Shown here piece after piece: positions 1 through 64,000 of a stretch of DNA of 64,000 nt. A model generated the notes under the pieces. It had not been told where the DNA came from, made no database searches, and saw only the letters and a list, made by a program, of their open reading frames with translations. Both the position numbers and the translations under genes were made by a program. The stretch is from Escherichia coli (GTDB lineage Bacteria > Pseudomonadota > Gammaproteobacteria > Enterobacterales > Enterobacteriaceae). The stretch lies in the NCBI RefSeq assembly GCF_013315695.1, contig NZ_CP054353.1; one strand, 5' to 3'. How positions within the stretch are numbered: position 1 is the stretch's first letter; each line of letters opens with the position of its first letter.

Positions 1-635
1 TTCGTATGGGAACAGATCCTAACGTTTCGCAAAACCTTCCGTTCGGGGTGATGGATTCTCGTTTGATATTTCGTTTAAAGGTTATTCGTCCCTTTATTAA
101 CATGGTGGAGATCCCCAGACAGGTGATGTTTACCGTGTATGTGACATCAACGCCTAACGATCCGTTGGTTACACCTGTTTATACCATTAGTTTTGGTGGC
201 CGGGTTGAAGTACCGCAAAACTGCGAATTAAATGCCGGGCAAATTGTTGAATTTGATTTTGGTGATATCGGCGCATCGTTATTTAGTGCGGCAGGGCCGG
301 GGAATCGACCAGCTGGTGTCATGCCGCAAACCAAGAGCATTGCGATCAAATGTACGAATGTTGCTGCGCAGGCTTATTTAACAATGCGTCTGGAAGCCAG
401 TGCCGTTTCTGGTCAGGCGATGGTGTCGGACAATCAGGATTTAGGTTTTATTGTGGCCGATCAGAACGATACGCCGATCACGCCTAACGATCTCAATAGC
501 GTTATTCCTTTCCGTCTGGATGCAGCTGCGGCAGCCAATGTCACACTTCGCGCCTGGCCTATCAGTATTACCGGTCAAAAACCGACCGAAGGGCCGTTTA
601 GCGCGCTGGGGTATTTACGCGTCGATTATCAATGA
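1..635 (+). CDS. sfmH: fimbrial adhesin-like protein SfmH, C-terminal part (5' end outside window)
   Basis: Frame open from window edge to TGA at 633-635. Fimbrial-subunit-like C terminus (...FSALGYLRVDYQ). Synteny sfmH-sfmF-fimZ-argU as in E. coli K-12. Confidence 0.8.
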   Translation, partial: RMGTDPNVSQNLPFGVMDSRLIFRLKVIRPFINMVEIPRQVMFTVYVTSTPNDPLVTPVYTISFGGRVEVPQNCELNAGQIVEFDFGDIGASLFSAAGPGNRPAGVMPQTKSIAIKCTNVAAQAYLTMRLEASAVSGQAMVSDNQDLGFIVADQNDTPITPNDLNSVIPFRLDAAAAANVTLRAWPISITGQKPTEGPFSALGYLRVDYQ

Positions 636-645
636 GGTACGGAGA

Positions 646-1161
646 ATGAGAAGAGTACTCTTTAGCTGTTTCTGCGGGCTACTGTGGAGTTCCAGTGGAT
701 GGGCAGTTGACCCTTTAGGAACGATTAATATCAATTTGCACGGTAACGTTGTTGATTTCTCCTGTACCGTAAACACAGCGGATAAGGATAAGACGGTAGA
801 TTTAGGCAGATGGCCTACGACACAATTACTGAGCGCTGGCGATACCACGGCACTCGTCCCTTTTAGCCTGCGGCTGGAGGGATGTCCTCCGGGTTCAGTT
901 GCGATTTTATTTACGGGAACGCCGGCATCTGATGCCAACCTGCTGGCTCTGGATGATCCCGCAATGGCACAAACCGTCGCCATCGAATTACGTAATAGCG
1001 ATCGCTCCCGGCTCGCACTGGGGGAGGCGAGCTCGACTGAGGAAGTTGATGCAAATGGCAATGTCACACTAAACTTTTTTGCCAATTATCGAGCGTTAGC
1101 CAGCGGTGTTCAGCCTGGTGTGGCGAAAGCGGATGCGATATTTATGATCAATTATAATTAA
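646..1161 (+). CDS. sfmF: type-1-like fimbrial subunit SfmF
   Basis: ATG at 646 in frame with track ORF 451-1161, preceded by GGAG. Signal peptide MRRVLFSCFCGLLWSSSGWA and a fimbrial subunit-like body with a C-terminal beta-strand (ADAIFMINYN). Confidence 0.8.
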   Translation: MRRVLFSCFCGLLWSSSGWAVDPLGTININLHGNVVDFSCTVNTADKDKTVDLGRWPTTQLLSAGDTTALVPFSLRLEGCPPGSVAILFTGTPASDANLLALDDPAMAQTVAIELRNSDRSRLALGEASSTEEVDANGNVTLNFFANYRALASGVQPGVAKADAIFMINYN

Positions 1162-1163
1162 TA

Positions 1164-1796
1164 TTATATTAATTCATATAATTTGGCGTAGTCGATAAGC
1201 TCTACAATTGAATGCAAACCTAGCTTGCCATAAATATTAGATTTATGTGCACTAACTGTTTTATTGCTAAGTAATAACTTATCGGCAATTTCTTTATTAG
1301 ATAATCCGCTAACCAGATAACGTAATATGGTTACTTCACGATTAGATAGCACCGTGACCGTTGAACTATTCGTACTGCATTTATTGCTTTTTATATAGTT
1401 GAGCGTTTCGCTGGGAAAAAAAGTGTATCCGGAGAGGATCATCTGAACGGCATGAAAAATATCATTCTGATCATTGCATTTACTGACAAAACCGTTAGCA
1501 CCAGCTTGTACCGCTCTGCCAGCATAAAAGCATTCTGATTTCGATGATAAAAATAATACTTTCACTGTACTCTGGATTTGTTTGATCCTTTTCAGGAAGG
1601 TAAAACCGTCTGTTCCGGGCAAGTCTATATCCATAATGATTAAATCAACAGGACGGGTTCGGAGATAATCGATGGTTATGCGATAATCATCCGTTTTCAG
1701 GACAATTTGCAATTCATTGTTTTTTTGCAACAGAACTTCAATAGACATTCTGATGATAGGATGAGTATCCATAATGATCACCGACGTTGGTTTCAT
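1164..1796 (-). CDS. fimZ: LuxR/FixJ-family response regulator FimZ
   Basis: Track ORF 1164-1823. Start placed at internal Met (MKPTSVIIMDTHPIIR...) to give the 210-aa K-12 length. Receiver domain plus C-terminal LuxR HTH (LSNREVTILRYLVSGLSNKEIADKL). Confidence 0.9.
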   Translation of the reverse strand: MKPTSVIIMDTHPIIRMSIEVLLQKNNELQIVLKTDDYRITIDYLRTRPVDLIIMDIDLPGTDGFTFLKRIKQIQSTVKVLFLSSKSECFYAGRAVQAGANGFVSKCNDQNDIFHAVQMILSGYTFFPSETLNYIKSNKCSTNSSTVTVLSNREVTILRYLVSGLSNKEIADKLLLSNKTVSAHKSNIYGKLGLHSIVELIDYAKLYELI

Positions 1797-1978
1797 AGTT
1801 ACCAGTCTCATTGGATCGGACAATTTTCCGTTAGGGCGGGAAATTGTACTTGATACATGAAAATACGGGTTTTCTTGATTCAGACGCGCAGCGGTGTGCG
1901 TTTGTTTGCCGCTATAACGAAATAAATCAGAAAATCAGACGCGGTCGTTCACTTGTTCAGCAACCAGATCAAAAGCCA

Positions 1979-2006
1979 TTGACTCAGCAAGGGTTGACCG
2001 TATAAT
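1979..2006 (+). promoter_or_regulatory. candidate sigma70 promoter of argU
   Basis: TTGACT (1979-1984), 16-nt spacer, TATAAT (2001-2006), about 30 nt upstream of the mature tRNA 5' end. Confidence 0.55.
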
Positions 2007-2037
2007 TCACGCGATTACACCGCATTGCGGTATCAAC

Positions 2038-2114
2038 GCGCCCTTAGCTCAGTTGGATAGAGCAACGACCTTCTAAGTCGTGGGCCGCAGGTTCGAATCC
2101 TGCAGGGCGCGCCA
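2038..2114 (+). tRNA. argU: tRNA-Arg (anticodon UCU)
   Basis: 77-nt cloverleaf GCGCCCTTAGCTCAGTTGGATAGAGCAACGACCTTCTAAGTCGTGGGCCGCAGGTTCGAATCCTGCAGGGCGCGCCA. TCT anticodon in the CTTCTAA loop and an encoded CCA end. Confidence 0.95.
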
Positions 2115-2116
2115 TT
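2070..2116. repeat. prophage attL core (47-bp direct repeat, 3' part of argU)
   Basis: 2070-2116 is identical to 38755-38801. It is immediately followed by a tyrosine integrase gene. Confidence 0.9.
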
Positions 2117-2129
2117 ACAATTCAATCAG

Positions 2130-3293
2130 TTACGCCTTCTTTATATCCTCCATAATTCCACAGTGGGACATATTTGGGACATTATCACCAAAAATGTCGT
2201 CTATTTTCCTTGCATGCTCTGTCAAATGATTAGGCGCAAGGTGAGCATACCTACGAACCATTTCTATGGACTCCCATCCGCCCATTTCCTGAAGCACAGA
2301 TAATGGGACGCCTGACTGGATCAGCCAGCTTGCCCAGGTGTGTCTGAGGTCATGGAAACGGAAATCTTCAATTCCTGCACGACGACAAGCTGATAGCCAT
2401 GATGTCTTGCTGTCGATGCGCATCTTCCTGACCGCAGGCGTTGATGTTCCATCTGCTCGCTTAGTCGCCTTGGTATGTACAAACACCCATTTGTGATGCT
2501 TGCCTATTTGATCACGCAACACTTTACAGGCGGTATCGTTCAGCGCCACACCAATGGCGCGGTTTGATTTGCTCTCTTCTGGATTCACCCAGGCAACTCG
2601 TCGCTGCATGTCGATTTGTTGCCATTCCAGATTTATGATGTTCGACTTTCTCAGACCAGTTGCCAGCGCAAACTTGACGACAGATTTCAGTGGTTCGGGG
2701 CACTCATCAATAAGGCGTTTTGCTTCCTCCTTTTCCAGCCATCTGACTCGCTTGTTTCTGACCGCTGGTATCTTGATGACAGGCGCTTTTTCCAGCCACT
2801 TCCAGTCGCGTTCTGCAGCACGGAGAATGGCCTTTATCATGGCAAGATGCTTTGCCTTTGTCTGAGTTGATACTGGCTTTGGTTCATAAACAGGCGGTTC
2901 TTTACCTTTCCTGATGGCGGCCTGAACTTTCTGTTTCCATATTTCTTTCGTCTTTCTGTTATGCATTCTGCTTACAGCAGAGTAAATCTTTGCCTCCGAG
3001 ATATCTTTAAGCCTTATACCCTCAAAATGTTCAAGCCAGAACTCAATCCGGCTTTTATCTGAATCGAGAGATTTTTTATCAGCTTTTTCCTCAAGCCATC
3101 TTAGGCAGGCCTCTTCAAAAGTGACATCAGGTAAATCCCCTAGCTTTTCTACTCGCCAGAGTTCTGCTTTTCGCTTGTCGTGCAACTCCTGAGCTTGCCG
3201 CTTGTCCTTTGTGCCAAGAGATTCCTTAATTCGTTTCCCGCCCGGGAGCGAATACGAGGCATACCATATTTCATTTCTGCGGAAGAGTGACAT
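2130..3293 (-). CDS. intD: tyrosine-recombinase prophage integrase (DLP12 IntD type)
   Basis: 387-aa ORF adjacent to the tRNA att site. C-terminal catalytic motifs ([32 protein letters not shown]). Sequence recognised as DLP12 IntD. Confidence 0.95.
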
Positions 3294-3520
3294 TTTCTTT
3301 CCTCTGTTATGCCATCACCCGCGCTCACCTGGACAGTATGCAGCGGAGACTGAAGCGCCGCAATGCAAGCTTGCCGTGTTGTGAGGTAAGGAGATTTTGG
3401 CTTGGTTGGATCTTTACGTGTTGCCTGTAGGCGGCCTGTTCGTATCCAGTTGGTGGCGGTTGGTCTGGATATCTTAAGAAACTGACAGGCCTCATCGAGT
3501 GTGAGGCTGTATGGCTCCAT
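3149..3520 (-). CDS. xisD: excisionase-like HTH protein; 3' ~145 nt overlaps int in another frame, so the true C terminus is uncertain
   Basis: Internal Met of track ORF 3149-3604 ([31 protein letters not shown]), an excisionase-type helix-turn-helix. Position directly upstream of int. Confidence 0.55.
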
Positions 3521-3825
3521 TATTTCACCTCTTGCTGTGTCATTGTTGAAAAATGGATACCAGCTCGTTGCTGCCAGACGATCCAACCGAGAGTCATATC
3601 CCATGCCATGTATTCGTTATCGCCGTTTTTTACTCTCCGACGATCTACTAAGTCACCGAAACGCTTTTCCATGAATAATTCATAGGCTTCGCGTTCATCT
3701 GGCTCTACTTCCAGAGATACGAGTGCGATTTCATAAGCACGGCGCTCAATATCGTCTCGAACCTCTAGGCTGCTGATTCGTTCTTTGATTTCTTTAATCA
3801 GTTCTTTATTGGTAAATGTGGTCAT
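3520..3825 (-). CDS. hypothetical early-left prophage protein (101 aa, acidic)
   Basis: ORF packed end to end with its neighbours (its stop codon shares nucleotide 3520 with the xis start). No family recognised. Confidence 0.5.
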   Translation of the reverse strand: MTTFTNKELIKEIKERISSLEVRDDIERRAYEIALVSLEVEPDEREAYELFMEKRFGDLVDRRRVKNGDNEYMAWDMTLGWIVWQQRAGIHFSTMTQQEVK

Positions 3826-4187
3826 TATGCTCCAGCCTCCGGTGCTTTTGGCATTACTGCCCAGTGAGTGATATTGACGTTTTCAAGGTCCCCGACCTGA
3901 AATGTCCACTGCCATTCTCCGGTTTCTTTTTGTCCCCAGGTGTACCAGAGAGAACGCCAGCCAATCAGCCAGCCTTCTCCATTAGCATCAAATAACAGAA
4001 CACTTTCATTTGCTGGTGGCAGTTCAGCTGACACTGGTATTATTTTGTTTTCCAGTGCCGCACATTTAGCTTCAAGCGCGTCGAATTTACGTAACAGGTA
4101 CTCAGCATTTGTTTCATTCACTTTCAGATCTCGCGGTACACATTTCCCGCGAAGAAACCCTTCCATTTCGAAAACATTCATGCGCAT
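3825..4187 (-). CDS. DUF551-like prophage protein
   Basis: 120-aa ORF with a Trp-rich C-terminal half (GWLIGWRSLWYTWGQKETGEWQW...ITHWAVMP), typical of DUF551 proteins in lambdoid early-left operons. It shares nucleotide 3825 with the start of the downstream gene. Confidence 0.6.
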   Translation of the reverse strand: MRMNVFEMEGFLRGKCVPRDLKVNETNAEYLLRKFDALEAKCAALENKIIPVSAELPPANESVLLFDANGEGWLIGWRSLWYTWGQKETGEWQWTFQVGDLENVNITHWAVMPKAPEAGA

Positions 4188-4714
4188 TTGCGTAACTCCG
4201 ATAAATCGTTAAAACGTTCCATAAACATCCCGTAGGCATGACCCGGTGCCAGTGGAATCACGTTGAACATCTCTGTTGCCGGGATGCCTTCCAGTACAGG
4301 CCAGAAAGAGCCATCATCAAGCCCGAGATCGCGGCGTTCGGTTGCCAGCATGATGAGATCGGCATATTTCACGGGTGTACTCATAACTGGGGGTAACCCG
4401 TATTTCTCACGGATTACGGCGTCTATTTTTTCTTCCATCCGTTTATAGTCAGGAAGAAGGCGTTTCAGTGGTGCGGGAATGTCCTGGCAATACGCTTCTG
4501 TTGCATCATGCATTAACGCTTCAAAAGCAAATTCCTGCGGCACCAGCTGGCTGCAAAGAACCGCATGTTGGGCGACGCTGTAGAAGTGCGAAAGATGACC
4601 GGCAAAGCGACAGATATTTGAAAGGGAAACCGCGATATCGTTAATATCGATGTCGTCTTTATTTATCTTGTCATAATAAAAATGCTTCCCGGAAAAAGTT
4701 TTAATAAATGACAT
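4178..4714 (-). CDS. HD-domain phosphohydrolase (YfbR-like 5'-nucleotidase family)
   Basis: Track ORF 4178-4741. Start moved to MSFIKTF (ATG 4714), which has GGAGAAC upstream. H...HD metal-binding signature (SVAQHAVL...ALMHDATEAY). Confidence 0.7.
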   Translation of the reverse strand: MSFIKTFSGKHFYYDKINKDDIDINDIAVSLSNICRFAGHLSHFYSVAQHAVLCSQLVPQEFAFEALMHDATEAYCQDIPAPLKRLLPDYKRMEEKIDAVIREKYGLPPVMSTPVKYADLIMLATERRDLGLDDGSFWPVLEGIPATEMFNVIPLAPGHAYGMFMERFNDLSELRKCA

Positions 4715-4841
4715 TTTGTTCTCCACGTATATGCACTGCACCGCGCTGAATTCTGGTAAAAGGAAGCCCTCACCATCCGGTGATTATTGAGTTAATTACG
4801 TTTCCATAAATGCCCCCGCAGGGGCATTTGCAGTAATGAAA

Positions 4842-5041
4842 TCAGGCGGTGAAAGTACCAATAAAGGTTTCTACTTTGCTGTCTTTGAATTTCTCAACAA
4901 GCAGATCACGAAATTCGTTAGCCATTTCTTCCTGCACCGCTTCCAGCTGAATAATGCGCAGAACCAGTACAGGACGATCGCCAGTGATAATGCTGAGGCG
5001 TAATTTAAACGGACGTTCTTTCAGACCTTCAAACGGAACGC
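4842..5041 (-). pseudogene. 3' fragment of an unidentified prophage early gene, truncated by IS1
   Basis: Minus-strand frame reads ...[65 protein letters not shown] with its stop at 4842-4844. The frame runs straight into the IS1 left end at 5042. Confidence 0.4.
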
Positions 5042-5096
5042 GGTGATGCTGCCAACTTACTGATTTAGTGTATGATGGTGTTTTTGAGGTGCTCCA

Positions 5097-5372
5097 GTGG
5101 CTTCTGTTTCTATCAGCTGTCCCTCCTGTTCAGCTACTGACGGGGTGGTGCGTAACGGCAAAAGCACCGCCGGACATCAGCGCTATCTCTGCTCTCACTG
5201 CCGTAAAACATGGCAACTGCAGTTCACTTACACCGCTTCTCAACCCGGTACGCACCAGAAAATCATTGATATGGCCATGAATGGCGTTGGATGCCGGGCA
5301 ACAGCCCGCATTATGGGCGTTGGCCTCAACACGATTTTACGTCACTTAAAAAACTCAGGCCGCAGTCGGTAA
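5097..5372 (+). CDS. insA: IS1 InsA
   Basis: 91-aa [33 protein letters not shown]... identical in form to IS1 InsA. Confidence 0.9.
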
Positions 5373-5794
5373 CCTCGCGCATACAGCCGGGCAGTGACGT
5401 CATCGTCTGCGCGGAAATGGACGAACAGTGGGGCTATGTCGGGGCTAAATCGCGCCAGCGCTGGCTGTTTTACGCGTATGACAGGCTCCGGAAGACGGTT
5501 GTTGCGCACGTATTCGGTGAACGCACTATGGCGACGCTGGGGCGTCTTATGAGCCTGCTGTCACCCTTTGACGTGGTGATATGGATGACGGATGGCTGGC
5601 CGCTGTATGAATCCCGCCTGAAGGGAAAGCTGCACGTAATCAGCAAGCGATATACGCAGCGAATTGAGCGGCATAACCTGAATCTGAGGCAGCACCTGGC
5701 ACGGCTGGGACGGAAGTCGCTGTCGTTCTCAAAATCGGTGGAGCTGCATGACAAAGTCATCGGGCATTATCTGAACATAAAACACTATCAATAA
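5291..5794 (+). CDS. insB: IS1 InsB frame (transposase InsAB' made by -1 frameshift at the A6C motif near 5348-5354)
   Basis: 167-aa ORF overlapping insA in the -1 frame. The TTAAAAAACTC slippery run lies in the overlap. Confidence 0.9.
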
Positions 5795-5844
5795 GTTGGA
5801 GTCATTACCTTCTAATTGATATGCAATTGTTTACTAAAAGTTAT

Positions 5845-5869
5845 TAAAAATGGGGCGTGGAAACGCCCC
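5845..5869 (-). terminator. candidate rho-independent terminator (minus strand, downstream of nmpC)
   Basis: GGGGCGT-GGAA-ACGCCCC hairpin (5852-5869). On the minus strand it is followed by ATTTTTAATAA. Confidence 0.45.
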
Positions 5870-5956
5870 CAAAATAAAGGGTAATATATAACAGAAGGTT
5901 TATATAGTAAGAAGCAAGGTAGTGCTTCTAAAGGAAGTGGCTTGAGGGCTCCACTT

Positions 5957-5997
5957 ATATGTTGCGGAGGCAAAGCCTCCCGCAACATATCTTTTTC
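5957..5997 (+). terminator. strong hairpin with plus-strand T-tract facing the 3' end of nmpC
   Basis: ATATGTTGCGGAGGC-AAA-GCCTCCCGCAACATAT (15-16 bp stem with one bulge) followed by CTTTTTCG. It lies 18 nt from the nmpC stop. Confidence 0.5.
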
Positions 5998-6007
5998 GTA
6001 AGTCAGA

Positions 6008-7090
6008 TTAGAACTGATAAACCAGACCTACAGCGACGATGTCGTCGGTATCAATACCAGCTGTTTTGGTAAACTTACTATCGTCAATTAAGTTGATTTT
6101 GTAATCAACAAAAGTGGACATGTTTTTATTAAAGTAGTAAGTAGCACCGACATCGACATACTTGACTAAGTCTCGGTCACCATGAACACCAAGGTCTTTA
6201 CCTTTTGACTGAAGGTAAGCAACAGATGGACGCAGACCGAAGTCAAACTGATATTGTGCTACTGCTTCAAAGTTTTGTGCTTTGTTTGCAATATGGTTAT
6301 TACCAAAAACGGTCATATTCTGAGTTTCAGAATATGTGGTAGCCAGATAGATATTGTTCGCATCATATTTCAGGCCTGCAGCCCATACTTCCGCATTTTT
6401 GCCGGAGGCATTGAATTTGCTCTTACCATAGGCGACCTGACCGTCAGTGCGATCTGATTTAGCATAGGTTGCACCCACGCCGAATCCTTCATACTCATAA
6501 GTAGTGGAGAAACCGAAACCATCACCATTGGCTTCAGTTACGTCAGTGCGGTCATTTTTACCCTGATACTGAGCAGCAAAGTTCAGGCCATCGACCAGAC
6601 CAAAGAAGTCGTTGTTACGATAAGTTGCAACACCAGTAGTGCGACCAGTCATGAACACATCTGTTTGGGTCCAGGTATCACCACCGAATTCTGGCAGGAC
6701 GTCAGTCCACGCACCGATGTCGTATGCTACACCGTAGTTACGGCCGTAATCGATTGAGCCGTAATCACCAAATTTCAGGCCTGCAAATGCAAGACGGGTT
6801 TTGTCTTTGGAAGAACCTTGAGATTCAGCACGGTTGCCTTTGAATTCATATTCCCACTGACCGAAACCAGTCAGTTGATCGTTGATTTGGGTTTCACCTT
6901 TGAAGCCAAGACGGGCATAAGTAGTATCACCATCATCTGCATCATTAGAGGAGAAGTAGTGCTTGGCATTAACTTTCCCGTATAGATCCAGCTTGTTACT
7001 GTCTTTATTATAAATTTCAGCTGCCTGAGCAGACATCGCCATCAGTACTGATGCAGCTACAGCAGAAATTGCCACTGTTAATTTTTTCAT
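6008..7090 (-). CDS. nmpC: OmpC/OmpF-family general porin NmpC (intact)
   Basis: Track ORF 6008-7150. Start placed at [23 protein letters not shown] (signal peptide). Porin hallmarks [16 protein letters not shown] and C-terminal ...VAVGLVYQF. Confidence 0.9.
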
Positions 7091-7458
7091 TGTACGCCCT
7101 TTTTTTGAACTATTATTAAAAAATGATGTCACTGCGCGATAAATATTCATCTAATCAATGCGATTATTTCAAGATGTAAGTTTTAGTTTCTCATTTAATT
7201 TGTGAAGTAGATCTCTATTTTTATCTAAACCTTTTCTATCTAATCCTATTCATGGCTCTTGTTTGAACGAAAATAAATCTATTAGCTAATTTATATTAAT
7301 GGCACTTATTTATAAGCGATCTATAATTCTTTAGCTTAATTTAAACAAGCTAAAAATAACATCGGAAATTATTCATTGGTTATTTGTTGAAGTTTTCTTA
7401 TGTATTTGTGGTGGTGTTTTGAACACTCGGTGGCATTCTCACAAATATCATTTAGTAG

Positions 7459-7486
7459 TTTACGTACGTAAAAAATTGGTTATGCT
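7459..7486 (+). promoter_or_regulatory. candidate late (pR'-like) promoter
   Basis: TTTACG (7459-7464), 16-nt spacer, TATGCT (7481-7486). It is followed about 30 nt later by a strong terminator, and the holin gene starts at 7679. The layout resembles lambdoid pR'-tR'. Confidence 0.3.
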
Positions 7487-7516
7487 GTTAAGAGTGGTTA
7501 CTTCGTCACACAGCTT

Positions 7517-7549
7517 AAACCCGCCGTCGAGCGGGTTTTTCCATTTTTT
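7517..7549 (+). terminator. rho-independent terminator upstream of the lysis cassette (tR'-like)
   Basis: AAACCCGC-CGTCGA-GCGGGTTT hairpin followed by TTTTTCCATTTTTT. Confidence 0.65.
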
Positions 7550-7678
7550 GAGTCTCGATATTAGCTGATAACCCAATACCTGAGTTATTCACTGACTCCG
7601 AATCTGTTACGTTTCTGCCTTTATTGCGATACGTAGTATCCCCTTAATTTACACCCGCTTTGTCTGCGAGGTGGGGTT

Positions 7679-7894
7679 ATGAAATCCATGGATAAGTTAA
7701 CAACGGGTGTCGCCTATGGCACCTCAGCAGGTAGTGCCGGATACTGGTTTTTACAGCTGCTAGATAAAGTCACGCCCTCACAGTGGGCGGCAATTGGAGT
7801 GCTGGGTAGCCTGGTATTTGGCCTGCTGACGTACCTGACAAACCTTTATTTCAAGATTAAAGAAGATAAGCGCAAGGCTGCGAGAGGTGGATAA
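7679..7894 (+). CDS. essD: phage-21-type class II holin (pinholin) with dual-start motif
   Basis: 71 aa, two TM segments, N terminus MKSM (Met1/Met4 antiholin-holin dual start), charged C terminus [13 protein letters not shown]. Recognised as an EssD/S21 homologue. Confidence 0.9.
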
Positions 7895-8391
7895 TGCCTC
7901 CATCATTACGAAAAGCTGTTGCTGCTGCTATTGGTGGCGGGGCTATTGCTATAGCATCTGTGTTAATCACTGGCCCAAGTGGTAACGATGGTCTGGAAGG
8001 TGTGAGACATAATCCTTACAAAGACATAGTTGGTGTATGGACTGTATGTTACGGGCATACAGGAAAAGACATCATTCCCGGTAAAACGTATACCGAAGCA
8101 GAGTGCAAAGCCCTCCTGAATAAAGACCTTGCCACTGTCGCCAGACAAATTAACCCGTACATCAAAGTCGATATACCGGAAACAACGCGCGGCGCTCTTT
8201 ACTCGTTCGTCTACAACGTGGGTGCTGGCAATTTCAGAACATCGACGCTTCTTCGCAAAATCAACCAGGGCGATATCAAAGGCGCATGTGACCAGCTACG
8301 TCGCTGGACATACGCTGGCGGTAAGCAATGGAAAGGGCTGATGACTCGCCGTGAGATTGAGCGTGAAGTCTGTTTGTGGGGGCAGCAATGA
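7894..8391 (+). CDS. rrrD: SAR endolysin (T4-lysozyme family, R21/RrrD type)
   Basis: 165 aa. N-terminal Gly/Ala-rich signal-arrest-release segment ([20 protein letters not shown]) and GH24 catalytic region [24 protein letters not shown]. Its ATG begins at the last base of the holin stop codon (TAATG). Confidence 0.9.
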
Positions 8392-8825
8392 GCAGGTTAA
8401 CCGCGATTATCTCCGCTCTGGTTATCTGCATCATCGTCTGTCTGTCATGGGCTGTTAATCATTACCGTGATAACGCCATTACCTATAAAGAACAGCGCGA
8501 TAAAGCCACGTACATCATCGCTGACATGCAGAAGCGTCAACGTGACGTAGCAGAACTCGATGCCAGATATACAAAGGAGCTTGCTGATGCTAACGCGACT
8601 ATCGAAAGTCTCCGTGCTGATGTTTCTGCTGGGCGTAAGCGCCTGCAAGTCGCCGCCACCTGTGCAAAGTCAACGACCGGAGCCAGCGGCATGGGCGATG
8701 GAGAAAGCCCAGGACTTACAGCAGATGCTGAACTCAATTATTACCGTCTCCGAAGTGGAATCGACAAGATAACCGCGCAGGTTAACTACCTGCAGGAATA
8801 CATCAGGACGCAATGCCTGAAATAA
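8388..8825 (+). CDS. rzpD: i-spanin Rz
   Basis: Start [21 protein letters not shown] (N-terminal TM) as an ATGA overlap with the endolysin stop. Coiled-coil periplasmic domain. Confidence 0.85.
8587..8772 (+). CDS. rzoD: o-spanin Rz1 lipoprotein, embedded in the +1 frame of Rz
   Basis: Internal Met of track ORF 8560-8772. Lipobox LLGVSAC followed by a Pro-rich mature region ([13 protein letters not shown]). Confidence 0.75.
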
Positions 8826-8856
8826 TTTTTTTGCAAATCACAAAGTCAATTTAATG

Positions 8857-8880
8857 AGCCTCGCGATGCGGGGCTTTTTG
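8857..8880 (+). terminator. rho-independent terminator after the lysis cassette
   Basis: AGCCTCGC-GAT-GCGGGGCT stem-loop followed by TTTTTG. Confidence 0.6.
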
Positions 8881-8886
8881 CAATAA

Positions 8887-8911
8887 ATGCGTACCGCAAC
8901 GCATGTTTTTT
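8887..8911 (+). terminator. second tandem terminator-like hairpin
   Basis: ATGCGT-ACCGCA-ACGCAT followed by GTTTTTT. Confidence 0.45.
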
Positions 8912-9026
8912 ACACCGAACCTGCCCCTTTGGAATGGGCCTTTGAGGATACCAGTTAGTGCTGGCGAGCCTCGGTGGGCTGGTTTCCTGTGCGGCAAAGG
9001 TTCATTTCAAAGAGTAGGTACACGCT

Positions 9027-9524
9027 ATGAAATCATTAACCCTCTTCAATCAACCAATTCGTATCGGTGAAGATGGCATGATCTGCCTCACTGATATGTG
9101 GAAAGCCAGTGGTAAAAGTGAATCTGAATCGCCTTACCACTACCTGCGAAACAAGCAGACCAAAGAGTTCTTAGCCGAGCTGGAGAAAAACCACGAATCT
9201 GTGGTTTTTACTGAGCGCGGTGTACACGGTGGAACATATGGCGGGAAGTTTGTTGCTTACGATTATGCGGCTTGGTTAAACCCCGGGTTCAAGTACGCGG
9301 CCTATAAAGTCCTCGATGACTACTTCACCGGAGAACTTCAGCATCGCAACAGCTTAAGTGCGCAGCTCAACATGAAATGTCATGAGTTTGACCAGAAGAA
9401 AGACATGGCGAGCTTCTGCGGACAAGGGCTGGCAGCATGGCGCTATACGAAGCCAGTGTTGGTCGCTGAGATTAACTCCCTGGCTAACCAGCTGCAGATT
9501 ACGATCCCCGGGCTTCCGGGATGA
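9027..9524 (+). CDS. KilA-N domain protein
   Basis: 165-aa ORF. The N-terminal ~100 aa resemble the KilA-N DNA-binding domain (IRIGEDGMICLTDMWKASGK...GGTYGGKFVAYDYAAWLNPGF). GTAGGT lies upstream of the ATG. Confidence 0.65.
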   Translation: MKSLTLFNQPIRIGEDGMICLTDMWKASGKSESESPYHYLRNKQTKEFLAELEKNHESVVFTERGVHGGTYGGKFVAYDYAAWLNPGFKYAAYKVLDDYFTGELQHRNSLSAQLNMKCHEFDQKKDMASFCGQGLAAWRYTKPVLVAEINSLANQLQITIPGLPG

Positions 9525-9778
9525 GTGATCGTGTTATTGAATGCGCCTCCAGAGCGGGGCGCGACTTCTCAGAGTTCATGAAAGGCGAGAAGGGCATGAT
9601 GGAAGCATTGGCCTCGGTGGATGAGTTTGGCGAGCAGCTGCGCCTCAACGGCTGTGTCAATCATCACTTTGTTAGCTACATGATGCGGAACTCGATCATG
9701 CAGGCATTCATGGACATGGCAAAAGCCGAGAGGAAAGAAGAGCGCCGGCGTAAGCGAGCGGAAGCAAAAGCGAAGTAG
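9521..9778 (+). CDS. hypothetical 85-aa protein with a highly basic C terminus
   Basis: ATGA start/stop overlap with the KilA-N gene. C-terminal KAERKEERRRKRAEAKAK. No family recognised. Confidence 0.45.
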   Translation: MSDRVIECASRAGRDFSEFMKGEKGMMEALASVDEFGEQLRLNGCVNHHFVSYMMRNSIMQAFMDMAKAERKEERRRKRAEAKAK

Positions 9779-9854
9779 CCATTACAAAGCCTATCTACGG
9801 GTGGGCTTGATAATGGCTTATACCCTACACGGGATAACTTAACTGATATCCCTT

Positions 9855-10019
9855 TTAAAGGATAAAGGTATTCAAGCCTGACACATCATGCGCTGTATCG
9901 TCGCCGTGTTCCCGTATTAACAGAGACCGTAGCCCGACGGGGAACTCCTTCTGCGCGAGTGTGCGGGAATAATCAAAAACGATGCACACCGGGGTTACCG
10001 GGTACACATATTTCATCAT
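9855..10019 (-). CDS. possible 54-aa small ORF (below the ORF-track cut-off)
   Basis: Hand translation gives MMKYVYPVTPVCIVFDYSRTLAQKEFPVGLRSLLIREHGDDTAHDVSGLNTFIL*. It lies just downstream of the ybcV remnant on the same strand. No clear RBS. Confidence 0.25.
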   Translation of the reverse strand: MMKYVYPVTPVCIVFDYSRTLAQKEFPVGLRSLLIREHGDDTAHDVSGLNTFIL

Positions 10020-10064
10020 GCCAGCGAGTCCGGTTCTGGCACGGAAGAAACCGGACGTTATGAT

Positions 10065-10476
10065 TTAGTGCGGAAATATTTGTGTAGTGTTCTGAATGTT
10101 CTCAGTAAAGAGTAATGAATTATCAAAGGTATAGTAATACCTTTTGTTTTCGTGGATATTTGTAATCCATCTGAAAACCCCTGCTGTAGCAAGATTTTTC
10201 CTGTATTCGTAAAATGATAACTCTCCTGATTTGAATCCTTTTAAGGTGGCTTCTATAAGGCATTTATTTTTTTGAAAATCTTACATTTACAACCTTACCC
10301 TGTCCTTTTATTAAAACCGTATTATCGTTTTCAAGAACAAGATGAATATTCTCTGTGGCTAAATAGTAAATGTAATGTGAGACATTGTGACGTTTTAGTT
10401 CAGAATAAAACCAGTGATAGTTTAAATTATTTCGCACTTTATCGAATATTTGTTTAAAAATGGCAACCTGAGCCAT
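10065..10476 (-). pseudogene. ybcV: ybcV-like DUF1398 gene disrupted by a frameshift in an A7 run
   Basis: Track ORF 10264-10491 ([45 protein letters not shown]...) stops right after the A7 run (10267-10273). The rest (..[65 protein letters not shown]) continues in the +1 frame to 10065. Confidence 0.7.
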
Positions 10477-10533
10477 TGTAGTACCTTCCATGTGATATGA
10501 GGGGGCGTAGTCTGCACGATTATCTAGATTGCT

Positions 10534-10767
10534 TCAATCTGGTCTAACCTGTTTTCTGAGCAATTCAGTAATGTCACTCTTTTCTTTGTTTGCTTCAGGC
10601 GAAACTCTTTTTTCTGAGCACAGTCTCCGGCGGCAGGCTTCAATGACCCAGGCTGAGAAATTCCCGGACCCTTTTTGAACAAGAGCGATGTTAATTTGTT
10701 CAATCATTTGGTTAGGAAAGCGGATGTTGCGGGTTGTTGTTCTGCGGGTTCTGTTCTTCGTTGACAT
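10534..10767 (-). CDS. ylcI: DUF3950-like small protein (YlcI type)
   Basis: 77-aa ORF MSTKNRTRRTTTRNIRFPNQMIEQINIAL...SAWVIEACRRRL, recognised as the DLP12 YlcI family. It sits next to cos, as in lambda's right end. Confidence 0.65.
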   Translation of the reverse strand: MSTKNRTRRTTTRNIRFPNQMIEQINIALVQKGSGNFSAWVIEACRRRLCSEKRVSPEANKEKSDITELLRKQVRPD

Positions 10768-10934
10768 GAGGTTGCCCTGTATTCAGTGTCGCTGATTTGT
10801 ATTGTCTGAAGTTGTTTTTACGTTAAGTTGATGCAGATCAATTAATACGATACCTGCGTCATAATTGATTATTTGACGTGGTTTGATGGCGTAGATGCAC
10901 GTTGTGACATGTAGATGATAATTATTATCATTTT

Positions 10935-11140
10935 TCGGGTCCTTTCCGGCGATCCGACAGGTTACGGGGCGGCGACCTCGCGGGTTTTCGCTATTTATGA
11001 AAATTTTCCGGTTTAAGGCGTTTCCGTTCTTCTTCGTCGTAACTTAATGTTTTTATTTAAAATACCCCCTGAAAAGAAAGGAAACGACAGGTGCTGAAAG
11101 CGAGCTTTTTGGCCTCTGTCGTTTCCTTTCTCTGTTTTTG
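10935..11140 (+). other. cos site (cosQ-cosN-cosB); 12-nt cohesive-end sequence GGGCGGCGACCT at 10967-10978
   Basis: ...CCGACAGGTTACG|GGGCGGCGACCTCGCGGGTTTTCGCTATTTATGAAAATTTTCCGG... matches my memory of the joined lambda ends apart from a few substitutions and one 1-bp deletion. It lies directly upstream of Nu1. Confidence 0.85.
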
Positions 11141-11155
11141 TCCGTGGAATGAGCA

Positions 11156-11675
11156 ATGGAAGTCAACAAAAAGCAGCTGGCTGACATTTTCGGTGCGAGT
11201 ATCCGTACCATTCAGAACTGGCAGGAACAGGGAATGCCCGTTCTGCGAGGCGGTGGCAAGGGTAATGAGGTGCTTTATGACTCTGCCGCCGTCATAAAAT
11301 GGTATGCCGAAAGGGATGCTGAAATTGAGAACGAAAAGCTGCGCCGGGAGGTTGAAGAACTGCGGCAGGCCAGCGAGGCAGATCTCCAGCCAGGGACTAT
11401 TGAGTACGAACGCCACCGACTTACGCGTGCGCAGGCCGACGCACAGGAACTGAAGAATGCCAGAGACTCCGCTGAAGTGGTGGAAACCGCATTCTGTACT
11501 TTCGTGTTGTCGCGGATCGCAGGTGAAATTGCCAGTATTCTCGACGGGATCCCCCTGTCGGTGCAGCGGCGTTTTCCGGAACTGGAAAACCGACATGTTG
11601 ATTTCCTGAAACGGGATATCATCAAAGCCATGAACAAAGCAGCCGCGCTGGATGAACTGATACCGGGGTTGCTGA

Positions 11676-11701
<26 letters not shown>
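11156..11701 (+). CDS. nu1: terminase small subunit Nu1
   Basis: 181 aa MEVNKKQLADIFGASIRTIQNWQEQGMPV... (winged HTH). Lambda gpNu1 length and sequence. Confidence 0.95.
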
Positions 11702-15382
<3,681 letters not shown>

Positions 15383-15402
<20 letters not shown>

Positions 15403-16702
15403 TCTCCCGCATATTACCAGTATGGCCTTTAATGAGCCGCTGATGCTTGAACCCGCCTATGCGCGGGTTTTCTTTTGTGCGCTTGCAGGCCAGCTTGGGA
15501 TCAGCCGCCTGACGGATGCGGTATCCGGCGACAGCCTGACTGCCGGAGAGGCACCCGCGGCGCTGGCGTTATCCGTTGATGATGACGGACCACGGCAGGC
15601 CCGCAGTTATCAGGTCATGAACGGCATCGCCGTGCTGCCGGTGTCCGGCACGCTGGTCAGCCGGACGCGGGCGCTGCAGCCGTATTCGGGGATGACCGGT
15701 TACAACGGCATTATCGCCCGTCTGCAACAGGCTGCCAGCGACCCGATGGTGGACGGCATTCTGCTCGATATGGATACGCCAGGCGGGATGGTGGCAGGGG
15801 CATTTGACTGCGCTGACATCATCGCCCGTGTGCGTGACATAAAGCCGGTATGGGCGCTGGCCAATGACATGAACTGCAGCGCAGGTCAGCTGCTTGCCAG
15901 TGCCGCCTCCCGGCGTCTGGTCACGCAGACCGCCCGGACAGGCTCCATCGGCGTCATGATGGCTCACAGTAATTACGGTGCTGCGCTGGAGAAACAGGGC
16001 GTGGAAATCACGCTGATTTACAGCGGCAGCCATAAGGTGGATGGCAACCCCTACAGCCATCTTCCGGATGACGTCCGGGAGACACTGCAGTCCCGGATGG
16101 ATGCAACCCGCCGGATGTTTGCGCAGAAGGTGTCGGCATATACCGGCCTGTCCGTGCAGGCTGTGCTGGATACCGAGGCTGCAGTGTACAGCGGTCAGGA
16201 GGCCATTGATGCCGGACTGGCTGATGAACTTGTTAACAGCACCGATGCGATCACCGTCATGCGTGATGCACTGGATGCACGTAAATCCCGTCTCTCAGGA
16301 GGGCGAATGACCAAAGAGACTCAATCAACAACTGTTTCAGCCACCGCTTCGCAGGCTGACGTTACTGACGTGGTGCAAGCGACGGAGGGCGAAAACGCCA
16401 GCGCGGCGCAGCCGGACGTGAACACGCAGATCACCGCAGCGGTTGCGGCAGAAAACAGCCGCATTATGGGGATCCTCAACTGTGAGGAGGCTCACGGACG
16501 CGAAGAACAGGCGCGCGTGCTGGCAGAAACCCCCGGAATGACCGTGGAAACGGCCCGCCGCATTCTGGCCGCAGCACCACAGAGTGCACAGGCGCGCAGT
16601 GACACTGCGCTGGATCGTCTGATGCAGGGTGCACCGGCACCACTGGCTGCAGGTAACCCGGCATCTGATGCCGTTAACGATTTGCTGAACACACCAGTGT
16701 AA
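15383..16702 (+). CDS. C: head maturation protease / scaffold protein C (GTG start)
   Basis: GTG at 15383 in frame of track ORF 15248-16702 gives (V)TAELRNLPHITSMAFNEP..., 439 aa as lambda gpC. ClpP/S49-like protease fold. Confidence 0.9.
16097..16702 (+). CDS. nu3: scaffolding protein Nu3 (in-frame internal start within C)
   Basis: ATG at 16097 (..SRMDATRR..) corresponds to the lambda Nu3 start. It shares the frame and stop of C. Confidence 0.7.
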   Translation: MDATRRMFAQKVSAYTGLSVQAVLDTEAAVYSGQEAIDAGLADELVNSTDAITVMRDALDARKSRLSGGRMTKETQSTTVSATASQADVTDVVQATEGENASAAQPDVNTQITAAVAAENSRIMGILNCEEAHGREEQARVLAETPGMTVETARRILAAAPQSAQARSDTALDRLMQGAPAPLAAGNPASDAVNDLLNTPV

Positions 16703-16711
16703 GGGATGTTT

Positions 16712-17044
16712 ATGACGAGCAAAGAAACCTTTACCCATTACCAGCCGCTGGGCAACAGTGACCCGGCTCATACCGCAACCGCGCCCGGCGGATTGAGTGC
16801 GAAAGCGCCTGCAATGACTCCGCTGATGCTTGACACCGCCACCCGTAAGCTGGTTGCGTGGGATGGCACCACCGACGGTGCTGCCGTTGGCATTCTGGCT
16901 GTTGCAGCTGACCAGACCAGCACCACGCTGACGTTCTACAAGTCCGGCACGTTCCGTTATGAGGATGTGCTCTGGCCGGAGGCTGCCAGCGACGAGACGA
17001 AAAAACGGACCGCGTTTGCCGGAACGGCAATCAGCATCGTTTAA
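16712..17044 (+). CDS. D: head decoration protein D
   Basis: [27 protein letters not shown]..., 110 aa (second Met of track ORF 16706-17044). Confidence 0.9.
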
Positions 17045-17061
17045 CTTTACCCTTCATCACT

Positions 17062-17086
17062 AAAGGCCGCCTGTGCGGCTTTTTTT
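17062..17086 (+). terminator. terminator-like hairpin between D and E
   Basis: GCCGC-CTGT-GCGGC stem extended by A/T pairs, followed by T7. Confidence 0.45.
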
Positions 17087-17099
17087 ACGGGATTTTTTT

Positions 17100-18125
17100 A
17101 TGTCGATGTACACAACCGCCCAGCTGCTGGCGGCAAATGAGCAGAAATTTAAGTTTGATCCGCTGTTTCTGCGTCTCTTTTTCCGTGAGAGCTATCCCTT
17201 CACCACGGAGAAAGTCTATCTCTCACAAATTCCGGGACTGGTAAACATGGCGCTGTACGTTTCGCCGATTGTTTCCGGTGAGGTTATCCGCTCCCGTGGC
17301 GGCTCCACCTCTGAATTTACACCGGGATATGTCAAGCCGAAGCATGAGGTGAATCCGCAGATGACCCTGCGTCGCCTGCCGGATGAAGATCCGCAGAATC
17401 TGGCGGACCCGGCTTACCGCCGCCGTCGCATCATCATGCAGAACATGCGTGACGAAGAGCTGGCCATTGCTCAGGTCGAAGAGATGCAGGCCGTTTCTGC
17501 CGTGCTTAAGGGCAAATACACCATGACCGGTGAAGCCTTCGATCCGGTTGAGGTGGATATGGGCCGCAGTGCGGCGAATAACATCACGCAGTCCGGCGGC
17601 ACGGAGTGGAGCAAGCGTGACAAGTCCACGTATGACCCGACCGACGATATCGAAGCCTACGCGCTGAACGCCAGCGGTGTGGTGAATATCATCGTGTTTG
17701 ATCCGAAAGGCTGGGCGCTGTTCCGTTCCTTCAAAGCCGTCAGGGAGAAGCTGGATACCCGTCGTGGCTCTCATTCCGAGCTGGAGACAGCGGTAAAAGA
17801 CCTGGGTAAAGCGGTGTCCTATAAGGGTATGTATGGCGATGTTGCCATCGTCGTGTATTCCGGACAGTACGTGGAAAACGGCGTCAAAAAGAACTTCCTG
17901 CCGGACAACACGATGGTGCTGGGGAACACTCAGGCACGCGGTCTGCGCACCTATGGTTGTATTCAGGATGCGGACGCACAGCGCGAAGGCATTAACGCCT
18001 CTGCCCGTTACCCGAAAAACTGGGTGACCACCGGCGATCCGGCACGTGAGTTCACCATGATTCAGTCAGCACCGCTGATGCTGCTGGCTGACCCTGATGA
18101 GTTCGTGTCCGTACAACTGGCGTAA
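17100..18125 (+). CDS. E: major capsid protein E
   Basis: MSMYTTAQLLAANEQKFKFDPLFLR..., 341 aa (internal Met of track ORF 17073-18125). Confidence 0.95.
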   Translation: MSMYTTAQLLAANEQKFKFDPLFLRLFFRESYPFTTEKVYLSQIPGLVNMALYVSPIVSGEVIRSRGGSTSEFTPGYVKPKHEVNPQMTLRRLPDEDPQNLADPAYRRRRIIMQNMRDEELAIAQVEEMQAVSAVLKGKYTMTGEAFDPVEVDMGRSAANNITQSGGTEWSKRDKSTYDPTDDIEAYALNASGVVNIIVFDPKGWALFRSFKAVREKLDTRRGSHSELETAVKDLGKAVSYKGMYGDVAIVVYSGQYVENGVKKNFLPDNTMVLGNTQARGLRTYGCIQDADAQREGINASARYPKNWVTTGDPAREFTMIQSAPLMLLADPDEFVSVQLA

Positions 18126-18166
18126 TCATGGCCCTTCGGGGCCATTGTCTCTCTGTGGAGAAGTCC

Positions 18167-18562
18167 ATGACGAAAGATGAACTGATTGCCCGTCTCCGCT
18201 CGCTGGGTGAACAACTGAACCGTGATGTCAGCCTGACGGGGACGAAAGAAGAACTGGCGCTCCGTGTGGCAGAGCTGGAAGAAGAGCTTGATGACACGGG
18301 CGACACTGCCGGTCAGGATACCCCTCTCAGCCCGGAAAATGTGCTGACCGGACATGAAAATGAGGTTGTATCAGCGCAGCCGGATACCGTGACTGATACG
18401 GCTGATCTGGTCACGGTTGTGGCACTGGTGACGCTGCATACTGATGCACTTCACGCCACGCGGGATGAGGCTGTGGCATTTGTGCTGCCGGGAACGGCGT
18501 TCCGTGTCTCTGCCGGTGTGGCAGCTGAAATGACAGAGCGCGGCCTGGCCAGAATGCAATAA
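18167..18562 (+). CDS. FI: DNA-packaging/head assembly protein FI
   Basis: MTKDELIARLRSLGEQLNRDVSLTG..., 131 aa (lambda gpFI is 132 as I recall). The middle region is more diverged than its neighbours. Confidence 0.85.
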   Translation: MTKDELIARLRSLGEQLNRDVSLTGTKEELALRVAELEEELDDTGDTAGQDTPLSPENVLTGHENEVVSAQPDTVTDTADLVTVVALVTLHTDALHATRDEAVAFVLPGTAFRVSAGVAAEMTERGLARMQ

Positions 18563-18573
18563 CGGGAGGCGCT

Positions 18574-18927
18574 GTGGCTGATTTCGATAACCTGTTCGAT
18601 GCTGCCATTGCCTGCGCCGATGAAACGATACGCGGGTACATGGGAACGTCAGCCACCATGACATCCGGTGAGCAGTCCGGTGCTGTGATACGTGGTGTTT
18701 TTGATGACCCTGAAAATATCAGCTATGCCGGACAGGGCGTGCGCGTTGAAGGCTCCAGCCCGTCCCTGTTTGTCCGGACTGATGATGTGCGGCAACTGCG
18801 GCGTGGAGACACGCTGACCATCGGTGAGGAAAACTTCTGGATAGATCGTGTTTCGCCGGATGATGGCGGAAGCTGTCATCTCTGGCTTGGGCGGGGCGTA
18901 CCGCCTGCCGTTAACCGTCGCCGCTGA
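18574..18927 (+). CDS. FII: head-tail connector protein FII
   Basis: 117 aa MADFDNLFDAAIACADETIRGYMG... Confidence 0.9.
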   Translation: MADFDNLFDAAIACADETIRGYMGTSATMTSGEQSGAVIRGVFDDPENISYAGQGVRVEGSSPSLFVRTDDVRQLRRGDTLTIGEENFWIDRVSPDDGGSCHLWLGRGVPPAVNRRR

Positions 18928-18938
18928 AAGGGGGATGT

Positions 18939-19517
18939 ATGGCCATAAAAGGTCTTGAGCAGGCCGTTGAAAACCTCAGCCGTATCAGCAAAACGGCGGT
19001 TCCCGGTGCCGCCGCAATGGCCATTAACCGCGTTGCGTCATCCGCGATATCGCAGTCGGCGTCACAGGTTGCCCGTGAGACAAAGGTACGCCGGAAACTG
19101 GTAAAGGAAAGGGCCAGGCTGAAAAGGGCCACGGTCAAAAATCCGCAGGCCAGAATCAAAGTTAACCGGGGGGATTTGCCCGTAATCAAGCTGGGTAATG
19201 CGCGGGTTGTCCTGTCCCGCCGCAGGCGTCGTAAAAAGGGGCAGCGTTCATCCCTGAAAGGTGGCGGCAGCGTGCTTGTGGTGGGTAACCGTCGTATTCC
19301 CGGCGCGTTTATTCAGCAACTGAAAAATGGCCGGTGGCATGTTATGCAGCGTGTGGCCGGGAAAAACCGTTACCCCATTGATGTGGTGAAAATCCCGATG
19401 GCGGTGCCGCTGACCACGGCGTTTAAACAGAATATTGAACGGATACGGCGTGAACGTCTTCCGAAAGAGCTGGGCTATGCGCTGCAGCATCAACTGAGAA
19501 TGGTAATAAAGCGATGA
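18939..19517 (+). CDS. Z: tail completion protein Z
   Basis: 192 aa, the lambda gpZ length and sequence. Confidence 0.9.
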   Translation: MAIKGLEQAVENLSRISKTAVPGAAAMAINRVASSAISQSASQVARETKVRRKLVKERARLKRATVKNPQARIKVNRGDLPVIKLGNARVVLSRRRRRKKGQRSSLKGGGSVLVVGNRRIPGAFIQQLKNGRWHVMQRVAGKNRYPIDVVKIPMAVPLTTAFKQNIERIRRERLPKELGYALQHQLRMVIKR

Positions 19518-19909
19518 AACATACTGAACTCCGTGCAGCCGTACTGGATGCACTGGAGAAGCATGACACCGGGGCGACGCTTTTTGATGGTCGCCCCGCT
19601 GTTTTTGATGAGGAAGATTTTCCGGCAATTGCCGTTTATCTCACCGGCGCTGAATACACGGGCGAAGAGCTGGACAGCGATACCTGGCAGGCGGAGCTGC
19701 ATATTGAAGTTTTCCTGCCTGCTCAGGTGCCGGATTCAGAGCTGGATTCGTGGATGGAGTCCCGGATTTATCCGGTGATGAGCGATATCCCGGCACTGTC
19801 AGATTTGATCACCAGTATGGTGGCCAGTGGCTATGACTACCGGCGCGACGATGATGCGGGCCTGTGGAGTTCAGCCGATCTGACTTATGTCATTACCTAT
19901 GAAATGTGA
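19514..19909 (+). CDS. U: tail terminator protein U
   Basis: 131 aa. ATGA overlap with Z. Confidence 0.9.
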
Positions 19910-19916
19910 GGACGCT

Positions 19917-20657
19917 ATGCCTGTACCAAATCCTGTAATGCCGGTGAAAGGTGCCGGGACCACCCTGTGGGTTTATAAGGGGAGCGGTGACCCTTATGCG
20001 AACCCGCTTTCAGACGTTGACTGGTCGCGTCTGGCAAAAGTTAAAGACCTGACGCCCGGCGAACTGACCGCTGAGTCCTATGACGACAGTTATCTCGATG
20101 ATGAGGATGCGGACTGGACTGCGACCGGGCAGGGGCAGAAATCAGCCGGAGATACCAGCTTCACGCTGGCGTGGATGCCCGGAGAGCAGGGGCAGCAGGC
20201 GCTGCTGGCGTGGTTTAATGAAGGTGATACCCGTGCCTATAAAATCCGCTTCCTGAACGGCACGGTCGATGTGTTCCGTGGCTGGGTCAGCAGCATCGGT
20301 AAGGCGGTGACGGCAAAGGAAGTGATCACCCGTACGGTGAAGGTCACCAATGTGGGTCGTCCGTCAATGGCAGAAGAACACAGTACGGTGACGGCGGCAA
20401 CCGGTATGACCGTGACGCCAGCCAGCGCTTCCGTAGTGAAAGGGAAGAGCACCACGCTGACCGTGGCCTTCCAGCCGGAAGGCGCAACCGACAAGAGCTT
20501 CCGTGCGGTGTCAGCGGATAAAACAAAAGCTACCGTGTCGGTCAGTGGTATGACCATCACCGTGAATGGCGTTGCTGCAGGTAAGGTCAACATTCCGGTC
20601 GTATCCGGTAATGGTGAGTTTGCTGCGGTTGCAGAAATTACCGTCACCGCCAGTTAA
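19917..20657 (+). CDS. V: major tail tube protein V (with C-terminal Ig-like domain)
   Basis: [30 protein letters not shown]..., 246 aa (internal Met of track ORF 19887-20657). Confidence 0.9.
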
Positions 20658-20672
20658 TCCGGAGAGTCAGCG

Positions 20673-21095
20673 ATGTTCCTGAAAACCGAATCATTTGAAC
20701 ATAACGGTGTGACCGTCACGCTTTCTGAACTGTCAGCCCTGCAGCGCATTGAGCATCTCGCCCTGATGAAACGGCAGGCAGAACAGGCGGAGTCAGACAG
20801 CAACCGGAAGTTTACTGTGGAAGACGCCATCAGAACCGGCGCGTTTCTGGTGGCGATGTCCCTGTGGCATAACCATCCGCAGAAGACGCAGATGCCGTCC
20901 ATGAATGAAGCCGTTAAACAGATTGAGCAGGAAGTGCTTACCACCTGGCCCACGGAGGCAATTTCTCATGCTGAAAACGTGGTGTACCGGCTGTCTGGTA
21001 TGTATGAGTTTGTGGTGAATAATGCCCCTGAACAGACAGAGGACGCCGGGCCCGCAGAGCCTGTTTCTGCGGGAAAGTGTTCGACGGTGAGCTGA
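20673..21095 (+). CDS. G: tail assembly chaperone G
   Basis: 140 aa, ending ...PVSAGKCSTVS*. Confidence 0.9.
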   Translation: MFLKTESFEHNGVTVTLSELSALQRIEHLALMKRQAEQAESDSNRKFTVEDAIRTGAFLVAMSLWHNHPQKTQMPSMNEAVKQIEQEVLTTWPTEAISHAENVVYRLSGMYEFVVNNAPEQTEDAGPAEPVSAGKCSTVS

Positions 21096-21511
21096 GTTTT
21101 GCCCTGAAACTGGCGCGTGAGATGGGGCGACCCGACTGGCGTGCCATGCTTGCCGGGATGTCATCCACGGAGTATGCCGACTGGCACCGCTTTTACAGTA
21201 CCCATTATTTTCATGATGTTCTGCTGGATATGCACTTTTCCGGGCTGACGTACACCGTGCTCAGCCTGTTTTTCAGCGATCCGGATATGCATCCGCTGGA
21301 TTTCAGTCTGCTGAACCGGCGCGAGGCTGACGAAGAGCCTGAAGATGATGTGCTGATGCAGAAAGCGGCAGGGCTTGCCGGAGGTGTCCGCTTTGGCCCG
21401 GACGGGAATGAAGTTATCCCCGCTTCCCCGGATGTGGCGGACATGACGGAGGATGACGTAATGCTGATGACAGTATCAGAAGGGATCGCAGGAGGAGTCC
21501 GGTATGGCTGA
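20673..21511 (+). CDS. T: tail assembly chaperone G-T fusion via programmed -1 frameshift at G GGA AAG (21071-21077)
   Basis: The slippery heptamer GGGAAAG is visible at 21071-21077. The -1 frame continues ..VFDGELSFALKLAREMGRPDW... to the stop at 21511 (track ORF 21077-21511). Confidence 0.8.
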
Positions 21512-24065
21512 ACCGGTAGGCGATCTGGTCGTTGATTTGAGTCTGGATGCGGCCAGATTTGACGAGCAGATGGCCAGAGTCAGGCGTCATTTTTCCGGTA
21601 CGGAAAGTGATGCGAAAAAAACAGCGGCAGTCGTTGAACAGTCGCTGAGCCGACAGGCGCTGGCTGCACAGAAAGCGGGGATTTCCGTCGGGCAGTATAA
21701 AGCCGCCATGCGTATGCTGCCTGCACAGTTCACCGACGTGGCCACGCAGCTTGCCGGCGGGCAAAGTCCGTGGCTGATCCTGCTGCAACAGGGGGGGCAG
21801 GTGAAGGACTCCTTCGGCGGGATGATCCCCATGTTCAGGGGGCTTGCCGGTGCGATCACCCTGCCGATGGTGGGGGCCACCTCGCTGGCGGTGGCGACCG
21901 GTGCGCTGGCGTATGCCTGGTATCAGGGCAACTCAACCCTGTCCGATTTCAACAAAACGCTGGTCCTTTCCGGCAATCAGGCGGGACTGACGGCAGATCG
22001 TATGCTGGTCCTGTCCAGAGCCGGGCAGGCGGCAGGGCTGACGTTTAACCAGACCAGCGAGTCACTCAGCGCACTGGTTAAGGCGGGGGTAAGCGGTGAG
22101 GCTCAGATTGCGTCCATCAGCCAGAGTGTGGCGCGTTTCTCCTCTGCATCCGGCGTGGAGGTGGACAAGGTCGCTGAAGCCTTCGGGAAGCTGACCACAG
22201 ACCCGACGTCGGGGCTGACGGCGATGGCACGCCAGTTCCATAACGTGACGGCGGAGCAGATTGCGTATGTTGCTCAGTTGCAGCGTTCCGGCGATGAAGC
22301 CGGGGCATTGCAGGCGGCGAACGAGGCCGCAACGAAAGGGTTTGATGACCAGACCCGCCGCCTGAAAGAGAACATGGGCACGCTGGAGACCTGGGCAGAC
22401 AGGACAGCGCGGGCATTCAAATCCATGTGGGATGCGGTGCTGGATATTGGTCGTCCTGATACCGCGCAGGAGATGCTGATTAAGGCAGAGGCTGCGTTTA
22501 AGAAAGCAGACGACATCTGGAATCTGCGCAAGGATGATTATTTTGTTAACGATGAAGCGCGGGCGCGTTACTGGGATGATCGTGAAAAGGCCCGTCTTGC
22601 GCTTGAAGCCGCCCGAAAGAAGGCTGAGCAGCAGACTCAACAGGACAAAAATGCGCAGCAGCAGAGCGATACCGAAGCGTCACGGCTGAAATATACCGAA
22701 GAGGCGCAGAAGGCTTACGAACGGCTGCAGACGCCGCTGGAGAAATATACCGCCCGTCAGGAAGAACTGAACAAGGCACTGAAAGACGGGAAAATCCTGC
22801 AGGCGGATTACAACACGCTGATGGCGGCGGCGAAAAAGGATTATGAAGCGACGCTGAAAAAGCCGAAACAGTCCGGCGTGAAGGTGTCTGCGGGCGATCG
22901 TCAGGAAGACAGTGCTCATGCTGCCCTGCTGACGCTTCAGGCAGAACTCCGGACGCTGGAGAAGCATGCCGGAGCAAATGAGAAAATCAGCCAGCAGCGC
23001 CGGGATTTGTGGAAGGCGGAGAGTCAGTTCGCGGTACTGGAGGAGGCGGCGCAACGTCGCCAGCTGTCTGCACAGGAGAAATCCCTGCTGGCGCATAAAG
23101 ATGAGACGCTGGAGTACAAACGCCAGCTGGCTGCACTTGGCGACAAGGTTACGTATCAGGAGCGCCTGAACGCGCTGGCGCAGCAGGCGGATAAATTCGC
23201 ACAGCAGCAACGGGCAAAACGGGCCGCCATTGATGCGAAAAGCCGGGGGCTGACTGACCGGCAGGCAGAACGGGAAGCCACGGAACAGCGCCTGAAGGAA
23301 CAGTATGGCGATAATCCGCTGGCGCTGAATAACGTCATGTCAGAGCAGAAAAAGACCTGGGCGGCTGAAGACCAGCTTCGCGGGAACTGGATGGCAGGCC
23401 TGAAGTCCGGCTGGAGTGAGTGGGAAGAGAGCGCCACGGACAGTATGTCGCAGGTAAAAAGTGCAGCCACGCAGACCTTTGATGGTATTGCACAGAATAT
23501 GGCGGCGATGCTGACCGGCAGTGAGCAGAACTGGCGCAGCTTCACCCGTTCCGTGCTGTCCATGATGACAGAAATTCTGCTTAAGCAGGCAATGGTGGGG
23601 ATTGTCGGGAGTATCGGCAGCGCCATTGGCGGGGCTGTTGGTGGCGGCGCATCCGCGTCAGGCGGTACAGCCATTCAGGCCGCTGCGGCGAAATTCCATT
23701 TTGCAACCGGAGGATTTACGGGAACCGGCGGCAAATATGAGCCAGCGGGGATTGTTCACCGTGGTGAGTTTGTCTTCACGAAGGAGGCAACCAGCCGGAT
23801 TGGCGTGGGGAATCTTTACCGGCTGATGCGCGGCTATGCCACCGGCGGTTATGTCGGTACACCGGGCAGCATGGCAGACAGCCGGTCGCAGGCGTCCGGG
23901 ACGTTTGAGCAGAATAACCATGTGGTGATTAACAACGACGGCACGAACGGGCAGATAGGTCCGGCTGCTCTGAAGGCGGTGTATGACATGGCCCGCAAGG
24001 GTGCCCGTGATGAAATTCAGACACAGATGCGTGATGGTGGCCTGTTCTCCGGAGGTGGACGATGA
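21504..24065 (+). CDS. H: tape measure protein H
   Basis: 853 aa, the lambda gpH length. Long coiled-coil/Ala-Gln-rich centre and Gly-rich C-terminal region. Confidence 0.95.
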   Translation: MAEPVGDLVVDLSLDAARFDEQMARVRRHFSGTESDAKKTAAVVEQSLSRQALAAQKAGISVGQYKAAMRMLPAQFTDVATQLAGGQSPWLILLQQGGQVKDSFGGMIPMFRGLAGAITLPMVGATSLAVATGALAYAWYQGNSTLSDFNKTLVLSGNQAGLTADRMLVLSRAGQAAGLTFNQTSESLSALVKAGVSGEAQIASISQSVARFSSASGVEVDKVAEAFGKLTTDPTSGLTAMARQFHNVTAEQIAYVAQLQRSGDEAGALQAANEAATKGFDDQTRRLKENMGTLETWADRTARAFKSMWDAVLDIGRPDTAQEMLIKAEAAFKKADDIWNLRKDDYFVNDEARARYWDDREKARLALEAARKKAEQQTQQDKNAQQQSDTEASRLKYTEEAQKAYERLQTPLEKYTARQEELNKALKDGKILQADYNTLMAAAKKDYEATLKKPKQSGVKVSAGDRQEDSAHAALLTLQAELRTLEKHAGANEKISQQRRDLWKAESQFAVLEEAAQRRQLSAQEKSLLAHKDETLEYKRQLAALGDKVTYQERLNALAQQADKFAQQQRAKRAAIDAKSRGLTDRQAEREATEQRLKEQYGDNPLALNNVMSEQKKTWAAEDQLRGNWMAGLKSGWSEWEESATDSMSQVKSAATQTFDGIAQNMAAMLTGSEQNWRSFTRSVLSMMTEILLKQAMVGIVGSIGSAIGGAVGGGASASGGTAIQAAAAKFHFATGGFTGTGGKYEPAGIVHRGEFVFTKEATSRIGVGNLYRLMRGYATGGYVGTPGSMADSRSQASGTFEQNNHVVINNDGTNGQIGPAALKAVYDMARKGARDEIQTQMRDGGLFSGGGR

Positions 24066-24391
24066 AGACCTTCCGCTGGAAAGTGAAACCAGGTATGGAT
24101 GTGGCTTCGGTCCCTTCTGTAAGAAAGGTGCGCTTTGGTGATGGCTATTCTCAGCGAGCGCCTGCCGGGCTGAATGCCAACCTGAAAACGTACAGCGTGA
24201 CGCTTTCTGTCCCCCGTGAGGAGGCCACGGTACTGGAGTCGTTTCTGGAAGAGCACGGGGGCTGGAAATCCTTTCTGTGGACGCCGCCTTATGAGTGGCG
24301 GCAGATAAAGGTGACCTGCGCAAAATGGTCGTCGCGGGTCAGTATGCTGCGTGTTGAGTTCAGCGCAGAGTTTGAACAGGTGGTGAACTGA
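24062..24391 (+). CDS. M: tail tip protein M
   Basis: 109 aa. ATGA overlap with H. Confidence 0.9.
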   Translation: MKTFRWKVKPGMDVASVPSVRKVRFGDGYSQRAPAGLNANLKTYSVTLSVPREEATVLESFLEEHGGWKSFLWTPPYEWRQIKVTCAKWSSRVSMLRVEFSAEFEQVVN

Positions 24392-25089
24392 TGCAGGATA
24401 TCCGGCAGGAAACACTGAATGAATGCACCCGTGCGGAGCAGTCGGCCAGCGTGGTGCTCTGGGAAATCGACCTGACAGAGGTCGGTGGAGAACGTTATTT
24501 TTTCTGTAATGAGCAGAACGAAAAAGGTGAGCCGGTCACCTGGCAGGGGCGACAGTATCAGCCGTATCCCATTCAGGGGAGCGGTTTTGAACTGAATGGC
24601 AAAGGCACCAGTACGCGCCCCACGCTGACGGTTTCTAACCTGTACGGTATGGTCACCGGGATGGCGGAAGATATGCAGAGTCTGGTCGGCGGAACGGTGG
24701 TCCGGCGTAAGGTTTACGCCCGTTTTCTGGATGCGGTGAACTTCGTCAACGGAAACAGTTACGCCGATCCGGAGCAGGAGGTGATCAGCCGCTGGCGCAT
24801 TGAGCAGTGCAGCGAACTGAGCGCGGTGAGTGCCTCCTTTGTACTGTCCACGCCGACGGAAACGGATGGCGCTGTTTTTCCGGGACGTATCATGCTGGCC
24901 AACACCTGCACCTGGACCTATCGCGGTGACGAGTGCGGTTATAGCGGTCCGGCTGTCGCGGATGAATATGACCAGCCAACGTCCGATATCACGAAGGATA
25001 AATGCAGCAAATGCCTGAGCGGTTGTAAGTTCCGCAATAACGTCGGCAACTTTGGCGGCTTCCTTTCCATTAACAAACTTTCGCAGTAA
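24391..25089 (+). CDS. L: tail tip protein L
   Basis: 232 aa. C-terminal Cys cluster (CTWTYRGDECGY...CSKCLSGC). Confidence 0.9.
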   Translation: MQDIRQETLNECTRAEQSASVVLWEIDLTEVGGERYFFCNEQNEKGEPVTWQGRQYQPYPIQGSGFELNGKGTSTRPTLTVSNLYGMVTGMAEDMQSLVGGTVVRRKVYARFLDAVNFVNGNSYADPEQEVISRWRIEQCSELSAVSASFVLSTPTETDGAVFPGRIMLANTCTWTYRGDECGYSGPAVADEYDQPTSDITKDKCSKCLSGCKFRNNVGNFGGFLSINKLSQ

Positions 25090-25094
25090 ATCCC

Positions 25095-25838
25095 ATGACA
25101 CAGACAGAATCAGCGATTCTGGCGCACGCCCGGCGATGTGCGCCAGCGGAGTCGTGCGGCTTCGTGGTAAGCACGCCGGAGGGGGAAAGATATTTCCCCT
25201 GCGTGAATATCTCCGGTGAGCCGGAGGCGTATTTCCGTATGTCGCCGGAAGACTGGCTGCAGGCAGAAATGCAGGGTGAGATTGTGGCGCTGGTCCACAG
25301 CCACCCCGGTGGCCTGCCCTGGCTGAGTGAGGCCGACCGGCGGCTGCAGGTGCAGAGTGATTTGCCGTGGTGGCTGGTCTGCCGGGGGACGATTCATAAG
25401 TTCCGCTGTGTGCCGCATCTCACCGGGCGGCGCTTTGAGCACGGTGTGACGGACTGTTACACACTGTTCCGGGATGCTTATCATCTGGCGGGGATTGAGA
25501 TGCCGGACTTTCATCGTGAGGATGACTGGTGGCGTAACGGCCAGAATCTCTATCTGGATAATCTGGAGGCGACGGGGCTGTATCAGGTGCCGTTGTCAGC
25601 GGCACAGCCGGGCGATGTGCTGCTGTGCTGTTTTGGTTCATCGGTGCCGAATCACGCCGCAATTTACTGCGGCGACGGCGAGCTGCTGCACCATATTCCT
25701 GAACAACTGAGCAAACGAGAGAGGTACACCGACAAATGGCAGCGACGCACACACTCCCTCTGGCGTCACCGGGCATGGCGCGCATCTGCCTTTACGGGGA
25801 TTTACAACGATTTGGTCGCCGCATCGACCTTCGTGTGA
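25095..25838 (+). CDS. K: tail tip assembly protein K (JAMM/MPN + NlpC/P60 domains); long form from ATG 25095
   Basis: 247-aa ORF. JAMM motif HSHPGGLPWLSEAD with an upstream Glu in PAESCGF. NlpC/P60-like Cys (VTDCYTLF) and His (NHAAIY). The Met matching the classical 199-aa lambda K start is at 25239. Confidence 0.8.
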   Translation: MTQTESAILAHARRCAPAESCGFVVSTPEGERYFPCVNISGEPEAYFRMSPEDWLQAEMQGEIVALVHSHPGGLPWLSEADRRLQVQSDLPWWLVCRGTIHKFRCVPHLTGRRFEHGVTDCYTLFRDAYHLAGIEMPDFHREDDWWRNGQNLYLDNLEATGLYQVPLSAAQPGDVLLCCFGSSVPNHAAIYCGDGELLHHIPEQLSKRERYTDKWQRRTHSLWRHRAWRASAFTGIYNDLVAASTFV

Positions 25839-26407
25839 AAACGGGGGCTGAAGCCATCCGGGCACTGGCCACACAGCTCCCGGCGTTTCGTCAGAAACTG
25901 AGCGACGGCTGGTATCAGGTACGGATTGCCGGGCGGGACGTCAGCACGTCCGGGTTAACGGCGCAGTTACATGAGACTCTGCCTGATGGCGCTGTGATTC
26001 ATATTGTTCCCAGAGTCGCCGGGGCCAAGTCAGGTGGCGTATTCCAGATTGTCCTGGGGGCTGCCGCCATTGCCGGATCATTCTTTACCGCCGGAGCCAC
26101 CCTTGCAGCATGGGGGGCAGCCATTGGGGCCGGTGGTATGACCGGCATCCTGTTTTCTCTCGGTGCCAGTATGGTGCTCGGTGGTGTGGCGCAGATGCTG
26201 GCACCGAAAGCCAGAACTCCCCGTACACAGACAACGGATAACGGTAAGCAGAACACCTATTTCTCCTCACTGGATAACATGGTTGCCCAGGGCAATGTTC
26301 TGCCTGTTCTGTACGGGGAAATGCGCGTGGGGTCACGCGTGGTTTCTCAGGAGATCAGCACGGCAGACGAAGGGGACGGTGGTCAGGTTGTGGTGATTGG
26401 TCGCTGA
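25736..26407 (+). CDS. I: tail tip assembly protein I
   Basis: 223 aa. Overlaps the K 3' end as in lambda. Hydrophobic Gly/Ala-rich centre. Confidence 0.85.
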   Translation: MAATHTLPLASPGMARICLYGDLQRFGRRIDLRVKTGAEAIRALATQLPAFRQKLSDGWYQVRIAGRDVSTSGLTAQLHETLPDGAVIHIVPRVAGAKSGGVFQIVLGAAAIAGSFFTAGATLAAWGAAIGAGGMTGILFSLGASMVLGGVAQMLAPKARTPRTQTTDNGKQNTYFSSLDNMVAQGNVLPVLYGEMRVGSRVVSQEISTADEGDGGQVVVIGR

Positions 26408-26467
26408 TGCAAAATGTTTTATGTGAAACCGCCTGCGGGCGGTTTTGTCATTTATGGAGCGTGAGGA

Positions 26468-29400
26468 ATGGGTAAAGGAAGCAGTAAGGGGCATACCCCG
26501 CGCGAAGCGAAGGACAACCTGAAGTCCACGCAGTTGCTGAGTGTGATCGATGCCATCAGCGAAGGGCCGGTTGAAGGTCCGGTGGATGGATTAAAAAGCG
26601 TGCTGCTGAACAGTACGCCGGTGCTGGACACTGAGGGGAATACCAACATCTCCGGTGTCACGGTGGTGTTCCGTGCCGGTGAGCAGGAGCAGACACCGCC
26701 GGAGGGGTTTGAATCCTCCGGCTCCGAGACGGTGCTGGGTACGGAAGTGAAATATGACACGCCGATCACCCGCACCATTACGTCTGCAAACATCGACCGT
26801 CTGCGCTTTACCTTCGGTGTACAGGCACTGGTGGAAACCACCTCAAAGGGTGACAGGAATCCGTCGGAAGTCCGTCTGCTGGTTCAGATACAACGTAACG
26901 GTGGCTGGGTGACGGAAAAAGACATCACCATTAAGGGCAAAACCACCTCGCAGTATCTGGCCTCGGTGGTGGTGGGTAACCTGCCGCCGCGCCCGTTTAA
27001 TATCCGGATGCGCAGGATGACGCCGGACAGCACCACAGACCAGCTGCAGAACAAAACGCTCTGGTCGTCATACACCGAAATCATCGATGTGAAACAGTGC
27101 TACCCGAACACGGCACTGGTCGGCGTGCAGGTGGACTCGGAGCAGTTCGGCAGCCAGCAGGTGAGCCGTAATTATCATCTTCGCGGGCGCATTCTGCAGG
27201 TGCCGTCGAACTATAACCCGCAGACGCGGCAATACAGCGGTATCTGGGACGGAACGTTTAAGCCGGCATACAGCAACAACCCGGCCTGGTGTCTGTGGGA
27301 TATGCTGACCCACCCGCGCTACGGCATGGGGAAACGTCTTGGTGCGGCGGATGTGGATAAATGGGCGCTGTATGTCATCGGCCAGTACTGCGACCAGTCA
27401 GTGCCGGACGGTTTTGGCGGCACGGAGCCGCGCATCACCTGTAATGCCTGGCTGACCACGCAGCGTAAGGCGTGGGATGTGCTCAGTGATTTCTGCTCGG
27501 CGATGCGCTGTATGCCGGTATGGAACGGGCAGACGCTGACGTTCGTGCAGGACCGACCATCAGATAAGGTGTGGACCTATAACCGCAGTAATGTGGTGAT
27601 GCCGGATGATGGCGCGCCGTTCCGCTACAGCTTCAGCGCCCTGAAGGACCGCCATAATGCCGTTGAGGTGAACTGGATTGACCCGAACAACGGCTGGGAG
27701 ACGGCGACAGAGCTTGTTGAAGATACGCAGGCCATTGTCCGTTACGGTCGTAATGTCACGAAGATGGATGCCTTTGGCTGTACCAGCCGGGGGCAGGCAC
27801 ACCGCGCCGGGCTGTGGCTGATTAAAACTGAACTGCTGGAGACGCAGACCGTGGATTTCAGCGTGGGTGCTGAAGGGCTTCGCCATGTACCGGGCGATGT
27901 CATTGAAATCTGCGATGATGACTATGCCGGTATCAGCACCGGTGGTCGCGTGCTGGCGGTGAACAGCCAGACCCGGACGCTGACGCTCGACCGTGAAATC
28001 ACGCTGCCATCCTCCGGTACCACGCTGATAAGCCTGGTTGACGGAAGTGGTAATCCGGTCAGCGTGGAGGTTCAGTCCGTCACCGACGGACTTAAGGTGA
28101 AAGTGAACCGGGTTCCTGACGGCGTTGCAGAATACAGTGTGTGGGGGCTGAAGTTGCCGACGTTGCGTCAGCGCCTGTTCCGCTGTGTGAGTATCCGTGA
28201 GAACGATGACGGCACGTATGCCATCACTGCCGTGCAGCATGTACCGGAAAAAGAAGCCATCGTGGATAACGGGGCGCACTTTGACGGCGACCAGAGCGGC
28301 ACGGTGAATGGTGTCACGCCGCCAGCGGTGCAGCACCTGACCGCCGAAGTCACCGCAGACAGCGGGGAATATCAGGTGCTGGCGCGCTGGGACACGCCGA
28401 AGGTGGTGAAGGGCGTGAGCTTCCTGCTCCGTCTGACCGTAACAGCGGATGACGGCAGTGAGCGGCTGGTCAGCACGGCCCGGACGACGGAAACCACATA
28501 CCGCTTCACGCAACTGGCGCTGGGGAACTACAGACTGACAGTCCGGGCGGTAAATGCGTGGGGGCAGCAGGGCGATCCGGCGTCGGTATCGTTCCGGATT
28601 GCCGCACCGGCAGCACCGTCGAGGATTGAGCTGACGCCGGGCTATTTTCAGATAACCGCCACGCCGCATCTTGCCGTTTATGACCCGACGGTACAGTTTG
28701 AGTTCTGGTTCTCGGAAAAGCGGATTACCGATATCAGGCAGGTTGAAACCACAGCCCGCTATCTTGGTACGGCGCTGTACTGGATAGCCGCCAGTATCAA
28801 TATCAAACCGGGCCATGATTATTACTTTTATATCCGCAGTGTGAACACCGTTGGCAAATCGGCATTCGTGGAGGCTGTCGGTCAGGCGAGCGATGATGCG
28901 GAAGGTTACCTGGATTTTTTCAAAGGCCAGATAACCGAATCCCATCTCGGCAAGGAGCTGCTGGAAAAAGTCGAGCTGACGGAGGATAACGCCAGCAGAC
29001 TGGAGGAGTTTTCGAAAGAGTGGCAGGACGCTAACGATAAGTGGAATGCCATGTGGGGCGTCAAAATTGAGCAGACCAAAGACGGCAAACATTATGTCGC
29101 GGGTATTGGCCTCAGCATGGAGGACACGGAAGAAGGCAAGCTGAGCCAGTTTCTGGTTGCCGCTAACCGTATCGCGTTTATTGACCCGGCAAACGGGAAT
29201 GAAACGCCGATGTTTGTGGCGCAGGGCAATCAGATATTTATGAACGACGTGTTCCTGAAGCGCCTGACGGCCCCGACCATTACCAGTGGTGGAAATCCAC
29301 CGGCATTTTCCCTGACATCAGACGGAAAGCTGACCGCTAAAAATGCGGATATCAGTGGCAGAGTGAATGCGAACGCCGGGACGCTCAACAATGTCACGGT

Positions 29401-29881
29401 AAATGAAAACTGTACGATTAAGGGCATGCTGGAGGCGACTCAGGTCAGAGGTGACTTCGTTAAAGCTGTATCCAAATCATTCCCGAAACAGGCTGGTACG
29501 TGGGGTAACACGGAAACACCAAACGGGACGGTTACAGTCACCATCAGCGATGATCATAACTTTGACCGTCAAATCATTATTCCGCCCATTATCTTTAACG
29601 GAATAGCGTATAGCGATCCGGGAAGTGGTAATAACCCGGGAGGTACAAGATACACGGGTTATGGTTTTGAAGTTCGCAAAAACGGTGTATTAATCGCATC
29701 CAGAGAAACTAAAGGGGCCATTCCCGGTAGCTACAGTGCGGTTATTGATATGCCGAGTGGCAGGGGAAGCGTCACTCTGGAGTTTAAGGTTTTCCATAAA
29801 GGCAATCAGTGGGCAGGTAATATCACCGACTGTACGGTGATTGTGACCAAAAAAGCCGCTTCCGGCATCAGTATTCGTTGA
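26468..29881 (+). CDS. J: central tail fibre / host-specificity protein J with a non-lambda C-terminal receptor-binding region
   Basis: 1137 aa (lambda gpJ is 1132 as I recall). Lambda-like to about residue 960-980, after which the sequence departs from my memory of lambda J. Confidence 0.95.
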
Positions 29882-29900
29882 AATTGTTATAACCCATATA

Positions 29901-29926
29901 AGGGCACCAGAAATGGTGCCTTTTTT
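29901..29926 (+). terminator. rho-independent terminator after J
   Basis: GGGCACC-AGAAAT-GGTGCC followed by TTTTTTATT. Confidence 0.6.
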
Positions 29927-29950
29927 ATTGCAGAAAAGCGAGAGGTAATT

Positions 29951-30550
29951 ATGCGTAAACTTTATGCCGCCATTTTGTCCGCAGCCATTTGTCTGGCCGT
30001 ATCCGGTGCGCCTGCATGGGCATCTGAACATCAGTCCACGCTGAGCGCGGGGTATCTTCATGCCCGGACCAACGTTCCCGGCAGTGATGATCTGAACGGG
30101 ATTAACGTGAAATACCGTTATGAGTTTACGGATACGCTGGGGCTGGTGACGTCATTCAGCTATGCAGGAGACAAGAATCGCCAGCTGACCCGTTACAGCG
30201 ATACCAGCTGGCATGAAGATTCCGTGCGTAACCGCTGGTTCAGCGTGATGGCGGGGCCGTCTGTGCGCGTGAATGAATGGTTCAGCGCGTATGCGATGGC
30301 GGGTATGGCTTACAGCCGTGTTTCGACTTTTTCCGGGGATTACCTTCGCGTAACTGACAACAAGGGGAAAACGCACGATGTGCTGACCGGAAGTGATGAC
30401 GGTCGCCACAGCAACACGTCTCTGGCGTGGGGGGCTGGCGTGCAGTTTAACCCGACCGAATCCGTGGCCATTGATATTGCTTATGAAGGTTCTGGCAGTG
30501 GTGACTGGCGCACTGACGGTTTCATCGTGGGTGTCGGTTATAAATTCTGA
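29951..30550 (+). CDS. lom: Ail/Lom-family outer-membrane protein Lom
   Basis: 199 aa. Signal peptide MRKLYAAILSAAICLAVSGAPAWA and an 8-strand beta-barrel ending GFIVGVGYKF. Confidence 0.9.
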   Translation: MRKLYAAILSAAICLAVSGAPAWASEHQSTLSAGYLHARTNVPGSDDLNGINVKYRYEFTDTLGLVTSFSYAGDKNRQLTRYSDTSWHEDSVRNRWFSVMAGPSVRVNEWFSAYAMAGMAYSRVSTFSGDYLRVTDNKGKTHDVLTGSDDGRHSNTSLAWGAGVQFNPTESVAIDIAYEGSGSGDWRTDGFIVGVGYKF

Positions 30551-30576
30551 TTAGCCAGGTAACACAGTGTTATGAC

Positions 30577-30603
30577 AGCCCGCCGGTTCAGGTGGGCTTT
30601 TTT
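30577..30603 (+). terminator. rho-independent terminator after lom
   Basis: AGCCCGCC-GGTTCA-GGTGGGCT followed by TTTTTTG. Confidence 0.6.
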
Positions 30604-30614
30604 GTGGGGGGAAT

Positions 30615-33011
30615 ATGGCAGTAAAGATTTCAGGTGTACTGAAAGACGGCACAGGAAAACCGGTACAGAACTGCTCAATCCAGCTGAAAGCAAAACGTAA
30701 CAGCACCACGGTGGTAGTGAACACGCTGGCCTCAGAAAATCCGGATGAAGCCGGGCGTTACAGTATGGATGTTGAGTATGGCCAGTACAGCGTTATCCTG
30801 CTGGTTGAAGGTTTTTCGCCTTCACATGCCGGGACCATCACCGTGTATGAAGATTCTAAGCCGGGGACGCTGAATGATTTTCTCGGTGCCATGACGGAAG
30901 ATGATGTCATGCCGGAGGCATTGCGTCGTTTTGAGGAAATGGTGGAAGAAGCGGCACGCAACGCTGAAGCCGCCTCTCAGAGCGCAGCGGCGGCAAAGAA
31001 ATCCGAAACTGCAGCGGCATCATCGAAGAACGCGGCGAAAACCTCAGAAACGAATGCAGCTAATAGTGCACAGGCGGCAGCGACCTCAAAGACTGCATCG
31101 GCAAACTCCGCGACAGCAGCCAAAAAATCAGAAACCAACGCGAAAAATAGCGAGACAGCCGCAAAGACGAGCGAAACCAACGCAAAGTCCAGCCAGACGG
31201 CAGCGAAAACCAGCGAAACGAATGCCAAAGCCAGTGAAACTGCGGCAAAAAACAGCCAGGTTGCAGCAGCCCAAAGCGAGAGCGCGGCAGCCGGTTCTGC
31301 GACTTCAGCAGCTGGATCAGCAACTGCTGCGGCTAACAGCCAGAAAGCTGCGAAGACGAGTGAAACTAACGCAAAGTCCAGCCAGACGGCAGCGAAGACC
31401 AGCGAAACGAATGCCAAAGCCAGCGAAACTGCGGCGAAAAACAGTCAGGATGCAGCAGCCCAAAGCGAGAGTGCTGCAGCTGGTTCTGCAAGCGCGGCGG
31501 CTGCTTCTGCCACTGCATCAGCCAACAGTCAAAAAGCAGCAAAAACCAGTGAAACCAATGCAAAGACAAGCGAGACTGCAGCGGCGAACTCGGCGAAAGC
31601 ATCGGCAGCAAGCCAGACAGCAGCTAAAGCAAGTGAAGACGCAGCCAGAGAGTATGCAAGTCAGGCAGCAGAGCCGTATAAATATGTCTTACAGCCACTG
31701 CCTGATGTGTGGATACCGTTTAACGATTCACTGGATATGATTACGGGCTTTTCGCCGTCATATAAAAAAATTGTTATTGGTGATGATGAAATAACGATGC
31801 CTGGCGACAAGGTTGTTAAGTTTAAACGCGCATCAACTGCCACATATATCAATAAATCAGGCGTATTTAGTGTTGCTAAAATTGATGAGCCACGATTTGA
31901 AAAAGAAGGTTTATTGATTGAAGGACAGCGCACTAACTATTTTGTTAAATCCAATACTCCCGCTGAATGGACGAGTACCAGCAATATCGATAAAACTAAT
32001 AATGGTGTTGATGAATTTGGTTTTTCATATGCCAAAATGCGAACAAAAGATAATATGACAGGACAATCATCTGCACTTAGTCTGCATACATGCAGTGCAT
32101 CCCGGGGGATTGATGTTAGTGGCGATAATAAGTATTGCACTGTTTCATGCAGGGTTAAAGCTCCTGATGGTCTTCGTTGTCGTTTGCGTTTTGAAAAATA
32201 CGATGGGTCGGTTTATACATTTTTAGGAGATGCTTATTTAACTTTCGGAACTCTGATAATAGAAAAAACTGGCGGAGCAGCCAATAGAATAGCAGCTACT
32301 GCAACTAAAGATCCGGTTACAGGGTGGATTTTCTATGAGGCAACTATAGAAGCTGTTGAAGGTGAAACCTTAATTGGCGCAATGATTCAGTATGCGCCGA
32401 AAAAAGGTGGTATAACTGAAGCGGGAGATTATATTTACCTTGCAACACCACAATTTGAAAACGGCGGATGTGCTTCATCTTTTGTTATTACGACAACTGC
32501 ACCCGCAACCCGCTCCAGTGATATGGTGACGATCCCAACTGAAAATAATATCTATAATAGACCGCTTACGTGTCTTGTCGAGGTTAATAGAAATTGGGGC
32601 GATATTCCTCCTAATGTAGCACCGCGTATTTTTGATTTTTCTGGTGTGCCACCTATTGAGTCAATTACATACGCTTTTAACACAACTGAGAAATATTACG
32701 GTCAGCTTTATATGCAAACTTATAAAGCGTCGACAAGTACTTACGTTTCTAGTGTGTTTGCTGGTCGAGCTGATGTTCGAAAATTCATTGGTGGTTTTAA
32801 TATTTATTCTGATGGTACTAAACGAGTAGTTTCTAACGGTGAGGCTACTAAAACTATGAAAACGGAGTGGACGGGCGTAAAAACACGGACCTTTATTCGA
32901 ATTGGAGGTCAAGCCACATCGGGAACTCGTCATCTATTCGGCCATTTGAGAAATCTTCGTCTCTGGCATAAAGAATTAACTGATGCGCAAATGGGGGAGA
33001 GTATTAAATGA
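30615..33011 (+). CDS. stf: side tail fibre protein (chimeric): lambda Stf-like N terminus, SETNA-type repeats, novel low-GC distal domain
   Basis: 798-aa uninterrupted ORF. N terminus MAVKISGVLKDGTGKPVQNC... is lambda Stf-like. Residues ~120-345 are Ala/Ser/Thr/Lys repeats. The C-terminal ~450 aa are AT-rich and end in a LamG/ConA-lectin-like signature (HLFGHLRNLRLWHKELTDAQM). Confidence 0.85.
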   Translation: MAVKISGVLKDGTGKPVQNCSIQLKAKRNSTTVVVNTLASENPDEAGRYSMDVEYGQYSVILLVEGFSPSHAGTITVYEDSKPGTLNDFLGAMTEDDVMPEALRRFEEMVEEAARNAEAASQSAAAAKKSETAAASSKNAAKTSETNAANSAQAAATSKTASANSATAAKKSETNAKNSETAAKTSETNAKSSQTAAKTSETNAKASETAAKNSQVAAAQSESAAAGSATSAAGSATAAANSQKAAKTSETNAKSSQTAAKTSETNAKASETAAKNSQDAAAQSESAAAGSASAAAASATASANSQKAAKTSETNAKTSETAAANSAKASAASQTAAKASEDAAREYASQAAEPYKYVLQPLPDVWIPFNDSLDMITGFSPSYKKIVIGDDEITMPGDKVVKFKRASTATYINKSGVFSVAKIDEPRFEKEGLLIEGQRTNYFVKSNTPAEWTSTSNIDKTNNGVDEFGFSYAKMRTKDNMTGQSSALSLHTCSASRGIDVSGDNKYCTVSCRVKAPDGLRCRLRFEKYDGSVYTFLGDAYLTFGTLIIEKTGGAANRIAATATKDPVTGWIFYEATIEAVEGETLIGAMIQYAPKKGGITEAGDYIYLATPQFENGGCASSFVITTTAPATRSSDMVTIPTENNIYNRPLTCLVEVNRNWGDIPPNVAPRIFDFSGVPPIESITYAFNTTEKYYGQLYMQTYKASTSTYVSSVFAGRADVRKFIGGFNIYSDGTKRVVSNGEATKTMKTEWTGVKTRTFIRIGGQATSGTRHLFGHLRNLRLWHKELTDAQMGESIK
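31158..31535 (+). repeat. 189-bp (63-codon) tandem duplication inside stf
   Basis: AAKTSETNAKSSQTAAKTSETNAKASETAAKNSQ.AAAQSESAAAGSA... occurs twice head to tail (31158-31346 and 31347-31535). The first ~125 nt of the two units are nearly identical. Confidence 0.85.
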
Positions 33012-33289
33012 AAGATTTAACACTCAAATTTGCAGACAGGGCCGACTTTTCGGCCTTTATGGAGAGCATTGGCTATTATGATGACGAGTCGATGCAGGAT
33101 GATATTCTTATTGACGTGATAGGTAATGTGTACAAAGAAACCGGAGAACTTACTGAAGATGGCGAGCCGGTATGTGTTAAGGAGGACGGATATTTTGTAA
33201 ATGTGCGCATCATTAATGATTCGCAAATATCGTCATTATTCGATGAATACGTGGTTGCTGTTGAGCATCAACTCCGTAGCTGGATGTGA
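33008..33289 (+). CDS. hypothetical acidic 93-aa protein, translationally coupled to stf
   Basis: ATGA overlap with the stf stop (33008-33011). No family recognised, and it does not resemble Tfa chaperones. Confidence 0.45.
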   Translation: MKDLTLKFADRADFSAFMESIGYYDDESMQDDILIDVIGNVYKETGELTEDGEPVCVKEDGYFVNVRIINDSQISSLFDEYVVAVEHQLRSWM

Positions 33290-33298
33290 GGAAGAAAA

Positions 33299-34003
33299 AT
33301 GGCTACATCGACAGTAATTCCTGATGACATCAAAACGCTAAAGGGAGATGTCAGTAAGGCAAAGGAAGATATTTCCTCAATTAACGTAAAAGTATCAACG
33401 CTTCAGACTGATATGGACAGTGCAAAGCAGGATATCAGTACCAGATACACAAAAACAGAAGTGGATAATAAGCTGAAAAACAAAGTGGAAGTGAACGATC
33501 TGGAAAGTGGTCGTTATGGCGGAGATTTTTACCCGCTGACTGGCCGTGAAGCGTTTTATTTATGGGGATTGGGCACAACTACAGCGGCGGCAAATCTTTA
33601 TCTTAATCCTGACCCTGCAATTTCGTCTGTGCTGCGGTCAACATCGTCTATCCGCTATAAACATTCAGTAGAGACGATAGATTCAGAGCACGCCGATCTC
33701 ATTTTCAGGATGCGCCCTGTGTGGTACAGGTCGCAATGCGAAAATGACAGGCGTGACTGGGGATTCTATGGATTGATTGCCGAGGAAGTAGGAGAAATTG
33801 CCCCTCAGTTTGTTCACTGGCGACCAGCCAACGAAGATGATGCACCGGAAACCATTTCCAGCAATGGCCTTGTTGCCGAAGGTGTAATGTACGAACGTCT
33901 GGTTGTTCCACTGATTCACCATATCCAGAAACTGACTGAAAGAGTTGATGAACTTGAGTCAGAATTGAAGTTGTTATCAACTTCCCAAAGCGATATCGGA
34001 TAA
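33299..34003 (+). CDS. short tail-fibre-like protein with a C-terminal peptidase-S74 intramolecular-chaperone domain
   Basis: 234 aa. GAGGA RBS. N-terminal coiled coil (DIKTLKGDVSKAKEDISSINVKVSTLQTDMDSAKQDIS). C-terminal S74 pattern SSIRYKHSVETID..ADLIFRMRPVWYRS..FYGLIAEEVGEIAPQFV..VMYERLVVPLIHHIQKLTERVDELESELK. Confidence 0.65.
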   Translation: MATSTVIPDDIKTLKGDVSKAKEDISSINVKVSTLQTDMDSAKQDISTRYTKTEVDNKLKNKVEVNDLESGRYGGDFYPLTGREAFYLWGLGTTTAAANLYLNPDPAISSVLRSTSSIRYKHSVETIDSEHADLIFRMRPVWYRSQCENDRRDWGFYGLIAEEVGEIAPQFVHWRPANEDDAPETISSNGLVAEGVMYERLVVPLIHHIQKLTERVDELESELKLLSTSQSDIG

Positions 34004-34013
34004 AGGAGGAGTA

Positions 34014-34307
34014 ATGGATATAACACCTTTTCTTCATGCGCTTTGTGCTGTGGCTGCGCAGGTAATGATTGGTCTTTTTGCCGGAAACTGGGTTTACGGG
34101 GCGATAGCCGGTTGTACGTTCTTCATTGCGCGTGAACACACCCAGGCAGAATATCGCTGGATTGAAATGTTCGGGCATGGCAAGTGGATTAACATGCCGT
34201 GGTGGGGCGGTTTTGATCCGCGTGTTTGGGATGTGGCAAGCCTGATAGATTTTGCTGTGCCGGTGGTGGCGTGTCTGCTGGTCTGGCTGTTGGTTAATCG
34301 TGGGTGA
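34014..34307 (+). CDS. small integral membrane protein (97 aa, about 3 TM segments)
   Basis: ORF 10 nt after the preceding stop, with GGAGGAG upstream. Hydrophobic segments FLHALCAVAAQVMIGLFAG, VYGAIAGCTFFIA and LIDFAVPVVACLLVWLLV. No family recognised. Confidence 0.5.
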   Translation: MDITPFLHALCAVAAQVMIGLFAGNWVYGAIAGCTFFIAREHTQAEYRWIEMFGHGKWINMPWWGGFDPRVWDVASLIDFAVPVVACLLVWLLVNRG

Positions 34308-34326
34308 AAAAAGGTGAGCTGTATAT

Positions 34327-34446
34327 GCAACGGAGGAAGAAACCCCGTTGCTGGAAGCCTGGAAAAAGTATCGGGTGTTGCTGAACCGTGTTGATACATC
34401 AACTGCACCTGATATTGAGTGGCCTACGAACCCTGTCAGGGAGTAA
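34327..34446 (+). pseudogene. tfaD: remnant of a tail-fibre assembly gene (Tfa C-terminal 39 codons only)
   Basis: Hand translation gives [39 protein letters not shown], the conserved Tfa C terminus. No upstream part of the gene is present. Confidence 0.6.
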
Positions 34447-34460
34447 TCATTGGGATTATG

Positions 34461-34493
34461 CCGCAGCACGTCTTAAGCAAGAACGTGCTGCGG
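34461..34493 (+). terminator. hairpin terminator between the tfa remnant and the convergent ybcY
   Basis: CCGCAGCACGT-(11-nt loop)-ACGTGCTGCGG, followed on the plus strand by TTGGATGCTATTTTTT. Confidence 0.5.
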
Positions 34494-34500
34494 TTGGATG

Positions 34501-35169
34501 CTATTTTTTCCCTGAAGCGGAAAACATTACTACAGTACCTTGAACCTTGGTTTTAACATTCTCGAAATGCTCTGAGAGTATATGTGTTAAGCCTTCTTCG
34601 GAATCTTTTGTGTTTGAAAAGATGCCTTTCTGATTGTAAATGCGCATCAGTTTTTGACCGAAGCTATTGTGCACAACTCCATCGCCAAGAATTGTGGCTC
34701 CGTATAGAGTTCCATCGTCAGTTAAGGCCTGCGCCGCATTGCGTATTACACAGCTTTTTGTAGATATATTTCCAGGCAGGCAGTGAAGAAGGTAAAACAT
34801 GGAAATGGAATCAAATTGACCATGTAACGCCGCGGGATAAGGTTCAAAAACATCATGGCTAATTTTATGTTTAATTTTTGATTCCCCAGCCCTTGTAGAT
34901 GCCGCGTTCAGGCTAGCTTCGTTCAAATCCATTAAAGATATCAGACTACTCTCAGGTACGTGAGTAAGGTAAAACCCAGTTCCAACACCAATATCCAGAT
35001 GGTTGTTACCTAAATGTTCCAGAAAGTGTGGAAGAAGGTGTTCCTTTGTAGGACATCCCCATGCAAGCCGATTTGATACTCCCAAAACCCACCAGTCATA
35101 AAGCTTTAGGGTAAGTGGTGTGTAAATTTTAGCCCCATCATCTGTGTTTTTTTTCATTAATTTCACCAT
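34501..35169 (-). CDS. ybcY: class I SAM-dependent methyltransferase (YbcY type), intact
   Basis: 222-aa ORF (alternative start at Met5, 35157, has GGTGA upstream). SAM-binding motif HLDIGVGTGFYL. Confidence 0.8.
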   Translation of the reverse strand: MVKLMKKNTDDGAKIYTPLTLKLYDWWVLGVSNRLAWGCPTKEHLLPHFLEHLGNNHLDIGVGTGFYLTHVPESSLISLMDLNEASLNAASTRAGESKIKHKISHDVFEPYPAALHGQFDSISMFYLLHCLPGNISTKSCVIRNAAQALTDDGTLYGATILGDGVVHNSFGQKLMRIYNQKGIFSNTKDSEEGLTHILSEHFENVKTKVQGTVVMFSASGKK

Positions 35170-35225
35170 GTTATAGTTTTATTTGTGAATTAAATCAATT
35201 ATGGCGATGAATTACAAGGGGTTAA

Positions 35226-35524
35226 ATGCTGCCGCAGCATAGCGATATTGAAATAGCCTGGTATGCTTCGATACAGCAGGAGCCGAATGGCTGGAAGACC
35301 GTCACCACACAGTTCTACATCCAGGAATTCAGTGAGTATATTGCGCCACTGCAGGATGCTGGGAAATCGCAACGGAGGAAGAAAGATCGTTGCTGGAGGC
35401 ATGGAATAAATATCGGGTATTGTTGAATCATGTTGATACATCAGTAGCTCTGGGTATGAAGCTGTTTGTAACTCATGTTACAGTAACAGCCATTACTATC
35501 TCGAAGGTGCAAAATGTATATTGA
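35226..35524 (+). pseudogene. tfaX: frameshifted tail-fibre assembly gene remnant (TfaX-like)
   Basis: Track ORF 35226-35426 ([45 protein letters not shown]...) loses the Tfa frame near 35360. The conserved ...[25 protein letters not shown]... continues in another frame to 35524. Confidence 0.6.
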
Positions 35525-35652
35525 TTTGATATTTTATAAATTTACTTCGAATCTGGCACGTCAACTTTTGATTAAAGTAATATCAGTTTTCGGCGAAAAA
35601 AGGACCGTGTACATGAGACGATTTCATACAAGAATAACAAAAATATGAATAT

Positions 35653-35686
35653 GCTCCCAATGCAATATATGTTTTGCATTGGGAGC
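35653..35686 (-). terminator. rho-independent terminator of the hydrolase gene
   Basis: GCTCCCAATGCA-(10-nt loop)-TGCATTGGGAGC. On the minus strand it is followed by ATATTCATATTTTTGTTATT. Confidence 0.55.
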
Positions 35687-35710
35687 AAATAGCGGAATAT
35701 TTTGAAATTA

Positions 35711-37192
35711 TTATATTTCTGCTTCAGAATTTCCTGGGCAGTATATATTTTCTATTTTTTGTGGAGTGATCAGGTGATGTACAACTGCTTTATCTACACA
35801 TAAATTAACTCCGGTGAGAGCTAATGTATGCCCATCACCATTTATTGTTAGTAACGGGCTGGAAAATTTCTCTGCCATCTTACGGGCATTAATCCAGGGC
35901 GTTGTTGGGTCGTATTTGTGTGCTACAAACAGTAAACCAGAGGGCAGAACAGTATTTTTCAGGCGAGTTTTGTTCAGGTCGCTATGTATTGGCCATAATT
36001 CACAAAAATCAGGTGAATCGGAACGTCCATTGTCAAAGTTAATAGCCGGGAAGGCATTCGCAAGAGCGTCTTTTCGGGATTTTCGCTCTTCTGGTGTTAA
36101 TTGCTCATCCCCCTGATCTACACAGAGGATTACCCCCGAAGCATCGCTTGACTCTTCTGAGGCTATCTGAGCACTGAGCGCAGTTTCAATTTCATTACTG
36201 ACAATCCCCTGAGAGAACTGGCGTATGGCAGTTGCAAGGGTTGGCCATGATGAACGCCATAGCAGAAGGTCTGTTGTTAATGATATGAGTTCATCTGAAG
36301 ATATATTTTCTCCCTTACTGTCTAATAAAGGTTTGTGATGTAATTTTGATAATAGCTCATGGAACTGAGTTATTGCCTTATCTCTGTCTGAAGAAAGCGG
36401 GCAACTTTTTGTACGCGCACACCAGGATGCAAAGCGATCAAACGTTTCCTGATAACTCTGTGCCTGTTTGAGTTGCCATGTGAAGTTGTCCTCCAGGTCA
36501 TCGATATCGACGACTCCATCAAGAACGATAGATCTTACGTTGTAGGGAAAACGTTCTGCATATAAGGCTGCAATTTGAGTTCCATACGAATACGCCACGG
36601 CTGTCAGTTGTTTATCCCCCAAGGCTTGCCTAATACGATCAATATCGTATACAGCCTCGTTAGAGCCGATATGGCGAATGACTTCGGCTCCGGTATTATG
36701 GATACAGGCATTAATTTTATTTAATACTTGTTGCTTTTCGGTTATGTTTTCCTGAGTCTCTGTATCTGATTGCCGGCAGTTTATTGTCGGAGTGGACTGT
36801 CCGACGCCTCGAGGATCAAATCCAATAATATCCCATGACTCACGAAGATTTGTGACTGGCCAGTCAAAGTTAATATAAGGATTTATGCCTGGTAACCCGG
36901 GACCACCACTTATTATCAGGATACTTCCTTTATGCTTGCTTTTTGCCGGCAATTTTGTCAACGCTAGTTTGACTTGTGATTTTTTTTCATAAGAAGCATC
37001 TCCGCCTGTGTCTGTATATTTTAATGGAACAGACAAATAACCACATAGTAAGTCAGGAGACGGTTTTTCCTCACCAAACCAGTGGTTGAATTGACTGGCC
37101 ATACAGGATTGCCACTGTATCTGCTGGGCAGATACGGTTACTGGTAGAAGTAACGTTAAAACAACTTTGAAATGAGTAATTATTTTTCGCAT
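35711..37192 (-). CDS. secreted alpha/beta-hydrolase serine peptidase (S33 / TAP-like tripeptidyl-aminopeptidase family)
   Basis: 493 aa. Signal peptide MRKIITHFKVVLTLLLPVTVSA|QQ. Nucleophile elbow VAYSYGT. C-terminal Asp (KYDPTTPW) and His (INGDGHT). AT-rich codon usage. Confidence 0.75.
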   Translation of the reverse strand: MRKIITHFKVVLTLLLPVTVSAQQIQWQSCMASQFNHWFGEEKPSPDLLCGYLSVPLKYTDTGGDASYEKKSQVKLALTKLPAKSKHKGSILIISGGPGLPGINPYINFDWPVTNLRESWDIIGFDPRGVGQSTPTINCRQSDTETQENITEKQQVLNKINACIHNTGAEVIRHIGSNEAVYDIDRIRQALGDKQLTAVAYSYGTQIAALYAERFPYNVRSIVLDGVVDIDDLEDNFTWQLKQAQSYQETFDRFASWCARTKSCPLSSDRDKAITQFHELLSKLHHKPLLDSKGENISSDELISLTTDLLLWRSSWPTLATAIRQFSQGIVSNEIETALSAQIASEESSDASGVILCVDQGDEQLTPEERKSRKDALANAFPAINFDNGRSDSPDFCELWPIHSDLNKTRLKNTVLPSGLLFVAHKYDPTTPWINARKMAEKFSSPLLTINGDGHTLALTGVNLCVDKAVVHHLITPQKIENIYCPGNSEAEI

Positions 37193-37330
37193 TGTGTCTC
37201 TGAATATCGGAATAAAGATAAGATTTGAATATATTGAGGTCTTGTGTTGCGGTAAGAGATTACACGTTATGACATAGGTTAAATGCTTACAAAATTAGTG
37301 GATATTGTCTACTTGTAACTGTAAACAAAT

Positions 37331-37359
37331 TCCCCGGGGTTATACAATACCACCGGGGA
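37331..37359 (-). terminator. ompT terminator hairpin
   Basis: TCCCCGG...CCGGGGA stem 20 nt below the ompT stop. Followed on the minus strand by ATTTGTTT. Confidence 0.5.
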
Positions 37360-37378
37360 GAAAATCTGGTTAACTTCG

Positions 37379-38332
37379 TTAAAAGGTGTACTTAAGACCA
37401 GCAGTAGTGATGAAGTTATAGTTTTCTATGCCTGCACCATTTTTGCTGTAGTCTGAAGTGTTATCATTGTGATCATAAAGTGAAGTATTACCTTTTTTAT
37501 TCGTAACCCGATTCCATGCGCCTTCAACATAAACTTTTGCGTTAGGTGTTACGTAATAACCTGCATTGACTGCAACAGAATAGTAATTTTGGTCTTTGAC
37601 TTTACTGCGATAAGTGATTCTTTTTCCTGGGTCATAGTGCTCATCGTTATCAGATGCTTCCACCCAGCCGCTGTATTTAAATGTGCCACCTAGCTCAAAA
37701 TCTTCATAACGATAACTTCCAGTCAAGCCAATGTAGGGCATTTTAAAACGTTGTTTGTAGCCGATTGCTCTTTCTCCATTCGGGAAGGAGCCGATATCAT
37801 CTCTGAATCCCTCCTCAGAACTGTAGATATAGGAACCACCTCTGGCTGTAAAGCTATAACGGCTTTCCTGATATCCGGCCATGAGTCCCAGGCGGTAATT
37901 GGGTTCGTTGAGGAGCCAGCCTTTGATATTCAGATCAAATTCGTTGGCATAATTGAGTTGTGTATCAGGGTGCCTACTTTCATCTGTCCAGGTTCCGGGG
38001 TTACTGGAATCCATCCAGTCCTGATCGACCATATTGCCACCTCGGCTGCCGAGAGTAGTCCAGCCCGCAGCCCCAATAGATATCTGGGGCATCAAATCCC
38101 AATTAATTGCACCTTTAATAATTGCAGCGTTATTGAATTTCCAGTCGAGTTGACTGACTTTTCGGCCTCCTTCTTCAGCTAGATAAACGCGCTCTTTTGT
38201 TTTTCCGCTCAGAGTTCCAAGACTAATGTCCGCATTTATGTTGTCAGGAGTAAACGATATAGTCTCGGTAGAAGCAAAAGAGCTGATCGCAATAGGGGTT
38301 GTCAGGACTATTCCCAGAAGTTTCGCCCGCAT
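37379..38332 (-). CDS. ompT: outer-membrane aspartyl (omptin) protease OmpT
   Basis: 317 aa MRAKLLGIVLTTPIAISSFA... ending TTAGLKYTF. Recognised as OmpT. Confidence 0.95.
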   Translation of the reverse strand: MRAKLLGIVLTTPIAISSFASTETISFTPDNINADISLGTLSGKTKERVYLAEEGGRKVSQLDWKFNNAAIIKGAINWDLMPQISIGAAGWTTLGSRGGNMVDQDWMDSSNPGTWTDESRHPDTQLNYANEFDLNIKGWLLNEPNYRLGLMAGYQESRYSFTARGGSYIYSSEEGFRDDIGSFPNGERAIGYKQRFKMPYIGLTGSYRYEDFELGGTFKYSGWVEASDNDEHYDPGKRITYRSKVKDQNYYSVAVNAGYYVTPNAKVYVEGAWNRVTNKKGNTSLYDHNDNTSDYSKNGAGIENYNFITTAGLKYTF

Positions 38333-38754
38333 AAAAGTTCTCCATTCAATCGTTTTAATGATTGAATATGTATTTTTTATATCTAACTTAATGAGTCAAT
38401 TACATATTGCTCCACTGTTTATATTTTGTTTAGTATTGAATGATTATCACAATGCGCTATCTGTTTTTGGTTTAATTATCTGTTATTGTTTTATGTTGCG
38501 GTTTTACTGTGTGGTTTTTTATGCTTTTGTGGTGTTTTTATCTATTTAAGCGCCATGCCTTTAGAGGCATATAAGCGAAAATAGCATGAGGTTTATCCTC
38601 AATTGCTATGTTTTTTGGTACAAAAAAGAGGGACAAAACTGAGACACATAAGGCCTCACAATGGCTTGCAAGGCTTTACATGTTTTGAGGTAGTGGGACG
38701 TGTGAGCGCAGAGATGGCGCGGTAAGTTGTTGACTTAAAATGTCGTTCTAGGAA

Positions 38755-38801
38755 CTTCTAAGTCGTGGGCCGCAGGTTCGAATCCTGCAGGGCGCGCCAT
38801 T
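38755..38801. repeat. prophage attR core (47-bp copy of the argU 3' part)
   Basis: CTTCTAAGTCGTGGGCCGCAGGTTCGAATCCTGCAGGGCGCGCCATT is identical to 2070-2116. The upstream tRNA half is absent, so this is not a functional tRNA. Confidence 0.9.
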
Positions 38802-38844
38802 TCTTCTTCATTTATCCCCGTCTTATCCGTTTCCGCTTTGCCCT

Positions 38845-39606
38845 TCACCACATCACTTTTTGTCGCTGTTTGGCGAGATAATTCAACGGTGTCAGGCCGT
38901 AAAACGCCTTAAAAACAGAGATAAAGTACGACGTGCTGCTATAGCCACATAATTGCGCTACCTGAGTGATATTTTTGTTATCCATCAATAACATCTGTAC
39001 GGCGTAACGCATACGACACTCTGTGACAATCTGGCTATAGCTGGTATTTTCGTTTTTTAATTTCTTTTTGAGCAGGCTGGGGCTTAAACATAGCGAACTG
39101 GCGACAATTCGCAGATTCCAGTAATGCTGAATATCGCTTTGAATAATGCGGCAGACGCTGTCGCGGACGCTGCTGCGTAAGATATACATCAGTAGGGCAA
39201 TAAACCGCGATTGCTCAAGAAAGTTAGACAATACGGTAAAAAGCAATGCGCGCGTCAACTCCGCTTCGCAGGGTTTGCTGGGTTGCTGCTTGCTGTGGTT
39301 GGCGGCTAGCCGGAACACTTCCGGTGTACGGCTATGACAAGCGATAACCGGGGTTGCCAGCCGCGACCAGGGCTTTATACAGGTTAAGTTCTTATTTAAA
39401 AACAACAGATAATCGTTGATGATGTTACGGTTGATGTGGGTGATTAATACGTGATTTAACGTTGAGAGTTCAATGACGTTATTGTTGCACGCGAAGGCGG
39501 CCAGGTAGTTTTTCGGAAGGGTAAACGTAGCATGGTTATTGACGCTTACCTCTACCTCTTTTTCGGTCAGGATCACCACGCAAGGTTCACTGCTGCTCAA
39601 TTGCAT
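38845..39606 (-). CDS. envY: AraC-family porin thermoregulator EnvY
   Basis: 253 aa. C-terminal AraC HTH (ITQVAQLCGYSSTSYFISVFKAFYGLTP). Confidence 0.9.
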   Translation of the reverse strand: MQLSSSEPCVVILTEKEVEVSVNNHATFTLPKNYLAAFACNNNVIELSTLNHVLITHINRNIINDYLLFLNKNLTCIKPWSRLATPVIACHSRTPEVFRLAANHSKQQPSKPCEAELTRALLFTVLSNFLEQSRFIALLMYILRSSVRDSVCRIIQSDIQHYWNLRIVASSLCLSPSLLKKKLKNENTSYSQIVTECRMRYAVQMLLMDNKNITQVAQLCGYSSTSYFISVFKAFYGLTPLNYLAKQRQKVMW

Positions 39607-39788
39607 TTCGCACTCCTCAGATATCAGAAACTCCGCTCAAAGGATCTATGCTTCCTGCATGAGTGATCGGCCCGTTCGCCGATAACGATCTTCTTTCTTT
39701 AGCACGCTTTTTAGCAATTAATCTTGATGGAATTCTGACGAGAGCGAAAGAGGTAAGCCAGGTCGTACCCGACTTACCTGGAGGAGAT

Positions 39789-40679
39789 TTAATACTCGAG
39801 AATGCCGTGCGCGACGGGCAAATAGCGCAGAGAGAAATAGAGCGTGTCTTTACCGCAAGAGGAACGTTTCGCTAACAGCGAGGCAATTTCTGCGTCCGGT
39901 TTCGGTTTCGCTGTAAAGGTTTTGCCTTTGCCGGCGACAAACAGTTCATAAACAATGCCGCTTGCTGGGGCGGAGCTTTGGCAATCGGCGCTGGCCTGTA
40001 GATAACGTTCACGCTGTTCAGCGGTCAGTTTATCCACGCCGCTGCCATCCTGTACCCAGACATTAACGCCGGTTGCTTTAACGTGTTCCAGCAGTTGGCG
40101 ATAGCCATCGGGCGACATGTTTCCGGCGAAAAAACTACTGATATAAACCGGTTTTGCTGAAACATCGCTAATCAACCGCTGCGCGTTGTTTAACCATGTT
40201 AGCAAAGGCTGACGGGCGGCTTCGCTGCGCCAGTTCAGGTCGTCAATTTCCGCGCTGATGTACCAGCCATCCGGCGTTACGCCAGGTACGGCGCTCCATA
40301 ATCTGGCTTGCTGGAGATCGGCAGCCAGCAGGCGGTTAAGATAGCTTTCCAGCGCTGCAGACGACTGTTTCTGGTGCATAAAAAATTCCGGATCGGCATT
40401 CAGCCCGACAATCAGCTTCAGGCCAGCCTGTTGCGCAGCTGCGGCACGCTTAAACAATAACGCGCGCTGTTCTGGCTGGGTGAATGCATCGCCGTAACGA
40501 GTCCATTGCAAAACCAGGGTATCGAAGCCTTGCAAACGTAACTGACTCATCAGCCCCTGCCACTGGGTATCGGTAACCTGACTATCACGGTTTTGTGGTT
40601 GCCAGATAATACCTTTCATCGCAAAGGAAAAAGGGCTGACCAAAAGCAGTGTCAGCAATACGAAAATGAACTTACGCAT
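39789..40679 (-). CDS. ybcH: periplasmic protein YbcH (third gene of the nfrB-nfrA-ybcH operon)
   Basis: 296 aa. Signal peptide MRKFIFVLLTLLLVSPFSFA. Its ATG (40677-40679) abuts the nfrA stop (40680-40682). Confidence 0.85.
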   Translation of the reverse strand: MRKFIFVLLTLLLVSPFSFAMKGIIWQPQNRDSQVTDTQWQGLMSQLRLQGFDTLVLQWTRYGDAFTQPEQRALLFKRAAAAQQAGLKLIVGLNADPEFFMHQKQSSAALESYLNRLLAADLQQARLWSAVPGVTPDGWYISAEIDDLNWRSEAARQPLLTWLNNAQRLISDVSAKPVYISSFFAGNMSPDGYRQLLEHVKATGVNVWVQDGSGVDKLTAEQRERYLQASADCQSSAPASGIVYELFVAGKGKTFTAKPKPDAEIASLLAKRSSCGKDTLYFSLRYLPVAHGILEY

Positions 40680-43652
40680 TTACCAGTGCACTCCAATGGT
40701 GAGAAACGCGTTGTTGCGCTCTCCGTTACGTTGATTAATCGCCTTAAAGGTATGTTGATACTCGACGCCGAGACTGACTTTGTGCGGCCAGGCGTCGTAG
40801 TGCGTCTCGCCGGTCCAGATATTCCAGCGGACCCCGACTCCGCCAAGCTGCGCGCCCTGAGTGCCTTTATCACGATAGCCGTTGTCCTGAACGTGAGCGT
40901 AAGGCTCAATAGTCTGTCCGTTAGCCACCTTCTGATGCCAGCTGACGCGATAATCTGCCGTCCACGCCTGAATATCCTGGCGGACATATTGCGCCGCATC
41001 GAGGTACAGGTTTTGGGCAAACCAGCCTGAACCGTTCGGGTGCCATTCGTCGCTGTATTTGCCGCCATTAAAGAATGAGGCGCTGGCGCGCAGCATGGTA
41101 TCGGATGCGCCATTTTGGCCGTTCAGCGGCAACTGCTGTTCGACGGCGAGGAAAAAGATCTGATCGCGCAGCGGCTTCCAGCGCAGACCGGTGCCGGACA
41201 TCGGATTTTTCACCGGCATCATCACCCCGTTTTCACCGGTATCGGCAAATACACGGCTGTAAACCGAGAGCAGGTCGCCTTCCAGCAGCATATTGCGTCC
41301 GATGCGGTACTCGGCTTCCAGTTGCCCGTAGCTACGATAGCTTTTCCCTGGCGCTGCGCCGCCGACATTATTGTTAGCGGTACTCATTGCGCCGGAACGC
41401 AAGCCGATAGAAGAATCGAAACTGAACGTCCAGCGGCGACCGACCTCCTCATGCAGACGGCGGAAATTGAAGCGTTGCTGATTTTGCTCTGGGGTCAGTG
41501 GGGTTATCAGCGCCTGATTATCAATGTCATCAATCACCAGCCGGGCGTAGTGCTGCGTCGCAGGCATGTCATCCAGACGCTGGTTCACGTAGGCCAGTTG
41601 TCGGATAAGTGCCGGATCGTCCGGTAGCCCTTTATGCGCCTGTTCGAGCATTTTCCGCGACTGTGCGATATCACCGCTATCCCACAAGGCGTAACCGAGC
41701 GCTGCCTGGGTGTTGCTATTATTCGGTTCCAGTTCCAGCGCGGCGCGCAAATCACTCACCGCCGCCGGGACATTATGACGTTGGCGATAAATTGTCGCCC
41801 GCGCAACGTAAGCGTTGGCAGAAGGCGCAATATTGATTGAGCGCGTGAGATCGTTCAGTGCGAGTTCCGGCTGACCAGGAATGTAACGTTGCGCATGCAG
41901 CCACCTGTAGAGGGCATTGTTTCCCAGCCCACGTTGTTCTGCCTGCTGAAGCCAGCGATCGCGAGCCGCACCATTTCCTGCCGCCTGGGCGGTATTGGCA
42001 GCAGCAAGCAGATCCTCATTGCTCATGTCGTGAAGACTGATTTTCTGCCAGGCCGCCAGTGCGGTGGCGTAGTCCTCAACCTGATACGCCTGATAGGCTA
42101 CCGCACGATGTTGCCAGGCGTTCGGTTGTCGTTGTTCGGCCTGAAGCCATGCATACAACGCCACACCGGGTAGCGTGTCCCGATAACACTTTGCCAGACG
42201 GTTCCAGGCGGCGGCATCGTAGGAAGGCGACATATCGCCCAGCAAGCGAACTATTGCCGGGCAATTATCTGCAATACCCGGCAACTGACTTTGCCACTGA
42301 CGTTGCTCCGCCAGCGGTAAGGGTTTCGATAAAATCGCCACCTTCGCCGGCGTTGCCAGGTAAGGATGACTTTCCAGCAGAGACGCCAGTTGCGCCATTA
42401 ACGTCTGGCTGACACGCGCATCGCCCTGGAAAGGATAGCGTTGCAGCAATAAATCGGCAGCTTCGCGTGACTGCTCGTTCTGCATCAGTTGCCAGGTCAG
42501 TTGATCCAGGCGGGTAAGATTTGCCGGTTCTTGCTGATACAGCAATCGTGCCAGACGCAGAGCTTCAGCCTTGTTATGGGTCGCTACGCTAACGGTATAA
42601 CGCTCCTCAAGCATTTCATTGGCGGGGAGGGTGGCGAGCAGTTTTTGCGCTGCGTCGTACTGACCTTCTTTTAACAGCACCGGTAGCGTCGCGCCAACAA
42701 CATACTGGCGGTTATCGGCAAACTGTACCGTATAATTCGCCAACGCCTGAACGGGGTTGACGCTGTATTTAGATAACAGATAGAGCCAACTTTTCTCTTG
42801 TGCGTCCGTGGTAAACAGCGGCTTATTTTCAATGAGATAACGCTGGAGGCGTGCTTTTTCGCCACGATAAGCCAGCGCGGTCGCGTAAGTAATATATGAC
42901 TGCGGATCGGTGAAGATCCCCTGTGATTGCAGCGCCAGGATCCGATCGTCCAGCTGCCCGGCAAGAAGCACATCAAACCACTGGCGGCGTTCTGCCGCGC
43001 TTAATGTGTTCTGCTGGCGTGCTTCATTGTATAGCGTATCTGCCTGGGACCATTGTTTCAGGTAGATTGCGCGTTGCAGCAGATCGGTTCGCAGCGTTTT
43101 TCCTTCCGGCGATGCAGCAAACGTCGCATCGTTTAGTTGCGCTCTGGCGACAGGTAATTGTGCCAGCCGCAGGGCATTCTGCCCGACTTCACTGCGACAA
43201 CGCAGGGTCGGCGCAGCATCGCACGCTTTTTGCTGGGCAAGCAGTTCTTCAACAGTCGTAACGCTTTTCACTTCAACTGGAATAGCCGCCAGACTGCGCT
43301 CAAGCCGGTCATCTCCTGGGTGACGTTTCAGTTGATCCTCAAGCAACAGCCGCGCCCGGTCATCATGACCAAAATGGCGATAGGCTTCCGCAAGGTATAA
43401 AGTTAGTGGAATATTATCCGGCACCTGTTGGTGTATATATTCAAATTCGCGGATGGCGGTTGCTTCGTCGTTATTTTTCTGTGCCTTCAGCGCCTTGTCG
43501 AGACGGGGATAAATAACGAAATGGCGATAATCGCTCAGCCCCAGCTCTTCTGCGCTGGTGCCGATATTGTCTGCGAGTGCGCTGGTACTCAATAAAGACG
43601 TCAGCAGTAAACCAGACCATCCGATGACGCGATTAAGGTTATTCTCCTTCAT
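40680..43652 (-). CDS. nfrA: outer-membrane TPR + beta-barrel protein NfrA (PgaA/BcsC-like exopolysaccharide porin; phage N4 receptor component)
   Basis: Track ORF 40680-43673. Start set at MKENNLNRVIGWSGLLLTSLLSTSALA (990 aa, the K-12 length). Long TPR-like N-terminal region and a C-terminal barrel ending AFLTIGVHW. Confidence 0.9.
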   Translation of the reverse strand: MKENNLNRVIGWSGLLLTSLLSTSALADNIGTSAEELGLSDYRHFVIYPRLDKALKAQKNNDEATAIREFEYIHQQVPDNIPLTLYLAEAYRHFGHDDRARLLLEDQLKRHPGDDRLERSLAAIPVEVKSVTTVEELLAQQKACDAAPTLRCRSEVGQNALRLAQLPVARAQLNDATFAASPEGKTLRTDLLQRAIYLKQWSQADTLYNEARQQNTLSAAERRQWFDVLLAGQLDDRILALQSQGIFTDPQSYITYATALAYRGEKARLQRYLIENKPLFTTDAQEKSWLYLLSKYSVNPVQALANYTVQFADNRQYVVGATLPVLLKEGQYDAAQKLLATLPANEMLEERYTVSVATHNKAEALRLARLLYQQEPANLTRLDQLTWQLMQNEQSREAADLLLQRYPFQGDARVSQTLMAQLASLLESHPYLATPAKVAILSKPLPLAEQRQWQSQLPGIADNCPAIVRLLGDMSPSYDAAAWNRLAKCYRDTLPGVALYAWLQAEQRQPNAWQHRAVAYQAYQVEDYATALAAWQKISLHDMSNEDLLAAANTAQAAGNGAARDRWLQQAEQRGLGNNALYRWLHAQRYIPGQPELALNDLTRSINIAPSANAYVARATIYRQRHNVPAAVSDLRAALELEPNNSNTQAALGYALWDSGDIAQSRKMLEQAHKGLPDDPALIRQLAYVNQRLDDMPATQHYARLVIDDIDNQALITPLTPEQNQQRFNFRRLHEEVGRRWTFSFDSSIGLRSGAMSTANNNVGGAAPGKSYRSYGQLEAEYRIGRNMLLEGDLLSVYSRVFADTGENGVMMPVKNPMSGTGLRWKPLRDQIFFLAVEQQLPLNGQNGASDTMLRASASFFNGGKYSDEWHPNGSGWFAQNLYLDAAQYVRQDIQAWTADYRVSWHQKVANGQTIEPYAHVQDNGYRDKGTQGAQLGGVGVRWNIWTGETHYDAWPHKVSLGVEYQHTFKAINQRNGERNNAFLTIGVHW

Positions 43653-45651
43653 TTTCGGACTCCAGTTGCGCAACCTGTTCTGTGTTTAAACCTGCTTTGA
43701 GTAATAGTGATTGCATCGAAACTTGTAATTCGCGTTGAATTGTCAGGACGCGATCCAACGTTTCCTGGCTGATAACGCCTTCGGTGACCAAAAACTTGCC
43801 GAGCGGCAGAGAACTGCGTTCATGGCGCAATAACAACACGTTAATTGCTGAACGATTAATATGACCGAGCGTGGTCAGTATTTCGGCGAACAGGAACTGA
43901 TGCGGCACATATTGCCGCCAGATTTCACCGGCCTGCTGTTCCGTGAGCCACTGATGCTGAACTGCATTGTACAACATTGCCCGCGGATCGTGACCGCGTC
44001 GGCGTGCATACCAGTGGCGTAATCCGGTGACAATTTGTCCCCGCAGAACAATGACGTAACGCACTTTGCGTCCGACTTTACGCGTCAGGGCCGCCAGCGA
44101 AACCGGGTCAATACCATCTTCACTGCCGACAATTAACTCATCATTGTCCAGACGCAGCGGCAGTACCGCATAATGCAGCGCCACGGAGGCCGGCATTTCG
44201 GCAATCAGCGAGGAAGGGATCTGCCAGGCATCGATGGATTCCCACGCCACTCGACGCGGATCGCCGTGTTGAAGTACCTGTTTTAACGCGCGCCAGTTGG
44301 CCATGAAGTTAATCAGGTTACCCCAGAAAAGACGCAGGACAGATAGCAGCCCCTGCGTCAGACCGTAGTAGCCAGTGACAAAAATCACCCGCTGCACGAT
44401 GCGGTTAACCATCAAACCAAAGTTTAGCCACAGCAGGGTCATTAACCATGCGCTGCCGCTGAAAATAGAAAGGAAATGCCAGGCATCGGGCCACAAACTT
44501 TCATACGCCAGTAACAGCAAAAGCTGGATCATCACCAGCATCGCGAGGAAGCTGACAAAGTTACTGATTGCCCCTTTGCGGTCGCGCCAGAGAAAGTAGT
44601 TCAGCGTCAGGCTGGAGGTCCATTTGTGGGTTTTAAAGCCCTGGAAAACAATGCCGATGATCCAGCGAGATTTTTGTCGAACCGCAGTCGAAAAGGTATC
44701 GGGGAAATATTCGCGCACGCAGATCATGTTTGACGTCCGTGCGTGCTGTAAAAATTTACGCTGCTCGCGTTCTTTGGCTTCGTCCACCACCGGAAAACGG
44801 ACAAAAATTTCCGTCATACCTTTTTCTTTCAGGCGGAAGCCAATATCGTAATCTTCAGTCAGACTCTGCACGTCGAAAGCAATACCGTCACCGTCAGCTA
44901 ACAGAGCGGTCACGGCGCGGCGGCTGAAACAGGTGCCGACGCCTGCGCTGGGCACTTGTCCGGCGAGGGCTTCACGCACCGGAACATCCTTGCCATGCAG
45001 TTCTGAAAACTCATCAATGTAAGTCATGCTGGTGAAGTGCGTCCATTCGCGTTCGAACGGATACACTGGGATCTGAATCAGATCTTTACGCTCGACCAGA
45101 TAGTTGAACAGACGCAATTCCATCGGTGAAATCACATCTTCGGCGTCATGCAGAATAAAACCAGCAAAAGCGAAATTGGCGCTACGTTCAAATTGGGTGA
45201 TGGCGTCCAGCACGTTGTTCAGACAGTCGGCTTTGCTGGTGGGGCCAGGACGCGCGCAGACTACCTTATGCACGTTCGGGAAGCGAGCGCACACTTCGTC
45301 AACATCACGCTGAGTATCGGGGTCGTTGGGGTAGGTGCCAACAAAGATATGATAGTTTTCGTAGTCGAGCGTGGTCGCCGCCAGCTCGGCCATATTGCCG
45401 ATGACGCCCGTTTCATTCCACGCCGGAACCATAATCGCTAACGGTTTTTCATCTGGTTTATACAGTTCGCGGTAACTCATTCGCGGGTAGCGGCGATAAA
45501 CACTCAACTTGCGTTTAATGCGGCGTACCCAGTAGACGACATCAATAAAAAAATCGTCCAGCCCGCTGATGAACATGATGACCGCTAACGTTATCGCGAT
45601 TACTTTTAAGCCGTAGAGCCAGGTAGCAAAAACATCAAGAAGCCAGTCCAC
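43639..45651 (-). CDS. nfrB: inner-membrane family-2 glycosyltransferase NfrB with a C-terminal MshEN-like domain; 670 aa here
   Basis: N-terminal TM. GT2 motifs LHDAEDV, LTEDYD and RQKSRW, plus further TM segments. C-terminal LPLGKFLVTEGVISQETLDRVLTIQ motif. The stop overlaps the nfrA start by 14 nt. Confidence 0.9.
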   Translation of the reverse strand: MDWLLDVFATWLYGLKVIAITLAVIMFISGLDDFFIDVVYWVRRIKRKLSVYRRYPRMSYRELYKPDEKPLAIMVPAWNETGVIGNMAELAATTLDYENYHIFVGTYPNDPDTQRDVDEVCARFPNVHKVVCARPGPTSKADCLNNVLDAITQFERSANFAFAGFILHDAEDVISPMELRLFNYLVERKDLIQIPVYPFEREWTHFTSMTYIDEFSELHGKDVPVREALAGQVPSAGVGTCFSRRAVTALLADGDGIAFDVQSLTEDYDIGFRLKEKGMTEIFVRFPVVDEAKEREQRKFLQHARTSNMICVREYFPDTFSTAVRQKSRWIIGIVFQGFKTHKWTSSLTLNYFLWRDRKGAISNFVSFLAMLVMIQLLLLLAYESLWPDAWHFLSIFSGSAWLMTLLWLNFGLMVNRIVQRVIFVTGYYGLTQGLLSVLRLFWGNLINFMANWRALKQVLQHGDPRRVAWESIDAWQIPSSLIAEMPASVALHYAVLPLRLDNDELIVGSEDGIDPVSLAALTRKVGRKVRYVIVLRGQIVTGLRHWYARRRGHDPRAMLYNAVQHQWLTEQQAGEIWRQYVPHQFLFAEILTTLGHINRSAINVLLLRHERSSLPLGKFLVTEGVISQETLDRVLTIQRELQVSMQSLLLKAGLNTEQVAQLESENEGE

Positions 45652-45800
45652 ACAAAAACCTTACATTAACGCTGGTTATGTTTAGGGTGGCGTATATTAA
45701 AGTTTTTTATGAATTGTGACAGCTTTTTATCATTAATAGGTATGACTATTGCGGCACGTTATTTTTACACTGGTTATAAAAGTTGCCGTTTGCTGAAGGA

Positions 45801-47243
45801 TTAAGCGGGTAATGTGATAACAAACCTTGTCCCCCGCGCATCCGACGTTACCGCAACCGTGCCTTTATGTGCGACAACAATCGATTTCACTATCGCCAGG
45901 CCAATGCCGCTACCTTCGCCTTTTCGCTGGCGGGAAGGATCAACGCGGTAGAAACGGTCAAACAATCGCGGTAAGTGTTCGGGCGCAATGGGCGTACCGG
46001 GGTTTTCGACGGAAACTTGCACCTGGTGATCGACCGTCTGGCAGCGCACAACAATTGCCTCTCCGGGTGGCGTATAACGCAGGGCGTTCGAAAGCAGGTT
46101 GCTTAACGCCCGACGCAACATCAGCGGATCGCCCGCAACCTGACACTCGTCACCAACAAACCGCAACTCCACGCCGCGATCTTCCGCTAACGCCTCGAAA
46201 AAATCGAACACTTTGCCGACTTCATCCGCCAGGTTGAGCATTTTCTTTTCGGGGATTAACTGGTTGTTATCGGCCTGGGCGAGAAACAACATATCGCTGA
46301 CCATTTTCGCCATTCGCGTCAGCTCTTCGAGATTAGAGTAGAGCACATCTTCCAGCTCCTTCTGGCTGCGCGACTGGCTGAGGGCGATTTCCGTTTGCGT
46401 TATGAGATTCGTAATTGGTGTACGAATTTCGTGGGCGATATCCGCTGAGAAATTGGACTGGCGGGTAAAGACATCCTCAATACGCTCGATCATATGGTTG
46501 AACGACAGCACCAGTTGTTCGAGTTCAATGGGCACGGTCTGTGGATCGAGGCGAACGTCGAGATCTTTCGAGGTGATATTCTGGATTTGACGGCTGACGC
46601 TGCGGATCGGCGCGTGACCTTTATGTACCGCCAACAGCACGATAAAGACGATCAGGATGCTGATTACCGATGCGGTCATTACAAGTTTATTCATCAAATC
46701 ATTTATGTAATGAAGATGAAAATCGATCGAAAGCGCAATGTAGAGCGTATAAATCGGTTTGCCGTCCACCAGTGGGCCAACCGGCAAGCTAATCATCCGC
46801 CAGTTGCTGTGTTCCATATGTCCGTGACCGTGGCCTGGCATCATCATTGTCGGGCCGGAAAGGAGATACACCTCGCCGCCCCGAGCGTCTTTATCGGGTA
46901 TGGCATCACGTGCAAACTCGCGGATATCGGGCGCGTCGGGGGAGTGATACACCGTTTTACCCAGGCTATCTGCCAGGGAGATCAACACATTGGAATAACC
47001 ACTGACAATATCTTCCAGCGTCATTAAGCGTCGGGCTTGCGTTTCGTCAGGGTGATTAAGTACCCGTTCAAGGGTGGCGCTAATCTCTTTTAAATCATTA
47101 ATATCCTGCTCGGCAAAATGCACTTTTACCGAGTGGATCATGATCCAGGCAAAGGCGAAAAACGCCGCGATGGTGGCCAGGCTAATAAAAAAGGTCAGGC
47201 GGGTTGCCAGCGAAAACGGGCGCTGAAACGGCTTACTGACCAT
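45801..47243 (-). CDS. cusS: copper/silver sensor histidine kinase CusS
   Basis: Track ORF 45801-47255. Start at [16 protein letters not shown] (480 aa). H-box [11 protein letters not shown]. Periplasmic His/Met-rich loop [13 protein letters not shown]. Confidence 0.9.
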
Positions 47244-47916
47244 CCGGCACCTCAAGCATGTAACCCACGCCGCGCACGGTCTGAATCAGCTTCGGCTCAA
47301 AGTCGTTGTCGATTTTGCCGCGCAGCCGCTTCACCGCCACATCAATGGCGTTGGTATCGCTGTCGAAATTCATGTCCCACACCTGCGAGGCGATAAGCGA
47401 GCGGGGCAGCACTTCACCCTGATGGCGGAGGAAAAACTCCAGCAAAGTAAATTCTTTACTGGTCAACGTGATGCGCGTGCCGCTACGGGTGACTTTGCGG
47501 CTGACGAGATCGACCATCAAATCGGCAACCTGAAACTGACTTTCGATAATTACCGCCGCCCCGCGCCGCAGTAGAGTGCGCACCCGCGCCAGCAGTTCAG
47601 CAAAAGCGAACGGCTTCACCAGATAGTCATCCGCCCCCAACTCCAGCCCCTTGACGCGATGTTCAATGGTGCCAAGCGCGGTAAGCAACAGAATTGGCAT
47701 CCCTTTATTGGCGGAACGCAACATGCGCACGATATCCCAGCCGTTCACGTCCGGCAGCATAATATCGAGGATTATCAGATCATAATCACCGGTCATCGCC
47801 AGATGGTAGCCATTCAGCCCGTTGTCGGCCAAATCGACCACAAAACCGGCTTCGGTTAACCCTTTGGTCAAGTATTCTCCGGTTTTCTTTTCATCTTCGA
47901 CAATCAACAGTTTCAT
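47233..47916 (-). CDS. cusR: OmpR-family response regulator CusR
   Basis: 227 aa [16 protein letters not shown]... Receiver plus winged-helix domains. Overlaps the cusS start. Confidence 0.95.
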
Positions 47917-47981
47917 ATTTCCTCCGCATGTTGCCCGGGCAATTCTAGAGTAGCGGGATCAGATGGCAATCGCTTATTGGC

Positions 47982-48003
47982 AAAATGACAATTTTGTCAT
48001 TTT
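47982..48003. promoter_or_regulatory. CusR box (perfect palindrome) in the cusR-cusC divergent promoter region
   Basis: AAAATGACAA-TT-TTGTCATTTT between the divergent cusR and cusC genes. Confidence 0.75.
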
Positions 48004-48072
48004 CCTGTCACCGGAAAATCAGAGCCTGGCGAGTAAAGTTGGCGGCATAAAATCACCAGAAATTATGAGCCT

Positions 48073-49455
48073 ATGTCTCCTTGTAAACTTCTGCCATTTT
48101 GTGTGGCCCTTGCGCTAACCGGTTGTTCACTGGCACCGGATTATCAGCGTCCGGCAATGCCCGTGCCGCAGCAGTTCTCACTCAGCCAGAACGGCCTGGT
48201 TAACGCAGCAGATAACTACCAGAACGCGGGCTGGCGCACCTTTTTTGTTGATAATCAGGTGAAGACGCTGATTAGCGAGGCGTTGGTGAATAACCGGGAT
48301 TTGCGCATGGCGGCGCTGAAAGTGCAGGAAGCGCGGGCGCAATATCGTCTGACCGATGCCGACCGCTACCCACAGCTCAATGGCGAGGGCAGCGGCAGCT
48401 GGAGCGGCAATCTTAAAGGCGATTCAGCCACGACGCGGGAGTTCTCGACTGGCCTTAACGCCAGCTTTGATCTCGATTTTTTCGGGCGCTTAAAGAACAT
48501 GAGCGAAGCCGAGCGCCAAAATTATTTAGCTACTGAGGAAGCTCAGCGCGCGGTGCATATTCTGCTGGTTTCTAATGTCGCGCAAAGCTATTTCAATCAG
48601 CAACTGGCGTATGCGCAATTGCAAATAGCCGAAGAAACGTTGCGTAATTATCAGCAGTCATATGCGTTTGTCGAAAAACAACTGTTGACCGGTAGCAGTA
48701 ATGTTCTGGCGCTGGAACAGGCTCGCGGGGTGATAGAAAGTACCCGCAGCGACATCGCTAAACGTCAGGGGGAACTGGCGCAGGCAAATAATGCATTGCA
48801 ACTGTTATTGGGAAGCTACGGCAAGCTGCCGCAAGCGCAGACAGTAAACAGCGACAGCCTGCGAAGCGTTAAATTACCGGCGGGCTTGTCGTCGCAAATC
48901 TTATTGCAGCGCCCGGATATTATGGAAGCTGAACACGGGTTAATGGCGGCTAATGCCAATATTGGCGCTGCACGCGCGGCATTTTTCCCGTCTATCAGCC
49001 TGACCAGCGGAATATCGACCGCCAGTAGCGATCTGTCGTCATTATTTAACGCCAGCAGCGGGATGTGGAATTTTATACCCAAAATTGAGATCCCCATTTT
49101 TAATGTCGGACGCAACCATGCCAATCTGGATATCGCCGAAATTCGCCAGCAGCAGTCGGTGGTGAATTATGAACAGAAAATCCAGAATGCCTTTAAAGAA
49201 GTGGCAGATGCGCTGGCATTACGTCAAAGCCTGAACGATCAAATCAGCGCCCAGCAGCGTTATCTGGCATCGCTGAAAATTACTTTGCAACGGGCGCGGG
49301 CATTATATCAGCACGGCGCAGTAAGTTATCTGGAAGTGCTGGATGCCGAGCGTTCTTTATTTGCAACCCGACAAACTTTACTCGACCTGAATTATGCCCG
49401 TCAGGTTAACGAAATTTCTTTATATGCCGCCTTAGGCGGCGGTTGGCACCAGTAA
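48073..49455 (+). CDS. cusC: outer-membrane efflux lipoprotein CusC
   Basis: 460-aa ORF. Lipobox LALTGC. TolC/OprM-family repeats. Confidence 0.9.
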   Translation: MSPCKLLPFCVALALTGCSLAPDYQRPAMPVPQQFSLSQNGLVNAADNYQNAGWRTFFVDNQVKTLISEALVNNRDLRMAALKVQEARAQYRLTDADRYPQLNGEGSGSWSGNLKGDSATTREFSTGLNASFDLDFFGRLKNMSEAERQNYLATEEAQRAVHILLVSNVAQSYFNQQLAYAQLQIAEETLRNYQQSYAFVEKQLLTGSSNVLALEQARGVIESTRSDIAKRQGELAQANNALQLLLGSYGKLPQAQTVNSDSLRSVKLPAGLSSQILLQRPDIMEAEHGLMAANANIGAARAAFFPSISLTSGISTASSDLSSLFNASSGMWNFIPKIEIPIFNVGRNHANLDIAEIRQQQSVVNYEQKIQNAFKEVADALALRQSLNDQISAQQRYLASLKITLQRARALYQHGAVSYLEVLDAERSLFATRQTLLDLNYARQVNEISLYAALGGGWHQ

Positions 49456-49478
49456 CTTTTAACTCCAGGAGAGAATAT

Positions 49479-49811
49479 ATGAGAAAAGCACTGCAAGTCG
49501 CAATGTTCAGTCTGTTTACCGTTATTGGCTTTAATGCCCAGGCTAACGAACATCATCATGAAACCATGAGCGAAGCACAACCACAGGTTATTAGCGCCAC
49601 TGGCGTGGTAAAAAGTATTGATCTGGAAAGCAAAAAAATCACCATACATCACGATCCGATTGCTGCCGTGAACTGGCCGGAGATGACCATGCGCTTTACC
49701 ATCACCCCGCAGACGAAAATGAGCGAAATTAAAACCGGCGACAAAGTGGCGTTTAATTTTGTCCAGCAGGGCAACCTTTCTTTATTACAGGATATTAACG
49801 TCAGCCAGTAA
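49479..49811 (+). CDS. cusF: periplasmic copper/silver chaperone CusF
   Basis: Internal Met of track ORF 49443-49811 (MRKALQVAMFSLFTVIGFNAQA), with GGAGAG upstream. 110 aa. Metal site residues are in ..HHDPIAAVNWPEMTMRF.. Confidence 0.9.
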   Translation: MRKALQVAMFSLFTVIGFNAQANEHHHETMSEAQPQVISATGVVKSIDLESKKITIHHDPIAAVNWPEMTMRFTITPQTKMSEIKTGDKVAFNFVQQGNLSLLQDINVSQ

Positions 49812-49826
49812 CCCAGGTTTAATGAG

Positions 49827-51050
49827 ATGAAAAAAATCGCGCTTATTATCGGCAGCATGATCGTGGGCGGTATTATTTCTGCGGTAGGTTTTACCTGGTT
49901 TGCAAAGGCTGAACCGCCCGCAGAAAAAACGCCGACCGCAGAACGTAAAATCTTATTCTGGTACGACCCGATGTATCCCAATACGCGGTTCGATAAACCA
50001 GGTAAATCGCCGTTTATGGATATGGATCTGGTGCCGAAATATGCCGATGAAGAGAGTTCTGCGTCTGGTGTACGCATTGACCCGACCCAGACGCAGAATC
50101 TGGGGGTGAAAACGGCGACCGTCACGCGCGGGCCGCTGACTTTTGCCCAGAGTTTCCCGGCGAATGTCAGTTACAACGAGTATCAGTATGCCATTGTGCA
50201 GGCTCGCGCTGCCGGGTTTATCGATAAGGTGTATCCGCTTACCGTGGGCGATAAAGTACAAAAGGGCACACCGCTTCTCGACCTGACCATTCCCGACTGG
50301 GTGGAAGCGCAGAGTGAGTATTTACTGCTGCGCGAAACCGGCGGTACGGCGACCCAGACTGAAGGCATTCTTGAGCGGCTGAGACTGGCGGGAATGCCGG
50401 AGGCGGATATTCGCCGCCTGATCGCCACGCAAAAAATACAGACTCGCTTTACGCTCAAAGCGCCCATTGATGGCGTGATCACCGCGTTTGATCTGCGCGC
50501 GGGAATGAATATCGCCAAAGATAACGTGGTCGCGAAAATTCAGGGTATGGACCCGGTGTGGGTCACTGCTGCGATCCCGGAGTCCATCGCCTGGCTGGTG
50601 AAAGATGCCTCGCAGTTTACCCTCACCGTTCCGGCGCGACCGGATAAAACACTCACCATTCGCAAATGGACCCTGCTACCCGGCGTGGATGCCGCGACCC
50701 GCACGCTGCAACTGCGTCTGGAAGTCGACAACGCCGACGAGGCGCTAAAACCGGGCATGAACGCCTGGTTGCAACTCAATACCGCCAGCGAACCGATGCT
50801 GCTCATTCCGTCACAGGCGCTGATTGATACCGGCAACGAACAGCGGGTGATTACCGTTGATGCTGACGGGCGCTTTGTACCGAAACGCGTTGCCGTTTTC
50901 CAGGCATCGCAAGGCGTCACCGCGTTACGCTCTGGTCTGGCGGAAGGTGAAAAGGTGGTTTCCAGCGGCCTGTTCCTGATTGATTCTGAAGCCAATATTT
51001 CTGGCGCACTGGAGCGGATGCGCTCTGAAAGTGCTACCCATGCGCATTGA
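49827..51050 (+). CDS. cusB: membrane-fusion (periplasmic adaptor) protein CusB
   Basis: 407 aa of the RND adaptor family, between cusF and cusA. Confidence 0.9.
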   Translation: MKKIALIIGSMIVGGIISAVGFTWFAKAEPPAEKTPTAERKILFWYDPMYPNTRFDKPGKSPFMDMDLVPKYADEESSASGVRIDPTQTQNLGVKTATVTRGPLTFAQSFPANVSYNEYQYAIVQARAAGFIDKVYPLTVGDKVQKGTPLLDLTIPDWVEAQSEYLLLRETGGTATQTEGILERLRLAGMPEADIRRLIATQKIQTRFTLKAPIDGVITAFDLRAGMNIAKDNVVAKIQGMDPVWVTAAIPESIAWLVKDASQFTLTVPARPDKTLTIRKWTLLPGVDAATRTLQLRLEVDNADEALKPGMNAWLQLNTASEPMLLIPSQALIDTGNEQRVITVDADGRFVPKRVAVFQASQGVTALRSGLAEGEKVVSSGLFLIDSEANISGALERMRSESATHAH

Positions 51051-51061
51051 GGGAATAGCCA

Positions 51062-54000
51062 ATGATTGAATGGATTATTCGTCGCTCGGTGGCGAACCGT
51101 TTTCTGGTGCTGATGGGCGCGTTGTTTCTGAGTATCTGGGGCACCTGGACCATCATTAACACGCCAGTGGATGCACTGCCGGATCTCTCTGATGTACAGG
51201 TGATTATTAAAACCAGCTATCCCGGTCAGGCACCGCAAATCGTTGAAAATCAGGTGACTTATCCGCTAACCACCACCATGTTGTCGGTGCCTGGCGCGAA
51301 GACTGTGCGCGGTTTCTCGCAGTTTGGCGACTCTTATGTGTATGTCATTTTCGAAGATGGCACCGATCCGTACTGGGCGCGCTCGCGGGTGCTGGAGTAC
51401 CTCAACCAGGTACAGGGTAAGCTGCCTGCGGGAGTCAGCGCCGAGCTGGGGCCAGATGCCACGGGTGTTGGCTGGATCTATGAATATGCACTGGTGGATC
51501 GCAGCGGTAAGCACGATCTGGCCGATTTACGCTCATTGCAGGACTGGTTTCTCAAATATGAGCTAAAAACCATCCCTGACGTTGCGGAAGTGGCGTCGGT
51601 GGGCGGTGTGGTGAAAGAGTATCAGGTGGTTATCGATCCTCAGCGCCTGGCGCAGTATGGCATCAGTCTCGCCGAAGTAAAAAGCGCGCTGGATGCTTCA
51701 AACCAGGAAGCGGGCGGTTCGTCGATCGAACTGGCGGAAGCGGAATATATGGTGCGCGCCAGCGGCTATCTGCAAACGCTCGACGACTTTAATCACATCG
51801 TTTTAAAAGCCAGTGAAAATGGCGTGCCCGTTTATCTGCGTGATGTTGCGAAGGTCCAGGTTGGCCCGGAGATGCGCCGGGGCATTGCCGAACTGAACGG
51901 CGAAGGCGAAGTGGCGGGCGGGGTGGTGATCCTGCGTTCCGGCAAAAACGCCCGTGAAGTGATCGCTGCCGTGAAGGACAAACTGGAAACGCTGAAAAGC
52001 AGTCTGCCGGAAGGCGTGGAGATAGTTACAACATACGATCGCAGCCAGCTCATTGACCGCGCCATTGACAACCTCAGTGGCAAGTTGCTGGAAGAGTTTA
52101 TTGTGGTGGCGGTAGTCTGTGCGCTGTTTCTCTGGCATGTGCGCTCGGCGCTGGTGGCGATTATTTCGTTGCCGCTGGGGTTGTGTATTGCTTTTATTGT
52201 CATGCACTTTCAGGGACTGAACGCCAATATTATGTCGTTGGGTGGCATTGCGATTGCCGTCGGGGCGATGGTCGATGCCGCTATCGTCATGATCGAGAAT
52301 GCGCATAAACGGCTGGAAGAGTGGCAGCACCAGCATCCTGACGCCACGCTGGATAATAAAACGCGCTGGCAGGTGATCACCGATGCATCTGTTGAAGTGG
52401 GGCCGGCGCTGTTTATCAGTCTGCTGATTATCACGCTGTCGTTTATCCCGATCTTCACCCTGGAAGGGCAGGAAGGTCGTCTGTTTGGCCCGCTGGCGTT
52501 CACCAAAACCTATGCGATGGCGGGCGCGGCGCTACTGGCGATCGTAGTGATCCCGATCCTGATGGGCTACTGGATCCGTGGCAAAATTCCGCCGGAAAGC
52601 AGTAACCCGCTCAATCGCTTTTTGATTCGTGTTTATCATCCGCTGTTGCTGAAAGTACTGCACTGGCCGAAAACCACGCTGTTGGTGGCAGCGCTTTCGG
52701 TGCTGACGGTTCTCTGGCCGCTCAATAAAGTTGGCGGGGAATTTTTACCGCAGATCAATGAAGGGGACTTGTTGTATATGCCATCGACGCTGCCGGGGAT
52801 TTCCGCAGCAGAGGCGGCGAGCATGCTGCAAAAAACCGACAAGCTAATTATGAGCGTACCGGAAGTGGCGCAGGTATTTGGCAAAACCGGGAAAGCGGAA
52901 ACCGCCACCGATTCTGCTCCGCTGGAGATGGTAGAAACGACTATTAAGCTTAAGCCGCAGGATCAGTGGCGGCCTGGCATGACGATGGACAAAATCATTG
53001 AGGAACTGGATAACACCGTGCGTCTGCCGGGGCTGGCGAATCTGTGGGTGCCGCCAATTCGTAACCGTATCGATATGCTCTCAACCGGCATTAAAAGCCC
53101 TATCGGCATTAAAGTTTCCGGCACTGTGCTGGCGGATATCGACACGATGGCGGAGCAAATTGAAGAAGTGGCGCGAACGGTGCCAGGCGTGGCTTCTGCG
53201 CTTGCTGAGCGTCTGGAAGGTGGGCGCTATATCAACGTTGAGATTAACCGTGAAAAAGCCGCGCGTTACGGTATGACGGTGGCGGATGTGCAGTTGTTTG
53301 TGACTTCTGCGGTGGGCGGGGCGATGGTTGGCGAAACGGTGGAAGGGATTGCTCGTTATCCAATTAATCTGCGTTATCCGCAAAGCTGGCGCGATAGCCC
53401 GCAGGCACTGCGCCAGTTGCCGATCCTCACGCCGATGAAGCAGCAAATCACCCTGGCAGACGTGGCCGACGTTAAAGTCTCTACCGGACCGTCGATGCTG
53501 AAAACCGAGAATGCGCGCCCGACGAGCTGGATTTATATCGATGCCCGCGATCGTGACATGGTGTCGGTGGTTCACGATCTGCAAAAAGCGATAGCTGAAA
53601 AAGTGCAGTTAAAACCGGGCACCAGCGTGGCATTCTCCGGGCAGTTCGAGCTACTGGAGCGCGCCAACCATAAGCTGAAACTGATGGTGCCGATGACGCT
53701 GATGATCATCTTCGTGCTGTTGTATCTGGCGTTCCGTCGGGTGGGCGAAGCGTTGCTGATTATCAGCAGCGTACCGTTTGCGCTGGTGGGCGGCATCTGG
53801 TTGCTGTGGTGGATGGGCTTTCATCTTTCCGTGGCGACGGGCACCGGTTTTATTGCCCTTGCCGGGGTTGCCGCCGAATTTGGCGTGGTGATGCTGATGT
53901 ATTTACGTCACGCCATAGAGGCCGAGCCGTCGTTGAATAATCCGCAAACATTCAGCGAGCAGAAGCTGGATGAGGCGTTGTATCACGGCGCGGTCCTGCG

Positions 54001-54205
54001 CGTGCGCCCGAAAGCGATGACGGTGGCGGTGATTATCGCTGGTCTGCTGCCGATTCTGTGGGGAACGGGAGCAGGTTCAGAGGTGATGAGCCGGATTGCC
54101 GCGCCGATGATTGGCGGCATGATCACCGCGCCTTTGCTATCGCTGTTTATTATCCCGGCGGCGTATAAGCTGATGTGGCTGCACCGACATCGGGTACGGA
54201 AATAA
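51062..54205 (+). CDS. cusA: RND heavy-metal efflux pump CusA
   Basis: 1047 aa, 12-TM RND architecture (HME family). Confidence 0.95.
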
Positions 54206-54306
54206 AAGCAGGATACCCGGTTTAACCGTGTGGATTGTGTCTTGCGACGATGGGCACTAAATGTTAAAAGGTGCCCCTCAACAAAAAAGACACACAGGGG
54301 AAAGGC

Positions 54307-55683
54307 GTGAAAAACGCGTCAACCGTATCGGAAGATACTGCGTCGAATCAAGAGCCGACGCTTCATCGCGGATTACATAACCGTCATATTCAACTGATTG
54401 CGCTGGGTGGCGCAATTGGTACTGGTCTGTTTCTTGGCATTGGCCCGGCGATTCAGATGGCGGGTCCGGCTGTATTGCTGGGCTACGGCGTCGCCGGGAT
54501 CATCGCTTTCCTGATTATGCGCCAGCTTGGCGAAATGGTGGTTGAGGAGCCGGTATCCGGTTCATTTGCCCACTTTGCCTATAAATACTGGGGACCGTTT
54601 GCGGGCTTCCTCTCTGGCTGGAACTACTGGGTAATGTTCGTGCTGGTGGGAATGGCAGAGCTGACCGCTGCGGGCATCTATATGCAGTACTGGTTCCCGG
54701 ATGTTCCAACGTGGATTTGGGCTGCCGCCTTCTTTATTATCATCAACGCCGTTAACCTGGTGAACGTGCGCTTATATGGCGAAACCGAGTTCTGGTTTGC
54801 GCTGATTAAAGTGCTGGCGATCATCGGTATGATCGGCTTTGGCCTGTGGCTGCTGTTTTCTGGGCACGGCGGCGAGAAAGCCAGTATCGATAACCTCTGG
54901 CGCTATGGCGGTTTCTTTGCCACCGGCTGGAATGGGCTGATTTTGTCGCTGGCGGTGATTATGTTCTCCTTCGGCGGGCTGGAGCTGATTGGGATTACTG
55001 CCGCTGAAGCGCGCGCTCCGGAAAAAAGCATCCCGAAAGCAGTGAATCAGGTGGTGTATCGCATCCTGCTGTTTTATATCGGTTCACTGGTGGTTTTACT
55101 GGCACTCTATCCGTGGGTGGAAGTGAAATCCAACAGTAGCCCGTTTGTGATGATTTTCCATAATCTCGACAGCAACGTGGTAGCTTCTGCGCTGAACTTC
55201 GTCATTCTGGTAGCATCATTATCGGTGTATAACAGCGGGGTTTACTCTAACAGCCGCATGCTGTTTGGCCTTTCTGTGCAGGGTAATGCGCCGAAGTTTT
55301 TGACTCGCGTCAGCCGTCGCGGTGTGCCGATTAACTCGCTGATGCTTTCCGGAGCGATCACTTCGCTGGTGGTGTTAATCAACTATCTGCTGCCGCAAAA
55401 AGCGTTTGGTCTGCTGATGGCGCTGGTGGTAGCAACGCTGCTGTTGAACTGGATTATGATCTGCCTGGCGCATCTTCGTTTTCGTGCTGCGATGCGACGT
55501 CAGGGACGTGAAACACAGTTTAAGGCGCTGCTTTATCCGTTCGGCAACTATCTCTGCATTGCCTTCCTCGGCATGATTTTGCTGCTGATGTGCACGATGG
55601 ATGATATGCGCTTGTCAGCGATTCTGCTGCCGGTGTGGATTGTATTCCTGTTTGTAGCATTTAAAACGCTGCGTCGGAAATAA
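54307..55683 (+). CDS. pheP: phenylalanine-specific APC-family permease PheP (GTG start)
   Basis: GTG at 54307 in track ORF 54271-55683 gives (V)KNASTVSEDTASNQEPTLHRGL..., 458 aa as in K-12. Confidence 0.9.
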   Translation: MKNASTVSEDTASNQEPTLHRGLHNRHIQLIALGGAIGTGLFLGIGPAIQMAGPAVLLGYGVAGIIAFLIMRQLGEMVVEEPVSGSFAHFAYKYWGPFAGFLSGWNYWVMFVLVGMAELTAAGIYMQYWFPDVPTWIWAAAFFIIINAVNLVNVRLYGETEFWFALIKVLAIIGMIGFGLWLLFSGHGGEKASIDNLWRYGGFFATGWNGLILSLAVIMFSFGGLELIGITAAEARAPEKSIPKAVNQVVYRILLFYIGSLVVLLALYPWVEVKSNSSPFVMIFHNLDSNVVASALNFVILVASLSVYNSGVYSNSRMLFGLSVQGNAPKFLTRVSRRGVPINSLMLSGAITSLVVLINYLLPQKAFGLLMALVVATLLLNWIMICLAHLRFRAAMRRQGRETQFKALLYPFGNYLCIAFLGMILLLMCTMDDMRLSAILLPVWIVFLFVAFKTLRRK

Positions 55684-55714
55684 GGCATTCACGCTACATC
55701 CGACAAAACGATGT

Positions 55715-55748
55715 CCGCTCTCATCCATTCGATGAGAGCGGTTTTTTT
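55715..55748. terminator. bidirectional rho-independent terminator between pheP and ybdG
   Basis: CCGCTCTCATC-CATTC-GATGAGAGCGG followed by T7 on the plus strand, with AAAA upstream serving the minus strand. Confidence 0.65.
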
Positions 55749-55750
55749 AA

Positions 55751-57046
<1,296 letters not shown>

Positions 57047-57105
57047 TTATGCAAATCAGGAGAATCTGAGGGGAAATAGCCGGGCAGATGCCCGGCAAGA
57101 GAGAA

Positions 57106-57759
57106 TTACACTTCGGTTAAGGTGATGTTTTGCGGCAGACGAGATTTCGGCAGCGTAGCGTTAAAATCTTCAACGCTGTGATGTCCCACCGGAACAACCA
57201 CCAGACTGGTGTAGCCTTTCTCTTTCAGACCAAATTCTGCATCGAGGATTGCGGCGTCAAAACCTTCGATGGGTACCGCGTCCAGACCCAGCGCTGCAAC
57301 GCCGAGCAGGAAGTTACCGACGTTGAGATAAACCTGTTTTGCCATCCACTCTGCATCATCATGCAAATCTTTACGGTGCATATCGGCGAAGAACTTGCGA
57401 CCTTTATCGTTCGCGGCTTTCGCTTCCGGCGTGGCAAAGCGGCCATCGGCATCTTCCTGGTCAACAACCAGCTTCAGCCAGGCATCGTCCATCGCGGTTT
57501 TTGCACAGAACACCACAACGTGCGAGGCATCGAGCATTTTACGCTCGTTGAACACGTAATTACCGGCAGCGGATTTGGCAACACGCGCTTTACCTTCTTC
57601 CGTGCTGGCAACAATAAAATGCCACGGCTGGGAGTTGGTGCTGGATGGGCTGTATTGCAGTAGCGTTTTGATCTGCTCGGCCTGTTCCGGGGTAAGTTTT
57701 TTGCTGGCATCAAATGCCTTAGTGGAATGACGCTTTAAGGCGACAGAAATGATATCCAT
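57106..57759 (-). CDS. nfsB: oxygen-insensitive NAD(P)H nitroreductase NfsB
   Basis: Internal Met of track ORF 57106-57810: [26 protein letters not shown]..., 217 aa. Confidence 0.95.
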
Positions 57760-57852
57760 AAAGACTCCATGTGAAAGTAATTTTGCGTGCCAGCAGATTA
57801 CAAGGTTCAACGAGAAATGGTAAGCGAGAAAAATGCGCTATAGATTTCCGCT

Positions 57853-58221
57853 TTAGCCTGGACGCACTCTTTTTTGATCGCGTTTAGCCAGACCATCAAC
57901 CACCAGATTCCACGAATCGTTGATCAGATCGCTAAGTAACGCTTCGGAGATTTCCTCGCCGGGATACACTGAAATCCAGTGCTTTTTATTCATGTGATAT
58001 CCTGGCTTGATGCTTGGGTATATTTGCTGATTTAGCAGGGATTTTTGTGGATCGGACTTCAGATTGATAAAGGGGACGCCGCGCAGCTCCGACGACAGCA
58101 TAAAAATCTTGCCGCCAATTTTAAAAACATCGAACTCCGGGCCAAAAGGCCAGCAAAGCTCGACAAAGGGTAACTCAAGAGCCAGGCGTTTCGCCGTTTC
58201 GTGCAGTGATTGCTTATCCAT
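57853..58221 (-). CDS. ybdF: YbdF (MmcQ/YjbR-like, DUF419-type small protein)
   Basis: Internal Met of track ORF 57853-58341: [27 protein letters not shown]..., 122 aa. Confidence 0.85.
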
Positions 58222-58285
58222 AAACGTTCCTTTAGGCGAAGGAGAATAAGCAAAGTATGCTGCGAAGTTCGGCGATAATCGACGT

Positions 58286-58534
58286 TTAATCCGCCAGCGA
58301 GAACCAGCGTCGCCAGATAAAGCGTAGAACAAAATACTCAATAGCGCCCAGCACTAAAAACCACAGACAAAACAATAAAGTGTAAAGCTGGCTAAGATCC
58401 ATCAGATGGAACGTGGTCACCAGTTTTTGTGCCAGCGTCAGCCCCAATGCGGGGGCGGGAAGCAGCAGGCAAGAGAGGAAAGCCATCAGCAAAATGCCTG
58501 CTGCGGTGGTCAAGGTTTCTAAAGGGTGTTTCAT
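58286..58534 (-). CDS. ybdJ: small inner-membrane protein YbdJ
   Basis: 82 aa with two hydrophobic segments. Synteny with ybdF and ybdK. Confidence 0.8.
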
Positions 58535-58599
58535 AACATTGTTAAATGTAAGTTAAAACACCATTGTCAGGGATATTCTTCTGTAAGGCAATTCCCGGC

Positions 58600-59727
<1,128 letters not shown>

Positions 59728-60004
59728 TTATGTTGGCGTTTTCTATTCAGTATAGAAGTGGGAGCGACTGGGCGAGATGCGGAAGTTCTGGAATATTTCT
59801 TTTTTTTGGATGGTGACTGAAGCAAATTGGCTACATTTTGCAATGTGACCAGTTGCGTCATAGCTGGCTGGTGGCGAAGAATTTTGACGATTGCGGCATG
59901 CAGAAAAAAACGGGTTCAGCTTCAGTTGATCAAATGGGGAGTGAGAAGTCCGAAACAGGATTTACTGTATAAATAAGGGTCTTCCCCGATCATGGTGGGA
60001 AGAC

Positions 60005-61225
60005 TCAGTACGCCATATTCAGTTTCCCATAGTGGAACATAACTCCCAGTTTAAAGCGTTCCCGGTTTCGGTATCCCCTGGCCTTTATCCTCAGCAGTCT
60101 GATCTTGCTGTTCAGCGCCTCCGCATTTCCATTCGAGACGCGATGACGCATTGCATTCAGTATTCCGTATAACCGTTTTTTAATGGTTTTCGCTGCGTTT
60201 TTCATCATCGGCACATCACATTCAGACGCCAGCGATATCCACTGCAACCAGTCATTCCTGCGTTCTGTGCTCCAGGGGCGATCCCAGATATTTTTTGCCA
60301 GCTCTTTCAGTGTCCAGCACTGGCTTGTCTGTTGCATCTGTTCCCGCAACCACATCAGCTTTTCCTGCCGGGACTCAGTCATCCATTTGTCGCTGTACTG
60401 CCACAGGAAGCGGGTACCTTTGGCCTGACGACGACTTTCAACAGGGAGGTGCGGATGTTCATTCTGGCGGGTTTTATCAACCACTTCGCCCAGTTGCTTC
60501 GCCACATGGAAGCGATCGAAGGCGATTTTCTCGACCGCATTGGGTAAATGGATACGCGCTGCTCTTATATAGCCCGCATTCATGTCCATCGACAGTGTTT
60601 TGATGGCCAACAACTGACTGTCAGTAAGCGAACGGAGATAGCTGGCAAGACTCTCTGTGCCACGATCATCGGTTAATGCCAGTGCCCGCCCGTCGCGATC
60701 AGATACCACGGTTATATACCTATGCCCTTTTTTAAAGGCGACTTCGTCTACATTCATATGACGCACTGATAAAGGCTTTTTAATCCGCGACAGGCCTCGC
60801 TTAACCGCGCGGGTCATGATGCCGTCAACGGCATTCCAGCTAAGTTTAAGTTGTTTTCTGACCGCATCAACGGTGCTGATTTTAAGCCATGAGAGCACGA
60901 ACGATTCGAACAGCAGAGTGTACCGACTGCCGGAACCTGCCCACGGTACAGGCAGAGTCTGGCAGCCATGCTCCGGGCACATAACGCGGGGAACATCGGC
61001 TTCTACTAATGTCATGAACTGGCAGGTATCAAGGTGGCGCCATTTACGATGTCGGTGATCGTGAACAGAACAGGATTTCCTGCAGGTCGGACAGGTTAAC
61101 TGAGTATTTTCAGCAATTCCGACTGTAACAGTAACGGAACCTGCATTTTCATCGAGGGTAAGGGATTTAACCTGCCATGGTGCAGTCAGGTTAAGGATAT
61201 GGGCATAGAGGGATTTTTCGTCCAT
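60005..61225 (-). CDS. ISL3-family DDE transposase
   Basis: 406 aa. N-terminal zinc-finger (CPTCRKSCSVHDHRHRKWRH...CPEHGC) followed by a DDE_Tnp_ISL3-like body. Confidence 0.9.
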   Translation of the reverse strand: MDEKSLYAHILNLTAPWQVKSLTLDENAGSVTVTVGIAENTQLTCPTCRKSCSVHDHRHRKWRHLDTCQFMTLVEADVPRVMCPEHGCQTLPVPWAGSGSRYTLLFESFVLSWLKISTVDAVRKQLKLSWNAVDGIMTRAVKRGLSRIKKPLSVRHMNVDEVAFKKGHRYITVVSDRDGRALALTDDRGTESLASYLRSLTDSQLLAIKTLSMDMNAGYIRAARIHLPNAVEKIAFDRFHVAKQLGEVVDKTRQNEHPHLPVESRRQAKGTRFLWQYSDKWMTESRQEKLMWLREQMQQTSQCWTLKELAKNIWDRPWSTERRNDWLQWISLASECDVPMMKNAAKTIKKRLYGILNAMRHRVSNGNAEALNSKIRLLRIKARGYRNRERFKLGVMFHYGKLNMAY

Positions 61226-61243
61226 ATAATTTCATTCTGAAGC

Positions 61244-61762
61244 TTACTTTAAACTGATATTATTATTTTTTGCCCACTTTCTTAATCTTCCATTAGCGTT
61301 GGCGTAAGGCGAAGATGTGTTAAATGAGATCATTCTCCCCATCGTCCATTTTGTGTACCATGGTCTTCCATACAAAATATCATCGGTACGATCATTAATA
61401 AGGTTCACAATCTCATTTTTTACAGTCTGAAGTTCAGCTACTAACAACTCATAACTTAACTCACTGTAATCTGAGTAAAATTTTTGAGCAAGAAGGCCAA
61501 GCTGATTCCATTTATAGCCAGTTTCCGGAAAATCGACAGGCAGACCTTTAGCATCAGAAGCGATCCACTTTACAACAAGAGCATTCCATCCAAGCAGATA
61601 CGAAACGAGATCACGAACACTCATCTCCGTTCCTTTGGCGTGTCCGTCCATTGATTTATCTGAAGTAATTTCTGGTGGGATTGTGTTGAGGTAACTAATT
61701 AATTTACTAAAATTTTTATCAATAGCTAAAAGCAGTTCAGCTTTTGTTTGCGGCACACTCAT
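61244..61762 (-). CDS. ClbS/DfsB-family (DUF1706) four-helix-bundle protein, IS passenger
   Basis: 172 aa. Conserved blocks shared with my memory of colibactin self-resistance protein ClbS: GHAKGT..SV..LVSYL.GW, FPE.G.KWN.LG.LAQKFY.DY, LYG.PWY.KWT.GRMI.FNT.SPY.NA.GRL.K. It lies 18 nt upstream of the transposase, inside the IRs. Confidence 0.7.
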   Translation of the reverse strand: MSVPQTKAELLLAIDKNFSKLISYLNTIPPEITSDKSMDGHAKGTEMSVRDLVSYLLGWNALVVKWIASDAKGLPVDFPETGYKWNQLGLLAQKFYSDYSELSYELLVAELQTVKNEIVNLINDRTDDILYGRPWYTKWTMGRMISFNTSSPYANANGRLRKWAKNNNISLK

Positions 61763-62051
61763 AAGAATTCCCTCTCATGTAAAAAGAGACACCATAAAGG
61801 TACTGTGTGGTGTTTGAAAATCACTCAATTATGTACCACCCACCACAACAGGGGAAGACCCATAAATAAACAGTTATTTTGTTGAGGAAGGGTAAGATAA
61901 CTGCGGGTGCCTGAAGCTTTCCGGTTTCAGGTTTACTTTGAGGTCTGGAAAGATGAAGCCCCAGGAGATATTTCTATCAACCCTGGGGCTGCCACTCCAA
62001 ACCCGAACAATTTGGATGGTAGTCCCTTCTTCGCATGGAGGCAATATAAAC

Positions 62052-62204
62052 ATGCTGACGAAATATGCCCTTGTGGCAGTCATAGTGCTGTGTTTAACGG
62101 TGCTGGGATTTACGCTTCTGGTCGGAGACTCGCTGTGTGAGTTTACGGTGAAGGAACGTAATATTGAGTTTAAGGCTGTTCTCGCTTACGAACCGAAGAA
62201 GTAG
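62052..62204 (+). CDS. hokE: Hok-family type I toxin HokE (in-frame upstream Mok-like extension from ATG 61953)
   Basis: [50 protein letters not shown] (50 aa), the internal start of track ORF 61938-62204. Confidence 0.85.
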
Positions 62205-62325
62205 CCGCTGTGCGGGGAGTAATCCCCGCATATCCGGTTGTCAGGTCAGGATGGTAAGGCACCTGCTTTACACTTTCGCCCGCGGTCAGCAATGGCTGCG
62301 GGCGAATCGTACCAGATGTTGTCAA

Positions 62326-62946
62326 TTAATCGTGTTGGCACAGCGTTATGACTATTTTTTCTTTTATCTGCCAGTGCACAGCAAACTGCTCATCCTCTAG
62401 TCGAATGATGATCTGCTGTTTATTCCAGCTAATTATCTGATAATCCAGAAAACCTTGAGCGGCCTGTATCTTGCTTGCCTTAAATGCGCTCTCTTTGGCG
62501 GAAAATGCCAGTGTCAGCGCCAGAGAAAAGGTTAAACCGCATTCTGCGAGTCGCTCGTGTTCTGCTGGTGTAATAATGTTGTCTGTCAATTCTCTAGCGG
62601 TTTGTACAGAGAAAATCTCTTCGATATCAATGCCAATCGGTTGACGAGATACCACGGCTAATGCCGTAGTCCCATAGTGACTAATGCTGCCGTATACCCC
62701 CGCAGGCCACACAGGTTGGCGTAGCTCGCCGATTGCGGGCACACATTTATAGCCATATTCCCGCAGCGCATAAACTGCAGCGATCCGTCCGGCTAAATGC
62801 TCTGTTTTACGTTTACGTCCAGCGTGTTGCAGTTGCGCGTAGTGCGGCAGCCAGAGTAAATCCTGCTCGCGAAAACTCGCAGGATCGAACTCAACAAAAT
62901 GCAGCGTATGTCCGGTAAAGGGGAGGGCGGTATGCGTAGTTTTCAT
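62326..62946 (-). CDS. entD: enterobactin synthase 4'-phosphopantetheinyl transferase EntD
   Basis: 206 aa MKTTHTALPFTGHTLHFVEFDP... PPTase motifs (GSISH, FSAKESAFK). Confidence 0.9.
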   Translation of the reverse strand: MKTTHTALPFTGHTLHFVEFDPASFREQDLLWLPHYAQLQHAGRKRKTEHLAGRIAAVYALREYGYKCVPAIGELRQPVWPAGVYGSISHYGTTALAVVSRQPIGIDIEEIFSVQTARELTDNIITPAEHERLAECGLTFSLALTLAFSAKESAFKASKIQAAQGFLDYQIISWNKQQIIIRLEDEQFAVHWQIKEKIVITLCQHD

Positions 62947-62995
62947 GTCAACTATATTATTCCTCCCCCAAATATCGGGGGAGGAAGCGTTAGCA

Positions 62996-64000
62996 TCAGA
63001 AGTGAGTGTTTACGCTCATATACCACGTACGTCCCGGCTCGTTATAGGTATACGCCCCGGCACCGGCGATATAGTTGGCTCCTGCCAGATCGCCCGTGGT
63101 CTGGGCATTACCCGCACGCCACAAACGTTTGTCGAACAGGTTGTCCACGCCGCCGGTCAGACTGACATTCTTCGTCACATCCCAGGTCGCGCTCAGACCC
63201 ACAATGCTGTAAGGACTGATTTCTTTGGTTTCCGGGCCAACCGCTGGCTGACCTTTATAGTTGTACTTCTTCGGCTGCTGCTTGCCGTACCAGGTGAAGG
63301 TCGTTTGCATCGACAAATCTTCCCGTGCCTGCCAGCTCAGCGTTGAGTTCAACGTATACTCCGGGATGATCGACAAACGGTCGCCCGTGGTTTTGTTTTC
63401 ACTCTTCAGCATATAAGTGATGTTATTGGTCCACATCACCGTTTCGCTAACCGGTACGTTTAACGATCCTTCCAGACCTTCAACCACCGCTTTCGGTACG
63501 TTATCCCACTGATAGAGATCGGTGCCGACTGCGTTTTGCCCTACAGCCACATAGCCCGCTTCAATCTTATTGCGATAATCGTTGCGGAACCAGGTGACGC
63601 CCGCCAGCCAGCCGTCGCGTTTGAACTCCAGACCAATCTCTTTGTTGATGCTGGTTTCTGCTTTCAGGTCATCATTACCTTGCAGATAGCAGCCGCCCGC
63701 GCTGGCATAGCAGCCCTGACCTTTACTGTAGAGAATGTAGTTTGGGTTAGTCTGGTACAGACTCGGCGCTTTATAAGCACGGGCAATGCCCATTTTCAGC
63801 GTGAAGTCATCGCCTAAACCTTGCGATATGTTTAGAGCCGGACTCCAGTTATTGCCAACAATGCTGTGATGATCGAAACGCAGCCCCGGCGTTACGATGG
63901 TGCTGTCAGTCAGCTCCATATTGTTTTCGGCAAATAGCGAGAAAATTTCTGCTTTTGAATACGGGCTACGGTCGGTGGCACTCACACCATCAATAGCACC
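62996..64000 (-). CDS. fepA: ferric-enterobactin TonB-dependent receptor FepA, C-terminal part (5' end outside window)
   Basis: Frame open to the window edge. C-terminal TonB-dependent barrel ending ...GRTWYMSVNTHF. Confidence 0.9.
   Translation of the reverse strand, partial: GAIDGVSATDRSPYSKAEIFSLFAENNMELTDSTIVTPGLRFDHHSIVGNNWSPALNISQGLGDDFTLKMGIARAYKAPSLYQTNPNYILYSKGQGCYASAGGCYLQGNDDLKAETSINKEIGLEFKRDGWLAGVTWFRNDYRNKIEAGYVAVGQNAVGTDLYQWDNVPKAVVEGLEGSLNVPVSETVMWTNNITYMLKSENKTTGDRLSIIPEYTLNSTLSWQAREDLSMQTTFTWYGKQQPKKYNYKGQPAVGPETKEISPYSIVGLSATWDVTKNVSLTGGVDNLFDKRLWRAGNAQTTGDLAGANYIAGAGAYTYNEPGRTWYMSVNTHF

Follow-up and report, generated by a model that had tools for sequence, protein, structure and literature searches.

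Our analysis of a 64,000-nucleotide stretch of Escherichia coli DNA (hereafter, the window) shows that it carries one complete copy of a known and currently mobile ISL3-family "transporter" insertion sequence of 1885 bp (positions 59977 to 61861, minus strand), and that this copy splits the LexA operator of the toxin gene hokE. Judged from the sequences of its insertion sites, the transposase of the clade to which the element belongs cuts its target with an 8-bp stagger and does so nearly always within LexA operators. We regard our explanation as a whole (i.e., the identity and composition of the element, its target, the consequences of insertion, the mode of recognition, and the function of the passenger gene) as probably correct.

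Structure of the element

PGAP assigns the element to the ISEc53 family, and the ST131 literature calls it "ISEc55". It is bounded by two 23-bp terminal inverted repeats (IRs), with IRL at the transposase end (GGGTCTTCCCCGATCATGGTGGG; 59977 to 59999, plus strand) and IRR at the passenger end (reverse complement GGGTCTTCCCCTGTTGTGGTGGG; 61839 to 61861, minus strand). The two repeats are identical at 19 of 23 positions, and GGGTCTTCCCC starts both. They are flanked by a left (59969 to 59976) and a right (61862 to 61869) copy of the octamer ATAAATAA, which represents a true target-site duplication since a related element-free strain has a single ATAAATAA at the equivalent position (CTTACTGTATAAATAAACAGTTAT).

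Between the repeats lie a 406-aa transposase (WP_000343765.1; 60005 to 61225, minus strand) and, co-oriented with it, a gene encoding a 172-aa passenger protein (WP_000115885.1; 61244 to 61762, minus strand) that stops 18 nt ahead of the transposase ATG. The transposase matches the Pfam profiles DDE_Tnp_ISL3 (PF01610; 1.3e-58), HTH_Tnp_ISL3 (PF13542), and Zn_ribbon_ISL3 (PF14690), reaches 328 bits with NF033550, the NCBIfam model for ISL3 transposases (cut-off 180), and is named "ISL3-like element ISEc53 family" by PGAP. More than 12 distinct insertion sites were found, each with its own 8-bp repeat. Collectively, the zinc ribbon/HTH/DDE transposase, the inverted repeats with an 8-bp duplication, and the identical copies at unrelated loci place the element in the ISL3 family. 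As for the passenger, its residues 1 to 165 are covered by Pfam DUF1706 (profile positions 1 to 166 of 166; 3e-54), and the protein is 100% identical to the four-helix bundle of PDB entry 5COF, the crystal structure of EcDfsB. An earlier note, made from the letters of the window, had described 23-nt imperfect inverted repeats, a perfect direct repeat on both flanks, a 406-aa ISL3-type transposase, and a co-oriented 172-aa ClbS/DfsB (DUF1706) ORF located 18 nt upstream of it; all four descriptions agree with these results.

The passenger gene as cargo

The element consists of an ISKox3-like backbone (the two IRs and the transposase) and a ~600-bp cargo located between IRR and the transposase start codon. 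Homology to ISKox3 (85%) spans IRL exactly to the transposase ATG, the first base of which, 61225, is where it ends. The cargo module (61225 to 61822, minus strand) comprises the passenger gene, preceded by ~60 bp of leader sequence belonging to it, and the 18-nt spacer. A Citrobacter chromosomal locus matches exactly this segment at 85.7% nucleotide identity (IS positions 40 to 637), ending at the same base, and it has no IR and no transposase; among the close-homologue loci examined, it is the only one lacking both. The cargo is a ClbS/DfsB gene of chromosomal type that has its own short leader. In addition, empty ybdK-hokE sites hold neither the passenger gene nor the transposase gene. Accordingly, a gene unrelated to transposition lies between the IRs and is missing from both the empty site and the sister IS, ISKox3, as is characteristic of a transporter IS, and these absences, together with the Citrobacter boundaries, bear out the proposal of the earlier note that the gene is IS cargo.

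In Citrobacter and Dickeya, homologues of the passenger (78 to 88% identity) occur as ordinary genes of the chromosome. Two other candidates for a native locus were rejected: the Edwardsiella tarda copy (91%), which retains an IRR and a truncated transposase, represents an IS copy in decay, and the Dickeya homologue considered as an IS-free locus has kept an IRR-like remnant. Elsewhere, the same IS backbone bears other cargo, namely a FosA-like gene, a GNAT-like gene, or a 116-aa ORF.

The passenger gene is probably co-transcribed with the transposase gene. A consensus scan of the sense strand upstream of it revealed no sigma-70 consensus promoter. The notion that an IS-borne LexA box renders the cargo SOS-regulated was rejected, since a sequence scan of the whole 1885-bp element found CTG-N10-CAG nowhere within it. 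Likewise, no convincing LexA box was found upstream of the native Citrobacter homologue.

Distribution of the element

Copies with at least 99% identity over 1885 bp are present on 203 plasmids and, among the 5426 complete E. coli genomes, in 656. Counted as records, such copies occur in 723 E. coli and 211 plasmid records, at many different loci and in up to 9 places per genome; the 1.9-kb unit does therefore recur at other loci, a check that the earlier note had proposed. Identity over the 1885 bp reaches 100% for the listed genomes of ST131, Nissle 1917, IAI39, and CE10, compared with 99.9% for the copy on pUTI89. The same sequence occupies fimB of ST131 genomes, an insertion that papers on this lineage name ISEc55. 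This fimB insertion of ST131, like the copies on pUTI89 and in Nissle 1917, is the same element and encodes the same two proteins (WP_000343765.1 and WP_000115885.1), the insertion site being the sole difference from the window copy. This one ST131 insertion in fimB accounts for much of the prevalence in E. coli. Among the carriers are many pks+ strains (e.g., Nissle 1917 and UTI89). The phage collection searched contained no full copy, only ISKox3-like fragments. The wider group of these elements is very common, being found in ~30% of complete E. coli genomes (1681/5426) and on more than 1600 plasmids, among them IncX3 NDM plasmids with the "ISKox3-umuD" context. Copies in the 5426 genomes occupy 3123 places.

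The ybdK-hokE insertion is held by 12 of the 5426 genomes, and the site is empty in nearly all others. This rarity and the perfect duplication are consistent with the recent, simple transposition that had been suggested for the window copy.

Insertion at the hokE LexA operator

In the hokE operator, which reads TACTGT-ATAAATAA-ACAGTT when restored, the duplicated octamer forms the spacer. The insertion has parted the left half of this operator (TACTGT, 59963 to 59968) from its right half (ACAGTT, 61870 to 61875), and hokE itself (62052 to 62204, plus strand; PGAP annotation of the collinear genome MSB1_4I) lies ~180 nt downstream of the split operator. The empty site of strain RIVM_C036569 (TACTGTATAAATAAACAGTT) contains a single CTGT-ATAAATAA-ACAG ahead of a gene inducible by DNA damage, i.e., the 16-bp CTGT-N8-ACAG palindrome and AT-rich spacer that typify a LexA operator. 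The possibility that CTGT and ACAG are part of the IS termini was rejected, as the boxes are uninterrupted in empty sites (other strains and K-12) and their spacers vary from site to site. Nor is a LexA box rebuilt upon insertion, given that the junctions read CTGT-N8-GGGT. Because neither junction rebuilds the box, the split operator would no longer be expected to bind a LexA dimer, and this disruption would uncouple hokE from its SOS-controlled promoter. The gene is now separated from everything to the left of the element.

Target specificity across the clade

We analyzed 18 distinct restored 20-mers, taken from listings of distinct contexts and hence not a random insertion sample, and found that 16 contain CTG-N10-CAG and 14 contain CTGT-N8-ACAG. 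The per-position background of these patterns is 3.9e-4 and 2.1e-5, respectively, giving binomial P values of 4e-53 and 1e-62. Since 16 of the 18 sites carry CTG-N10-CAG, the clade appears to home to LexA boxes. The apparent cut points coincide exactly with the inner borders of CTGT and ACAG, so that insertion copies the 8-bp spacer and separates the two halves of the operator. We take the restored boxes to be LexA-binding on the basis of what is known about the E. coli SOS regulon and of the identity of the neighboring genes.

A wider set of flanks was obtained by an IR pattern scan of species genomes, which yielded 120 loci, about half of them chance hits or members of another ISL3 clade that serve as an internal control. 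CTG was present at position -12 in 54 of 74 non-redundant flanks from many Enterobacterales, as opposed to 2 of 73 control ends, and C, T, and G of this triplet were each found in 58 to 63 of the 74 flanks. The flank consensus, TACTGTATATATAT, corresponds to half of the LexA consensus.

The target boxes are located upstream of umuD, sbmC, dinD, dinI, symE, tisB, recA, uvrA, uvrB, cho, dinB, and qnrB. Genes found next to the insertions encode DinI, UmuD/ImpA, UmuC, SymE, DinD, and SbmC, and a further set of neighbors encodes UmuD, Cho, UvrA, Pol IV, QnrB, DinI, RecA, and UvrB. In K-12, the intact boxes of sbmC, umuD, and dinD are the same as the restored target sites. The sbmC and impCAB boxes have each been used in both orientations, and no orientation bias relative to the SOS gene was seen (~5 events sense and 6 antisense). 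Two of the 18 sites are exceptions, i.e., a pseudo-box in fimB (GTGT-ATATATAT-CCAT) and an unrelated site (CGATAAGC).

No report of IS or ISL3 insertion into LexA/SOS boxes was found in the literature searched, the scope of which did not extend to subscription journals and ISfinder. We consider the evidence evenly poised on the broadest form of the claim, namely that the whole enterobacterial ISL3 clade (ISKox3, the ISEc53/ISEc55 type, and their derivatives with cargo, in which transposase identity can be as low as ~64%) homes to LexA operators with the spacer becoming the duplication. No other IS family is known to be directed to the sites bound by a global stress repressor, so this one would be the first.

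Recognition of the operator

The transposase itself most likely reads the palindromic operator DNA, and it may do so when LexA has been cleaved during the SOS response and the box is vacant. Alternatively, LexA protein could guide targeting, with the transposase docking on operator-bound LexA and cutting at both borders of the spacer, by analogy with Tn7 and Ty, which use host DNA-binding proteins. In line with such guidance, the CTGT-N8-ACAG sites hit are almost without exception genuine SOS operators and not chance occurrences, even though the pattern is expected by chance at ~2e-5 per position (roughly 100 per 4.6-Mb genome), and both cuts line up exactly with the two LexA half-sites. However, an AT-rich spacer preference of the transposase would also explain the choice of real operators, and the fimB site GTGT-ATATATAT-CCAT was used in the canonical register. 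The C and G of CTG/CAG are the bases that LexA needs most, and the fimB site is without them. We therefore judge guidance by LexA to be unlikely.

It is far less probable that the pattern is not a property of the transposase at all and reflects insertion into any AT-rich palindrome, or random insertion followed by survival in dispensable SOS promoters. In favor of this reading, AT-rich 8-bp targets are generally described as preferred by ISL3 elements, and a related marine clade that shares the IR termini is flanked by AT-rich sequence without resemblance to LexA boxes. Against it, 16 of the 18 sites have precisely the 8 bp separating the half-sites as their duplication, a single-base register that selection cannot give, the presence of C, T, and G each in most of the 74 flanks exceeds mere AT-richness, and the same boxes were used independently in both orientations.

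Function of the passenger protein

The passenger protein shares 54% identity with ClbS (PDB 6ANR) over 166 residues (191 bits). Tyr55 of ClbS, within the motif LVSYL(L/I)GW, is aligned and conserved in it, which settles the catalytic-residue check that the earlier note had proposed. Previous work has established that Tyr55 is needed for ClbS hydrolase activity and that the Y55F substitution abolishes ClbS protection. According to Silpe et al. (2022), all ClbS-like proteins assayed gave protection, down to ~27% identity, and the panel included a 172-aa E. coli homologue and one from Dickeya; QDM73539 and WP_038909824 are among the assayed proteins named there, and WP_000115885.1 appears in that study as a BLAST table entry only. 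When expressed, the passenger protein would most likely hydrolyze the cyclopropane warhead of colibactin as ClbS does. The roles suggested by the earlier note, i.e., mobile colibactin immunity and shielding of prophages, are plausible on this basis.

The passenger gene is an orphan ClbS-like gene and not clbS itself, because it has no neighboring clb genes and its IS is located at many unrelated loci. As had been stated for clb biosynthetic genes in the window, none is present in the collinear genome annotation (positions 3 to 49759) or in the ORF list for 58500 to 64000. It shares with ClbS of the pks island the DUF1706 family, 54% identity over the full length, the Tyr55 motif LVSYLxGW, and a solved structure (6ANR and 5COF), and it differs in being IS-borne, outside the pks island, and of predicted colibactin activity only. 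The preprint by Maklin et al. (2025) describes the nucleotide sequence of the clbS-like gene as deeply diverged from clbS.

Close homologues live in plant-associated Dickeya and Rahnella, and for this reason the natural substrate may be broader than colibactin. It is conceivable, albeit doubtful, that the passenger protein is not colibactin-specific and is instead a general electrophile or genotoxin hydrolase, a DNA-protecting protein, or neutral cargo spread clonally with hosts and plasmids. Such a reading would suit the pks+ carriers that have their own clbS (Nissle 1917 and UTI89), the ordinary chromosomal homologues in Citrobacter and Dickeya, the unrelated cargo on the same backbone, and the large contribution of one ST131 fimB insertion to E. 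coli prevalence. The identity to ClbS, the conserved Tyr55, and the protection given by ClbS-like proteins of as little as ~27% identity in Silpe et al. (2022) argue against it. We find it hardly credible that the protein is a toxin and not an immunity protein, giving rise, as a precursor of the DfsB type, to a secreted "sibling lethal factor" peptide. The family does take its name from DfsB of Paenibacillus, the setting in which 5COF was solved. However, the authors of 5COF state that there is no evidence of EcDfsB cleavage or DfsB-like action, and the passenger is far closer to ClbS (191 bits) than to Paenibacillus 5CIV (71 bits).

Significance

The IS is catalogued, the structure of its cargo is solved, and the idea of transposon-borne colibactin immunity that spreads among MDR E. 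coli lineages is already present in the preprint by Maklin et al. (2025). The window copy provides a clean, fully delimited example, with exact ends, cargo boundaries, an empty site, and a candidate type of chromosomal source. The potential importance of these elements lies in their LexA-box target specificity. If homing to LexA boxes is true, element positions become predictable, and each insertion is a candidate regulatory mutation of an SOS gene through which toxins, error-prone polymerases, qnrB, or prophage functions could be lost or de-repressed. The SOS regulon would then be rewired site by site at toxins (hokE, tisB, and symE), polymerases (umuDC, impCAB, and dinB), repair genes, and qnrB, and transposition may be gated by the SOS state of the cell via vacant or occupied boxes. 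To this, the window copy would add a cargo predicted to blunt a DNA-damaging toxin. The clade would also provide a naturally occurring example of a transposase directed to the operator of a transcription factor, testable in lexA mutants.

Comparison with known systems

The preprint by Maklin et al. (2025) describes a "clbS-like transposon" linked to MDR lineages, in which a clbS-like gene lies beside a single ISL3 transposase on pUTI89-like plasmids and ST131 C1/C2 chromosomes; this is evidently the 1885-bp element described here. A word search of the preprint for "fimB" gave no match. The orphan ClbS-like genes of pks- bacteria in Silpe et al. (2022) represent the same concept as the IS-borne passenger. 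The passages of both sources that were covered make no mention of IRs, duplication, IS name, or target site.

A close relative is ISKox3 (ISL3), which has matching IR termini, ~85% nucleotide identity in the transposase region, and the same 8-bp duplication. Its IRL terminus is the same, as is that of relatives across many Enterobacterales. In published papers, ISKox3 adjoins umuD, and "ISKox3-umuD" is common on IncX3 blaNDM plasmids. Its target is likewise a LexA box, as seen at the tisB box TACTGT-ATAAATAA-ACAGTA of strain ES4. In contrast, ISKox3 is 1316 bp long and has no passenger, and the 67 bp between its IRR and transposase ATG are unrelated to the cargo module.

Site-specific DDE transposons include Tn7 (attTn7), IS1397 and ISKpn1 (REP/BIME), the Tn5053 "res hunters", and the TnGBS/ISLre2 type, which inserts upstream of sigma-A promoters. 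Our literature search found no description of operator-spacer duplication by symmetric cutting of a global-repressor operator. What the ISEc53/ISKox3 clade has in common with these transposons is a DDE transposase and a narrow target, defined by sequence or structure, within regulatory DNA that is non-coding. It differs from them in that it appears to target a global repressor's operator, in which symmetric cutting turns the spacer into the duplication.

Structure and distribution of the element

The ISL3-family element reported in the earlier note spans 59977-61861 (1885 bp) and is bounded by terminal inverted repeats of 23 nt each, which are identical at 19 of 23 positions. Perfect copies of the 8-bp direct repeat ATAAATAA flank it at 59969-59976 and 61862-61869, and the junctions read, in order, ...TTTACTGT ATAAATAA / IS start GGGTCTTCCCCGATCATGGTGGG ... 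IS end CCCACCACAACAGGGGAAGACCC / ATAAATAA ACAGTTAT.... Both ORFs are on the minus strand. The 406-aa transposase (60005-61225) contains the three domains of its ISL3 counterparts (zinc ribbon, HTH, and DDE) and scores 328 bits against the NCBIfam ISL3 model (cut-off, 180), and the co-oriented 172-aa passenger (61244-61762), located 18 nt before the transposase ORF, aligns with Pfam DUF1706 over its full length (3e-54). The ends, the repeat, both ORFs, and the domain matches thus confirm all parts of the earlier observation, i.e., imperfect inverted repeats, a clean 8-bp target duplication, an ISL3 transposase, and a ClbS/DfsB-like passenger.

A search for identical units elsewhere, which had been proposed as a check, retrieved 723 complete-genome records from E. 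coli that carry the 1885 bp at at least 99% identity. At least 80% of the element is present in 656 of 5426 complete E. coli genomes, in up to nine places per genome and on both chromosomes and plasmids. Among PLSDB plasmids, 211 records match at at least 99%, and in 203 the element is at least 80% complete, the carriers including pUTI89 as well as Klebsiella and Enterobacter plasmids. An identical sequence interrupts fimB of ST131 genomes, an insertion named fimB::ISEc55 in the ST131 literature. In addition, PDB 5COF, the "EcDfsB" structure from E. coli UTI89, has a sequence 100% identical to that of the passenger. The element is a known, active IS.

The window is collinear, at 99.7-99.9% identity, with the human rectal isolate E. 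coli MSB1_4I, in whose annotation no clb genes were found. The same annotation places a lambdoid (DLP12-like) prophage next to tRNA-Arg (window ~2100-35500), with intD, a complete set of head and tail genes, lysis genes, a copy of IS1A, and a DinI-family pseudogene that is truncated; ompT, envY, nfrA, and the cus operon adjoin it.

The passenger as cargo

The element lies between ybdK and hokE in only 12 of 5426 genomes, and in almost all others the site is empty, with neither gene and a single ATAAATAA. A sister element, ISKox3 (1316 bp), is ~85% identical from the inverted repeat at the transposase end exactly up to the transposase start codon and lacks the second gene. The empty site and the ISKox3 backbone uphold the earlier reading of this gene as a passenger. 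Its Citrobacter amalonaticus homologue (88% protein identity) is chromosomal, in conserved context, and without transposase or inverted repeat. That locus aligns with IS positions 40-637 at 85.7% nucleotide identity, and because this match covers precisely the stretch from the passenger-end inverted repeat (IRR) to the transposase ATG, the cargo module can be delimited to window 61225-61822, comprising the passenger gene, ~60 bp of its own leader, and the 18-nt spacer.

The leader contains a short inverted repeat, ACACCA-N13-TGGTGT (61789-61813, minus strand), ~30-50 nt upstream of the passenger ATG. The transposase-free locus of Citrobacter retains this repeat (ACACCAC...ATGGTGT), and Dickeya has a loosely conserved version. 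The repeat does not match a LexA box and might act on the cargo gene as an operator or as an RNA hairpin. Two further homologues, which at first sight stand alone, were rejected as native loci and are relics of the IS. That of Edwardsiella tarda (L140:2902-4165) is a decayed IS copy in which the IRR, a flank of the CTGT-N8 type, and a truncated, internally deleted transposase survive, and that of Dickeya dadantii (L141 and L142, ~2917-3519) has an IRR-like, partly duplicated remnant and no transposase, in a context common to the two genomes examined.

Related elements carry other cargo on this backbone, as called by eye: a 133-aa FosA/VOC-like ORF downstream of the transposase (L104:2779-4539, 1761 bp), a 149-aa GNAT/AAC-like ORF with a 128-aa ORF (L117:2733-5332, 2600 bp), and, in Rahnella, a 116-aa ORF either by itself (L079:176-1859) or with a second ORF of 103 aa (L020:3971-6079).

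Target sites of the element

The restored site in the window, TACTGT-ATAAATAA-ACAGTT, forms a palindrome of the type CTGT-N8-ACAG and lies ~180 nt upstream of the SOS gene hokE. The same octamer flanks an ISKox3 copy at a different locus in another strain, adjoining tisB. Looking up 20 contexts of the exact passenger and transposase gave further restored sites, all with an 8-bp duplication of their own. They lie at a plasmid dinI-like/impCAB locus (TACTGT-ATATACAT-ACAGCA and, oppositely oriented, a variant), chromosomal dinI (CACTGT-ACATTAAT-ACAGTA), dinD (AACTGT-GTTTATAT-ACAGTT), symE (TACTGA-TGATATAT-CCAGGT), umuDC and sbmC (TACTGT-ATATAAAA-ACAGTA; at sbmC in both orientations), and hokE of a diverged lineage (AACTGT-ATAAATAA-ACAGCT), in LexA-type boxes of a Mu-like prophage (GATACTGT-ATGTACAT-ACAGTATT) and a lambdoid prophage (CAACCTGT-ATATTTAT-ACAGTATT), within an IS3-family element (TACTGG-AGACAAAT-ACAGCT), and at a pseudo-box in fimB (GTGT-ATATATAT-CCAT). 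A copy of the exact element near pspF in E. coli (L149:1365-3249) has a perfect 8-bp duplication, CGATAAGC, at a site that does not resemble a LexA box, which shows that off-target insertion occurs. In K-12, the sbmC, umuD, and dinD boxes and the fimB pseudo-box are all uninterrupted.

Among 18 distinct restored 20-mers (complete elements, perfect repeats), 16 contain CTG-N10-CAG and 14 contain CTGT-N8-ACAG, against per-position backgrounds in the same DNA of 3.9e-4 and 2.1e-5 (binomial P, 4e-53 and 1e-62, respectively). Homing of the element to LexA operators is strongly supported at the level of sequence.

The common ST131-type fimB insertion (L005 and L008) has a left duplication copy that is 3 nt short (GTGTATATA/IS/ATATATATCCAT), which looks like a secondary 3-nt loss in an (AT)n run; the same insertion in L147 has a perfect ATATATAT repeat on both sides.

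Probable insertion mechanism and consequences

Cutting is staggered, at the inner edge of each half-site, and splits the operator, no LexA box was found at either junction or inside the element, and insertion orientation is unbiased. Because the register is so precise, we infer that targeting reflects mechanistic recognition rather than selection. Since the outer C and G of CTG/CAG are missing from the fimB pseudo-box, we favor a transposase that would read the operator palindrome directly; docking of the transposase guided by LexA is a less likely means of such recognition. Insertion would deprive the downstream SOS gene of LexA control or of its promoter. Where the element lies in "sense" orientation (sbmC in Nissle 1917, dinD), transcription from the former SOS promoter may extend into cargo and transposase; the window copy would be antisense to the hokE promoter side.

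Targeting across the clade

A scan for the inverted-repeat termini in one genome per species yielded 74 non-redundant enterobacterial-type ends and 73 other matches (chance hits and a marine ISL3 clade). CTG occupies -12 to -10 at 54 of the 74 ends versus 2 of the 73 others, and the flank consensus from -14 to -1, TACTGTATATATAT, is half of the LexA consensus, TACTGTATATATATACAGTA. Genes reading away from the clade ends include those for UmuD, Cho, UvrA, DNA polymerase IV, QnrB, DinI, RecA, UvrB, and PurT; purT in E. coli adjoins the SOS gene yebG. LexA-box targeting extends to transposases down to ~64% identical to that of the window and is absent at 46% or below. Published maps of IncX3 blaNDM plasmids label an "ISKox3-umuD" context, which fits such targeting.

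Clade members occupy the LexA boxes that immediately precede a QnrB-family gene, recA, uvrA, cho, and uvrB (L047, a Scandinavium MAG; L064 and L028, Symbiopectobacterium; and L118). Insertion in a qnrB operator could de-repress a quinolone resistance gene. The host of the recA and uvrA/uvrB insertions is a genome-degrading symbiont.

The marine ISL3 clade (L024, L027, L042, L063, L069, L123, L124, and L126) occurs in Alcanivorax, Haliea, Porticoccaceae, and other marine Gammaproteobacteria. Its termini are nearly the same (GGGTCTTCCCCAATCATGGTGGGTAATC), its flanks are AT-rich and not LexA-like, and the sole member compared (L063) has a transposase 43% identical to that of the window. This clade is a useful natural comparison for locating what determines the choice of target.

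Passenger function and relation to known systems

The passenger is 54% identical to ClbS over 166 residues and scores 191 bits against ClbS (6ANR) and 71 against the Paenibacillus DfsB structure. Both proteins have an LVSYLxGW motif, and ClbS Tyr55, without which ClbS neither hydrolyses the cyclopropane nor protects, aligns with passenger Tyr55, so the proposed check of catalytic residues came out in favor of a ClbS homologue. The ClbS-like proteins assayed by Silpe et al., all of which conferred protection, are ~27% to 80% identical to ClbS and include one of 172 aa from E. coli and one from Dickeya dadantii; the passenger itself is listed in their BLAST table (53.6% identity to ClbS), outside the assayed panel. 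Maklin et al. (bioRxiv 2025) describe "a clbS-like transposon" of pUTI89-like plasmids and ST131 C1/C2 chromosomes, in which the gene adjoins a single ISL3 transposase; they propose acquired colibactin immunity and call for experiments. A mobile colibactin-immunity role, an idea already published, thus seems reasonable from the homology. Caveats are that many carriers are themselves pks+, that plant-associated genera have passenger homologues as ordinary genes of the chromosome, and that no consensus promoter was found upstream of the passenger.

LexA-operator homing, by which we rate the element as a site-specific IS, is strongly supported at the sequence level, and a full-text search of the openly accessible literature retrieved no description of it. 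The finding of the earlier note is correct but already known: the IS has a name, the structure of its passenger has been solved, and the hypothesis of a "clbS-like transposon" has been published.

Follow-up and report, generated by a model that had tools for sequence, protein, structure and literature searches.

An ISEc53-type insertion at the centre of the hokE LexA operator in Escherichia coli, and the preference of ISKox3 and ISEc53 for SOS boxes

What brings different insertion sequences (IS) to the same small toxin gene of Escherichia coli, hokE, and what does their arrival change? The question is raised by a 64,000-nucleotide stretch of E. coli DNA (the window, meaning the whole stretch that was analysed), in which an ISL3-family element lies just upstream of hokE. 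A first-pass annotation of this DNA read the presence of different IS families at the locus as a sign that disarming or rewiring of hok expression has been selected for repeatedly, or of outward promoter activity from the IS end. The LexA operator nature of the target was not recognised there. The evidence described here points towards the choice of target by the element: with a probability of roughly 0.8, ISEc53 entered the centre of the hokE LexA operator through a preference for SOS boxes, and the operator was lost. The features of the locus are collected in Table 1.

Table 1. Features of the hokE locus and of the inserted element (positions are those of the window)
Feature	Position	Strand	Remarks
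Left half of split LexA box	59963-59976		TA-CTGT + left ATAAATAA copy (59969-59976); aligned to K-12 box CACTGTATAAATAAACAGCT
ISEc53-type ISL3 insertion sequence	59977-61861	-	1885 bp; inverted repeats ~59977-59999 and ~61839-61861
ISL3-family DDE transposase	60005-61225	-	406 aa; DDE_Tnp_ISL3 1.3e-58
ClbS/DfsB-family (DUF1706) passenger gene	61244-61762	-	172 aa; four-helix-bundle protein; PF08020 3e-54, domain full-length
Right half of split LexA box	61862-61875		right ATAAATAA copy (61862-61869) + ACAG-TT (61870-61875)
Putative -10 hexamer TAAGAT	61893-61898	+	4/6 consensus matches; -12 to -7 of predicted start, inferred from spacing to 61905
Predicted full-length hokE mRNA	61905-62312	+	RF01794 match and MFE fold
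tac element GGGTGCCT	61905-61912	+	5' end of predicted hokE mRNA; pairs with fbi
sokE antisense RNA	61949-62008	-	by homology to K-12 b4835 (607733-607792, minus); coordinate transfer inferred
mok-like frame	61953-62204	+	ATG 61953, open from TTG 61938; in frame with hokE, extends hokE upstream
hokE toxin ORF	62052-62204	+	50 aa, intact; Hok/Gef family PF01848
GGGGAGTAATCCCC hairpin	62214-62227		IS186/IS421 site of K-12-type strains (AR_0114 alignment); uninterrupted in window
fbi element AGGCACCT	62257-62264	+	pairs with tac in MFE fold
Terminator hairpin	62275-62306	+	3' end of predicted hokE mRNA

The inserted element is a member of the ISL3 family, with the domains, inverted repeats and 8-bp duplication all present. 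Its terminal inverted repeats read GGGTCTTCCCC... and ...GGGGAAGACCC, and the flanking direct repeat, ATAAATAA, is perfect. Identical copies carry the PGAP label ‘ISL3-like element ISEc53 family’, and the copy in the window is a typical one, equal in length and ends to annotated copies in other genomes. The transposase has an N-terminal zinc ribbon (Zn_ribbon_ISL3) and HTH_Tnp_ISL3 (2.9e-12 and 3.3e-10), and it is 90% identical to the transposase of ISKox3, an element that has inverted repeats and 8-bp duplications in common with ISEc53. The passenger gene product is, as judged from its matches in the structure database (PDB 5cof, 1e-114; ClbS 6anr, 1.1e-55), homologous to ClbS, the colibactin self-protection protein. 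Both genes of the element are transcribed away from hokE.

Downstream of the element, the locus has the sequence and predicted fold of a hok/sok system: a Hok/Gef peptide, an RF01794 leader, a sokE region, tac/fbi pairing, and a mok frame. HokE is identical to its K-12 counterpart at 49 of 50 residues (98%) and scores 32 bits against PF01848 (cutoff 22), and both the toxin gene and its in-frame upstream Mok-like extension are intact, as the first-pass annotation had described them. On the plus strand, RF01794 matches 61905-62060 with 83.5 bits (E 2e-18; gathering score 59); model positions 1-157 are fully matched, and position 1 falls at 61905, the predicted 5' end of the hok mRNA. The MFE fold of the predicted transcript (-170.6 kcal/mol, z = -6.0) pairs the 5' GGGUGCCU with the 3' AGGCACCU, which is the closure between tac and fbi that hok mRNAs typically show. 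Model position and fold together lend support to an earlier estimate that transcription starts near 61900-61905. The sokE stretch aligns with K-12 without gaps and with a single substitution. The hok/sok system of plasmid R1 is similar to hokE in its tac/fbi pairing, its mok frame, its antisense Sok opposite the leader, and its RF01794 match, whereas hokE differs in being chromosomal and in having a LexA box at the promoter. To our knowledge, R1 hok has no LexA box.

From the end of the IS to the hokE ATG downstream, the distance is 191 nt, in agreement with an earlier estimate of about 190 nt; to the predicted mRNA 5' end it is 44 nt. The junction between IS and native DNA is at -44/-43, counted from the predicted +1, a short way upstream of the -35 position, where it had been placed before. 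The hexamer at the -35 position, ACAGTT, is a poor match to the consensus and lies 17 bp upstream of TAAGAT. A simple consensus scan of 61700-62400, which covers the last 162 bp of the IS, called no sigma-70-like promoter, and TAAGAT was not called.

What the insertion interrupts is the LexA/SOS box of hokE, TACTGT-ATAAATAA-ACAGTT, cut exactly between the half-sites. The reconstructed site, TACTGTATAAATAAACAGTT, is equal to the LexA consensus, TACTGTATATATATACAGTA, at 17 of 20 positions. It is a CTGT-N8-ACAG palindrome with an A/T-rich spacer in the promoter region, at -49 to -30 of the predicted start, a placement based on homology to other hok mRNAs. There is no CTGT-N8-ACAG box inside the IS: the window contains just one, CTGTCCATGATGACAG at 23556, whose spacer is G/C-rich; the IS ends and the upstream region of the passenger gene, read by eye, contain no convincing LexA-like site. 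In K-12, hokE has a documented LexA operator (PMC2826370), and its box is listed in Table 1 of a later study with a heterology index (HI) of 4.9; RNA-seq in the same study shows that K-12 hokE is not induced by AZT (0.47-fold) (PMC11228462). At least in K-12, where IS186 disrupts the allele, hokE may be under weak control by LexA. The K-12 locus (hokE/sokE, b4415/b4835) and that of the window are alike in their position between ybdK and entD, their leader, their sokE region, and the sequence class of the LexA box. In K-12 the LexA box is intact but IS186B removes the fbi element and the terminator, whereas in the window the 3' end is intact and the LexA box is split by ISEc53.

The precise position of the cut has parallels well beyond hokE. 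CTGT-N8-ACAG SOS boxes are the preferred target of ISKox3 and ISEc53, and about 80% of the distinct insertion sites of this group sampled across enterobacteria are in such boxes. These statistics rest on two pattern scans, independent of each other, in which distinct flanks were counted as distinct events, although some may share descent. In the first, a right-end pattern was run against one genome per species: ~40 of ~58 readable right flanks begin with N8 followed by ACAG, against a chance expectation of 1/256, and where both ends and an intact duplication were available, the distinct sites have CTGT-N8-ACAG in 17/20 cases and CTG-N10-CAG in 18/20. In the second, a left-end pattern was run against metagenomes, and CTGT is found at -12 to -9 in 65 of 82 distinct left flanks, with a logo that reads TACTGTATATATAT up to the first base of the IS. 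The genes facing the IS ends encode UmuD (many times), HumD, UvrA, Cho, RecA, Ssb, SulA, DinI, YdjM, and TisB. For example, the tisB LexA box has received two independent ISEc53 insertions in opposite orientations (loci L004 and L078), and further ISEc53 copies lie in prophage LexA boxes. Five extra ISKox3 sites in E. coli were obtained from flank-extended BLAST hits, a source biased to box-like flanks, and they serve as illustrations only, outside the statistics. The targeting is strong, not absolute: the motif is absent from about 15-20% of flanks, and one atypical target, CTGT-TCCGAAGG-ACAG, has a G/C-rich spacer (locus L042). In published work, ISKox3 appears both on NDM IncX3 plasmids, as a passenger, and as an IS that inactivates the capsule, having been recovered under selection in Klebsiella capsule genes with the duplications ATTTGTAA, ATACATAT, and TTATAATT (PMC12057282).

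At hokE itself, the empty site ...TTTACTGTATAAATAAACAGTTATTTT... exists uninterrupted, as had been predicted earlier, and the reconstructed 400-nt site is covered over at least 80% of its length in 4894 of 5426 complete E. coli genomes. In about 27 of the 5426 genomes, ISKox3 or ISEc53 occupies the box, in both orientations: ISEc53 has the orientation seen in the window in five genomes and ISKox3 in 14, while the opposite-orientation junction occurs in 7-8. The latter led us to drop a candidate orientation bias in which the transposase would always be divergent from hokE. In other E. coli, ISKox3 (1316 bp, without the passenger gene) sits at the identical hokE nucleotide with the identical duplication. 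The flanks of the hokE insertions are between 97.3% and 100% identical, a spread that suggests several independent insertion events. The SOS-box preference would account for the arrival of different elements, in both orientations, at the same hokE nucleotide in unrelated E. coli.

The proposal that selection for disarming or rewiring the toxin accounts for repeated hits by different IS families, and for the position of the ISL3 element, draws on the fact that hokE does accumulate IS. Along with the ISL3 insertions in about 27 genomes, IS186/IS421 is present just past the hokE stop codon in 1731/5426 genomes, and IS150 lies within the hokE leader in at least one strain. In MG1655, IS186B (608007-609351) begins 19 nt after the stop codon, which bears out the earlier placement of an IS186 on the other side of K-12 hokE. 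The observation that different families have struck hokE at different points stands, but we consider selection quite improbable as the cause. The ISL3 insertions are all at one nucleotide, the centre of the LexA box, and these elements follow that rule of position at dozens of other, unrelated SOS genes across many genera, so that target specificity, rather than selection for disarming or an outward promoter, best explains the recurrence at hokE. Furthermore, the empty site persists in the large majority of genomes given above, and with the hok ORF, mok, sokE, tac, and fbi all intact in the window, nothing has obviously been disarmed. The IS186 insertion on the other side falls inside the GGGGAGTAATCCCC hairpin, which we take to fit the reported G-run/C-run target preference of IS186. 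With IS186 in a target-like hairpin and ISL3 in a LexA box, both hokE insertions look driven by target sequence. Selection is possible as an additional factor alongside target specificity.

In the target-preference explanation, ISEc53 would have entered through a staggered cut of 8 bp placed precisely in the middle of the operator. The LexA half-sites are now 1.9 kb apart, each beside one copy of the duplicated A/T-rich spacer, and the operator would be destroyed, with binding of the LexA dimer probably lost. If the dimer is unable to bind, hokE transcription would be uncoupled from the SOS response. The native sequence is untouched from -43 on, including ACAGTT, TAAGAT, the tac/fbi-closed mRNA, mok, sokE, and the hokE ORF, so toxin synthesis should still be restrained post-transcriptionally. 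For hokE, a vague sense that IS keep hitting hok is thereby replaced by a specific, testable reading, in which the SOS operator is removed and the toxin-antitoxin core is left intact.

Two other outcomes for hokE transcription can be weighed against this loss of the operator. The junction just upstream of the -35 position raises the suggestion that an outward promoter of the IS end, as proposed earlier, or a hybrid -35 now drives hokE; hybrid promoters are created by some IS families. At this locus, however, the -35 position is native DNA, the terminal IS bases AAGACC are 14 bp from the closest -10-like hexamer, the consensus scan was empty, and both IS genes point away from hokE. The occurrence of both orientations at hokE, with different ends facing the gene, further argues against a specific outward-facing promoter, and we regard such a promoter as highly improbable. 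Alternatively, the insertion might silence hokE rather than derepress it, if a displaced UP-like A/T tract or an alternative promoter is needed. Since ACAGTT is poor at -35, contacts with A/T-rich DNA further upstream might be of importance, and that DNA has given way to a G/C-rich IS end; the alternative promoter would combine TTTACT, from the left half-site, as -35 with TATTTT (61875-61880) as -10. The 8-bp duplication, however, keeps native A/T-rich sequence to -43, and silencing seems to us unlikely. As the main hokE promoter, TTTACT-15 bp-TATTTT was rejected: the spacer is short, and the start would be ~18 nt upstream of the conserved fbi-pairing hok 5' end. The replacement of native A/T-rich DNA upstream of -43 by the G/C-rich IS end could lower rather than raise promoter strength.

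How the operator is found is a separate matter. In one proposal, the transposase would be recruited by operator-bound LexA, without reading the DNA sequence. The target logo matches the LexA motif over its full length, down to the T-A on its flanks and the A/T alternation of its spacer, and the sites used are bona fide SOS operators. On the other hand, near-cognate or atypical sites are also used (the G/C-rich spacer at L042 and capsule-gene coding sequence), and the flank preferences could be inherited from the available pool of CTGT-N8-ACAG sites. Such tethering is possible but rather doubtful.

We lean, with some reserve, towards a broader reading, in which ISKox3 and ISEc53 home to LexA operators, as their relatives with cargo probably do too, through readout of the palindrome or through LexA-bound or LexA-free operators, and one gene drops out of the SOS regulon with each transposition. 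The genes lost from the regulon would then include umuDC, recA, sulA, uvrA/ssb, dinI, tisB, and hokE; in the lineage of the window, hokE and tisB, both SOS-controlled type I toxins, would be affected. Several target-specific elements provide a background for this, including IS1397/ISKpn1 (REP/BIME palindromes), IS186 (G-run/C-run), IS30, Tn10 with its hotspots, and Tn7 (attTn7). ISKox3 and ISEc53 are similar to these in their strong, symmetric target choice and their fixed position relative to a palindrome. What sets them apart is a preference for the operator of a global repressor, so that each insertion would remove one gene from the SOS regulon. We know of no precedent for an IS that targets such an operator, and the openly searchable literature gave no earlier description of LexA-box targeting by an IS.

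If this reading is true, the group would be a natural means of deregulating the SOS response one gene at a time, and mobile DNA would have a way, not described before, to rewire the response to damage along with mutagenesis and persistence. Mutagenesis would rise where umuDC is derepressed, persistence would be affected by changes to tisB and hokE, and filamentation and recombination by changes to sulA and recA. LexA boxes in enterobacterial genomes could also be marked independently by the insertion sites, and the group offers a tractable model of how a transposase comes to have the specificity of a host repressor or to cooperate with that repressor. The spread of these elements on carbapenemase plasmids is already under way: the ISKox3/ISEc53 group travels on NDM IncX3 plasmids, and the cargo found within it includes ClbS-like, FosA-type, and AAC(6')-type genes.

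The interval around hokE keeps the E. coli order ybdK-hokE-entD-fepA, and a 1885-bp ISL3-family element lies between ybdK and hokE (Table). Identical copies elsewhere carry the PGAP name 'ISL3-like element ISEc53'. Imperfect inverted repeats (GGGTCTTCCCC... and ...GGGGAAGACCC) form its termini, and an 8-bp direct repeat without mismatches, ATAAATAA, borders it on both sides. Its passenger gene encodes a protein clearly homologous to ClbS, which confers self-protection against colibactin (PDB 6anr, 1.1e-55). Removal of the element and one copy of the duplication restores ...GGATT-TACTGT-ATAAATAA-ACAGTT-ATTTTG.... The first-pass annotation had proposed comparison of this empty site in relatives, and it is present, with at least 80% coverage, in 4894 of 5426 complete E. 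coli genomes. The rebuilt site, TACTGTATAAATAAACAGTT, is a near-consensus LexA box, the CTGT-N8-ACAG palindrome bound by the SOS repressor; K-12 has CACTGTATAAATAAACAGCT at the same place, and a recent compilation lists the hokE box, giving it a heterology index of 4.9 (PMC11228462). ISEc53 has cut exactly between the half-sites and duplicated the 8-bp spacer. The half-sites are now 1.9 kb apart, and no box is remade at either junction (CTGT-N8-GGGT and ACCC-N8-ACAG). The insertion target, missed in the first-pass annotation, is thus the hokE SOS box. The best explanation, with a probability of about 80%, is that the LexA operator of hokE was split by an SOS-box-targeting ISL3 element; the insertion anatomy and the targeting rule themselves are very highly probable.

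Table. Features of the ybdK-entD interval (window coordinates).
Feature	Coordinates	Strand	Remarks
ybdK	58600-59718	minus	
Direct repeat, left	59969-59976		8 bp
ISEc53	59977-61861		1885 bp, between ybdK and hokE
ISL3-family transposase	60005-61225	minus	406 aa; DDE_Tnp_ISL3, HTH and zinc-ribbon domains
DUF1706 protein (passenger)	61244-61762	minus	172 aa; upstream of transposase gene, same strand
Direct repeat, right	61862-61869		8 bp
TAAGAT	61893-61898		-12 to -7 if +1 is 61905
RF01794 match	61905-62060		model position 1 at 61905
sokE	61949-62008	minus	homology to K-12 b4835
hokE	62052-62204	plus	intact ORF
Hairpin GGGGAGTAATCCCC	62214-62227		IS186/IS421 site in K-12
fbi pairing element AGGCACCU	62257-62264		paired with GGGUGCCU
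Terminator hairpin	62275-62306		3' of fbi pairing element
entD	62326-62946	minus	followed by fepA

The hok/sok core of the window is intact, and the locus as such is ordinary and already known. As first described, hokE is undamaged and preceded by an in-frame mok-like ORF; its product shares 49 of 50 residues with K-12 HokE. The Rfam match covers the whole model (83.5 bits), and in the predicted fold of 61905-62312 (MFE -170.6 kcal/mol, z = -6.0) the first 8 nt close the tac/fbi pairing that is a hallmark of hok mRNAs. These features agree with a predicted transcript start at about 61900-61905 and an insertion near the -35 position. With +1 at 61905, the junction of IS and native DNA falls at -44/-43, and the LexA box of the uninterrupted allele spans -49 to -30, its right half ACAGTT at the position of the -35 hexamer. 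The start is placed by family homology, since a simple consensus scan of 61700-62400, including the last 162 bp of the IS, called no promoter-like site and no mapped hokE transcription start was found in the literature.

Insertion into LexA boxes is a rule of the element and not an accident of the hokE locus. ISEc53 occupies the tisB LexA box of two strains in opposite orientations (ZY22049, locus L004 of the genomic loci compared, and MS 21-1, L078), and further copies lie in two prophage boxes and one degenerate plasmid site. A scan with the IS right-end sequence as sole pattern, one genome per species, gave 64 loci in many enterobacterial genera; N8+ACAG follows the end in ~40 of ~58 readable right flanks (chance, 1/256). 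Both ends and an intact duplication were present at 20 distinct sites, of which 17 have CTGT-N8-ACAG and 18 have CTG-N10-CAG. Sites lacking matching duplications come mostly from an IS-rich Symbiopectobacterium genome; half-boxes persist on their individual flanks, the pattern that recombination between IS copies would leave. An independent scan, with the left-end pattern against metagenome contigs, found CTGT at -12 to -9 in 65 of 82 distinct left flanks and CTG in 70, with the logo TACTGTATATATAT|IS. The IS faces the 5' ends of genes for UmuD (at many loci), HumD, UvrA, Cho, RecA, Ssb, SulA, DinI and YdjM, which are textbook SOS genes. Neighbours of the IS in E. coli include umuDC, both chromosomal and mobile, and a P2-type dinI; these five examples were picked from flank-extended matches for illustration only. 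ISKox3, a relative of ISEc53, is widely reported beside umuD on NDM IncX3 plasmids.

Several observations accompany the scans. The only uninterrupted CTGT-N8-ACAG in the 64 kb, at 23556-23571 (CTGTCCATGATGACAG), equals the chance expectation and, given its G/C-rich spacer, is probably not a LexA box. MS 21-1 (NZ_CP146670.1, 29965-35185) matches the window junction at 100% in addition to its tisB insertion, tisB being the other SOS-controlled type I toxin; if the window belongs to this lineage, the operators of both SOS-regulated type I toxins are split there. Candidatus Symbiopectobacterium endolongispinus carries a massive expansion of a 1315-bp element (L010, L014-L016, L020, L022, L031, L033-L035, L039, L040, L046, L048, L050, L052, L054, L055, L057, L062, L066, L068, L070). 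Many copies have non-matching flanks, each still a LexA half-box (uvrA and cho at L010), consistent with recombination between IS copies each inserted in an SOS box. Enterobacterial IS ends with gammaproteobacterial-type LexA-box flanks also occur on contigs assigned to distant phyla. The short ones, from Arthrobacter mobilis (L037, 1658 bp) and a Chloroflexota MAG (L045, 1452 bp), probably reflect contamination or mis-binning and not real host range, which fits the 339-kb contig of Chryseobacterium sp. (L032) less well.

How the element finds LexA boxes can be explained in two ways. The simpler model is direct readout, in which the two halves CTGT and ACAG would be read symmetrically by a transposase dimer, on either side of the 8-bp stagger; it fits insertions at atypical sites, among them CTGT-TCCGAAGG-ACAG in L042 and sites within capsule-gene coding sequence for ISKox3, described as a capsule-inactivating IS (PMC12057282). 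LexA-guided capture is suggested by an insertion logo that mirrors the LexA motif very completely, although the pool of available sites could itself account for this resemblance. Competition between transposase and LexA for the same bases, should it occur, would leave targets free mainly during SOS induction and so couple transposition to DNA damage. Both elements are already named, and other IS with defined targets are known; theirs differs in being the operator of a global repressor. In openly accessible full-text literature, no statement of any IS targeting LexA boxes was found. This kind of target may be new.

Within E. coli, the hokE box has been hit repeatedly. ISKox3 (1316 bp, no passenger gene, transposase 90% identical to that of ISEc53) has entered the box in AR_0114 and others at exactly the nucleotide used by ISEc53, and with the same duplication. 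Among the 5426 complete genomes, the window orientation is found for ISEc53 in 5 and ISKox3 in 14, and the opposite orientation for either element in 7-8. Flank identity ranges from 100% down to 97.3% and local contexts vary (hokE single or in tandem, IS186 and IS150 each present or absent), which indicates several independent insertions. Two tandem hokE copies occur in some strains (ATCC 43896, L003 1495-4043; ST131 2017_APHA, L002 5338-5992), and in ATCC 43896 ISEc53 lies between them, within the LexA box that belongs to the second copy; only one copy is present in the window. IS150 interrupts the hokE leader of 2017_APHA (L002 3871-5240) ~124 nt downstream of the ISL3 end. Similarity ends at the same leader position (window ~61985) in no fewer than seven further genomes that carry ISKox3 at the box, and this suggests a third recurrent IS site. 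On the other side, where the first-pass annotation correctly placed an IS186 in K-12, IS186B starts 19 nt past the hokE stop codon, an allele found in 1731 of 5426 genomes. The hairpin that it enters fits the reported target preference of IS186, so both hokE hits appear to be driven by target sequence. In the window this hairpin is uninterrupted, and the 3' fbi element and terminator are therefore retained.

The first-pass reading of the geometry and of IS186 in K-12 thus holds, and its interpretation is partly supported. Recurrent selection to disarm or rewire hok may be an additional factor but is not needed, because target specificity of ISEc53/ISKox3 accounts for the recurrence. Outward promoter activity from the IS end is unlikely: insertions occur in both orientations, the -35 position is native, the IS genes are transcribed away from hokE, and the scan called nothing promoter-like. 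Because LexA occupies its operator as a dimer that requires both half-sites, loss of repression is expected. All sequence from -43 onwards is native, and the core promoter, mRNA fold, mok, sokE and hokE are therefore expected to function unchanged. Our best estimate, at even odds, is that hokE transcription would no longer depend on SOS and might be constitutively derepressed, while SokE and mRNA folding would continue to limit toxin synthesis. Given a poor -35 hexamer and the replacement of upstream A/T-rich DNA by a G/C-rich IS end, lowered transcription is a real, though less probable, alternative. In K-12 RNA-seq, AZT did not induce hokE (PMC11228462). Capsule restoration via IS excision is reported in a strain with IS5 and ISKox3 (PMC12057282); if ISKox3-type elements excise precisely, the split of the hokE box could in principle be reversible.

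As a group, ISEc53/ISKox3 elements act like a cargo-carrying IS. Related elements that share their ends (L017/L019, 1748/1761 bp; L023, 2600 bp; L065, 2064 bp; L009/L018, 2109/1684 bp) differ in their passenger genes, among which are those for a fosfomycin-resistance transferase of the FosA type (199 bits, cutoff 180), for an AAC(6')-I acetyltransferase (192 bits, cutoff 140), for a weakly matching XopG/HopH-like effector and for a 116-aa product of unknown family.
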